Part shown: positions 1 through 64,000 of the stretch, piece by piece
How the letters are laid out: each line of letters begins with the position of its first letter
Numbering within the stretch: position 1 is the stretch's first letter
Origin: Eledone cirrhosa
Lineage: Eukaryota
Direction: 5' to 3'
Assembly: GCA_964016885.1 (NCBI GenBank)
Contig: OZ024740.1
Location: 352,718,001-352,782,000 of the forward strand
DNA: 64,000 bases
Position numbers and translations under genes: made by a program
The notes under the pieces: generated by a model
Told to the model about the DNA's origin: nothing
What the model saw: only the letters and a program-made list of their open reading frames with translations
Databases searched by the model: none

Positions 1-1739
1 TTGTTTTGTTATTTACCGCGTTTATTTATTTGTAATTCTAAAATGCAACATTTTGTATGGCAATAGTTACTTCATTTGTAGATATCTCCTCTCATACTTT
101 TGAAGCATCTGTTTCTTAATTAGTAATGTTGCTTCATTAACTATATCTTTATTGTAATGTATTTTTACTTATTAATATTCTATAATGTCTCGCAATCATA
201 TTTATTTATGAAAACATGTGCTTTAGAAACGAGAATCGTTGTAATTATCAAATTCAACCATTTATTGTTATTTAACCCCAGTTTAACTCTGATCGAACGT
301 AAGAACACACTGTTCAATATGTTATTCCCTTTGTCTATTTTTAATAACTTAGAACATTATCTGAATGAGATTTAGCTGCATTTTCTAGCAAATTGAATGG
401 CCATATAGAAGCTGTGTAGTTCGTCCAACTATTTGTTTTGCATATCGCTGTTTTCGAATACTATATCACAATAGAAAACAGTTCATCATCAAATGATGTT
501 CTTAATGTTTTTTACTATTTAAATTATTTATTGTAGATTTTATATGATTATATGTAATCCTATTTTAGTTTCCATATTTTTCTTTTACAACCACTGAAAG
601 GATTTAGTGTTAATAGTACTAACGTTAAAAAAGAGGATGAAAGACAATTGCAATATGACTTGTTTGTTGACAATTTGGACGTATGGTGTTTATTTAAGTG
701 CCATTGAAATCGACTCTTACAATATTATACAAAAAAAAAAAAAATCGTCATTTTTATGAATAGTATTAACGTATAGGCTATTAACTATCTGCCTCGAATT
801 ATTCAATTTGGTCACTGGATTATATTTATTTTTTATTTTAAAGGAAAAATTAGATTAATGTGCTTAATTTGAACACACCACAATTGGTGTTTGTAACCTC
901 GCGTTAGAATGTTGGAAATTAAGTAACTTTTAGAAATATATTTCAATAATTTTTGGTTTATTCTTCAATGTTAGTTTAATTTTTACTGTATTTTTTCATG
1001 TTTTCTCTTCTATTTTGATCAATATTCCGAACAATCGTTTTAAGTGCATTAACAACAGACTAATAACAAGGGGCATAACTGCATCTTAATGGAAACTAAT
1101 AGTGATGAATGAAGTAAGGTTGCAAACTGTTCATTACTTTAATAAGGATTTTGGAAGCAATTAAAAAGTCATTATTGAGTTTTCACAAACATTTGAAAAT
1201 AATTTTAAAATATCAGTTTGGATATTAAATGTAGTGCTTTTTTTTTAATTGGAAATAGCTTCAATGTGATTTTTAATATATATTTTTTTATGTATTTGTA
1301 ATATTTTTTTATAGTATGTTACAGAGAATTTAAAAGTTGATGTGGGTCTAATGAAATTATCCTCCGTACCTCTGTTAATTCCCATTCCTTAAAACTGTGA
1401 ACTTTATCTTTAAGAAGAAATTTAAATAGCATTTTAGTTTTATATACACCAGTCTTAAGCTAGTTTCACTTTTTTTTTTTTTTATTGAACTCTCATATAC
1501 ACTACTCTGTCCAGTGTACATGCCCCCCCCCCCTCTATATATATTAAAGCATTTTATATACTCAAATGGCATTTGAAAGAGAATTAAAAATGAGTAATCA
1601 GTTATTCACTTTTCATTCTATTCATTTGTTACTTGTATCTATATCTGTATTTAGTTTAAAAGTAAATAAATGCATTCTGTATTCAATCTTTGACTAATTT
1701 TGACTATACATATATATATATATTTGTTTTGTGCATCAG

Positions 1740-1814
1740 ATGCAGCTGAAATTATTCAAACTCGAAGCAATGAGAATGCAGGAAGACATGAATATTATGT
1801 TCACTATGAAGGAT
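1740..1814 (+). CDS. KAT8: KAT8/MOF coding exon (first one in window; chromobarrel domain). Preceding exon not in window
   Basis: cag|AT...GGA T|gtaagt; encodes (H)AAEIIQTRSNENAGRHEYYVHYEG(F), matching human KAT8 HSAEVIQSR...FYVHYVGF; phase 1 at both ends. Confidence 0.93.
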
Positions 1815-1974
1815 GTAAGTTATGTAGTTTTCATGAATGGATCATCATTATCTATGTTTATCTATGTCTGCAGGAGCTGGTTAAGACTATTGTAAAACAT
1901 TGACACTAGTCTGTTTTATCTCTCTTGTGAGGATAATGAGTAAAGAAACGTTACATGTAAATTTCATTAAAAGA

Positions 1975-2145
1975 CCTAGTACTCACTGTAAATGAGGTTG
2001 GTGTTAGGAAGGGCATCCATCTGTAGAAATCAAGCCAAAATCAGTTCTGTATGGACAAGACATGGTCACCTGACCTGGCATTGCTCACAGCAGGACAGCT
2101 CGTCTAACCCATGCTAGCATGGAAGAATGGACATAAAACAATGAA
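1975..2145 (+). mobile_element. RTE/SINE 3'-tail fragment
   Basis: CTCACTGTAAATGAGGTTGG...GAAGGGCATCC...CCATGCTAGCATGG...(ATG) tail, which recurs more than 10 times in the window. Confidence 0.8.
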
Positions 2146-2234
2146 ATCTGTTAATTTGATTCTCATTCCAAGATGGCAAAAATGCTCTCATTAGCCTAAA
2201 TTCACAGTGCGACTAAATATATGTGAATATGATT

Positions 2235-3330
2235 TTGTATCTTTTTCCATGTTTGCATGAGTTAAATGGGTTATTTCCAATTATTGATTCCTTCGTCATA
2301 TTCTCTGTGAGCTTCATCGATTTGTGATCAGCTTTCACAACCTCTGCCCAGGTCTGTCTTGATCTTCCTCTACTAAAGCTTCATTCCATAGGGATTGGTT
2401 GGCACTTCTTCACCCAACAATCATCATCCATATGCATCACATGTCACTATCAGCACAGTCTTCTCTCATGCACATTACACCTGATTTCCCTTATACACGT
2501 TTTTCTCATCCATTCATCATTGTTCATGTACATTAACATTGCACATCCATCAAAGCATGCTTGCTTCATTTCTTTCTAGTCTTCACATAACCTTTTCATT
2601 CATTGTTCATGTCTCACTACTATGCAACATTGCAGATCGCACATAGGCATCATATAACTTTTGTTCATAGATAGAAACCTTTTGTTGTCAACAACGATAG
2701 TAGCTCCCTGAACTTTTTCATCCTGTTCTTATTCTAGTGACTATGTTCTCAGAGAAACTCTTCTACTGCTAATTAAGTCATCTAAATAACAAGCTCTCAA
2801 CTACTTGGAACCCTCCTGGGCTTGGAAAAAGTTTATTTCGCTGATGTTCTTATCACCATGTATCCCTGTACAATATCTACTTTTTCTGTTAATCTGACTG
2901 CTGTTCCACTACATCTTTTGTGTACCCAAAATGTGCATTGTGTTCATTGTATATAGTTCCTCCCTACTCTTTTTCTTCATATCAAGCACAGCCACTTCCC
3001 TGATGAGATCAGTCTTATCCTCTTTCCCACTTACTAAAACTTTGGGTTTTGACAAATTTACGCTAAACCTTTTTTGAATCTAAGTTCTATTTCCACAACC
3101 AGAATTTTTTCTCTAGTTCTTCCATAGATTCAGCTATAAGTACTAGATCATAAGCATACGGAAGTTCCCATGAACAACCAATCTTAAAATCTGTTACAAC
3201 CTGGAGTGGTCTGAGGACTGAGCCTTGATGAACACCTACCTTCACATTGAATTCCTCACTAAGCTCATTACCTATTCTCACTTTACTGACATCACCTTTG
3301 TACATGGCTTAGACTGCTCTCACAGGCCCT
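2235..3330 (-). mobile_element. Degenerate RTE-clade LINE, RT and C-terminal part
   Basis: ORF 3087..3305 has VKVGVHQGSVL...WELPYAYDLVLIAES (degenerate YADD); many stops. Confidence 0.88.
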
Positions 3331-3454
3331 TTTATTGATACCATGTCTTCTATGTGACCTTGCTTTATTCTATTCTTTTAACTGTTCATTATGCTAACAA
3401 ATTTTTTCTTAATTCGTTACGTAATGTTCTTCCATATTTTAGCTATTAAATAAT

Positions 3455-5400
3455 TCATTATCATCATCATTTTCCCTGCTAGCAAGAGTTGGACAAGTCT
3501 TCATAGTTTGAGTCAGTACTCAACTGGGACTACTAACCTCTCAGATGGGATGGAGGCCTGTATTTTGTTTAGAAACAGCCCTGTGCTTTATTGAGTGGAT
3601 TTTATTGTGACACCAGCACCAGGAAGAGTACTCTTTGCCTTTTGTTTGGCAAGTTTTTTTTATTGAAGAGTGCCCTTCCCATCACCAACCATTTTAGGGG
3701 GTAGAATGAAGATAAGTATGTCATTTGTGAATGGCAAGTGTGGTAGGATTTGACATGTTGGTGAGTAAGATGGGTAGAATGACCTCCAATAGTCTAGGGA
3801 GTTAATCACAGATGTGTCAGGATTTGGGAACTCATGGATGAGATGGTAGCTAAGAAGTGATAGTGAAAGGGGCATGGATGGGATAGGGGTGGTCAGAGGT
3901 GGAGTGAGTAGCTACTAGGGAGTGATAGTGAGGATAACTACTAAAGATTTTAAATGGAAGTGTAATGATGATAGGAATAGCTACAGATGGGCTGGTAGGA
4001 CATACAGTAATGGTGAGGATAGCTACTAGGAAGTGCTAATGGAAGTGGATGGGGTTTTCTCCAACATGTCATCAATTCTCGCTGTTCTTTGTCATCTCCA
4101 TTGTGAAGTTCTACTTTTTAAGGTTGGTTTTCACTACCTCATTGTAAATCTTCCTGCACCTGCCTCTTCCATGGGTCCCAGCCACTGAGATTTCTCAGCA
4201 TTTTTTTATATAGCTATCATCTTCCATATGCATCACATGTCCATACCAACACAGTCTTCTCTTTTGCACACTACATCCAATCCCTCTTAGGCCAAGTTTT
4301 TCACTCGGCTTATGCTACGTCGTTCATGCACACTAACATTACACATCCACCAGAACATACTCGATTCATTTCTTTCTAGCCTTGCCAGGTCTTCTGCAGT
4401 CAAGGCCCATGTTTCAGTGCCATGTAGCTTTGCAGTTCACATGCAGACATTCTCTGAGAGAGAAACCCTTTGTTGTCATCATAATACCAGCTCTCTAAAC
4501 GTCTTTCAGTCTGATCTTACCTGATTACGTCACCTAGGTAACAAAAGCTGTCAACACCTAAAGGATCCTCCCTGACAACTGTGGGAATCTATTTCACATG
4601 TACTCTTAGTGGTTGCTTCTGTGCATCTGGTGCACACAAAGTTTATCTTCATTAACCTGCCTATTATCTCACTTCATGTGCATCTTTGGAATAGAATTCC
4701 TGACATATTGAACAAGGCCACTTCCCTGATGGTGTCAACTTCCTGTCCTTTTTCCTACTTAAGACTTTTGTCTTTGCTAACTTTTCTTTTAAGCCCTTTC
4801 AACACGAGCTTTTTCTTCCATGCTTAGAATTTTGCCTCTAACTCTTCCACAGATTCAGCTACTAAGATTATGTCATCAGCATACAGGACTTCAAATTCAT
4901 CACTGATTTCATTGCCAACCCTCACCTTGCTACATGACTTGTACAGCTTTCAAAATATTCATCTATACCTAGCTTCTTGAGTGTCTATAGAGCAGGGGAC
5001 CCTGTTAAAGGCCTTCTCCAGATCTACAAATATTAGTTAGAGTGGTTTACTCTGAACTAAATACTTCTGCAGTTGTCTTACCAGCAAGAGGGTGTTGGTA
5101 GTACTCCTACTTGGCATAAAGCTGAACTGCATCTCATCAACTTCATTCTGTCATTGATTAGTTGTACTATAACACTTTCAGCAACTTTCATTGGGTATGA
5201 CACCATCCTGTACTACTTGATTAATTATGTGTCTGACTAGCTCATAATCTACCATACCAAATGTTTTTAGAATCTTGGCAACTATACTGGATGGTCAGCC
5301 TTCTCTACTTTCATGTCCTTAATTGCTTAATCTATCACACTGTTGGGAATTTACTCCAACTGCAGCTTTGGTTCATGTCTTCCAGCAGGTTGTCCTGTAG
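3455..5400 (-). mobile_element. Degenerate RTE-clade LINE with 3' tail
   Basis: Minus strand gives YADD (gtcatcagcatac near 4872), DLEKAF and MQFSFMP motifs; tail remnants at 3455-3650. Confidence 0.85.
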
Positions 5401-5809
5401 AAATTCTTAATTTTTCTCTGTTATAGGGCTCTATCTCTTCTTCCTTACTGTCATAGACACCAAGTAGGACTTCTATTCATTTTGATAAATTCCTTATTCT
5501 AACACAAAGAAAACAATAAACTAATAATTGAGCACCATAAATTATTTGTCACATTAAAGTATGTGATTGTTAGTTATTTCAAGAGTTTTACTAGAGCTTG
5601 ATAAATGTTTCACTTTTATAGAAAATGTTTCAGGGTTTGTTTTGATTAAAGTAACTTGGAAACTTTCATTCATGTACATAAGGAAACTAGAATGTATTAA
5701 GAATACTTTTTTTTCTTCTTAATTTTTATAAATGTGCTGCTAAAACTACCATTTTATTTCCTGTGATATTTGTGTTACTCTAGACATGGTTTGTGTTTCC
5801 TGTTTTCAG

Positions 5810-5991
5810 TTAATCGTCGTTTGGATGAATGGGTTAATGTTGATCGATTTGATCTTCAGACCAAACTTGAAGACCAGCAGAACAAAGGCAAAGATTTGTC
5901 AATTACTCTCACAGACCTCAGTGATGGCACTGATCGTAAAATCACGCGGAACCAGAAACGTAAACATGATGAAATAAATCATGTTCAAAAA
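5810..5991 (+). CDS. KAT8: KAT8/MOF coding exon (chromobarrel end, basic NLS-like stretch)
   Basis: tttcag|TT AAT CGT...CAA AAA|gttagt; (F)NRRLDEWV...RKITRNQKRKHDEINHVQK, characteristic of KAT8. Confidence 0.97.
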
Positions 5992-7089
5992 GTTAGTTTG
6001 CACTTTTTCTTCTGAAATTCCACTTTAATCATTGATCAGCTCAATTTTTTATTTTGATTTAACATTTCTTAATGTTTAGTCATAGAACGTCAGATAGAAT
6101 GCTTTTATTGTATTCGTTCCGGCTCTCTACTCTGAGATCAACTTCACCTTTTATCCTTTCAAGGTCGATAAAAAAAGTACCAATCTAGTACTGGGGTGGA
6201 TTCTTCACCCATATCTCTTTCTCTGGAAGAAATCTGCTGTATTCAGGCCAGGACACAGATGGGCTCTGCCAGGCTTGAAACGCTGTATTTCAATACGGCG
6301 CCCCCTACGACTCTGTTGGGAGTTTATGGGACCATACATGCATACAATGTTTAGTCAATTGTGTTCTTTATATATGACTATTTGTTTTATGAGAGTCTTT
6401 CAAAAGTACCTGAATAATTCCTTGTTTTTCATCATTATATCAGAACTAACAGTATCAGTTCTATTGGTTTCTTTTATCACCATAAACTTCTACTTTCACT
6501 TAACTTATACATATCCTGTCAATACTTAACCTGTTAGTTTTTTTTATCAGATTGCTGTTATCCTATCTATTCATCCCTTTTTAAGATGGTAGGATGAAGT
6601 TTGAAGGAGATTAGGCTGTTATTTCTAAACAGATATATCTACATTTCAGAATACTTCTACAACAGCATTATAACCCCACACCTCACCCTCCATTAATTGA
6701 AACAAACATAAAAATATCAGCAGTATCAATAGCTTTACCAGCCACAAATTCTGTACTGGAATGCACTCTACCATTGATACAGAAACTATTGTACTTTGTC
6801 CCAATTTCGCCTCAAGAATTTGGAGGAATTTAATTAAATTAAGCTGATGTTTGGACTATTACTTAAAGGATTTTTATACAGAATTTTGATGAGCACTTTA
6901 AAATGAGCTGTTTTATATCATAACATGCTTTCAAGTGGGCTGGTATCGATAGGGTTAAAATATTTTTTTTACCCAGTATTTTTTAGTTCAATTCTTGAAC
7001 TGGTTGTTTATAAATTGAACAACCTCTCTTGATAATTGATTTCAAGTGTGTATGGATTCCACTTCAATGTTTGATGACTTGTTATCCTG

Positions 7090-7362
7090 TTATCATCATC
7101 CCTGTTTAACATCTATTTTTCCATGCTAGCAGGTGACCATGTCTTGCTCATACAGAACTGATTTTGGCTTGGTTTCTACAGCCGGATGCTGTTCCTAGTG
7201 CCAACCTCATTTACAGTGAGTACTGGGTGCTTTTTGTCATGACGCCTACACAACCACTTTACAGTGTGGACTGGGTGCTTTTTGTCATGACGCCTACACA
7301 ACCACTTTACAGTGTGGATTAGGTGCTTTTTGTCTTGACACCTACACGACCACTTTACAGTA
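7090..7362 (-). mobile_element. RTE/SINE 3' tail with three 48-bp tandem units
   Basis: ctgggtgc recurs at 7223 and 7271 (period 48); reverse complement of the 1975-2145 element. Confidence 0.85.
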
Positions 7363-7473
7363 TACTGTTATATAATTTTTAAATGGAGGAATTTTAAGAT
7401 GTTTGTCACATTACTATATTTTTATTTCCTTGTCATTTTCATTGTTCTAAAATATTTCTTTTTTATGTTTTAG

Positions 7474-7527
7474 ACATATGCTGAAATGGATCCAACAACT
7501 GCAGCTCTTGAAAAGGAACATGAAGCG
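7474..7527 (+). CDS. KAT8: KAT8/MOF coding exon (54 nt)
   Basis: ttttag|ACA TAT...GAA GCG|gttaga; TYAEMDPTTAALEKEHEA, matching human KAT8 as I recall it; too short for the ORF track. Confidence 0.97.
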
Positions 7528-7590
7528 GTTAGATAAAACTATATTTCTGGTTTCTCAAATAATTGCTGATACCTAAAACTTTCATAATTA

Positions 7591-8310
7591 CTGAATATAC
7601 TCGTGTATAAGCCGAGAAATATGTGACAAAAAAAAAAAAAAACAAAAAAAAAAAAAATGGTAAAATGGGGGTCACTTTATATTCAAGGTCAGTATTTTGC
7701 CAATTTTCACCAACTTCAACATCTTTGTTAAAAAAGGCACCACAATATCTGGAGTGATACATATGGATACTTCCAGTAATTTCCGTGAGTGAAAATGACA
7801 ATATTTAAAAAACTTTTATCATCATACTCATAATGCACACATTCGAAAACTATCTGCAAAATATGCTATGTTATGGAAGTTGCAAGGAAACAAATTCAGA
7901 TGGAGGCAGTTCACTGTAGATGCACATGTGTATCTTGTCCATTGAAATGCTGTTATGATAAATATAAAAACTTACAAACACACTTTTATAAATATACTGA
8001 AATATTTACACACAAATTTGCAATCATGTATAGACAGTGACATACACACTTTCACTTACAACCACATAAACAGATGAAATGGTAGAAAATCATTATGTAA
8101 CGAAGAAGCAAAAACTATACTCTACACAACATTTTAAAGCATATTAGATATCAAAATATTAAAACTTCAAAAAAATATTCCCCACCTGTGGGAATTTATG
8201 AAACCATACCATCTAAAGTGTTGGTTAGTTTGGCTTACACATGCAGTTTGGATTTTTACTTATTTTTCAGACATAAAATAGAGAGTCGGCTTATACACAA
8301 GTATATATGG
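7591..8310. mobile_element. Non-autonomous Tc1/mariner-superfamily (pogo/Tigger-like) element
   Basis: 25-bp TIRs ctgaatatactcgtgtataagccga (7591-7615) and tcggcttatacacaagtatatatgg (8286-8310), TA on both sides; no coding capacity. Confidence 0.82.
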
Positions 8311-9107
8311 TAATTTTCTTAGCTATTGTGTAATTTATTTCTATTTTATAATGGTGTTAATTTAAATATGTTGGTATATTCATTGTGTGATGTAATGGGT
8401 GCTTTCATACAACCAAAATTATTCTTCAGTATGTTTCATTATGATTAAGCCTTTTCCAATCCAGAAAATATTTATATAGGAATGTGAAATTCTGTTTAAA
8501 AATACTAATAAAATATTGTCAGCAAGAATGAATAAAACAAAACTTACAAAGTATATAAATGTAAATTTTATGCCATGCTACATGTGTATTACAAGGGAAA
8601 CAAATGATGTAAAAGTTTTCATCCTAAGAGTATAGATATTATCTTCAAGTAGTTTATCACTGCAATGAGGAAAATGGAAAGAGATTCAGCACTATGCTGT
8701 AACCTGAAGAGAGAATTCCATGATCTCAATATAGTAATGCTCAATCAGTATTGGTGTTCTTTATGAAGTTTATTTTCTATCTTGCCTTAATCTACCACCT
8801 GGTTTAACTCCACCATGTGACCTTTGGGTGTCTTTAGCAGATTTGCAAGCATTTAGGCCAGATCTCTAGTTTATGTATACCCTAGTTCCTTCTAACTATC
8901 ATGGGAAGCCTTGGAAAGGGTTGTAGGCACTGTCCTGAATAAACAGTAAAACACAAAAAAAAAAAAAGAAAGCCCGAAATGTTATCAAATGTTATTCATA
9001 TATAGTTCTTAGTAGATTCCTGCTATTTTTGAGATTTTATCACTAATTTCAGCATTTTCATATATTTTTGGGGAAGATTTCTTTCTTATTTTGATTTCTT
9101 TTTATAG

Positions 9108-9272
9108 ATCACAAAAGTCAAATATATTGATAAAATACAGATTGGAAAATATGAAATAGATGCTTGGTATTTTTCACCTTATCCAGAAGAATATGGAAAG
9201 CAACCCAAATTATGGATTTGTGAATATTGTTTAAAATACATGCGTTTAGAGAAATCATATCGGTATCACCAG
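9108..9272 (+). CDS. KAT8: KAT8/MOF coding exon (MYST domain start, C2HC zinc finger)
   Basis: tatag|ATC ACA AAA...CAC CAG|gtaaag; [55 protein letters not shown]. Confidence 0.98.
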
Positions 9273-9374
9273 GTAAAGTTGAAAACTTGTTCATAATATC
9301 CTGTCAGATCAGCCTATTTCTCTTTGGAAAACAAAATAATGGGTTATATAAAACTACTCATTTTCTCATTGTAG

Positions 9375-9742
<368 letters not shown>

Positions 9743-9989
9743 TAGATTATGTCTGGAAAAAAGAAAAAAAAAATGACTATTTTCCATAGTTAGTATGTAT
9801 TAGATAAATCTACTGTGTATATTACTGTCACTCCTTATTATGATATGATATCTTAACTGTGAAGCCTAACATCCTCAGCTCTTACCAAACAATTTCATGT
9901 TTTACTTATTCTGGTCTCTGCAGTATTTTGATAAGCTCTGCAAATTAACCACGTATATAAGCTTATAATGATTTTAGCAAGTGGGTTGT

Positions 9990-12150
9990 TCAGTTCAGGA
10001 CCATAAGAGCTAAGACACGCTTGGAAAGTCTGAAAAGCAGATGAGTAGCAGGGAACAGTACCAACTAGCTAGAAGGGAAGCTTGACATCAGGCATATGTA
10101 GTCAAAAAGCAGGCAGAATGTAAGAGGCTTACCAATGTTTTGTGGTGTGGAGATCAGAGTCACAAAGTCTTCCGGTTTGCAAAATGTTTTGGAGGAGAAG
10201 TGTATATGAAATGTCAGTGGCTCACTTTCCTACTGATGCTGAAAATAAGTAAGCATGGAAGTGTTACTAGAAGAGATTGTTGAATGAGGAGAATGCATAG
10301 GTGAATGAGGCTCTGCCCTAAGTAGACCCGGCTGAAGGACCAGCCATGAAAATTAAAGCAATTAAGGATATGAAAGTAGAGAAGGTAGCTGACCCTTTGG
10401 GCATTGTTGCTGATGTGGTTAAACTATCTGGTGGAGCAGAACACTGACTTGTCACTCTTATAGTAACTCAAGTAATGCAAGGTGTCATACTCAATGAATG
10501 GAATAGTAGCATCATTATTATATGCTACAAGTTTAAAGGAGATACACTAGAGAGAGGCAATTACAAATGTCTTAAATTGCTGGATCAGATTATGAAGATT
10601 ACAAAGTTGATGAGGGATAGAATTGATCTTGATGAGATACAGTTTGGTTTTATGTTGGGGAGAACTATTACTGATACTATTTTATTCGTGACACAACTTC
10701 AAAAGTACTTAGTTAAGAATCAACCTTACTACTTAGCATCTATTGACCTGGAAAATGCCTTTGACAGAATCCCATTCTCTGAAATCTGGTCAGCACTCAA
10801 GATACTAGGGATAGATAAATGGCTTGTGTTACTTGTGTAAGCCATGTACATGTGTGTTGTCAGCAAGGTAAGGGTTTAAATTGATAACGGCAATGAATTT
10901 AGAGTGTGGATAAGAGTCCACTGGGTCATAACAGTGGAATTTAAGATTGGATGTCCATGGTAGCAGAAACTAGAACTAGAGGAAAATTTATTTTTAATGG
11001 GAAACCAAATCTGGAATCAGAAGGCCTACAAGTAAACTCAGCAAAGACTAAAGTTTTAGTAAGCCAGAAAGATGATTGGACCCAGGTACCATCAGATAAA
11101 TGGCCAATATGCCAAAAATTAGTATGTAGAAACTCCATATGGTGTACCCAATCTGGACTAGATACACGAGATGTAGTGAGATCACAGGTAGGCTGACAAA
11201 ATAGTTAGACATCATATGTGACAGGCACATAGGAGTAGTCAACAGTGAGGACACTTGTGAAATTAACTCTCTCAAATGTTCAGAAGACTCACTAGAAGTA
11301 GTAGATAGCATTTCCTGTCTAGGTAACTTAATTAGAAGTAGAAGCGAACATATTGAATGTATTGTAGCCAGAGTGAGAACAGGTTGGAAGAAGTTCAAGG
11401 AGCTGTTACCTCTTCTGGCAACAAAAGTCTTCTCTCAGAGAGAAGGGCAAATTATGTGATGCTTGTGTTCAAATCAGTATGTTTCGTGACAGACTGAGTA
11501 CAGAAGACCTGTAGCAGCTAAAAAGAAATGAGGCATGCATGCTCTGCTGAATGAGTAATGTTAGTGTATATGAATGACAAAGCATAAATATATTGAGAGA
11601 AAAGCTGAACATAAGAGGAATTGAATGTAGTGTTCAAAAGAGATGGTTGCTCTGGTTTGATCATGTGATGTGTAAAGACAGCAGAGAGTTTTATAAAAAC
11701 TGCTGAGTGCTTGAAGAAGTCAGAACCTGTGAAAGAGCGAAACTAAGGGAGACATGGAACAAAGTTGTGGAAAACAAATTCAAGAAACTGAACCTCATGA
11801 AGGAGACGACACATGACTTTGCTGACATAATACTGCCTACCAGTATAAGTATTACAATGCTAATAGTAAATGTTATGAGAGGTCTCTTTAGCCTCCTTGG
11901 AATGACCAATACAACACAATTGAGAGAACATGTCAAGTACCTGATAACCTCTCTAGTGTTAATGCCTTGATAAAATGTACCCAGTATACTCTTTAATGTT
12001 TTTGGCAATCAAACTGAGACAATATAGAACTTTTAGTTTGACCTAGCATATGCATCCTCTTAGTGGTGGTGCTACAATAAAATGCACCCAGTACACTCTA
12101 TAGAGTGTTTGTCCTTAGGAAAGCCATCCAACCATAGAAACGATGCCAAA
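9990..12150 (+). mobile_element. Degenerate RTE-clade LINE in KAT8 intron
   Basis: ORF 10475..10840 has EWNSSIII..YKFKGD..ERGNY...QFGFMLGR...IDLENAFDRIP (RT); internal deletion, then decayed tail. Confidence 0.9.
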
Positions 12151-12479
12151 TATTGAATGCATGGGCAATCATTGGATTGCAGCTTGTATAGGGGTAGTGT
12201 TTTCAAAGGCTTTTTTAGTCAATGATATCAATTCCAGTATTTAATCTGGTATTCATTTTAATAATAAAATAATAATGAAATTATTTTGTATAGTGCTCAG
12301 GTGCACTACAATTCATCAAAGGTGCATGTATAGAACATAGAATAATGTATAAAAGTCAGGAAAGTGAACAGTATATGAGTCACGATATACACACATTTAT
12401 CAAGCTTTTTTGAATGGTTGAGTTCGAGTGTCTCTTTTAAAGAGTTAAGGTTGTTACTAGGGTTTCTTCCCTGGAATGT

Positions 12480-12712
12480 TTAACCGTTTTATTACAAACT
12501 TGGCTAAAACCAGTTCTGATCCTATGAAATAAAATCACCCATTTTAAAGGTTTCTAATTTAAATTAAAATCTTCCAACATAATTTTTTATATGAAACTTA
12601 CATTAAGTTACTAAGTAATGAAATAATTAATTTTAGTAACTACCTCAAAATTCTTCATTAATTAATTAAAATAGACTCTGTTCCATTAGAAATACGGTCA
12701 TGAAAGGGTTAA
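12480..12712. mobile_element. TTAA-flanked MITE family B (piggyBac-like ends)
   Basis: TTAACC(G)TTT...AAAGGGTTAA ends; similar copies at about 25063-25283, 36240-36465, 42810-43050, 45837-46089, 50148-50380, 51698-51883 and 52260-52486. Confidence 0.75.
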
Positions 12713-12737
12713 GCTATTTTGGAAATCACTGGGTAGT

Positions 12738-12922
12738 TTAACCCTTTAGCATTTACATTACTCTATATTTACTATTATATTTTCATGGTAAAGGTTTTAC
12801 CTCACATAATTATCTCACGTAATATCGAATCTATGAGATTTTGATATTATTTATTTTGAGAACAATACCTTAACATCAGTATGAGTGACTGGTTACAGCT
12901 GGTTTAAATGCTAAAGGGTTAA
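12738..12922. mobile_element. TTAA-flanked MITE family A
   Basis: TIR TTAACCCTTTAGCATTTA...TAAATGCTAAAGGGTTAA; other copies at 13383-13590, about 19160-19285, 20487-20714 and 53609-53840. Confidence 0.85.
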
Positions 12923-13282
12923 AAGAATGTACACCAGCTGACTGGATATATTATTGACCCACCTAATTATTCTTTGTGATTTCAAATCTGCTTTATTTAC
13001 GCCAATGTCTTTCTGATCATGACACTTTATTTTATTCACCTCAGTTTACCTAATTATTAGGAGAATAGTTACTAGAACATCGCTAAAAGTTTCATTACTT
13101 GCCGCCTATTCATAGGGAGATTTATATGCTGTCAAATACCAGTCCCATCGACTCTGAAGGTTGATCAAGGACTTACTAAATTTGCATGAAGTTTTGCTAA
13201 ATTTATTGTCACTAGGATCATCACAGGACTTTAGTAAATTAACATTACAGCATTATTTTAAAGGACATTAGGAAATGTATCT

Positions 13283-13712
13283 TTAACCCTTTTGATAACA
13301 AACTGCAGAAACTCTGGTTCTATGATACAAAATTGTTTGTATTTATCAAAAGACCTTCCAACATAATCTTACGTAAACAACTTTAACTCTTTAGCATTCA
13401 CATTACTCTATATATACTATTATATTTTCATGGTAAAGGCTTTATCTCGCATAATTATCTCACATAATATCGAATCTATGAGATTTTGAAAGTATTTATT
13501 TTGAGAACAATACCTTAACATCAGTTTGAGTGACCAGTTTCAACAAAAAAAGGTAGAGAATTCTGGCCGGTTTGAACATTAAATGGTTAAGTTATGTTCC
13601 AAGCGCCATCTGAATAATGAGAAAGTTAAATCCCTCAAAATTCTTGATTAGTTACAAAATTCTTTGAAAACTATTGCTGATGTCTATCATTAGAAATATG
13701 GTAATGAAAGCG
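13283..13712. mobile_element. MITE B interrupted by MITE A (13383-13590)
   Basis: Family B sequence resumes after a duplicated TTAA (13383-13386 and 13587-13590). Confidence 0.75.
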
Positions 13713-13871
13713 TGTGATTTTCAGTTTAGGAGTCTTATTACTTAATATTCCCTGCAAATCATTAATTATTCGGGGGGGGGGGGGGGGGTCCTCACAGATT
13801 AGAATATGTTGTCATATTTTATTTGATAGAATTTATTTATTAATTTATTGAATTTTTTTTTTTTTTTATAG

Positions 13872-14036
<165 letters not shown>

Positions 14037-14399
14037 TGAGGCTAACCAACATTTCGGTATAAAGGCTAACCCATTTTCTGGTTGGTAGAGTAAACATTTG
14101 TAATTGTATTCTGTCTACTACATTTACAAATTATACTGAGCTCCATTTAACAGTTTCAGTAGTTAAATAAACATATTAATACATTTACATATTTCTACTT
14201 GAATATGCCTTATATATATATGTTTAGTTCCTTTTTTTCTTTCTCCCTCTATGTATTTGTGTGTCAGTGTAAGTGGTAGTGCTGGGGCCATAACAAAAAG
14301 CACCCAGTCCACCCTGTAAGATGACTGTTCTGGTGCCTCGACAAAAACACCCAGTCTACCCTATAAGTTGGTTTGCATTATGAAGGGCATGAGTAAGAT

Positions 14400-14830
14400 G
14401 CAGTCACCTGATCAGTCTAACCTCTACTTTGGTCTACTCCTACTGTGTTTTCCTTCCAATGACATTTCTTCTCCAAGCGGTCATTGTCCATACTAATGCA
14501 GTCTTCTCTCCTGCTCACCACCTCGGATCCCTCATAAATCCAGCTTCTTCCATAGCTTGTCCAATCTCTTCCTTTCTCTCACACTTACATTGCACATCCA
14601 ACAAAGCATGGTTGCTTCCATTCTCTTCAGTCTATGCATGTCCTCTGCAGTCACAGCCCATGTTTCACTATCATGCAGCATTGCACTTCACACACAGGTG
14701 TCATACAGTTGTCCTTTTGTTGTGAACAGGAGGAGTAGTTCTCTAAACTTCCATCCTATCCTTATTCTAGCTGTTATACTTCTGATTTCTCCTACTCTGC
14801 TGCTAATTAAATCACCTAGATAACATATCA
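14400..14830 (-). mobile_element. RTE LINE C-terminal fragment
   Basis: Similar to the C-terminal parts of the other RTE copies (AMLHDSETW motif on minus strand). Confidence 0.75.
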
Positions 14831-15007
14831 GAAGCTATCAGCCTCTTCTATTGACCTAAAAAGCACAACCAATATATAAACATATATATATATATATATA
14901 TAATATGTGTGTGTGTTAATGACATCCTAACATAAATTACTATAATAATAGTTAATTACTATAAACAATAGTTTAGAAAATTGGGTAAAGTGACCCTAGA
15001 GACAGAG

Positions 15008-15078
15008 GCACCTGCGGGAAATTTAACCCCACACCTCTCTAATGCCAGGCAAGTGTATTAACCACTATACTAAAGAGC
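15008..15078 (-). pseudogene. Degenerate tRNA-like sequence (Asp/Gly-like), probably part of a repeat
   Basis: Minus strand GCTCTTTAGTATAGTGGTTAATACACTTGCCTGGCA...GGGGTTAAATTTCCC shows A-box and degenerate B-box; acceptor stem is broken. Confidence 0.55.
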
Positions 15079-15548
15079 TGCTACTCACCAATTCCGTCTT
15101 CTTAGGAGATTTTAATCATTGAGGACATTTAAAATGTGTGTCCCCACCCACCACAAATGACCATAATAGTCAATCACTATAGTAGTTGAGAAAGTAGAAC
15201 AACTGCATAGAGGCTTCCTTGTTGGTCTGCATTGAAGCTCTCAAATCATTGGTTGTCTGAGTAACAGTCCTCCATATATCAGCAACATGGACTGGAGCAA
15301 TAGATCTGTAGATCGTATCTTCTTCTTGTTGGTGGTGGTGGTGGTTGTGGTCGTGGCGGTGGCGGCTCTCTAATCTTTGAGCTATGCACCTCTATTGAAT
15401 AATATTACTCCAAAGACCATTTTATTCACTTAAATTTGGTATTCGTGCCAACCCTTGTATTTAGTTGTTCAGCTAAATACCTATGTGCCATTGGTCTGAC
15501 CTGGATCTAATCTACACATCAACCATAGTTTGAATCATTAGTGGCTAA

Positions 15549-15767
<219 letters not shown>

Positions 15768-16469
15768 TAAGATATGATGTGATTGTTGAATATTTAATGT
15801 TTATTGTATAATAAGTTAAGGAGTTGAAATATTAATAATAATTTATAATTTCTAAAAATCTTTGATTTGAAACAAACTCTGATTGTATTCAAATAACCTA
15901 TTCGTGCTTACATACAATTCTGTTAACTAGGTTTGAACCCAGAACATATTTCTAATGCGTGTCATAGAACAGAGGCATGGGGTTTAGGTATTGGAAATAA
16001 GGTTTTGTGTTCAAAATCAGCCTAGGGAAATATATGTGAAAATGATTGGTCTGTGGAATATTCAGCCACTTGCATGTTATTCTGTTGATTGAATCACTAA
16101 ATTCATATAAACCTTGTGATAGGACCTCAAGGTACATAACTCTGTTTATCTGTACCGAATTAGTAATAGGTTTCACTTCTATAACTTCATGATTGAATGA
16201 TTAATAGAAGGAAGAGATATCCTGTTGTAGAAAACAATTTCTCCATCTGTGCTGCCATGAAAAATGGTTGTATAACAAAATATTTTTTTAAATGTGATGA
16301 CAAGGAAAAGAATAGCCTATATAATTGTAATTGTTAGCAACAATAGTGAGAAAAAAACCTGTCAAATTTATGCTTCTTCAACTTTTGCATTTAATATATT
16401 TCTTTTTTTTTCTTTTACTCTTTCTTTATATAACATCATCCTCATACGTCCACTTTTCCCTGCTTGCAT

Positions 16470-16803
16470 GGAGGCACATGGCTTAGTGGTTAGAGCATTG
16501 GCCTTGCAATCGAAAGGTTGTGAGTTCAATTCTCAGACCGGGTGATGTGTTGTTTCCTTGAGCAAGACACTTTATTTCACATTGCTCCAGTTTACTCAGC
16601 TGTAGAAATGAGATAAGGACTGGGGTCCCTATTATTCCACTGCAAGGTGGTCGTGGAGGTGTCATGGGAAAAAAGCATCCAGCACTCACTGTAAAATGAG
16701 GTTGGTGTTAGGAAGGGCATCCAGCTGTAGAAATCAAGCCAGAATCAGTTCCTGTCCCACCCTTGCAAGCAGGGAAAAGCAGACCTAAAATGATGATGAT
16801 GAT
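16470..16803 (+). mobile_element. tRNA-headed SINE with RTE-derived 3' tail
   Basis: A-box TGGCTTAGTGG, B-box GAGTTCAATTC, core TCCTTGAGCAAGACACTT, then RTE tail and (ATG)n; near-identical 5'-truncated copy at 29353-29672. Confidence 0.85.
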
Positions 16804-17020
16804 ATATATATATATAGTGTCCAAAACCTTAACATTCGTTTCCTATTATTTTAAATGTTAAATTAATATATTTCTTTGTTGTACAGTGTTGTTTGCTTTG
16901 TTATACATAGCCCTTGCTAGAAGGGAAAGCGGGCGTTAAAACAATGATGATGATATATTTTTTTTTTTTGTGTGTGTGTATATATGTATATATATTTATA
17001 TAATATTTTTCCCATTCCAG

Positions 17021-17237
17021 TCAAATGACAAGTATAACACAGAATGATATAATCAGTACACTACAGTCCTTAAACATGGTGAAATATTGGAAAGGGCAGC
17101 ATGTGATTTGTGTTACTCCCAAATTAGTTGAGGAACATTTGAAAAGTGCACAGTACCGTAAACCAGTCTTGATGGTTGATCCTTCTTGTCTGAGATGGGA
17201 GCCCCCTCGAAAAATGCCCAAGACAACTAAGAAATGA
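17021..17237 (+). CDS. KAT8: KAT8/MOF last coding exon to TGA
   Basis: ttccag|T CAA ATG...; [48 protein letters not shown]...KK*. The nine exons total 1169 nt, and with 1 nt from the upstream exon this is 390 codons, so the frame is consistent. Confidence 0.98.
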
Positions 17238-18110
17238 ATTACAAGCACTCTTTTATTAATCAGGAATTTAAAACTAAGATATTGTCATTATTAGTCAATA
17301 TATCAAGATTCGCTTTTTTTAAAACCTTATGATGGGAGGAAAAAAGAAATCAGCATTTACTGACCAACGGGATATTGCATAGAAACATACATATATATAT
17401 ATGATATGATATCTGTTGAGAGCTCCACAAAGAAGTTTTATGCTTAAGGAAAGTGTTGGACATTCTGAGATGTACTTTCTGATTACTTTCATGGTACCTC
17501 AGTTTGATAAATTTCACTGCACATATTAGGTTGCTGATATTTCAAGAGCTCAAAAGCCAAAAAAAAATAATTAATAAATAAAATAAAAAGACAAAAAAAG
17601 AAAAAGCTTAAAAGAAGAAATTTTTATTTTATAAAAAAAATTGTTTTAGCAAGAAGAAAATGGTATTTCCAACTACTCAATTTTTCTTCAATTTGTTTAA
17701 ATTCTGTGATAAAATGTTAATCTTTGGCTGTACATTTAACATATCTAATATGAGCTGAACCCTGAGGCTCCACTGCTTTTTCCAACCCCTCAGGGATTTG
17801 GAGCTTCACATTTCTTTTGTGTTGAAGGGAACAGTTTGGTGTTTGATATTCAAGCCACTGAATTTTCTTTGTGGGATTGCCTAAACACTATATGTAGATT
17901 CTTACTGTTTGTAAAGTCTTTGTGTTCAAGAACATGAAATAACGTGACCCAAAAAAATAAATGGAAAGAAAACAGGATAAAGAAATTCTATTCCAGTTTT
18001 CCTGTCTTGAAAAAAATAGACAATAACAATGAAAAAAGACAACTTTTTTTATAATTACATCTTTTCATTTTCATTTTATTAGTGAATAAATATTCATATT
18101 TCATCAAATT
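17238..18110 (+). other. Probable KAT8 3' UTR with candidate polyadenylation signals
   Basis: Repeat-free AU-rich sequence after the stop; AATAAA at about 17573-17587, 17956-17961 and 18085-18090; the true end cannot be determined. Confidence 0.55.
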
Positions 18111-19499
18111 TCATAATAATCTAAATGTTTCTTTTCTTCCATTTTGCCATTCTGAATTTGTCGTTACAAATGCCACCAGTACAATTTCTACAGATCTTGA
18201 TCCACTTCAGACTTTCTAACCTGTAGCATTATTGGATTCTATCCTTTGAAGGCTTTAACAAAAATAATGTTCAAGCAAACTACACATTCTATGCCTGAGC
18301 CATGCCAAGTTTGCAAATGAACATCCAATCTTCCATTTGCATCGTTAGCCTTCTTAAAAAAACTATTTTCCACACTTCACACAATGTTTCAAGCAAAGTA
18401 CAATACTCTCTTATCTCTACACCTGGACAAAGTCAAGTTGCAACTGAACTTGCGACAGCCTTCTAATAAAACGTTTAACTTTGACATTATGGCAAATTAT
18501 TTAACAGCGTTTGCTATGTGAATATTCTAGCAAACCTTGTTGCTTATGGATGCATCGAGATCAGGAGCTTTATGTCAGATCACACCCTCATGGTCAGAAG
18601 TAGTTCTTTCCATCTCTTACTCTACCAAATCAGATTCAATCATCTTACTTGCATCACTTTAATCACACATCCTTCTGTACAATTGACATCACATTTTGCA
18701 GTTGACTAAATTTTCCATGCATATGAACACACAGTCCACATACACTCAACACTTGCCAAACCCTTTATCTCCCTTCTCCTGTTACTACAATAGAAATTAA
18801 AGCATGACAACATCCTGCAATGAAGACTTTGCAATCTAGACTCATTAATCAACACCATAATTTTTGTGAACCGTATGCAACTGAAATCATGATTCACTGT
18901 AAATATCAGGGCTTGCAATCTCTGATAACCTTTCATCTTGTATTCTTTGTCTAGTCAAAATTGCTATACAAAGATTTTTTTTCCTTTTTTGACTATAAAC
19001 TGCTGATACATTTATTAACTGTATTTAAAGCACCAATATTCTCTATATTTATATATCACTTAAATATTTGGAGGGACAGTGTCCCAATCATGTCTAAGAT
19101 ATTGAAAAATGCCATCTACCTGACAGCATATGTTTCACAAAATCCAAGAGGAAGGTCATTTACTTCACATAATATCAAATCTGAGATTTTGAGAACAATA
19201 CTTTAATATCAGTATGAGTAGCAAGTTACAAAAAGAGGTTAGAGAATTCTGTCCAGATAAGCCGGTTTAAATGCTAAAAGGTTAATTGATTGTTAAAAAC
19301 TCAATTGCTAATAGACTTCAGCAACTATTTCAGACATGCTGTTTACTCTCTTTGACTCTCCAATCCCTTCTACAATAGCTTCTACTCTTCTGAAGTAATA
19401 CTCAACTCTTCCCATCGACCTTATTGTGTATCACCTCCTAGTCCTAACACAAAATACTTTATACAATCCTTCCTTCCAAGATCAGCATTGCTCTGCTAG

Positions 19500-19760
19500 A
19501 TTCAAAAGGTTTTTCCTCTCAAAATGAAGGGCAGATTATATGATGCATGTATATGAATGGCAATGCTGCATGAAAGTGAGACCTGGATGCTGTGTGCAGA
19601 GGAAGCTTGCATGCTTCGATGGATATGTAATAGTAATATACATGAATGGCAAAGCGTAAATGAACTGAGAGAGAAACTGGATATAAGAAGGGTCAAATGC
19701 AGTATGGAGAGGAGATTGTTGTGGTATAGCCATGTGATGTAAATTGAAGATAACTATAGA
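19500..19760 (+). mobile_element. RTE LINE C-terminal fragment
   Basis: AMLHESETW...MLRWICN...LREKLDIR...RRLLWYSHVM. Confidence 0.8.
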
Positions 19761-20302
19761 AGGGGAAGTACTAGGTGCATTTATTGTGCAGATCACCAAC
19801 ACTAGAAAAATGTTCTTAATGCAACAGAAGTGCCTTGCCAACCCTTTTTTGACAAGCTTTCTATGACTGGATGTTTTTCTTATCACCAACCACTTTACAG
19901 GGTGTATTGTGTGCATTTATCGTGTAGATTATCAATATTAGAGAGGTTGTTGCTCTGTTGACGCAACTGAAGGGACTTCTCAACACCTTTAACATGGTTT
20001 CTACAGCGATGTGCTCTTTCTGTCACCAAGCACCTTACAGGGGATATAGTGATGGTGAGAATACCTATCAATGTATATGTATATGTGTGTGTGTGTGTAT
20101 TTTTTTTTCCATTTTTTGCTTCTCATTCATCATCGTGAGAGGTTTCATTTTTTGATAGTTTGAAACTCTTCTCCTTCTGGCATCTCGTTGCAATTTTTGT
20201 CTTCCTCTTCCTCTCCTTCACCCAACATCATTATCACCATCCTCATTGCCATCAAATTCAAGTGCAGACTCATGTGTCTACATCTATATATATGTGTGTG
20301 TG

Positions 20303-20333
<31 letters not shown>

Positions 20334-21034
20334 ATAAACAGGATTGAGTACAATACTCTTTGTCTTGCTAAACTAATCACCATAAGTGAGTGGATCTTTT
20401 TTGCACAGTTGTGATCTTTGCATCACCAAAGCTCTACACATTTTTAATAGTAGACCCCAGGTAATTAACAAATGCTCAGACCTCTTTAACCCTTTAGCAT
20501 TTACATTACACAATATTTACTATCATATCTTCACAGTAAACGCTTTACTTCACATAATTATCTCACATAATATCGAATCTATGAGATTTTGATATTATTT
20601 ATTTTGAGAACAATACCTTAACATGAGTATGAGTGGTCAATTACTGCTGGTTTGAACAGAAAGAGGTGAGAGAATTCTGGCCGGATACGGCTGATTTAAA
20701 TGCTAAAAGGTTAACACTAGTAGGCATAATACATCTAAAACTTTCCTTAAAATATATAGTTAGCCTACCACATTTTAACCTAATCAATTAACCATGAAAC
20801 CTTCTGGTGTGTCAATATATGCCTCTCTTTCTTTACAACTGTCCAGCCTTCCAACATACATTAGACAGATATACTACCTCACTTATAATACAGTGATTAA
20901 TCAAACTTTCTACAAATCAATTTGTTAGTCGCCTGAATCAGTAGACACCAAAAGACAGTATGTGGTGAATATGAGGACAGTAAGATAACAAAAATTCCCC
21001 TAAATTACTGGCCTTGTGCCTATACTAGAAATCA

Positions 21035-21790
21035 TTATTTGTGGAAATGTTTGAGGTGCTGGATATACCGACAGTATGTTGTCCATGTTTTCACATCCAT
21101 ACAGCAAGGCTGTAGGCACCCATGCTTCATACACTTCAACATTTGTGTGCACACTGATATTTGACAATGACGACAGGTGCTTCTCCTGCTTACCAAAAAC
21201 ATTGAAGCTTTAGACAGCTGGTAGCTTACTTCTTCATCAAGGGTGCTGGCTTTGGAGAGAGTATTACACAGGTAGATGCACTTAGCTACAACCTTCAATA
21301 TTTTCTCTTTGACAGATTTAAATGGTGGAATATATGGCATTCTGGGTGCATGCTAGTACATCACCACTGTCTTTTTCAGGCTGATTGTCAGCCCAAACTC
21401 ATCACAAGCTGATGAGAAACAGTCCATCAGAAGTTGATGGTCTTCTGTGTGGCTAACAAGATCATGTATCAGTGCAATTATGTTTTTGATCATCAAATGT
21501 TAAAGAGCCTTTCTGTTGTTTACTACTGTATGCCAACATCGGTGTTTGGAAATGCTTTTAACAAAACAGCTGCAAAGAAGATGGCAAACAAAGTTGGAGT
21601 GAGTAGGTCACCCTGTTTCACACCTGTTGCAACTGAGAAAGAATAGGAGCTTGCCATTCATGCAAACCCATGTTCTCATGTCATCATGCAATGAATGTTT
21701 TAACTTTGTAAATTTCTCAGGGCAATCCAGCTTCAAGAGTATACTTCTCAGCTGGAGAAGACTTTCAAAGATTGTAAGGTGTGGGTGCAG
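21035..21790 (-). mobile_element. RTE-BovB-like LINE RT fragment, a different RTE family
   Basis: Minus-strand frames give CPEKF...LHDDM, GVKQGDLLTPTLFAIFFAAVL, FGLTISLKKTVVM and YL..TLS...LDEEV. Confidence 0.82.
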
Positions 21791-23504
21791 CGAGAACTCA
21801 GAGCAGCAAAATATTGATGGTCGCATGATAAAGGGTATCACATACAAGTCTCAAGAGAAAAACAAGATGCTACATTACAAAGCTACATCTTTACTCCACT
21901 GCAGTCAAAGAATGGAAACAAAGTATTGTGTAAGCTCTCCACTATCAACCTGAAAATGCAAGGCCACTACAACAAAGCTACACAGGACGAGGAGGAATTA
22001 AAGTCTGTGAGTCAAAATCAATATGGGACCTGGGTATTGACATGAGCAATGATGAATCATTTCATGCACACAGCAACTGGGCCCATGCTGTTCACCCACG
22101 GGACACCAGTTGGAGAGACACCTTCAGCATTATTCTTGATATTATTTCTATTCAATTGTTTTCCATTTCTCTCAAAATAAGGTTACTGTTGAAGAGCTGC
22201 CAACCATCAGTTTCTTTTTTCAAGGCACCATCTCTAGAGAGTATTTTAAACAATTCAAAGCCCCCCCCCCCCCACACACACACCCAACCTTAAAATTTAG
22301 GTGAGCTATCCTGTGCTGGACACAAACCCAGTACTCTAATAATATCATTGACGATGGTGATATATTAGATCCGATAGGAAAGGGCATCCAGTCATAGAAA
22401 CCATACAAAACTGGAACGTAAGTAAACAGCTTGTTTGTAAGTACTGACTTGGTTCATAATGGAAAAACGAACGTTAAATAATGATGACGATAATGAAAAT
22501 ATATTATTTGAGAGGTGTCAATTCTCTTCGCACCTTCTATAGCTGTAATTAAGTCTTTTAATTTTTGATTTCTTTGAATAAAATCTTTCAAGTGAAAGGA
22601 GTGAATCTGTCGTTGGTTCACGCAACCTCCTTTATACAGGACGTTTATTGTAGTGGTAACTTTTCTTGAACATTTTTCATGTGCCTCTTTGACCACAGCT
22701 AATCGGATCAGAGATAAATACTATAGAAGTATGTGTTGTGTCTAGAAACACAATCAAATAACCTAATGAGGATCGGAACTGACGATGCCGGTCGACAAAT
22801 AAGAATAATGAGGTATCAGGCGAACGTACCCGAATTATTTATTGATTGGGTGTGACAGTTTTCATCATAGTTCACGTTAACCTGCACTCATTGGCTATTA
22901 CTTAACCTCTACGACAGGATCATCACCCAATAGAATTGTTCCACGTCATATGAAAGCCTTCGCGGTTGATGCACAAGATTATGTTAGTGCTGTAATGATA
23001 ACTTTCTTTCGAATATAAAATTCGAAATAAAAAAAAAATTAAATTAAAAACATATATAATAATATATAAAAATATTATATAAATATAGTATATAGAATAT
23101 ATAAACATTGTATATAAAAATACTTTCATTTTGATATTTCCTTTTCTTTTAATTTGTTTCATATTTTTAAACGGTTCAAATTTTAGTAAGGAATTTCTTT
23201 TTTGTTTCGTCATTGCGCTCTAATCCCATGTAACGTAACCACTATATAGATAGATAGATTTCTTTATTAGCCACAAGGGCGCAACAAGAAAGGGGACAAT
23301 ACAAAGACTATATAGATAGATATTTATTAAAATAACAGATTAAAGTTTAATAAATATTTGCTCTACGGTTCTTATATATTTGATATATATTTATCCTTAT
23401 CGAGCCCTCTTTGGATTTTAGTCTTCAAATTTATTATTATTACTATATATATATATATATATATAAACATAGATTTTCTCTCTCTCTATATATATATACA
23501 TAAA

Positions 23505-23535
<31 letters not shown>

Positions 23536-23789
23536 TTTTTAATACTTGGGGAGGGTCATATTTGTGTAATATTGCCAGAATTAATAATAAATATGACCCT
23601 CCCCAAGTATAACAATATGTTTCGACACACGATTTTATATCAAAAACCTCGCAAAACTAATTCATCGCCGTTATATATGCCGAGGTTAACTTTGCCTTTC
23701 ATCTTTACGGGGTCGATAAAATAAAGTACCAGTAATGTACTGAGTAATTGCTGGCCTTGTGCCAATAGTAGAAACAGTTATATATATAT

Positions 23790-23920
23790 ATATACTAAAC
23801 AGAGAGGAAGATTTATATATATATATACATAAACGGCGAGGGATATATATATATATATATATAAACAGAGAGAGAGAGATTTATTTATATATATATATAT
23901 ATATAAACAGGGAGAGAGAG

Positions 23921-23964
<44 letters not shown>

Positions 23965-24056
23965 AGAGAGAGAGAGATTTATTTATATATATATATATAT
24001 AAACAGGGAGAGAGAGATTTATATATATATATGTATATATAAACAGGGAGAGAGAG

Positions 24057-24089
<33 letters not shown>

Positions 24090-24144
24090 AACAGAGAGAG
24101 AGAGATTTATTTATATATATATATATATAAACAGGGAGAGAGAG

Positions 24145-24175
<31 letters not shown>

Positions 24176-24290
24176 AACAGAGAGAGAGAGATTTATTTAT
24201 ATATATATATATAAACAGGGAGAGAGAGATTTATATATATATATATGTATATATAAACAGGGAGAGAGAGATTTATATATATATATGTAT
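23790..24290. repeat. Minisatellite: about 13 units of (TA)n-AAACAG(G/A)GAGAGAGAGATTTA(TT)
   Basis: Directly visible tandem units with a variable TA tract. Confidence 0.92.
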
Positions 24291-24923
24291 GTATACACGT
24301 GTGTGGCCACAAACATGAGGAACTACTGCTGTTTTTTTCCTCTTTTTTCAGCAACAGTGAGTGGCGGTGAGAGATAAGGTTAGAAGGTACTTACACCTTT
24401 CTGCTTACAACCACCGCAATGCTGTTAGTGTATCTTCCTTCACGACGGCACGCCATCATCACTGCGCTTTATTAGGATTTATTTACCATTTATGTGGTTG
24501 CTATTTGCCTACATAGGCTGAAGGTGCGTAACACTACTCCTTTTTCTAAATTTCATCCTTCTTTTGTTTGAAACTTTATCAAAAATAAAGATAAAACTAC
24601 CCTTCGAAATCACAAACGACAACAAATCAACTTCAGTCTTTTTCTAGACATGTTTTTATAGTATTTATATTTTTTTGCGGTTTCTCCGCCTTGATGCTTG
24701 CCGCTTCTTTACTTCCTCATAGGAATATATCCTATTCTAGAATAATAACTACTAAATAATAAACCCTTTCTCATCACTGTATATTTATTCATCATTTGTA
24801 TATTACAGTATTATGTTTACTACGAGTTTCCTTTAATTTTTATATACAACATAATATATTTTCATTGTGGGGATTTCCAGTTTCGAAACCCACGTCTCGT
24901 CTCCTTTATCCTGACAGCTACGA

Positions 24924-24960
<37 letters not shown>

Positions 24961-25704
24961 GACTTCTTTTTTCAATCTCTGGTATCTCGGGTAAGATAAG
25001 GTAGACAAGCTGTACCTGTAATTGAAAGGGCTATCTATCAATATCAGTGCCATCGATTCTATGTTAACCCCTTTGATACCAAACCGGTTCTACTTCTATG
25101 AAATAAAACTACCTACTTCAAAGGGTTCCTATTTCCAACGTAATTTCATATAAGTATTTGTTATGTTACAAATACTATCTTAGTAATGAAATAATGAATA
25201 ATTTATATACATTTCTTCAAATTCTTCGTTAATTAATCTAGATAGAGTGTATTTCATTAGAAATATGGCCATGAAAGGGTTAAGAGTACAAGTGTGTGGA
25301 ATACTCAAGCACACTATAATTCAATGCGTTAGTTCATTTGTTCGAACAAGAATGCTCCTCACCGTCGAAACTGACGGAGTTCCACATACCTTTTTCTTTT
25401 TTACTAACTGTATATGTATATCTGTATGTATAACTCATTCAACTTAGCATTCGGCTTGTTTAGAAATTCAATTTCCAAGAATTCTGATAAACCTGATGAT
25501 TACAGACATGTCTACTTTATTCGGTAAAAGCATTCGTTTTCTTATTTTGCTCTCTCACTAACATATGTTTCCGATTCATATTTGAAATATTTCAAACGTC
25601 AAGTAATATTATCAGTCTATTTTGTTACTATCCTTATGTATGATTAAATCTCTATGGATATCTATCTTACACAGTAAGCATGTGTCTATAAATGACCCCA
25701 CCCA

Positions 25705-25872
<168 letters not shown>

Positions 25873-26269
25873 ATGAATCGGGCGAGATATTTTCATTTTC
25901 TCCATTCAAAATCTAATGTCAATGACACCCATATATTGGATGGCAGGTTTCGGTTTTATATTAAAGAAATAGTATCGTTTACTAGACAGTAAGTTATGGT
26001 ATAAACATGCTTTCATCTAAATGTAATAATATTTAGATCAAGAAGAATTCCTGTCTAGTGTCGGTAAAATTTCAGGCCCAGTGTCAGAAGGTTTAGAAGA
26101 TCTTGTGAACCTTCTTTCTGACAATCATATGCACCGGACTGACCAATTTTGATGAATCTAATTTTAAAACACTCGATCTTGTGAGTCTCCGAGCAACTAA
26201 CATTTCACGCAACGTGGAAGAAATATTTTTACTTATGATTCCGAACAAATGCAATTATTGCTTTCAACT

Positions 26270-26625
26270 TTATTTGATGGAGCCAGTAGGATTGTCTATG
26301 GTCGATGAGAAAAAGCTAGAGGTAGATGCTTCATGGGACGCCGCTACTAGCAACTCATTTGCTCCATCATACATCCTAAATGATGCCGTAAAGGTATGGT
26401 TTGCTGCATACACAGTCAAATGGAACAAACTACTGAAATATCGTAATTTGTCGTTGATTTACATTTTTCAGCCCATGGAATTTGAGCGTTCCGTGGTGCT
26501 GTGGCGCTGACAACGAAGTTTTTGTCATCGTTAGCGGTTCGTCATCCTGAAGTATCAGGTGATATAGGAGAGGATGCTTGGCTATTACAGCGCCTCAGTC
26601 TCCCTATCACCTGCAGTAATGCCTT
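26270..26625 (+). mobile_element. CRE-like non-LTR retrotransposon, restriction-like endonuclease fragment
   Basis: MEPVGL...WDAATSNSFAPSY...KYRNL..IYIFQPMEFE and ..EVSGDIGEDAWLLQRLSLPITCSNA resemble the RLE C-terminus of CRE-clade elements (EP.GL, WDAT, F.P.A.ET, QRLS.A.QRGNA); frameshifted. Confidence 0.72.
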
Positions 26626-26899
26626 ATATTTTGGATTGCCTCAACATTTTTTAGAGGGAACACTAGCATTCCCTGTTGTGTGTAATTGAGTGAGTGTGTA
26701 TCCCCCTTTTTTTGTTTGTAAATTTTGGATTCATTCTTATTGTTATTGATCATTAGCTTTGTCGATTGTACGCTTATGCAAATTTTATCGGTTACAAATA
26801 AAAACATTTTCGAATTTGTTTTGAGTAACAATGTGGTGATGACGGTATGCATGCATGTGTTTGTGTTTGCTTTGTTATTTCTGTTTGCCTTTTGCACAC

Positions 26900-27156
26900 A
26901 CATATATATATGTATGTGTGTATGTATGTATGTATGTATGTATGTATGTATGTATGTATGTATGTATAAGTATATATGAATGCATATGTAAAGGTATTTA
27001 TATGTATGTATGTGTATATACATGTATGCTTGATGTGATATTTTTTGCGATGCATGGTATTGCTAGTCATAGGCAAGTCGCTAGCAGGACCAAAAAAACC
27101 ACGTCCGTAAAATATCAAGCGATGGCATTACTCGAAATCGAGTTGCAGCCATCATG

Positions 27157-27191
<35 letters not shown>

Positions 27192-27300
27192 GTATGTATA
27201 TGTATACTCATGTATGTATATGTATATACATGTATGTGTATGTATATGTATATGTATAGTTTGTATATATATATATGTATATAAATATGTATATGTATAG
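26900..27300. repeat. (TATG)n/(TA)n microsatellite tracts
   Basis: Visible. Confidence 0.9.
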
Positions 27301-29340
27301 TTTGCCCCAAGGCGACCCAACAGAAGGACCAGCTATACAAGTCAGCAGTAGTATAATAAGGCAATGAAGGATATTAAGAGAGGCAAGGTAGCTGGCCCTC
27401 AGCAATAGTTGCTGAGATGCTGAAAGCATCAGGAATGATAGGTCACACCATAGTCACCCACATTGTAAACCAGGTAATACGAAATGGTGCCATACCCAAT
27501 GACTGGCATAGCAGCATCATCGTCAACTGCTACAAGGGCAAAAAAGATGTTTTAGACAGAGAAAACTATAGAGGCATCAATTTGATTGACCAGTTTATGA
27601 AGGCCACAGAAAGAGTTATCGCACAGCTGATTAGGGGCCAAGTTAACCTAGATAAGATGCAGTTTGGATTTGTGCCTGGTAAAAGTACCATAGATGCCCT
27701 CTTTCTTGCTAGGCAACTGCAGGAGAAGTACCTAACTAAAGGTAAACTCTTCTACTTGGCTTTTGTGAACCGAGAGAAAGCTTTTGACAGAGTCCCCTGT
27801 GCCATTATCTGGTGGGCTCTTAGAAAACTAGGAGTAGACAAGTGGCTTGTGAAAGCAGTACAAGCCATGTATAAAGGAACAGTCAGCAAGGTCAGAATTA
27901 ACGATGATTATAGCGAAGAATTTAGCATGCAGATTGAGTCCATCAGGGCTCAGTTCTTAGCCCTCTCCTGTTTATTATCGTCCTGCAGGCTATAGCAGAA
28001 GAGTTTAAAACTGGCTGCCCACGGAAACTCCTGAATGCAGGTGATCTAACCCTTATAGCTGAATCTATGGCTGAATTAAAGAAAAACTTCCAAACCTGGA
28101 AGCATGGCTTAGAATCAAAAGGTCTTAAAGTTAACTTGTCAAAGACTGAAGAAAATAGAACCTTAGATTCCCCCTGGGAAATGGCTTTGCTCAGTGTGCA
28201 GGAAAGGAGTAGATAGAAATTCTATTCTATGTCCCAATTTCTATGGGTACATAAAAGATGTAGTGGGATCATATGTAGGCTATAAAAAAAAAATGTAGGT
28301 TTTATATGCGACTGATGCATAGGTGCAGAAAGTAACAAGTGCCCACACTAACTCCTTCAAATGGTCAGACAGTTCTATAGAAATAGTTGACACCTTCTGT
28401 TACCTGGGTGACGAAATCAGCAGTGGAGAAGGTTCCGAAAGTACAGTAGCCAGAGTAAGAACAGGATGGAGAAGGTTCAGGGAGCTACAACAGGTTTTTC
28501 CCTTAAAATTAAGGGCAGATTGTATGATGCATGTATACGAACAGCAATGTTACATAGTAGTGAGACCTGGGCACTGTGTGCAGAGGACCTGCGAAGATTG
28601 GTAAGAAATGAAGCATGTATGCTTTGATGGATGTGTAATAGTAATATACATGAACGGCAAAGCGTAAATGAGAGAGAATTTAGGGATAAGAGGGATCAGA
28701 TGCAGTGTGTTAGAGAGGAGATTGCATTGGTATCATCATGTGATGCGTATGAAGAATGGCAGCTGTATAAAAAGGTGCACAGCGATCAAAGTTGATGGAA
28801 GCTATGGAGTAGGAAGACCTGGGATGAGGTGATAAAAGCTGACCTTGCACAATTGCACCTCTCAAAGACACAGGATCGAAATCTTTGGTGTTATGCAGTA
28901 ATATAGAAGACCAGCCTTCCCATGCGCACGGACTCAGATACATCTAGTAGGCACCTCTTAACCACTATATCCCCTTGCATATACTTCCCACACCCCAACA
29001 CCCACCCACCGACATCTGTGCACACCACCCTTACACTGTAAAGTTAAGCTGGTATCACAACAAAAAAAGCTTCCAGCCCACACTGTAAAGTGGTTGTGTA
29101 GGTGTCATGACAAAATGCACCTAGCCCACACTGAAAAGTGGTTGTGTAGGTGTCAAGCCAAAAAGCACCTAGTACTAACTACTGTAAATGTGGTTGGCGT
29201 TAGGAAGGACATCCAGCTGTAGAAACCAAGCCAAAATCAGTTCTGTATGTGTAAGACATGGTCACCTGACCTGGCATTCATTGTTCACAACAGGAAAACT
29301 CATTTAACCCATGCTAGCATGGAAAAATGGATGTTAATCG
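27300..29340 (+). mobile_element. Best-preserved RTE-clade LINE (5'-truncated) with hairpin-array tail
   Basis: ORF 27417..27995 RT: DWHSSIIVNCYKGKKD...NYRGI.L...MQFGFVPGKSTIDA...EKAFDRVP; frameshifts afterwards; tail at 29030-29340. Confidence 0.93.
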
Positions 29341-29744
29341 GTGTTCATGATTACTCAGACCGGGTGATGTGTTGTTTCCTTGAGCAAGACACTTTATTTC
29401 ACATTGCTCCAGTTTACTCAGCTGTAGAAATGAGATGATAGGACTGGGGTCCCTATCATTCAACTGCAAAGTGGTCGTGGAGGTGCCACGGCAAAAAAGT
29501 ACCCAGCCTACACTGTAAAGTGGATGTGTAGGTGCCACGGAAAAAAAAGCACCTAGCACTCACTGTAAATGAGGTTGGTGTTAGGAAGGGCATCCAGCTG
29601 TAGAAATCAAGCCAGAACCAGTTCCCGTCCCACCCTTGCAAGCAGGGAAAAGAGGACGTAAAATGATGATGATATATATATATATATTATGAAATACTGT
29701 TGGCTTTACGCTCACAATAATTTCTATACTTTCATTTATATATA

Positions 29745-30400
29745 TATATGAAAAAATTAGAAATAAGAGGGATCAGATGTTGTTTACTCGAGAGAAGGCT
29801 ACGTTGGTATGGACACGTGATGCGCATGAAAGTCGATAGCTGTATAACAAAGTGCAGGGCAATAAAGATAGACGGTAGCCACGGAATAGGCAGACCTAGA
29901 AAAACCTGGGACGAGCTGATAAACTCCGACCTCACACACTTACACCTCTCCAAGACAATGTCACTGGACCGAGACCTTTGGCGGTACTCAGTGATAGAGA
30001 AGATCCGCCTTACCTAAATACATAGTAAAACCTACTACAGTCAGTAGGCATCTCTAACAAAATACACCCCGTCCCACCACCCCCACCCCATCCACACCGC
30101 CCCCTTCTATGTAAAGTTATGTTGGTGCCACACCATCCAGGCCGAAACAAATGAGATCGTGTAGGTGTCACGACAAAAAAACACACAGTCCACGCTGTAA
30201 TGTGGCCGTGTAGGCAACACGGTAAAAACCTCCCAGACCCACACTGTAAATGTGGTTGGTGTTAGGAAGGGCATCCAACTGTAGAAAACCTGCCAGACAG
30301 TCCTATGCGAGCAAGACAATCACTCTTGCCTCAAGTGGGAAAACCCCCGTCCAAACCCATGCAAGCGTGGAACACGGACGTTAAACGTTGATGATGATGA

Positions 30401-30405
<5 letters not shown>
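29745..30405 (+). mobile_element. RTE LINE 3' end with tail
   Basis: ERRLRWYGHVMRM...GRPRKTW..., followed by hairpin units and (ATG)n. Confidence 0.9.
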
Positions 30406-30445
<40 letters not shown>

Positions 30446-30659
30446 AAATAACAGATTAAAGTTTAAGCAATATTTTAATAAATATTTGCTCTACAGTTCT
30501 TATATATTTGATATATATTTATCCTTATCGAGCCCTCTTTGGATTTTAGTCTTCAAATTTATTATTATTACTATATATATATATAGTTGTTGGGGAGGGT
30601 GTTCATACTGCCATGGGAGGAGAAGCATTGGTTCATGTGGTGGCTTTGAAGAGAGTGAC

Positions 30660-31590
30660 TCTCATACCTTGCTTTCCATGCTAGCATGGGTTTGACAAAG
30701 AAGGGAATCATGTATGTTGGTGGGAATAGGGGGCACATCTTTCTTCCATGGTATGGGTTGTACAGGGATGTAGTAGGTGGAGGGAAGCACATCTTTTTTG
30801 TTTCTGTGGTGGCACGGGTTAGAGTAGGGAAGTAGGTGGGGGTGAACAATTTGAATAGGGAATAAGTTTAGGAAGGTGGTCAGGAGGGTTGGGTCTGTTT
30901 GCCTTTCTCTTTGCTTGTATTTCACCCCATTGATGTAGGAAGGTGAGTTTTCTTAATGACCTGATCCCGCCGTGTTGTTTACTCCAGCTTCGAGATTTCT
31001 TGAGTTTACCTCTTCGACAGTTTCCATCAACATTTTATGCAGCTGTCATATTTCATATGCATCACATATCCATACCAGCACAGTCTTCTTTCTTGTACAC
31101 TACCCTTTGTGCTCAGCTTTTCTTTTAGTGCACTGATACTTCATCTTTCATGTACATTACACATTCATCAGAGCATACTTGCTTTGTTTTTTTCCAATCC
31201 TCTGCAGTCAGGGCCCAAGTCTCATTTTCATGCAGCATTTTAGATATCATACAGGCATTATACAATCTGCTTTTCAGTCTGAGAGAGAAGCTCTTTTTGT
31301 AGCCAGCAGAGGTAGTAGATCCTTGAACTTTTTCCTCCCAGTTCTCACTCTAGTTACTATACTTTTGAAACGCTTTCCACCACTGCTTAAGTCACCTAGT
31401 TTGTGGAAGCTGTCAACCACTTCTAAGGAGCTGTCAGAGCTTTTGATAGCATTCATTTTGTGTGGGCTCTTGCTACTTACTGCTCCTGTGCACCTGCTAC
31501 ATACATAGCCTACATTCTGTGGTAACCTGCCTGAGATCCAACTACAACTCTTGTGTACTCATAGTTTACATATTGTACACTGTATAGAAT
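30660..31590 (-). mobile_element. RTE LINE C-terminal fragment
   Basis: LEVVDSFHKLGDLSSGG...RVRTGRKKFKDLLPLL. Confidence 0.85.
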
Positions 31591-31619
31591 AATAAAAGTA
31601 GGGGTTGAACAATTACATA

Positions 31620-32612
31620 ATTTTTTGACAGTTTCCTTTCTTTCTACATTCCACAAGCTTGCTTATTCCATCGGAGAAGGTTTTCAACCAGTTGTGCAGC
31701 CATTTATGTACTGCTTCCTGCACTTCTTTGTTTGTAGCAAAAAAAAGACCTCGTAAAGATGTTTAAGCATCCAGAAAGGTGATAGGCAGAAGGGGCGAGA
31801 TTTGGATAGTATGCAGGGTGTTCCAGCAACTCAAAACCCAATTTTTCAATGGTGTAGGTCGCTGTATATGGTTATGCAATAGACCTCAGCATTTGGTGCA
31901 AATTGCTGGTTTTAGTTGGCCAGCACTTCACTATACCCTACACTGATGACTGAGGATGCCTTTAGGCCCTTTTGCGTCCCTCAAAGCAGTCAGCATCACT
32001 TTTTCTGTGGAAGGTTGAGTCTTGAAGTGACACAGGTCTCATCTTTTGTGACTATTCTCTCCAAAAAAGCTTTGCATTGTTGTAGCAGTCGAGTAAGCGT
32101 TGACAGATCTCTATACGATTGCACTTTTTCACTTTGGTATGGTCTCTTGGGACCCATCTTGCACAGATTTTATGGAAGCAAAGCTTGTTGATGATTTCAA
32201 ATGCAGAACCATGATTAATTTGCAGAGAACATGCCACCTTATCGATGGTCACTCATTGGTTTGCCCGATCCATCTCTCAAACTTTTTGAATCTCCATGTC
32301 AGTGGTGGAGGTTGATGGGCATCCTGCTCCCACTTTGTGCTTCATGCTTGTCTGGCCAATTTTAAACTTTTCGATCCATTCATACACACTTCTACGCAGT
32401 AGAGCACTGATCTGTTCTTCCTTGGTGCATACTGCCAGCAGAGTAGTCATGTTTACCCTTTAACACAAGAAAGAAAATGAGTGATCAAGGTGAAACCTCT
32501 GTTATATAACCACAAGAGTACCAGCTTTTAGCATGCGAGCATTGAAGGCAGTGCGGTCTACCTAAAGAAAGTTTTTGCAAAAGTGCAGATAATCTTTGAC
32601 TTCCCCTTGAAT
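31620..32612 (-). mobile_element. Degenerate mariner transposon
   Basis: HKICARWVPR (mariner WVP motif) and LEHPAYYPNLAPSAYHL (YSPDLAP-like); stops and deletions. Confidence 0.88.
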
Positions 32613-32617
32613 ATATA

Positions 32618-32659
<42 letters not shown>

Positions 32660-32867
32660 CATAGTATTAGTTATACTATTTATGGTTATGTAAACACAAA
32701 ACCTTAAGCAGTTGTAAGTATTTTACACACACCCTAAATAGTGGTAGGCAGTAATGTATTACTACCTTATTACCAGTAAGTTAAGTAGCTCAATGTAAAA
32801 ACATCAGATGATTTACAGAGCAGTTATATGAAATATAGGAATCAAAGAACTGTTCAAAACATTATTG

Positions 32868-32915
32868 TGCTTACAGCTGTTTCCTCCAAACCGAGGTTTG
32901 GATTCTTCGGAGCAA
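32868..32915 (-). ncRNA. Mirror-image candidate hammerhead ribozyme
   Basis: Same motif on the minus strand, with stem II loop CUCG; predicted cut after 32872. Confidence 0.65.
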
Positions 32916-33020
32916 TTTATTAATGCATGGACAGTTATATGACCTCCTTTTCAGCCGAGAGACATACCAACACATATTCAAACATTGATACATATTCAAA
33001 CATTGTGGGTCATTAATAAA

Positions 33021-33068
33021 TTGCTCCGAAGAATCCAAACCTAGGTTTGGAGGAAACAGCTGTAAGCA
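33021..33068 (+). ncRNA. Candidate minimal type I hammerhead ribozyme (variant core)
   Basis: UGCU-CCGAAGA-a-UCCAAAC(CUAG)GUUUGGA-g-GAAA-C(AGCU)G-UA^-AGCA; predicted cut after 33064. Confidence 0.68.
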
Positions 33069-33299
33069 CAATAATGTTTTGAACAGTCCTTTGATTCCTA
33101 TATTTCATATATATACATATATGTATATATATTTCCAGGTCTGGGGAAAAGTACCAAATTAGTGACTGGCATGAATAAGACCACCGAAACACTGCTATAT
33201 GGCCAGAAATCATAAAGGCATACATACTGCATTATTCTTTGCTTGGAATAACAAGGGACATGGTCAGGTCTTAGGTAGAGGGACTTGAAAAATATATTG

Positions 33300-34010
33300 C
33301 AGTCTACACCCAACGCTGCACGAACTAGCGATAGGCCCGCAATATGTCCTTGGAGGTGTGAAATGGACACACAAAAGTTATGTATCTTGTAAAAAGGTCC
33401 AGAAAGGGGCAAGGAGATTTGCTTTATGAAGCTGAGGCCGAAAGAAAGGTCTCTGTGGGTGGTGCAAATTTATGCGCCAAACAGTCTGAATACAGATCTT
33501 TCCTTGATGAAATCACTGCAGCATTAGATATAGTTTCCACATGTTGGTACTGACTACTTGATATGGAAGGGAGTGATTGGATGAAACAATGATCCTGATC
33601 TAACTATGAATAGTGAGGCTTTATTAGACTTCTGTTCAAATAGTGGGTTCTCTATTATGAACACCTTCCAGCATAAAGATATCCATAAATACACATGGTA
33701 TAAGGAGAGGGAATCGGGCATCCAGATCAATAATTGATTTTGTTATTGTTTCTGATCTCTTCGATTCTGTGTTAGATGTTCATGTTAAGAAATTAAGAGA
33801 GAGAGTGAGCTGTCAACTGATCGCCAACTACTTATCTGCAATCTGAGACTTCCTAATGCCAAGAAAGCCCACAAAACTGACGGGTCCAGCTTGACCTACA
33901 GGATAAATACGCTTAGATAAGGAAGTCAGGACCAGGTATGTGGATACTATTGCATCCAAATTCAGAGAACTCCCTGAACAAAATGAGTATGTTGAAATTG
34001 AGTGGAGATT
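33300..34010 (+). mobile_element. LINE apurinic-type endonuclease fragment (RTE-like)
   Basis: Frames give VVQIYAPNS, LLDFCSNSGFSIMNTFQHKDIHKYTWY, IDFVIVSD and ELSTDRQL. Confidence 0.8.
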
Positions 34011-34689
34011 TAGTGAACCCGTCTGTCGCACTGATCACATTATTGAATTGACTGCCTCCATATCAATTCTTTGTTTATATTTTGCTGTAACCTTGTAGGG
34101 ATTACTAAATCTTTTATGTTAATTTCACCTGACAACATTGCTGATTGTCTTGTGTCATGATCTGATGACGTAAGTCGGCCATAGAAATATGTATATCTAT
34201 GTAATATTAAAGGAATATATTGGAATCTGGCATTCTTTTTCATTGAAGTATTTAACTCTGTTCCTGCATCAGCCACGAGTTACCACATGCTGATGAAGTA
34301 TTTCTTAGAGCTGTATTGTAATAAGAAATTCCAGTTGCGGAAACAAAACCTAGAATTAAAGTAAATCTAGAATCAGAGTAAACTTAGCAAAACCAAAGTT
34401 TTAGAAAGTAGTAAAGAAAACAAGACTGATATTCCTTTACTGCATATCGAACATGGCCACTTCCTTGATGGTCTTGTCTTCTTTTCTGTTTCTAAAAATT
34501 TTGGTCTTTGCTGGGTTTACCCTGTAATTTCAATAAACCCTGTTCATGGTTCAATGATTCCATTTAAAGAAGTAATTGTTTAGGCAATCTGTTAATCTCA
34601 TTATATTTGTCATTTAAATAAGTGGCAAGCATTTTACTTTGTCGTTTCAATTGACTATTCCTTTCTTACAAATATGTGTCCATATGCCA

Positions 34690-34876
34690 ATTGGCAGTAT
34701 CGGTAGAGGGTCGGACACCATGCTTTGAAGCATATAGTTATGTCCCTTTATGATCCGAGTTCAAATCCCGCCGAGGTTAACTTTGCCTTTCATCCTTATG
34801 GGGTCGATAAAATAAAGTACCAGTAATGTACTGGGTAATTGCTGGCCTTGTGCCAAAAAATAGAAACAATTATTAT
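34690..34876 (+). mobile_element. Young tRNA-derived SINE (Meta-domain-like core)
   Basis: GGCAGTATCGGTAGAG...GAGTTCAAATCCC...GCCTTTCATCCTTACGGGGTCGATAAAATAAAGTACCAG...(ATT)n; partial copies at about 6100-6200, 23678-23778, 35945-36110 and 41050-41150. Confidence 0.9.
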
Positions 34877-37479
34877 TGTGAGTGATGCAACATTGTTCAC
34901 TCATTTGTGCTACTTCTCAGATGGTATAAATAAAATCTATGCTCATCATTTCATTTGCAGCTAGGTTTCCTATAATAAAAAACACAAAAAAAAACAAAAA
35001 AAATGTTTTTTCAGATTCACACTTTTTCCAGAATATGAAGAAACCATTACAAATGAGGGGTGTAAATTTTCTCAAAGCTACAAGCATCAAACTTTACTAT
35101 TGATATTGTATTTTTCATGGTAATGTTGAGATAGCTATATCAAATGGTGCTGTAGTTCTAAACTACCAACTCCCTTCTACAACACTACAAGTTACTATGA
35201 CAGCTTACTGATCACAGATTAGATCATACTGGCTTGTAATTCTATCTATTCTATACCCCCCTCCCTCCAACTTTATCTGGGTTGTTTTTTTTTTGTTTTA
35301 TTCTAGTAAGAGAGTGACATTTAACAATTTTTGTTTTGGTGTTCACCTTCTGCTACCATTGAGACAGTCAGTGAAGTTGATCAAACTGATGACTACAGAT
35401 TGTTAGGTGGAACACCTCTCACTCTAACTCTCTCTCTGCCCTCTCTCTCCCACATGCACACTAATTGCAGGACTCAATTAACTGCTTTATAGTATATAAT
35501 TTTTTTTTTGTTTTGTTCCTTGTGTTTTAAATTTTTAGTCATGACATTACAGTGTACTGCTGGGTCCCAAATAATATGGGGTGGTGGTGGAATAAGCAGG
35601 GAGAGGGATCAGTAATTATTTAGTGTGCGTTCATAAATTACTGGAAAATCTTAAGAACATCCAAATACTGAGGAAAATCAACAGATATTGATTTAAGCAA
35701 CACGTTTTAAATAGAAAGAAAAGTAAAACAATGAAAAGAGTATAATTAGCATTTTGTGAACTTGCTATATTTATTATGTTATGTTTTATTATGCTATATA
35801 TTAAAAGTTAATAAGTGTGTGTGTGGAGAGGTGGAATAAGAGCGGGGGTGTGTGTGGAAACATCTGAAAAAGCAATAAGGGGCGAGTGGTGATTATTCTA
35901 GACTTGAGAGTAGTTTAAAATTGTGTATGTGTGTGTGTAAATTGGTCAAGCCACTTGACTCAATCAGTATATTACTGGTACTTCTATCAACTCTGAAGGT
36001 ATGAAAGACAAAGTTGACTCCCACCAACACAATGGATTTGCATAATTGAAATTGGGAGTGTGAAACACTGGATAAGACACTGTAAAGTCTTCTAGTCCAG
36101 CACTCTACCATTAAAATTGATTTTACAGACATGAATTCCTATTTCTTACCCTTTATTGTTGAAGGGGAGAAACATGAAATTGTGATGTTCACCATGTTGT
36201 CAATTCACAGGCATTAGACACATAACTAATTCAGCAAATTTAATCCTTCTGATACCAAACTACCCCTAGTTCTGTTATACAAAGCTGTTATTTTAAAGTA
36301 TTTTTATTCATCTAAAAACCTTCCATCATAATTGTATCAAAGAACCTTTGTTAAGCTATACCCCAAACACCAGCTTAATGAGAAAGTTAATTATTTTACT
36401 AAATCCCTCCAAATTCTTGATTATTCCAAAAGTTATTTGAAAATCATAGGTAACGAAAGTGTTAACTGAGTATCAAAATCATTAGCAAGGGAATAAGGGC
36501 AGCACCACCAAGTTAAGCCAACAGGATTGATAAAGCAATTACCCATATGTAATGATAAACCTCCGCAAAAAAAAAAAATCAAAATATTTCAAGCAAATCC
36601 TTCTGAACCATTGGTATTGGTTGCTATATAAACAAGTTGATCTCTAGCTCGGCACAGACAGGAGCATCTTGCCTTTCAAGGAATAGCTATAACTTCATTG
36701 TCTAATGTAATCTTCCTTTTTCAAGATGGTAAGGTGTGATTTGTGACAAACATAGAGGCTTCCTTGCTGGTTTGTTTAAACCAGCCTTTAATGGCTGTAT
36801 AGTGTTAGAAAAGTCACCATGCGAGGCTTAAAAACTCTGTCAGTATTTTCTTCCATGTATCTGTGTTTGAATATGAATTCTGTCTGGTTCAGCTTTGTTT
36901 TTCCATTCTTCCAGGGTCATTAGAATGCATTGATGGTCAATTTAATAGGCTATATGTTGCCCTGTCTACAAGTTTTGACTACATGGCCATTCTGAGGAAA
37001 CATTGTTTTTTGATGTCTATGACATATGCTGTAAAGTAAGAGTTAAGCTTCTATTAAGTTAATGTCATAACTTGGTTTCTTTCTAGTCAACTTTTTACAT
37101 CATTAATGTTCTAGAGAAAAGCATGGATGCTAGTCAGTGTGATTTATATTCCTTTATGAAGCAGGTGTTATAGTAATAAAAAAATAATGCTTTGTATGTG
37201 TTATTTATCTTCATGTCAGCCCATGTCAAATATATTTATGATCAAACGTGTTCCAGTCATGACTACCTCCTCTTTAATTCATGTGCATATTTGATGTATG
37301 TAAGGTTGATGGTGCAAGTATAATTTCTTGGTGAGCCAGATCCACTACTTGGTTTTTATACTCATTTAAAATCACTAATGCCTGTGAATTAAGGAGAGTC
37401 ATGATCAATGTTACCACATTCTGTTTCCCTTCATCAGTAAAGTGGATTAAAAAGAATTCCTGTTGACGAGAGCACTAGA

Positions 37480-37880
37480 ATCCTTCAGTTTCATTCAGCA
37501 CATTATACTCTGAAGTTCAGCAACTTATATCTGCAATGTATTTCTTAAGTAATGACAAAAAACTTCTTCATATAAACATAATTTATGTCAGATCTAAACT
37601 AGAATATGCTACTGAAATTTGGAACCCATCTGATATTCAAAATATAAATAGACTAGAACAAGTTCAGAGACATTTTATCCAACAAATAATTGGAATATAA
37701 ATCTCATATGCAGAATGTATAATTTGAATTCAAGTTGCAATTTGTTGAACAGAAGTGAATCATCAGAGAGTTGTTCAGTACTGGACAATTTGATGTCACT
37801 TTCCTCTTCTACACATCCAACCAACATTAGGTTAGTGGAAGCAAATCCAATCTGCTTTTCATTTCTTCAGAGTTGTTAAA
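37480..37880 (+). mobile_element. CR1-like LINE RT C-terminal fragment
   Basis: YVRSKLEYATEIWNPSDIQNINRLEQVQRHFIQQIIG. Confidence 0.78.
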
Positions 37881-38339
37881 AGTACCAGTAATATACTGAT
37901 TTGAAGTACTTGGTTTATTCCAACAATTACATGCATGTGCACACACACACTTGAAACATACACCTTTATATCATGGCTGAAAAATTGAAATGCTGAATTT
38001 ATAATGACTATATTTTACTCTATTTAGTTTTGTCATTTTAGGTTCAAATCCTACTGGAGTTGAGTTTATTATTTTACGCTCCCCATATTAATAAGTTATA
38101 TGGTATTATATGTACCTTTTTTCAATATACCCCAGTCAATTAATTTGACTACATTTGTTCCCAACTCTTTACCAAGTTGAAAGAAATCATTAGATATTTT
38201 AATGACCCCCCGCCATCTTTCTGTTAACTATGTAGTCACATATCTTTACATCCATCCTCACTGTATCTGGAACTGTGTGCCATACATACATACATGCATG
38301 CATGCATGAAGTGATGATGATGTTAATTTCTGACAAAAT

Positions 38340-38525
38340 TAATAATTGTTTCTACTTTTGGCACAAGGCCAGCAATTACCCAGTACATTACTGGTACTTT
38401 ATTTTATCGACCCCGTAAGGATGAAAGGCAAAGTTAACCTCGGCGGGATTTGAACTCAGACCGTAAAGGAACGTAACTATGCTGGAAAGCATGGCATCCG
38501 ACTCTCTACCGATACTGCCAATCCT
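38340..38525 (-). mobile_element. Young tRNA-derived SINE
   Basis: Reverse complement of the 34690 family. Confidence 0.9.
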
Positions 38526-39467
38526 CCAATGATAATAAATAACACCTTACTATTGACTATTTTCTTTTGATCTCATCTTATACAACTTCCCATCCCTGTA
38601 GTACTGTGGCAAAACCATGAAGAGACATTTTCTGCTTTCTTCTATACTTCATTGATTACTATTCTGCTATCTTTGCACTTCATCTCAATGCTATACAAAC
38701 AGAACATCTTTGGATCTTTATATCATGCGTTATATGATTCTTAAAGGTTCTTATCTTCTAAAAGCTTTCTTTCACAGGATCACTATATATTATAATCCCC
38801 CTCTCCCCAAAAGTATGACTCTTATTTTTTTATACCAATTTGCCCCAAACTACTCCAATTCTATGATGACAGACCTCTAGTTTGAAAGTATTCCTATTTA
38901 AATAAAAAAATGTTATAGTAGAATATCTTTAAGCTATGTATTAAAATCCAGCTTAATAATATGGTTAGTTATTTTACATATTGTTAATTATTTACAAAAT
39001 TAATTGAGAAACATGGTGTATTTTATTAGAAATATGGTAATGAAAGGGTTAATCAGTGGCTTAAATTAGAAGCAAAGTATAAAAAAATGAAGTATGAAAA
39101 GATTTGACTATCAGCAGATTTTGACTATCAAGAGTCACTTTTTGATTTGTTTTGTTTTACATTTCAATGTTTCTTGTTTTCAGTTTTGCTGCATGTATGA
39201 CCTTTTCAAAGAGAATGTGAATATCTTAGTTTTCAATTCCAATTTGTCAATAGACCCAACAATATAGATTGTTTTCGTTAATTTGTGAAACATTTGACAC
39301 CTTTCACTTAGAATATTTTCTTTCTAATCTGGTATTTAAAAAAAGACAAAAGAATTCCTAGTTTTGCCATATATAGCCACAGCTACAGTACTTTAAGGGA
39401 ATTGATAGATGTAGAACTAATACAAATACAAAAACCCAGTCTTTAGCAACATGACAATTAGTGCTAA

Positions 39468-39648
39468 TAATTATTTCTACTTTTGGCACAAAACCAGCAA
39501 TTACCCAGTACATTACTGGTACTTTATTTTATCGACCCCGTAAGGATGAAAGGCAAAGTTGACCTCGGCGGGGTTTGAACTCAGAATGGAAAGAGCTGTA
39601 ACTCTATGCGTCAAAGCATGGTGTCCGACTCTCTACCGATACTGCCAA
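39468..39648 (-). mobile_element. Young tRNA-derived SINE
   Basis: Reverse complement of the 34690 family. Confidence 0.9.
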
Positions 39649-40499
39649 ATAATGATATAAATTTAGATTTATCACATGAAAGGAATGCATCATTTTACAT
39701 TCACTTTTGATGGCATGGATTTGATAGATTGATATGGTCTGAGTCAGTTCTCATTTGGGAGTGCTATGTGACTTATATTATATTCCTGGTGATAATATCT
39801 GTTGCCCCCCTCCTCCACACATGTATTACAGGCTGCCTTTAACACAATTTGGCCTTAAATGATAAAAATAGATATGTCATCTGCCAAAATATAAAGACAT
39901 TGTGAGAGGTGCCAATCACCTCAATCTACCAAGAACTTTGGCTATAACACTGTGTCATAGCAAAACTAATCTCCTGTATTTAATAGGGTGGTTGGTCTTG
40001 GGAGTTTTAACTAGGAAAAGTAGACACAAAATCATTTGAGTCTAGCAGTCTGTGCTCATTACCTGACCTATTTAGTAATATTTTCATTCTGGCATGTAGA
40101 AACTTCATGGCTGATGTTTGACACAAAATCTACTTGCTAGACTTATCTATAATATTTCTTACATTGTATGAAATACTAAAATCAACCACTATACAATTTC
40201 AAACCAGTCATAGTAACTCAAAGTTAAACCCTGCAGATTTTCTAAACTGATTCTACATCATCTCCACCACCTCTTATGACTTCTCTACTATGGTGTAGTT
40301 GAAGGAAAAATAAGTAGAGGGCTGGACAAAATGACTTATATTGAGTTACATGTTTTTACATTTTGAATTCAAATTGAACTGGAGTTAAATTTGCATTTTA
40401 TTTGCTATAATAGATATCAATAATGAAATGTAGTTCATAGACTATAGTCTTTCCTTCAAATATCTGGCTTTGTGCAGTAATTTGAAAACATTATTATTA

Positions 40500-40670
40500 G
40501 GTAGAGGGTTGGACGCCATGCTTTCCAGCATAGTTACGTCCCTTTACGGTCTGAGTTCAAATCCCGCCGAGGTTAACTTTGCCTTTCATCCTTACGGGGT
40601 CGATAAAATAAAGTACCAGTAATGTACTGGGTAATTGCTGGCCTTGTGCCAAAAGTAGAAACAATTATTA
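40500..40670 (+). mobile_element. Young tRNA-derived SINE, directly after an older decayed copy (about 40310-40500)
   Basis: Family sequence; the upstream copy shares the ggctttgtgc...gaaaacattattatt end. Confidence 0.88.
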
Positions 40671-41777
40671 ACATATTTTTGCCATCAAAGACTAGGTCTT
40701 TGGATTTGCAGATGCCATGCTCTAAGCAGTAATGTATAGTTATTACCTCTATAAAGACTAAGCTAACTGTAGTTAGTTTACTCCTGATGCTTCTGTTGGA
40801 AATTAAATACTCATTGCTAATGAGAGGTGCAAACTGTTATAACCTGTTGATTGCCACGTATATTTTACACAGCTACAGTTGCTGTGCCGTTTTTTTTCTT
40901 CAGTAAAATGAAGTTATGAACTGTTAGAAACGAGTTATCTCGTCTGTGGCACTAGAATGCATACATGTTAGGATGAGATATCTCGTCTATGGCTCTGAAG
41001 TGGTTAAGTGAACCACGAATAAAATGATGAAAGTACAAATAATTTCTAACACAAATTCTTGTAGAAGGAGTGTAGTTTTACTTGATCCCAATATTTTATC
41101 AAGCCTAGAGTGAGGACAGGCAAAGTGAACTGTGGCAGGTTCGAACTGTAATATTTTTAATTTTTAACTTTTCTCGTCTTTGACAGCAGTCTTTTAAAAT
41201 AAAAATACTATTTAGTTTTTTCAAATAGAGTTGTGGGGGACCGACCATATATCCAACCAGTATTGGGTTAGTTCATATGCAGTTATTATGGTGCCAAGCA
41301 GATGGAAGAGACCACCTGTATTGGATGCCAGTCAATTACAGGCAACTTTTCTTGTAGGAGAAATTGAACCTGTCACTGCAAGCCAACAAATCATTTGTCA
41401 ATTTTGTTCACATCGCAGTTGCTGCTTGCACTAGTGACTTAAGCCATCCTACAGTTTCTATATTTAGCTAAGTGTGGATTTTGGTTTTGAGAGTTATAGT
41501 TACCTTGGCTACTGACACAATGCAGTGCTGCTTACAGGATATAAACTACCAAACACTCAACTTAGTTGTTTTGTAGCCTTATTGACTCAATCCTCTGTGT
41601 GCTCTTGGAATTCAATAGACATGTATAAACTATAGAATCATACAGAAAACAAATGAATATTCATACCTCACTTATCTCTCTCTTTGTATTTGTTTTGTCT
41701 GTTTCCAGAACATAAATTAAAATAGTTTGGATATTTTGGTAATTTTTTTATGCCTAAACGTATGAGACTTTTTCTCC

Positions 41778-41881
41778 TTAGCTGAGGTACCAGGTTTCGC
41801 CCGGGAGAACAGTTAAGAGAAGGCGGATAAAAGAGAAAACGACTATATTGGATGTGTTGTCTGGTATGAGGTGAGACCGTA

Positions 41882-41930
<49 letters not shown>

Positions 41931-42465
41931 TGAGAGAGACATAAACAGAACAATCATGAAACTTCCTTATTAGGCTGGGGGAGTAAACTGCTGATTAAAT
42001 GGTAGCATTGGCCTTGGATTTTAAATGTTGTGAAATAACCATAGTCAGTATGATTTTTTCAGCTCCAAAGGACATCATCTAAAACACAGCAATATACCGC
42101 ATAACATTGCTTCTGAAGTGTTGCTTCATTAGTACGGACTGTAAGTAGTATATGGATAAAAGTTGGAGGGTAGATTAATTTCAAATAGTATCAATTTTTC
42201 TTTGTTCTGTAAAATCAAAGACTGTAAAACGACTTTATAAAAGCTAACGCAATATTGTTAAACTTTCAACTGTGGGACGTCTCTCTCTCTCTGAACACTA
42301 ATTATATCTCTTTCTGTATAATGGCCTATCTCTCTGTTTCTGCCTCTTCCTCTGTGTCTCTCTCTTTTTAGATGTCTGTGTGTGTGTGTGTGTGTGTGTA
42401 GTTTTTGTGTGATCCAACCAACCAGCCAACCAACCAATAAACATCTGTCTTTTATATTATATATC
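41778..42465 (-). mobile_element. Non-autonomous Helitron-like element with internal microsatellites
   Basis: Minus-strand 5' end TATATAATATAAAAG...(GTTG)n..ATCACACAAAAACTAC; 3' hairpin CCGGGCGAAACCTGG then CAGCTAA. Confidence 0.6.
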
Positions 42466-44989
42466 ATCATCACCATTTTACGTCCACTTTTCCCTGCTTG
42501 CAGAGTTAGGGTTATAGAATAGATATAGATTATTATTTTTTTTACAATCTAGTGTGAGTGGGAAGGACAGTTTCCAAGTCTGTTTAGGTTTATACAGTTG
42601 ATATTTAGGGTAATTTCTGAAGGAAAAATGTAGACAGAGAAGGAATTCCACAGTTGCAGTTCTAGGAATAATGGTTTAGAATGGTATTTTTCAGTTGAGG
42701 TAGTAGAGATATCAAGCATCTCTGTGTATATCTGTCTGTCTCTTTCTCAATAATCTCAAGTCTGTCAGCCCAAAATTCCAATGTTTCATACCCAGTTATG
42801 CACTGTCTCTTAACCCCTTTGTTACCATATTTCTAGTGTAAGACACTGCCTATCATTTTCCAATAATTTGCAGAGATTTAGTAATATAATTAACTTTCTC
42901 ATTATTAATCTGATGTTTGGAGCATAACTTAAAGGTTCTAGCATAAAATTATGATGGAAGGTGTTTAGATAAATGTAAACACTTTTAAACAAACAGTTTT
43001 ATATCATAGAACCTAGGGTAGTTTCAGGCAGTTTAGTATTAAAAGGGTTCAGTTTCAATCGTTAGGACCACTTAATTGGGCAGGCATAAATCACTGCTTT
43101 TAGCTGTGGCTAAAACTGGTAGGGGCTATGTTACACTGAATAACTGAGAGTCCAGATGGCTGGCAACTAAGAGTGCAGTTGACTAAATTAATAGGGTAAA
43201 TATTAGCATGGCATTTTAAATCAAAGTAGCACAGGGCACCTAAATATCAATGTTATTGTTATGGCTCAAATCTACATGAGTTCAGCCAGCCTCCTATGAA
43301 GTTGCATCTCATGGAAGATCTCTTCAGTGTTCTAATGATAGTGGGGCTGGTCTTATCATCTAAATATCAATGAATATTTTGTAGTTGATTATTTCTTTAG
43401 ATGTCAATAAATGTCTTCATTGTATTGCTGTGCCATTGTATTAACAACCAATACACTGTCAACAGCATTCACAATGTTGTAAGAATTTAAACCAGAATTC
43501 TAGTTTCTTCACTACTCATGTTTTTCCTGCAGATGTTCAGGCTGTGCATGAGCCACAATCTGAAAGAGGCTGCAACAATTATGAGCACTTCTTGTTCCCT
43601 CCTGACTAATTTACAAAATGGAAAAGCTAATCATTAGTTGAAATCTTTTGAAGTTTTTTTTTGTCTGGGTTTGTGTTGTTTCGGTTAATATAGCTGTTGA
43701 GAATAGGTATCAAATCATCTGGAAATGCTACCTGGCATCAATCTGCATTCTATTTAGAGTAAGTATTTTCCATCATCTGCTGAATGCCATAAACCCTGAC
43801 CCTCAAAAGATCTTCATATTTGAGGAAAGACATCTGCAGGGATTCATTATACCTCGGTGGATGTGCATACAATGTCATCTAAGTCAAAGGTGATATGTTC
43901 AGACTAAATCTCTCTCATATGAGCTGTTTGTTGAAGAATATTGAACTTGATCAAAGAAATAAGACTTGAAATGTAGCTATGATATATATGTTCTATAGAT
44001 GAAACTTCAAGTTCAAAAGAAAGTTTTTATAATATTTTTTTATGTGCACTTCTTGAACTTTATTGATGTGTATTATGGCAGGATACAGTTTATATAAATA
44101 TCTATTTTATTGCTGTTTCTTCATGGTCCTGACAGACAGAATTACCCTGGTAGATAGCAAGGGAGATCCTCTAAAAGAGCCTGTCCAACTTTGGGGGCTC
44201 ATTCTTATGGATGACCATCACCATCAAAATCACGGAAATTAGAGAGGTGGTTTGGGAATCCAGGATGTCCGAAGTTCCACTGTCAGGCAAAATAAGAAAT
44301 ATATGAGAGAGAAGACAATACTTTTCAGTTTGTGATCTTCAGCCTGGTTGTTAGAACCTTTCAGATACTGGATATTACCATACTTGTAATATCCATGTTT
44401 TATTTTGAAGTGTTTCATTAGAAAGCTACATTTTATTGAAAAAAAAGTCACAAATATGGTTGTCTTAAATAGTTAAAAAAGCATATTTATTGCATTTCCT
44501 ATGGGAATCATTTTTTCAGTTCTTTGGGTGAAATTCTTCACAATTTATATATTATTAATATTTCATGAATATAGTATCCATAAATATAACTAAGAGGTAA
44601 CAACTAAAACAGTACACTCATTTTTAGCATATTTTGGTTGAGTATTTTTTTTTATATAACACTTATGCTACTGATTCAGTCTTTTGTTCTCTGTCTGATT
44701 TAGTTAATTTAGTTTCAACCAAATCTGATGGTTCTATTGTTAGCCTGTGATTTCCCAGGAGCGAAACAAAATATAACAAGCCATTTTTACAGGAAAGAAT
44801 CATACCATTACATCTCAAAACTGCAGGCTACATCCTAACTACTCGGTAATGCTGAATATGATAGAAATTACTCAGAATAAAATATCTCTGCAAATAGATG
44901 TAATTTTGGGATATTCAGCATAGATACTTTTATATGCAAGCTATATTTAAACTTTTTTCATCCACATGTATGCAGTGAGCAAGGTTTAT

Positions 44990-45290
44990 TCTTTTATTTT
45001 TTTCAGTCATTAGACTGCAGCCAAGCTGGAGCACCATGACATTGAAAGGGTTTCATAGATCATATTGATCCCAGTACTTATTTTTTCAAGTCTGGTACTT
45101 ATTTTATTGATCTCTTTTTGTAAACTTAAGTTACGTGAAACAGGCAGACAGACACACCACTTTCACTTACAAGACATTGGTCAACTCAAGGCTATCTAGA
45201 AGACACTTGCCTATGGTTTCACACAGAGGGACTCAACCTGAAAACCATGTGTTCTTGTGAAGCAAAATTCGTAACGATACAGCCATGCTT
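44990..45290 (-). mobile_element. Older SINE family
   Basis: Homologous to 48560-48860 (+): GATAAAATAAGTACCAGACTTGAAAAAATAAGTACTGGG...GACTGAA. Confidence 0.7.
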
Positions 45291-48200
45291 GTGCTTATTT
45301 GGGAGAAATGATATTTTTATTTTTGCAACTCCAGTAGAATATTGTATTTCAATGCAGAGCAATGATTAATATGTAGTATTCTGAAGAATTCAGAGAAAAA
45401 AATGATTTTGATATATTTTGTTGCAATCATCTTATATATAATTACATAATTAGGTAAGAAAAAGCATACCTCCCTGTGATAAATAACCTGTTAAAAAATG
45501 TTATTGTAGAAAGTTTAACCTAATTATTTATATATTTAATTTTATGTGGCCCATTTATTTCTCAGAAATAATATTTTAGTTTTTTTTTCAAGTGAGACAT
45601 TCTTCATGATTCATTGATGATTAGCTAATGGTCTTAAACTCCTGACACTGTAGGATATTGGAAATTGAATCAGCTTTTCCTATTGAAATTGTATCATCAC
45701 TAGATTTGGTATCTTTACCTTTTTTTCTCTATCATAAGATTTTTTATACTTGCCTGCCTGTTTTTTTTTCTTTCTTTCTCTCTTGTAGAACCTGTTCTAT
45801 ATAAAAGCAAAATATCAGAAATGTTACTGTGGAAAATTAACTCTTTTGATACCAAACCACCTGAAACCACCTTATAGTTTTACGACACAAAGCTGCTTAT
45901 TTTAAAATATTTATCTAAAAAACCTTCCATCATAATTTTATATAAGAAGTGTTTTTAATTTCTGTCCTAAACCCCAGTGAGAAATTTGATTACTTTACTA
46001 AATCCCTCCAATCTCCTGATTGTATTCAAAATTATTTGAAAATCATAGGCAGTGTTTTTCATTAAAAATATGATAATGAAAGAGTTAATTTACTCTGTCC
46101 ACTACAGTGTCAATGTTTATATAAGGATTAAGTATATGGAGAGATGCTTGTTAACATACAAACTATATTAACATATGTTGATTGTGTATTTATTATACAT
46201 TAGCTGCTAATTGCAGTTGTTAAGCATATCTAGAATGAAGCGCTCTTCATCTAACTTGCTGCTATTAAGCCCTGTTATCTCATTCTATTATTTATTGTTA
46301 CACAAGCCATTTGTTTTGTGACAATGTTATGAAAAGGGTAATACAAGTGTTGTATTGATTCTTTTTTTTCCTCCCTAATGCATTAATTTCTTTTTTGCTG
46401 TTCTTTTCAACTATCTTTGTACCATAACTGCTGTAAATCAATCATGCTACATGGTATAAGAGAATTGGTTCAGGGTGAAAGTGTTGTTAGAACGAAAAGA
46501 AATCTATACTCATTTATGTTTTTAAATAAAATATTTCGTTTGTGAATTAGATAAATAAAAATAAAATGGCAAATCTAACTTTTGTTGATAAACAATATTC
46601 AAGTAAATAAACAAGTATAACTTTGAATATTTTAAAATACTAAAATGAGCTCATATAAACAGACCCCCTTCATATATACACATACACACACACATATATA
46701 CATACACACACACATATATACATACACACACACATATATACATACACACATACCTCTCCTAGTTTTGCACGACCATTGCAGGTGTCACATTAACACACAC
46801 CCAATCCTTCCTATAAAATGGTAGAACTGATGTCACAAGAAAATGTATCCAGTACACTCTGTAAAGTAGTTGGTGTTAGGAAGGGCATCTGTAGAAACAA
46901 TGCCAAACATAGAATGTATGTGCAAGATGTGGTTCACTGATGCATCTGGTTTTGGACCATGGCAATCCATCCAACCAATACCAGCATGATGATAATATGT
47001 ATATAATTAGTTTAGACAATGAGTATTCAAGTATTTGATCATTTAAACTACCTACTTATTGAATCATAGTTTAAGTGACTGAGTATTCCATATATGCACC
47101 CATGACATAATCACCAAGCAGAATCAACATGCAATTTATATAGTGTTCTTCCAGAGAGTTTCAATCCATGCATTTTCATTCACAATGCTTGGGTTGGCCA
47201 GGATATGGTAAAAGACACCTGTCCAATGTGCTGTACACTGGAAACAAAGTTGGGATCTTAGGATTGTGAAGCAAACTTCACACAGACAGAAAAACAAAAA
47301 CAAGCAAAAAACATATTCAGTGTTTTTGTTCTAGTTTATTGCTGGGTAGTAGTTAAATAAAATTGAAATGAGAATGTTAGAAAGTGGTTGCAATATGTGA
47401 TTGTGATTGCAATTTTAATCTTTGAATGGGATGGTTTTGTCAATGCTTCAAATTTCTTTTATTAAGTTAAGTAAGCTATTCATTGTTATAGATCAATGTG
47501 GTAAGAAAGAAATCTCTTTCAGCTGGTTATGCAGTGCATCTGCTTGATGATCCTATTTTGGCTTATTTAACAATTCTTAGGAAGCCGCACAATGAAGGAG
47601 GAATGTGTGAATGAATACTTTTCTAACACAGCTATTGAAAACAAGTCTGTCTCTTATTTATTTATTTAGTTAATAGTTGTATAACTATTACCAATCTATC
47701 TCCTTCATCGCCTTTTTCTTTCTATGATCCTAAATATTTCATTGATTGCCATATGTTAGTTTTGTTGCTAGTGATCTAACTAGTTTACTGCTAGAAAGGA
47801 AGAAAAAAAAAAGAAGGAAATTTTCTAGTTTGTGTGGGTGTATTTCATGTTTCAGTATCCATAATCATTATTTTAACATTCATTTTTCTTTTCGAAGTTT
47901 GCCTCACTTAACAAAAACAGGTTTCACCTTCCTACTTAACAGTTGAATGTTTAACTGAAAGTGGGAAGGGCAACTAGCTATAAAAAACAATTGTTTCAAT
48001 AAATATAACCATCTCATTATTACAGGCTGTGAAGATGCTTGGCTTAGTGTTTAGTGTTGAGCTTCCAAATGTGAGTTTGATTTCTGGATTGGGCAGTGCA
48101 TCATGTCCTTCAAGATATTTTTACCTATTTCCCTAGTCCTACTCAGCAGGAAAAAATGAATTGTGACATCACTGGTACCAAGCTGCATCAGCCTTTGCCT

Positions 48201-48559
48201 TTCTTTTGGACAACATTGGTTGTGTGGAGTCATGTTATAATGGATTGAAAATTCAAAAATAGTTAACAAAAGGGCAGAGATAGAGAAAGAAAAACTATGG
48301 ATTGGATTTATTTGCGAAAAGAATGTCCAACATTTGCGAAGAGGAAAAACGAATGTTAAATATGATGATGTTGAATATCTCATTGTAATTTGATCTAATC
48401 ATATCAGTTGTGAGGCTGAACATTCTCAAATATAATACATAGTATTCAAGTTTTTGTTGGTCTACCTTTCACAATACCTTTAATAGTACATACTAGTATA
48501 TATTATTCATTCATGTTACATACCAATACCAGTGTAAATTAAGTATCCTTACACAGTTT

Positions 48560-48860
48560 TAGGTTCACTCTTGATGCATGGCAACTTGAGCAGGTGTCTT
48601 CTTCAATAGCTTTGGCTTGGTGAGTGAGATGTGATAGATGGAAGCTGTAGAAGCTTGTCCTATATGCATGTATGTATGTATTTACATTTGTGTCCATCTG
48701 TATGTCCCGTAACTTAGCAGTTCAACAAAGAGATTGATAAAATAAGTACCAGACTTGAAAAAAATAAGTACTGGGGTCGATATGATCAGCTAAATGCTTT
48801 TAAGGTGATACCCCAGCATGGCCTCAGTCAAATGACTGAAACTAGTAAAAGGTTAAAAGA
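48560..48860 (+). mobile_element. Older SINE family
   Basis: See 44990-45290. Confidence 0.7.
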
Positions 48861-49129
48861 ATATAGGATGGGTCAATATTTTTTGAAGGTTAACTATTTT
48901 AATTGAAAAAAGATTTTAGTATCATCAAATATTACTTTTGATATGGCTGAGGGAAAATACCTCGTGGAAACTTTCTACATATTAAAAACTACAAGCAAAA
49001 TGATCCCCAGAGACAATTTTCTTCAGTCACATTTTTTATATTACTACATTCTCAGTATTACTACATTCAGTATTACTACTCAGTATTACTACATTCCTTA
49101 GTTTAATTTAGCTGGGCAACCAAATTAGT

Positions 49130-50020
49130 AGTGGAGGTGGGTGCTAAGAAAGTAGGGTAGCTAGTGTGAGAACGGGATGGAGAAAATTCAGGGAGCTACT
49201 ACTGCTGATAACTACTAAAGGTTTTTCTTTCAAAATAAAGGGCAGATTGTATGATGCATATATATGAATAGCAATGTTGTATAGTAGTGAGACCTGGGAG
49301 CTGTGTGAGAAAACCTGTGAAAATTGGAAAGAAATGAAGCCGGCATGCTTCAATGGATATGTAATAGTAATATACATGAATGGCAAAGTATAAATGAACT
49401 GACAGAGAAACTGTATATAAGAGGGATCAAATGCAGTGTGCAGCAGATGAGAATGTGTTGGTAACGATGTGTGATGAGTATGAAGAGTGACAGCTGTATA
49501 AGAAGGTGCAGGGTGCTCAAAATTGGTGGAAGCTATGAAATAGGAAGACTTGGGATGAGGTGATAAAAGCTAACCTTGCACAATTGCACTTCTCAAAGGC
49601 GATGACATAAGATCAAGATCTCTGGCATTATGCAATAATACAGAAGACCTGCCATCCCATGTGCACAGGCTGAAGCATACATCTTGTATGCACCACTTTC
49701 CTCTCCCTCTTTCCATACACCTCCCATGTCCTAACACTCCACCCTTCATTTATCTCCCCCACCTTCTTCCACATCCCTACACCCCCACCATTCACCAGAT
49801 AAGTGCCCCCCACCCTAGATCTACCTCTCCAATCCCCATGCACTTACCCCACTCCAGCCCCAGTCCACTCTGTAAAGTGATAGTTTTGGTGCCACGGCAA
49901 AAAGTGCTGAGTCCACATTGTAAAGTGGTCGTGGTCGTGTTCGTTACACGACAAAAAGCACCCAGTCCACACTGTAAATGTGGTTGGCATTAGGAAGGGC
50001 ATCCAGCTGTAGAAACCAAG
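49130..50020 (+). mobile_element. RTE LINE C-terminal fragment with hairpin-array tail
   Basis: Closely similar to 28440-29230. Confidence 0.88.
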
Positions 50021-50769
50021 GCATTATTCAAAACCTGAGAGTAAGCGCAAATACTTTGAATGAAAGGTATCTATGAATAAGACTTGTTCAGACTACGTAG
50101 ATATTTTTGTTGTGTGCTTTCTGTTAATTACTTGTTGTTTATCTCTTTTAACCCTTTTGTTACTATATTTCTAATGAAATACAGTAAAAATAATAAAGAA
50201 TTTGGAGGGATTTAGTAATTCAACTAATCTTTCTGTTATTAAGCTGGGGTTTGGAGCATAACCTAATGAAGGTTCTTACATAAAATTATGATGAAAGGTT
50301 TTTAGATAAATATAAACATTAAAAAAGAATTGTATCATAGATCTAGGGGCAATTTCAGGCAGTTTGGTATCATGGGTTAGTAGATATAGATAACGATCTT
50401 AGAAATTCTTCATTCTCATTTGATTATTTCGATAGCTTCAAAAGGCATGAGGATTCAAGAGACTGAGCCACTTACTCAAGCTCAAGATCATAAGTTGAGT
50501 TCTGGCTATGCCCATTGCATTCAACATCGATTTTAGATCTGATCTGATCTATGCTGACGGGTTGGACGAGATTTTTTGAGGCAATTTTTTTTATATGACC
50601 AAGTGGCCTTCCCTGTGCCAGGGATAAGTATTGTGTATATTGACTTTCTTCAAGCTGGTAAGCTGCAGGATGTATTGTTTATGTGGGACATAAACAAATA
50701 TCACCGGTTGCTTTTACATGGTATCAATATGAAAATGCTCGCAAACACTCACACATACACACACACTTG

Positions 50770-51205
50770 AACGACTACTGGCTAAATTTTTTTGCCCACA
50801 GAAAAGAGGAGAGTGTTTTTCCAAGGTGCTAGTAGTTAATACAAGAATTTTCAGCTTTTCTGTTGCACACGGGCATCTTGTACCTTGTCCATTAGTAACT
50901 ATACCCCATCTTATGGAAGGATGTTCAATTCTTTTATCTTTGAAGTGCCAGGTGTACTTTGATGCAGTAAAATTTCTCTTGACTGTGTTCTTCGAGTATA
51001 AATGTTGTATGAAGTGGGCTTTGAAGGCATTCTCTGTTAATCCAATACAGATTTTCATTATTCAGTCATTGTCTTGCATTTTGGCCTTATACATAAGCTC
51101 TTTGGTGAGGTATTTGTTGTCAAAGAGTTATCTAGATTTATCTCTACAGTTACATTTATGCAGGGGGTTGATATGTAATGTGTTTAGATGTCTTGTGATT
51201 TAATA
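50770..51205 (-). mobile_element. Penelope-like element, GIY-YIG endonuclease fragment
   Basis: CNCRDKS...KYLTKELMYKA then ICIGLTENAFKAHFIQH...ASKYTWHFKD...IRWGIV...CPCATEKLKIL, the typical PLE C-terminus. Confidence 0.78.
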
Positions 51206-52555
51206 AGTAAGACAGAAATGGAAATTTAAAAATAAAGATCTGAAATTCAAGTTAAAAGTTCAAATGTTATCGAATTTGATTGTCATCTACCTGATTCAGT
51301 TTTATCAATTTGATACATTATTGATGTATATTATACAGGAATATATGTGATATCTATGCACAAATACATGTTTTTATTACTGAATCCAGGTTATCACATG
51401 GTTATTAGTATGAATTTGAATGCTTTATTCATGTGATGTTTCAAGACTTGCAAACTATACACAGTGGTGGTGGTGCTGCTGCTGTGTGTGTGTGTGAGAG
51501 TAGTGTACTTCTAGTCTATGTGGCATATACTATTAGAGATTCTTCTGACTGACAGACAACTAAATGTTATATTGGCATAAATCAATTCCAGCTCCTGCAA
51601 CCCAACTAGATAATCTATAATATTATTCTGCTTGTTATGAAGTGCATACCAGTGTTACACTTTTAACAACCGTAACTATGGGACAAAATCAAAATCTTTA
51701 ACCCTTTCATTACCAAATTTTTAATGAAAGACATAAAAAATTTCGAGGGATTTAGGAATATAACTAACTTCATTATTTATCTCGTTTGGTACATAACTTA
51801 ATAAAGGTTTTTACGTAAAATAAACAGTTTTGTGTCATTAGAACCAGAGGTGGTTTCAAGTGGTTTGGTGTCAGAAAGGTTAACATAACGAAAGAAGTTC
51901 AAGTGTTATGATTTAAACAACAACTATTGATTGAAATGGAGGGTACGATTAAAATCCTGAACATGAAAAAATGTTATGAAGGTCTCAATTTATGTATCAA
52001 AATAGAAATAAGAACCTTTAGCATGAGTTTCCATGGGTCATACTGTAGTGTTAAGTAAACTATTAACCCTTTTGATACGAACCTGCCCTCAACATCCTAT
52101 AAATAAACCCAACTGTTTTAAAAGATTCCAACTTAAATAAAAATCTTCCAACATAATTTGATATAAGAAATAACATTTTAATAATGAAATAATTAGGGAA
52201 GGCATGTGGCTTAGTGGTTAGAATGTTGAGTTCAAAATTGTGAATATGTTTCATAGCCTTTAACCATTTTAATATCAAATTTATTGACCCCTTCCTTAGA
52301 TTCCATGCTGTTTGTTTTAAGTTTTTATATTTATCTAAAAACCTTCCATCATAATTTTATGTAAAAACCTTTAAGTTACACTTCAAACACCGTGATAATG
52401 AGAAAGTTAATTATATTACGATATCCCCTTCAAAGTTTGTATTATTTTCAAACCTATTTGAAAATCACTGGTAATGAAAGAGTTATTGGAACAGGATGAG
52501 TGGGGCTGATGGTGTATTACCATTTAAATAATTTTTATCATGCATTACATCTTTG

Positions 52556-52872
52556 TGGAGGTATGTGGCTTAGTAGTTATGAGGTTCGACTCATGATCAT
52601 AAAGTTCAATTCCTAGACTGGGTGGTTCATTGTATCCTTGAGCAAGATGCTCTATTTTATGTTGGTGTAGTCCTTTCTGAGGGTGAAAATGTAATTCAAG
52701 GAGCTGACTTATCAAACATTGTGTCATGCTGAGTTTCTCCGAGAACTGCATTAAGTGTACACATGTCTGTGGAATGCTCAGCCACTTGCACATTAATTTC
52801 ATGAGCAGGCAGTTCTGCTGATTGAATCAACTGGAGCACTCGTTGGAAATGATGGCAGTCCAACAACAACAC
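52556..52872 (+). mobile_element. tRNA-headed SINE with a different (CAA)n tail
   Basis: Same head as the 16470 element (TGGCTTAGT, TCCTTGAGCAAGA); tail fragments also at about 16050-16110 and 25286-25390. Confidence 0.7.
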
Positions 52873-53391
52873 ATCTCTATAATACATTTATCCCTGAAGT
52901 TATATGCCAGTATATTTAGCTTGCTTTGTATGTATTTTGCAAATAATTTGTCATGTAACCTCCTATTTGAGATAATTAAATAAAAATTTCTTTGGAGCTC
53001 ACATCAGTCTAACAAAATAAAAAAATTTGTTAGTTCATAAAAGAGGGACAAGTTTTTAGCTTTTTCAGGCCTTCTTATATTATAGATAGGGTTAACTTCT
53101 TGAAGTTAAACAATTGATATGTTATTTAAACTTTTGTAAGTTGTGGGTTTGAGTAAAAAACACAAACAAGGAGGTAACTCTAGGTTTTTGATCTGAGAAA
53201 GAAGAGCTGGATAATTTAGATTAGAGAGCAGGGTAATTTGTTTGGGGAAGAGATATTAAGGGAACATTCATTAGCCTTCTAGAATTTACTGAAATTACAA
53301 TTGTTTCTTGAAAATTCATTGTAGGTTAGATGAGTTTCAATGAGCTTGAGAATTAGTTGGAAGTTTGATCATTGTCTGCAAAAGGAGATAT

Positions 53392-54049
53392 TTAAGCCTT
53401 CCATTATCATATTTTTGGATTGGCAGTATCGGTAGAGAGTCGGACACCATGCTTTGACGCATAGAGTTACGGCCCTTTCCATTCTGAGTTCAAACCCCGC
53501 CGAGGTCAACTTTGTCTTTCATCCTTACGGGGTCGATAAAATAAAGTACCAGTAATGTACTGTGTAATTGCTGGCCTTGTGCCAAAAGTAGAAACAATTA
53601 TTATATATTTAACCCTTTAATGTTCAAACTGGCCAGAATTCTCTACCTCTTTCTGTTGAAACTGCCTGTAACTGGTCGCTCAAACTGATGTTAAGGTATT
53701 GTTCTCAAAATAAATACTTTCAAAATCTCATAGATTCGATATTATGTGAGATAATTATGTGAGGTAAAGCCTTTACCATGAAAATAGTATAATACCATGA
53801 TAATAGTATATATAGAGTAATGTAATTGCTAAAGGGTTAATGAAAAACTCTATGTATTTAAAATAATTTTGGAAATAACCAAATATTTAGATGGATTTAG
53901 TAATTGATAACTAATTTTCTCATTATGAAACTTGTGTTTGCAACATAACTTAACAAAAAGTTCTTACATAAAATTATGAAGGAAGGGTTTAATTTGAATA
54001 TATAAACAATGTAAAATGAGAGAATTATGGTTGGTATTGAAAGGGTCAA
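53392..54049. mobile_element. MITE B carrying a nested SINE (53417-53603) and MITE A (53609-53840)
   Basis: B start ttaagccttccattatcatatt, B body resumes after 53840 and ends gaaagggtcaa. Confidence 0.75.
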
Positions 54050-55177
54050 CTTGATTGAACATATGATGTGAGTGAATCAGAGTGATTGCTGGAATTAGTG
54101 ATTAGCAGTAACTTAGAAGAGAAATAAAAAATACCAGTAAAGGAGAGTATTTAGTGATTTTAAGGACTTCATATTTCAAGAAAGAAGTAATTCAAGACTA
54201 GATAATTTAGGATAAATAGCGTAGACTGTTGAGTTGAGAGGTTAGTGAACAACCAGTTGAAGGACCACTGATTCATATTCTACCATGACACTGTATTTCT
54301 CATTTTTTTTCTTCTTTGACAAGCAACTCATATGCCTGTTATAGAACCTGTCGCTATGCTACTTTTTACATCATTCCTATAAAAATAAAAGAACATTGAG
54401 AATTTTTTAAAATTTTAGGTCTTTACATGTCAGTATGTAATTCACGAGAGCAATTATCTCAATCTGAAAAATATCCATTAAACTTTTTAATATCAGGATA
54501 TGTAATTATGAATTTGCAATCAAGTTACTTAATTAGATTGGAAAAGAAAATTTTATATTTTTGTTCCCTCCCTCCCTATCTCCACATAATCCTTTACTGT
54601 GAAACAGGTGTGAATATTTTTTGTTAGTAGAAGTAGTTGGACTGTAACAGCTGGTTTGGTAAACTTTCTTCTTGCTGCTGGTTTACCTTTTCACTGAACT
54701 TGTGTGTTTCAGTCATTTATGTAGTTGACAAATATATATTTATAGCGTACACTTTCCCTCGCCAACTGAAGGGTGTAGTATAACATATTACTGAGTTAGG
54801 TTGCATAGTGGGTCAATTAACTGTCTCATGTAGTGTTTGTCCTGTGTAATGTCTAGATTTTTACTTAGTGCTTATGACAGTTACAAGATTAGGAAATGTT
54901 GGGACCACATTTGTGAGTTAACTATTATTTCATAATTTAAAAAGTAAAAAAATAATATTTCAAGATTAAAAAAAACAACACATTTTCTATTCAGCATATT
55001 GCAAGCACAATTATGAGGAGGTGTGCATCTCTTTAATGAGGTTAGTAAGTTTACATGCCTTATGTTGTAACTAATACTTTATGTAGTCGAGATGTGAGGG
55101 TGCAGTTTGTACTTTAAGGCTAGGAAGTATACTGAGGTGTCGTTATATATAGGCTTTGTGCCTAAAGTAGAAACAAT

Positions 55178-55245
<68 letters not shown>

Positions 55246-55627
55246 TTTTGAATATATGTTAATTTAAAATAGTATAGTAAAAGAAACCCTATGTTAAAGC
55301 AGCTTACTTTAAGCTAACATACATTCATAATTCATAATTTGCTCAAAGCTTGAAAAAACGATTGTTTTTTTTTTCATCCATTGGCTGAAAGATAAGGCTT
55401 GAAAAGATGGGTAAGTGATCAACTTTGCTTTGGTGTATTGGTAGCACAACTGTCTGACATATAACAAGTGTGAGTTTGAGTCCCATAGGTGATGCTGTCT
55501 ACTTTTGTCCATCTCTAGTGGCTTATGCTCAACTATCTTTCATAGTAAAAAAAATCTACTTTGAAGCAGCTTACTTAGAGTTAACATACACTCAACTGTC
55601 ATAATTGCTTCGTAAATATCATTAGTT

Positions 55628-56400
55628 ATCTATCTATATATATCTAAAATTCTTTGTCTCTCTGTCTGTCCTTTCCTTATGCATTCTCAAATGGCTCAAT
55701 CAAATCAAATTTTACAAGGTAATAGTATTAGTCCTTGGGATTAACAACATGTAATTTTTATTTTCATTTGGATTAAAACAATATAACATTTTATCTAACA
55801 CATTAGGCCCTAGTAAATTACATACATATACATCTTCATGTAAATATTTAATCAGACACACAGAGAATTAAACACACACACATCTACACATGTGTGACTG
55901 ACAAGTATATGTGTGTGAGTGTGTGTGAGTATACATACATTTCTGTGACAACTGACATAAACGCTGGGTGACACTATGTGTCTGTGTGTGTTTTTTATAA
56001 ATTTGTGTAAGTATGTGTGCCTGTTCGTTCGTGAAACTCTGTGTGTTTGTATGAATGTATGTCTGTGTTCCATTTGAATTTAAGAGGCTTCAGTTTCCAG
56101 TCAAACTAAGTTTTGTTATTTCAATTAACAAATCTCAGGGACAATCTCTCAAGGTAGTTGGACTACATGTTTCTCCCACTACATGTTTCTCCCACAGTCA
56201 ACTTTATATTGGTTGCCCACGAGTTGAAAGTAGCAACAATTTATTCATTTAGACACCAACAAAAAATTACACAATGAATATTGTTTACCCCGAGGTGCTT
56301 CAAGATTGACAGATTTTTAATAAAATAAAATCTCCATAGAATCATTGTCCAATAATAATATTTTATACAAGGCAATAATAAAGTATTTAGTTTTATCCTT
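55628..56400 (+). mobile_element. Deleted Helitron retaining the PIF1-like helicase C-terminus (56065-56310)
   Basis: VPFEFKRLQFPVKLSFVISINKSQGQSLKVVGL...CFSHSQLYIGCPRV...NIVYPEVL; 5' end TCTATCTATATATATCTAAAA...TGTCTGTC. Confidence 0.85.
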
Positions 56401-56619
56401 CAGCATTTTATCTGGGTTAACTTTACCTCTTGTCCTCCTAAAGTCAATAACATAAATAGCACTAATATCTCTTTTCCATGATCTGCTGCAAACAATGACA
56501 GTGTTTCTATTTCAAAGATATAAATGTAGAGGGTTCTCAGAAATTGAAAAGACTCTCTGCTGTTGATACTCAACTTATAAAACTTTTATGCTTGTAATTG
56601 TTAATATTGATTAATTATT

Positions 56620-59495
56620 GTAGGGGGGTGCTAGGGTGGCGCTGGAAAGCTCTTTACTTTGGTAGGTTTTATAAGCCATATTTGTACGTCACTGAGACAA
56701 CCAGTGTGAATGCATTTGAATGAGCATGCAGATAGCATAACTATGCGAGCACGTGTGCAAGCGTGCCTAGATATTAACCAGCAATTGAGATCCCCAAACT
56801 GGAAAAATCTACAGTCAACTGGGTCAAGGACACTTTGAGCACAGCCAGTTAGAATCTTGTCTCCCCTTCACCGATAACAATGTATTTCATGTCTGAAATT
56901 ATTGACTCAATGCAACGAGTTTTCACTGATGGTAGTGCATTAAGGTAAGGATGACAATTTCAGTAACATCAACTTAATAAGTAATGTATCTTAACTTAGT
57001 ATTATCGCGTCTTATCACTACGTCGTCTTAGCGACAAGAGCAACATTATTCATGAATTGAATTCACTGACCCGTTCATCACTGTGTTTGGTTTGACCTCG
57101 ATACTTCAGCTCATTCTTACTAACATTCAGTTTACTTGACCTCATCGTCTCTTCATTGCATTTCCACATCGTTTATTCTATAACTAGGTTGTTGCTATTC
57201 CTATATAAACTGACTGACTGTGGCTGTATTCTACTACATATTATGATCAAGTCTTCTGTTATAGCCTTGGGCTTAAGGAAGGGCTTTTGCAGTCTTCAAC
57301 AGTCATCCATTACAATTGCAGCATCATTACAGTTGCGTTTATTACAAAGTGTTATTCCAGAACATTACTTGAAACTTTATCATACTGGACTTTATCATAC
57401 TGGACTCATTGTAGCAAGTTACTCATACATAATTTTATAGGCTTATATAGGCGATTCTTTGCGTGATTTTACCAAACACTTTCGATAAACAGGAAATGGC
57501 CTCAGCAATGAAGAAAAAATGGAGGCAGTACAGCGTTGATTACTTATGGTTCAGATTCATCCCATCGCCGTCGAACCACCTGTCACCCATGTGTTTAATT
57601 TGTAAGGAGTTCTTTTCAAATGAGTCGATGAAGCCATCGCGTTTGAATAGACACTTGGAGATGAGACACTTGGATAAGGGATATAAAGATTTAGCACACT
57701 TTCAGACTCTTAGGGACCAATTTCAGAAAACAACACTGATTTCTGCCTTTTCAAAAGTTGAAGCTTCAAATGTTGATGGACTTGTTGCATCTTACAATAT
57801 TGCCAACATAATTGCAAAGTGTGGTAAGCCCCATTCCTTGGGTGAAACATTGGTAGTTCCTGACATCTCAGAAGTTCTTTCAACAGTACTACATCAGAAC
57901 CCATTAAAGACCTTGAAATGTCACAACTCAATAAGGAGACGAAATGCAGGAAAATGTTGAACACAAATTATGCAACATCTTGTAATCGATACAATTTGCT
58001 TTGCAACTTGATGAAAGCACGCTTTCCGAGAATCAGTCCTTACTACTGGGTTACGTGTGATTTTTCCACGAAAACGAAATGCATGAGGAGCTTCCATTCA
58101 CTCTGAATTTAGCCACAGATACTGTGCCACCATCTTTGAATCTGTCAAGCAATAACTCGAAGAGAAAGCGATAACTCTTAACAACATTGTATCATGTGCT
58201 ACGGACGGCGCAAGAACAATGGTCGGCCAACATAAGGGTTTTGTCACTCTTCTGAAGAGAGAAAATCCATCTGTATTTGCTGTTCATTGTGTCATTCATC
58301 AACAACACTTGGCTGCGAAGAAACTCAGCGAGCCACTGAGCAAGTCTTTGCAGGTGGCCATTGATGTCATTAATTTTATCAAATACCATGCTCTCAATGA
58401 ACGAATTTCTTGGCAACTGTGACAAGATAATGACGAAGAATTCGTTGAGTTGCTCCTTCATACTGAAGTGAGGTGGCTTTCAAAGGGCCTTACTTGCTTC
58501 TTTGAACTGTTCGACGCTATCATGGAGTTTCTTCGAGGATGCAACACAGAACTGTACAAGGCAAGACTGCGCCTACCTCGCTGACATCTTCGACAAATAC
58601 AATAGCCTCATTATGGCTTTGCAAGGGGAGATCACCTAGCTTAAAGCAAGGAATGCTGTGAAAACATTCCTGGCCAAATTGAATGTCACCAAAAGGAATC
58701 TTTGTCGATGGGAATTCTATAATTTTCCTAGTGTTGCCAATGTTCAAATCATTGTGAGCGATGACCAACTCCAAATTTATACTGCTCACCTCCGTGCACT
58801 ACAAGACAACATGAGAGAACGGATGGTCAACCTTTTGCAGATGGACATCCCAATGTGGATAGTAGATCCCTTCATAGCTAATGTCGACGATTTGGACATT
58901 AAATTTCAGGAAGAATTCATTGAACCTCAAACAGATGACATGAATAAAATTAGATTTTCCAAAATAGGTGAACCCTTTTTTGGATGCAAGAGGAAATTCA
59001 GCGTCGATTTCCACTCCTACATGAAGGGGCTAAGAGATTTGCTCTGCCTTTTCCAAGCTCATACTTAGTCGTGAAGAGGTTTGGTGCTGTTTTCAGACAG
59101 CACAGTAAGGCTCACAACCGCTACAATGTAATTACATGTGGAGATCTCTGGCTACATCTTACGAAAATCCAGCCTGATGTCAAAGAGTTAGCTAGACTCC
59201 ATGAAGCTCAAGGGTCTCATTGAAATGAGGTCAAAGTTAAAGTCAGTCGATTTATCTGAAAACTTGGATATACTATTGTTACGAAGCAAACTAACCATTT
59301 TTTAATTTGTAGTTGCAGTCTGACTGGACTGGAAACCATCTACCACAATTTACTTACTCATTTGTTGTATATATTTTACCATTTACTAATAACCCTCTTA
59401 TGTGGTCATGAAAACCCTCTTTCGTGGTCTCTCAGCTGATTTCGAGGGGCAAAATGGGTTGAGAACCTGGCCAAATGGGTTGAGAACCTGTGTTT
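56620..59495 (+). mobile_element. Degenerate hAT Charlie/Buster transposon (ZBED5/FAM200-like transposase, 57496-59223)
   Basis: BED finger PMCLIC...NESMKPSRLNRHL..RH, LQLDEST, TDGARTMVG, VHCVIHQQHL, LLLHTEVRWLSKG, PFPSSYLV..RF; frameshifts and stops; 3' end GGTTGAGAACC. Confidence 0.92.
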
Positions 59496-60244
59496 TAGAT
59501 GATGGTTCTGAGTTTAAATATCATTGAGAAAAATAGTTTCCATATTTCCAAACCTGTGAAGCAGAGAGGAGAACCTGCTGTTGTCAGCGAGACAAATGAA
59601 ATGAAGTAGTGATGTGCTGCTTAGAAGAAGCACAACCGTGGCTGTAGTCCGTTTTGAACCCATGACCATGTTATTAGTAATCAAGCACATCCCCCATACA
59701 GCCATTATGTCCTTCAGCTGATTAATTAAAGTATGTAATTGAAGATTTAAAATTTTTTAAATTGAAACCATAAACACTCTTGTTGCCTATTTTAGAATAT
59801 GGAGGGTTTAGATGAATGTAACTAATACTAAAGTTTTTATTAATATTTAAAGTTTTCATGTCTGAGAATGACAACCGCACCGATATTGTAAGTTTGGAAA
59901 ATAAATATCTATTCATACCATAGTACTCTTTGTACATTGGTGATGCAAATTTTGCTTATATAAGAAAAAAGAACTAAATTTGAAAAAGAAAATAAATAGA
60001 TCAGACAGTTTTAGATATATTACAGATGGTGGCTGCAATGATATCATTATAAGCATCAGCTTAATGATAATGATGTTGTAAAGTATTTTAAAAGGAGTTT
60101 AGAATTATTTTCTCTAGTTATCAAGTAAGAAATTTTCTCTGCAGACCAGTTAAATATATTTTTCAGATGTACAGCAAAATTAGAACCATTGTTTAAAATT
60201 AAATTGGGCATTCTCTAACTTCTATGCACACATGCATATATATA

Positions 60245-61111
60245 CAGGGTGCAGACGATATTTGTTCGCAAGATTACTGTCTAGGAAAAAAATAACACAG
60301 TAGTTTTATTTTTTAAGATATATTTATCAAACTTGGGTCAGTTTTTCTTCATGACTTGTTCTTTCGATCTCACTCGATAAACCAGCCATTGGCTTTGATG
60401 ATGGCCTCAAGGCGGACTTGGAACCGGCTACAGGCCTTCGTCACTGTCCCCCGACTTAGGCCCCTAAAGGCACTTGTGATCTTGGCCTTCAGATTGTCTT
60501 TCGTATTGCAGCTAGATATGTTGGTGTCTCGTTCCACTGCGCCCCACACAAAGAAGTCGAGGGGGTTGCAGTCAGGCGAGCTGGGAGTCCAGATGTCAGG
60601 TGAAGTGTGGTCGACGAAGTTCTCTGGTATGGCAGGGCGCTGAGTCTTGCTGCCACACGTACAGCCTACATGCAGCTACCTGGTCGATCCAGGGCTTTAC
60701 TACCTCGCTCAGAACGCGGATGTAGCCATCGGTGTTCAGCTTGAGGCCCTCAGGGAAGAAGTGAGGTGGCATGACGTCACCTTGACTGCTGACGACACCT
60801 AAGACTATTGTTGTCGCTGGAAACTTTGTCTGCATGACTCTGGGCACGTTTTTGGATGAGACAGCGAGCCACCTGTTGTTCTGGGAGTTGATCTTTTGGC
60901 CTTATTTGTCCTCCCGGCGCGGATTCCAAGAAGAACTCCGTGTCTCTTCCACAAATTTGGAGGTTCAAAATTATTCATAATCAATTATTCTGAAAATAAA
61001 TAATGGAAATATAGTCACTGTTTTTATGAAGACAAGAGTGACAACGGAAGTAAAAAAAAATTGCATAAAATTAGCAGTTGAAAATTGCGAACAAATATCG
61101 TCCACACCCTG
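60245..61111 (-). mobile_element. Internally deleted Tc1/mariner element of maT (DD37D)-like type
   Basis: TIR CAGGGTG(CA/TG)GACGATATTTGTTCGCAA at both ends with TA TSD; TKFPAT.IVLGVVSS.G, WQQDSAPCHT, WTPSSPDCNPLDFFVWG; N-terminal half missing. Confidence 0.92.
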
Positions 61112-61123
61112 TATATATATAAT

Positions 61124-61325
61124 TGTTTCTGACAAAATTAATAATTGTTTCTACTTTTGGCACAAGGCCAGCAATTACCCAGTACATTACTGGTACTTTA
61201 TTTTATCGACCCCGTAAGGATGAAAGGCAAAGTTAACCTCGGCGGGATTTGAACTCAGAATGGCAAGGACCGTAACTCTATGCGTCAAAGCAAGGCATCT
61301 GACTCTCTACCGATACTGCCAATCC
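61124..61325 (-). mobile_element. Young tRNA-derived SINE with target-site duplication
   Basis: Family sequence flanked by cctg(ta)n-at repeats at 61108-61123 and 61327-61344. Confidence 0.9.
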
Positions 61326-61929
61326 ACCTGTATATATATATAATGTGTGTGTGTGTGTGTGGTGGTGTAGGTGCCACAACAAAAAGCACCCAGCATACAC
61401 TGTAAATGTGGTTGACGTTAGGAAGGGTATCCAGCCATAGAAACTTAGCCAGAAACCATTCTATATGAGTATTATATGATCACCTGACCCAACTTGCCTC
61501 AAATGCGACAACCCATGCTAGTGCGGAAAATGGACGTTAAATGATGATAATAATGATATGTATATATAAAATTAAGAGGTTCACTCCAACATCGCTGTAT
61601 ACATATACGTATGTGTATTTTGTATATCTAATGATGTTTACAGATAAACATTTGAAAGTCTTTAGCTATGAATTTTGGAAGCTGATGGCATGGCACCACC
61701 TAGCGAGGTACCAGCAGAAGCAAGAGGAAATTAGAGATGACCGTTTCTGACTGATGGTCATTATCAATGCATTGTTCCCCATTACCTCGCTTTCTGCTGG
61801 AACTCAATATAGGCAAAAACATATTGTTTGATGCCTATGTACATGGGCTGATTAGCCTCATTTGCATGATGTTGGTTTTAGTAAAAAAGAAGGGTCTGTG
61901 TTCATTATCTTTGCAGACTATCTGAGACT

Positions 61930-62690
61930 GGTGAGATGAATGTGGCTGTAAATCAATGTCTGTATGAGAAATATGAGCTGGAAAGAATTTCCAGAGGGTT
62001 GTCATTCTAGGGACGAAGGATTAGGTATACTGGTTAGTACAGTGTCTGGGGAGGAAGACATAGAATGGGTGAGAATAAAAAATCTTGCTGTATGGGTGGG
62101 CTTGGATTGAAGTGGTATGCAATTAGCTAGCTTTGAGGATCAGAGCCTGTAGTAGTAGTAGTATTAGTAGTAGTAGAAGAGGCAGTGAGGTGATAGTTTG
62201 TGTGTGAACTAGAGGCTGGAGTGTTGGTGAAATAGATTTTGCCAATCGGGATGGTTTTGTTTCAGATGTGGTCAAGGATGGTTTTGTGTGCAGCAGCACC
62301 ATCACTACCAACATCCCTGTTGTGGAAGCAATGTTCCATTGTGGCTATCATTTGAGCTTTGTAGAGAGGGAGCAGTTGTTTGGGACTGAAGTATTTTCTG
62401 GCACTAAAAAAAAGGGCTGGTTTTTGAGATGTAATTTTTGCTATGTTGAGATCACAAGTAAAATCATTAGGGCATGTTAAGCATTACATTTGTTGTCATT
62501 TTCAGAGTTTTAATGGTGTATTGTGTAAGCTTGCCACTTCAAACAGTCTGTCTAGGTTTGAGTCCTTTTTTAAATACCAGATTGGTCTTTGAGGGAAGTT
62601 TCACTGTATTTCCTGCAGGTTGAGCTACTGTGTAAAGGTTGTCTTGTTGTTGTTGAATTTTAGCTCCAGGTCAGCATTGATCAATCAAAT
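61930..62690 (-). mobile_element. CR1/L2-like LINE 3' fragment
   Basis: Minus frames SLYKAQMIATMEHC and SFVPRMTTLWKFFP resemble LYKAQIRP.LEYC and SFFPRT..LWN.LP. Confidence 0.6.
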
Positions 62691-63459
62691 AGATGATGAA
62701 ATATGTTCCAGCCATGACCATGTCGTCTTTTTGGGAGATAATGCATCTAAAACTACATTATCTAATGTGTCCTTTTTTGAGAGGTGAGGTAGGGGAATTG
62801 ACTGTGATTTCTAACAAGTTCACTGACTGCATAGAGGTTCTTTTATTGCTTTATAGTGGCTTCCAGTTAATTAACTGTGAAGAGGCACATTCATTGGCTC
62901 TTATTTTCCTTTTTGTGATTTTTGACTCAGGGTCACCCCTGACCCAGCACACTTATGGTTAAAAGCATTCCAGTTGTGATCATCCCATCTTTCTTTCAGT
63001 CTTGAAATTGAATAGCTTAATGTGTTTTTCCTTTTTTTAAGATGGTTGTTTGCAGAACATTTGGTTATTATTTTTAGCAAGTTGAACAACCACCTTAAGA
63101 TTCCTTCCTTAACCTGTGTGGTTCTCTTTGCGAATTTGTTAAGATGTCGACATTGAGTCAATTGAGAAAACTTACACAGTAGTTCTTTCTTTATTTTCTA
63201 AAGATAGACTCTTTAAATGGCCCACAATTAAAAAGTAAGAGTTATTTCTAAAAGTGGACACATGAACTTTTAATGAGAATAGATTATGAGAAATGAATGA
63301 ACAAGTCTTTCATGTTGGTAATTCCTGGAGACCTGCTGTTAAGTGTATGTCACTAATTGTATTCAAGTAAATAATTGAATTACAGAGTGTAACGTCTGCC
63401 AATGTGTGAAATTATCATTACTATTATGATTAATTTACAACAACAAAAGGCATTTTAAG

Positions 63460-64000
63460 ACCATCTCCCCTGCTAAAGCAGGCGTTAACTTTGTGGGCAC
63501 CATGACAAGCTTCTCCAATTTTTCATATTGGCTGTTTCGCCCCATCAACCTCTTGGCTTTCATTTCCTCCACCATCATTTTTATCTATGTTTTTCTTGGT
63601 CTTCTTCTTCCACATTCCTTTCCATCACTCCTCTCACTTAGTTACTTTCATCCTTCCTCAACACATAACCCAACCATCTTATTCCATTTCTATTCACATT
63701 TATCACTGCTATTTCCAGCATTCTCTGCAATCCATTGTTAGTCTGACTCACTCTCAGTGATACTCTACTCATCCACTGGACCATTCTCATTTCTGTTCTT
63801 TCCAGCCTTCTCTGTTGCTCCAAATCTATCATCCATGTCTTTCTCCCATAAATCAGGGCACTCCTCATACATGCAGCATACACCTATCCTCTCAGTTTCA
63901 ACGACACATCCAAGCACTCTCAAGTTCATTTATGTCATCTTCTAACATAGTTTCTCTCTTAGAGTCTCCCAAACTGTTGCTTCTTTTAACCTCCACACCT
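63460..64000 (-). mobile_element. RTE LINE C-terminal fragment
   Basis: YAACMRSALIYGRKTW...RRLERTEMRMVQWM...IRWLGYVLRK. Confidence 0.85.

Follow-up and report, generated by a model that had tools for sequence, protein, structure and literature searches.

Two truncated Penelope-like element ends, fused head to head and probably primed from both target strands, form a foldback with twin hammerhead motifs in Eledone cirrhosa

INTRODUCTION

How did two outward-facing hammerhead motifs come to lie in a pair of inverted arms in the genome of Eledone cirrhosa? The original prediction, made on a 64-kb window (the whole stretch of DNA analysed here), saw at 32825..33111 a distinct, non-coding derivative of a Penelope-like element (PLE), in whose transcripts self-cleavage would compete with a 100-bp duplex. 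The locus touches on two matters that are named as open questions in the PLE literature (PMC8557442, PMC11167929), namely the origin of tandem and inverted PLE insertions and the role of the PLE hammerhead.

RESULTS

The foldback consists of two truncated ends of one element

The inverted arms (32825-32925 and 33011-33111, 101 nt each, separated by 85 nt) are 98% complementary and, just as predicted, differ at two positions, 33043, which falls in the stem II loop, and 33088. Each arm holds the full type I hammerhead layout, TGCT-CCGAAGA-A-7-bp stem II-G-GAAA-C AGCT G-TA-AGCA, facing outward; a relaxed descriptor (type I hammerhead with Y allowed at positions 3-4) returned these two sites in the 64-kb window. 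In the plus-strand motif the cleavage triplet GUA occupies 33062-33064. The foldback of the locus has a predicted energy of -168.9 kcal/mol.

The predicted boundaries proved too narrow. Traced to other loci, the arm turned out to be the end of a 4.2-kb PLE with one ORF. The true unit is 32660-33111, two 5'-truncated PLE ends (pLTR) fused head to head (Table 1). When compared with an intact element (L118), copy A matches over 351 nt (32662-33012, minus strand) at 99.4% identity and copy B over 101 nt of the plus strand at 97% identity, the two overlapping by 2 nt. Beyond its arm, copy A continues into a tail of 165 nt. The 85 nt between the arms (the 'spacer') also belong to the element and include a direct repeat of 16 nt at a spacing of 18 nt (32972-33005). 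We refer to the untailed end site as E1 and to the tailed end site as E2; they lie 165 nt apart. In tandem copies the 165-nt tail runs on into the start of the next ORF, of which it forms the leader.

The head-to-head junction of the locus, which sits in an insertion into a (TA)n tract, is single-copy in the genome, also when 1 mismatch is tolerated. The stub has therefore not moved as a unit: it is a dead-end insertion, not an amplifying mini-element. Among contigs from sequencing runs none extended across the junction, and no intron-like joint was seen in them.

Table 1. Features of the locus and of its surroundings (positions in the window)
Feature	Position	Strand	Basis or remark
(TG)n/(TA)n tract, left end	32611..32660	.	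target type of the family; sequence, family ends abut (TA)n
Copy A, 5'-truncated PLE end	32660..33012	-	186 nt up to E1, then tail to E2; mapped q-186..+162
Tail, 165 nt, between E1 and E2	32660..32824	-	131 exact tail-to-ORF junctions genome-wide
Minimal type I hammerhead motif, C4 core, family-standard sequence	32868..32914	-	predicted cleavage after 32872
'Spacer', PLE sequence upstream of the ribozyme	32926..33010	-	comparison with L118
Head-to-head junction	33011..33012	.	2-nt microhomology common to both copies; unique in genome
Copy B, 5'-truncated PLE end, without tail	33011..33111	+	stops at E1; mapped q-99..+1
Minimal type I hammerhead motif, C4 core	33022..33068	+	predicted cleavage after 33064
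(TA)n-like tract, right end	33110..33132	.	sequence
Copies of the ~185-200 bp repeat	34690-34875, 38327-38527, 39465-39648, 40500-40671, 53416-53603, 61126-61328

Three further observations concern the tail and the surroundings. The tail (32660-32824, minus strand) is predicted to fold into three hairpins (-40.1 kcal/mol, a value without shuffle control), which are candidates for a protein-binding site between the two start points. The flanks at 32300-32480 (minus strand) and 33140-33730 (plus strand) are decayed coding sequence that we take to resemble mariner transposase and LINE endonuclease. Finally, a young repeat family of ~185-200 bp, its members 89-98% alike, has at least 6 copies in the window.

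The parent is a young family with intact ORFs

Tandem units of the parent measure 4,172-4,201 nt. The family is young: five copies with an uninterrupted ORF (L111, L113, L114, L116 and L118) are 0.2-1.4% apart, and the 48-nt family ribozyme has 1,821 exact copies genome-wide. The single ORF encodes a protein of 819 aa from the first Met, in which an RT (YRDD at 354) is followed by a C-terminal GIY-YIG endonuclease (VIY...YVG at 697), a domain order described for the Hydra clade. The Pfam GIY-YIG profile matches this protein weakly, with an E of 0.047 that is below the cut-off. Further marks are RWR, a variant of RWK, at 38, ADKT at 122 (DKG changed to DKT), CxCX5C at 678, CxxC at 776 and CxH at 804; a CCHH motif is absent, and one Cys lies between VIY and YVG. 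A (TA)n tract directly follows 772 exact E1 and 1,017 exact E2 ends, counts that come from patterns of unequal strictness. Judged by eye on its likeness to published alignment blocks, the parent reads as an autonomous Hydra-clade PLE. The Naiad clade, our first guess, was rejected because the endonuclease is C-terminal.

The original prediction also pointed to a GIY-YIG fragment near 50.7 kb of the window. That this fragment is PLE-like stands; as the parent of the ribozyme element it fails, since the degraded GIY-YIG-like sequence at 50714-51061 (minus strand) is 23% identical over 90 residues to the endonuclease region of the parent family and belongs to a different PLE family. A tblastn search of the 64-kb window with the family ORF gave no match.

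The intact ORFs, among them that of L118 (2455-4950), exceed in length the Hydra proteins depicted in the literature, owing to runs rich in asparagine that precede the linker and also occur inside it; in rotifer Penelopes, inserts rich in N have been described (PMC3846280). A divergent second Hydra-type ORF (DKT, CxCX5C, one break) was found at L049:1782-4086 on the minus strand, where it adjoins a head-to-head stub of the parent family.

Every mapped inverted insertion joins one tailed and one untailed end

Outward-facing inverted pairs are the usual insertion form of the parent family. Among the exact ends listed on C1 (85 E1 and 100 E2), all 36 neighbour pairs at most 12 kb apart combine E1 with E2 and face outward, and the first 100 ribozyme matches listed contain 25 opposite-strand pairs, every one of them outward, next to 8 direct tandems ~4.2 kb apart. 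We fetched 66 head-to-head junctions. Both outer ends could be mapped in 47, and all 47 join E1 to E2; the other 19, in which an end lay beyond the sequence fetched or one arm was interrupted, are unclassified, and none of the readable ones is contrary. Of 28 unpartnered 5' ends, 7 bear a micro-arm, which is of the opposite type in 6/6 cases with a mapped outer end. These samples come mostly from C1-C7 and from exact-match lists and lean to young copies. Sister-family inverted pairs, too, have one tailed and one untailed end (e.g. L055, L064, L073, L243, L244 and L248).

That pairs of this kind are normal for the family speaks against a distinct mini-element. The reading as a mobile unit of retrozyme or MITE type, PLE-derived, non-coding and equipped with ribozymes whose cleavage is pitted against the 100-bp duplex, could draw on the two intact motifs, on the very stable foldback and on the PLE-derived non-autonomous retrozymes already described (bioRxiv 10.64898/2026.07.22.740005). 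The single-copy junction refutes it as a mobile unit in this assembly, the inner sizes of inverted insertions vary continuously between 164 nt and 6.6 kb, and the described retrozymes are direct tandems, not inverted pairs; we regard this reading as very improbable. The competition between cleavage and duplex survives in part: fold-back is to be expected of any read-through transcript, but it is not special to the locus, given that 13 of the 36 pairs measure less than 480 nt. Nor do the genomic copies bear an A-to-I footprint. Among private changes in 180 segments, A>G (57) is matched by T>C (58), so that an RNA-editing excess is absent there; transcripts that were never reinserted lie outside this test.

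Still less credence, next to none, goes to a DNA-transposon MITE (terminal inverted repeats, TA target duplication) or to a fold-back artefact of assembly. The inverted arms do end in TA-rich sequence; yet the ends are asymmetric, only one of them having the 165-nt tail; the arms, which differ at two sites, belong to the end of an element that encodes an RT; and dozens of loci follow the same rule with different junctions.

Reach of the arms favours two primings over fold-back

How the second arm arises can be addressed through the extent of the two copies. Of the 47 mapped insertions, 19 have an E1 arm with a greater 5' reach than the E2 arm, 19 show the reverse, and in 9 the two are equal within 15 nt; several tailed arms consist of the tail alone. 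The arms diverge by 0.5% within an insertion vs 1.7% to other insertions (lower within in 41/43). At 52 of the 66 junctions the copies overlap by at least 1 nt, and 9 of the 66 are near-perfect palindromes, symmetric within 15 nt, vs 1.4 expected by permutation.

The same parent could also yield an inverted arm by self-priming (fold-back) of one nucleic acid. This is how head-to-head junction palindromes of rotifer Penelopes are interpreted, with self-priming on an antisense template (PMC3846280), and both the 9/66 symmetric junctions and the rare variants that often occur in both arms (paired C4G, C4A or G5A copies) agree with it. A cDNA template, however, cannot yield arm sequence that is absent from the template. 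In 19 of the 47 insertions the untailed arm is the one that extends further 5', and the tail is on the other arm only; several tailed arms have nothing but the tail; and the outer ends, precise on both sides, lie directly against (TA)n. Since each arm can thus have sequence that the other lacks (19 cases), two primings on one RNA lineage are favoured, and fold-back appears improbable to us. Two of the observations do not separate the readings: arm similarity fits the same RNA, the same source locus, gene conversion or one-cDNA copying alike, and symmetric junctions would equally result from two enzymes that both reach the end of one RNA and run off it.

We therefore consider it probable that the stub is one dead-end insertion, made of two 5'-truncated PLE ends reverse-transcribed from both cut target strands. 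The RT-GIY-YIG protein would cut both strands of a (TA)n target, as has a precedent in vitro in PAc, the Poseidon element of Anolis carolinensis (Frangieh et al. 2024, PMC11167929), whose protein, a predicted dimer, cuts and extends both target strands. One 3' end would then prime at E2 and its counterpart at E1, the template being one RNA or RNA of one source; each cDNA would end prematurely (at about 351 and 101 nt in this case), and the two would be joined at short microhomology. The outward orientation of the ribozymes would mean no more than that each copy stops soon after the pLTR ribozyme. In PAc, too, two RT start sites define the tail (PMC11167929). The strict one-of-each rule, on the other hand, would not yet seem explained by PAc, whose strands showed equal start sites in vitro.

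A C at core position 4 is the standard of the family

Searching 31000-35000 with Rfam gave no hammerhead match at E<=10, and the arms have weak folding z-scores (-1.2 to -1.5). Despite the missing Rfam match the motif is far beyond chance genome-wide, with 15,761 pattern matches vs 35 for a reversed control in the 3.0-Gb genome. As predicted, the motifs are minimal hammerheads of the PLE type in an inverted PLE structure, and their helix III is palindromic (an 8-nt palindrome runs across it). Measured against the consensus core CUGANGA/GAAA/NUH, the C at position 4 deviates and the other core positions conform. The G10.1-C11.1 pair is absent, being replaced by A.G in the motifs of the locus and by mixes of A, C, T and G in sister families.

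The original prediction suspected both oddities of inactivating this copy. Where A.G at the base of stem II is concerned, a mismatch is common there in published Hydra-clade ribozymes, stem II being flanked on either side by an unpaired T (T.T) in many rows of File S2 of PMC8557442; by comparison of sequences A.G appears to fall within known variation and C4 outside it. The U4C change is indeed present, but it is not decay of this copy: C4 is the standard of the family and found also in sister families. A position 4 other than C was seen in 52 copies (27 T, 14 A, 11 G) vs 50 copies changed at G5, in list counts made by eye; an expanding U4 revertant subfamily, which we had entertained, was rejected with 27 T4 copies vs 44 A5. 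The upstream ribozyme reads CCGAAGA in all 76 pattern-matching cases among 90 ORF-start copies. With positions 3-9 left free, 8,047 matches were obtained; in the first 100 listed, C4 occurs in 93, from several families (counted by eye, with many rows near-copies), and C3, G5, A6, G8 and A9 are each kept in at least 93.

Across sister families positions 7, 10.1, 11.1 and 17 vary along with the loops, while the remaining core is constant, the pattern that one would expect of a hammerhead core. In 18 hand-picked family rows, which are related and were taken from core-requiring searches, 93% of stem cells pair vs 20-42% when slid. Covariation, proposed as a check, is weak, one compensatory pair being seen in 4/18 rows. 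U4 families coexist with C4 families in the same genome; in a tree built from 25 of the 69 sequences, short ones excluded, the origin of C4 takes 4 changes, at least 2 of them forced, and on this tree C4 clustering is not clearly beyond shuffles.

Related pLTR hammerhead families radiate in this genome (L051-L080, L211-L250), some with CUGA and some with CCGA cores. A separate abundant family (L065, L075, L077, L078, L245-L247) has canonical CUGAUGA, a stem II of 3-4 bp and different flanks.

Copied templates mostly pass the cleavage site

We examined 90 of the 131 ORF-start copies, a few of them from the same locus, for where their 5' ends lie relative to the upstream cleavage site. The copy extends past the site in 78, ends at it in 1 and stops short of it in 11, so that a pile-up of cDNA ends at the site is absent (1/90). 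Templates that were copied were therefore mostly uncut or re-ligated, and passage through the site also fits a re-ligated circular template. A cluster of 5' ends upstream of stem I, at a distance of 16-54 nt (13/90, p about 2e-4, in a window chosen post hoc; 7 in 60 new copies alone, p 0.11) is only a hint of a transcript start. In two insertions (C5:84730944-84737368 and C2:328474396-328478619) rare core changes are common to the tandem and the inverted ribozymes, as expected if one template is copied repeatedly; a circle is possible.

Does the C4 motif cleave? Our literature search on U4C, hammerhead and self-cleavage returned only a viroid variant, and Lunse et al. 2017, on variants of PLE hammerheads, may list U4C. 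The U4C change considerably lowered the activity of the viroid ribozyme in vitro, and the variant was still infectious (PMC3088659). Within the two-priming explanation, a motif that is catalytically dead and kept as a protein-binding, promoter or folding element is a substantial possibility, if short of an even chance. The viroid activity data point that way, as do the missing G10.1-C11.1 pair, a hammerhead fold that lies 2.1 kcal/mol above the minimum, the uncut passage of templates, the existence of insertions with G5A or C4G in both arms, and PAc insertion in vitro, which catalytic mutants left unaffected (PMC11167929). Against a dead motif stand the constancy of C3, G5, A6, G8 and A9 across sister families amid variable loops and positions 7, 10.1, 11.1 and 17, the 93% pairing of stem cells with a compensatory pair in 4/18 rows, the infectivity of the viroid variant, and the PAc ribozyme, which cleaved only in the presence of its protein (PMC11167929). 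We lean slightly towards the C4 hammerhead being a slow, dimer- or protein-dependent ribozyme that is uncut on most copied templates.

DISCUSSION

The foldback with two hammerhead motifs traced in this study belongs to a known class of dead-end products and is ordinary among them; the locus is one of many such stubs. In a bolder scheme a dimeric protein would prime both target strands on one RNA at two obligatory, different sites 165 nt apart, and the U4C ribozyme would work, being licensed by the protein or slow. Taken as a whole we hold this scheme to be doubtful. If it were true, head-to-head insertions would be the direct product of twin priming, and U4C would have been carried through many spreading PLE families. 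Thousands of C4 cores, which CUGA-based descriptors would overlook, offer a natural test of whether PLE hammerheads must cleave.

Comparison with known systems

Published accounts of PLEs already include (TA)n targeting, hammerheads in the pLTR, insertion of inverted 5'-truncated copies and a tail at one of the ends (PMC8557442), and the closest published relatives are the C-terminal EN+ PLEs of the Hydra clade (Craig et al. 2021, e.g. Penelope-13_HM and Hydra-1_Obim; PMC8557442). The parent shares with them the RT-then-GIY-YIG ORF, DKT, CxCX5C, the lack of CCHH, CxxC, CxH and (TA)n targets, as well as a pLTR hammerhead whose helix III is tiny and whose stem II is often flanked by an unpaired base on either side. 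Penelope-13_HM likewise has a 5'-truncated inverted copy with a second ribozyme on the other strand (PMC8557442). The parent differs in its unit of 4.2 kb, published ones being generally <3 kb, in RWR instead of RWK, and in its CCGA core, CUGA being found in 26/26 Hydra rows of File S2 (PMC8557442). Its 165-nt tail contrasts with the 30-40 bp stated for PLEs.

As in the minimal hammerheads of metazoan PLEs (Cervera and de la Pena 2014, PMC4209133), helix II is 7-8 bp, helix I is short and the mini helix III is palindromic, for which action as a dimer was predicted there. In Schistosoma mansoni, pairs of motifs on opposite strands, separated by about 100-700 bp, are already on record (PMC4209133). 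Unlike the consensus of that study, CUGANGAH-G...C-GAAA, the motifs here have U4C and lack the G10.1-C11.1 pair.

Similar to our family, PAc has two start sites and an AT-rich target, and its main template is uncleaved RNA; it differs in belonging to another clade, in its tail of 30-40 bp and in a start site that is not strand-specific in vitro (PMC11167929). Non-LTR retrozymes, non-coding and related to PLE pLTRs, share the type I hammerhead (bioRxiv 10.64898/2026.07.22.740005). Unlike retrozymes, which are direct tandems amplified as units, and unlike MITEs, the insertion described here is inverted and asymmetric, with a single-copy junction. Three features go beyond what we found in print, namely the C4 core as a family standard, the 165-nt tail and the strict E1+E2 asymmetry. 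With its youth, its intact ORFs, a long tail that tells the two ends apart and the one-of-each rule, the family lends itself to a direct test of two-strand priming.
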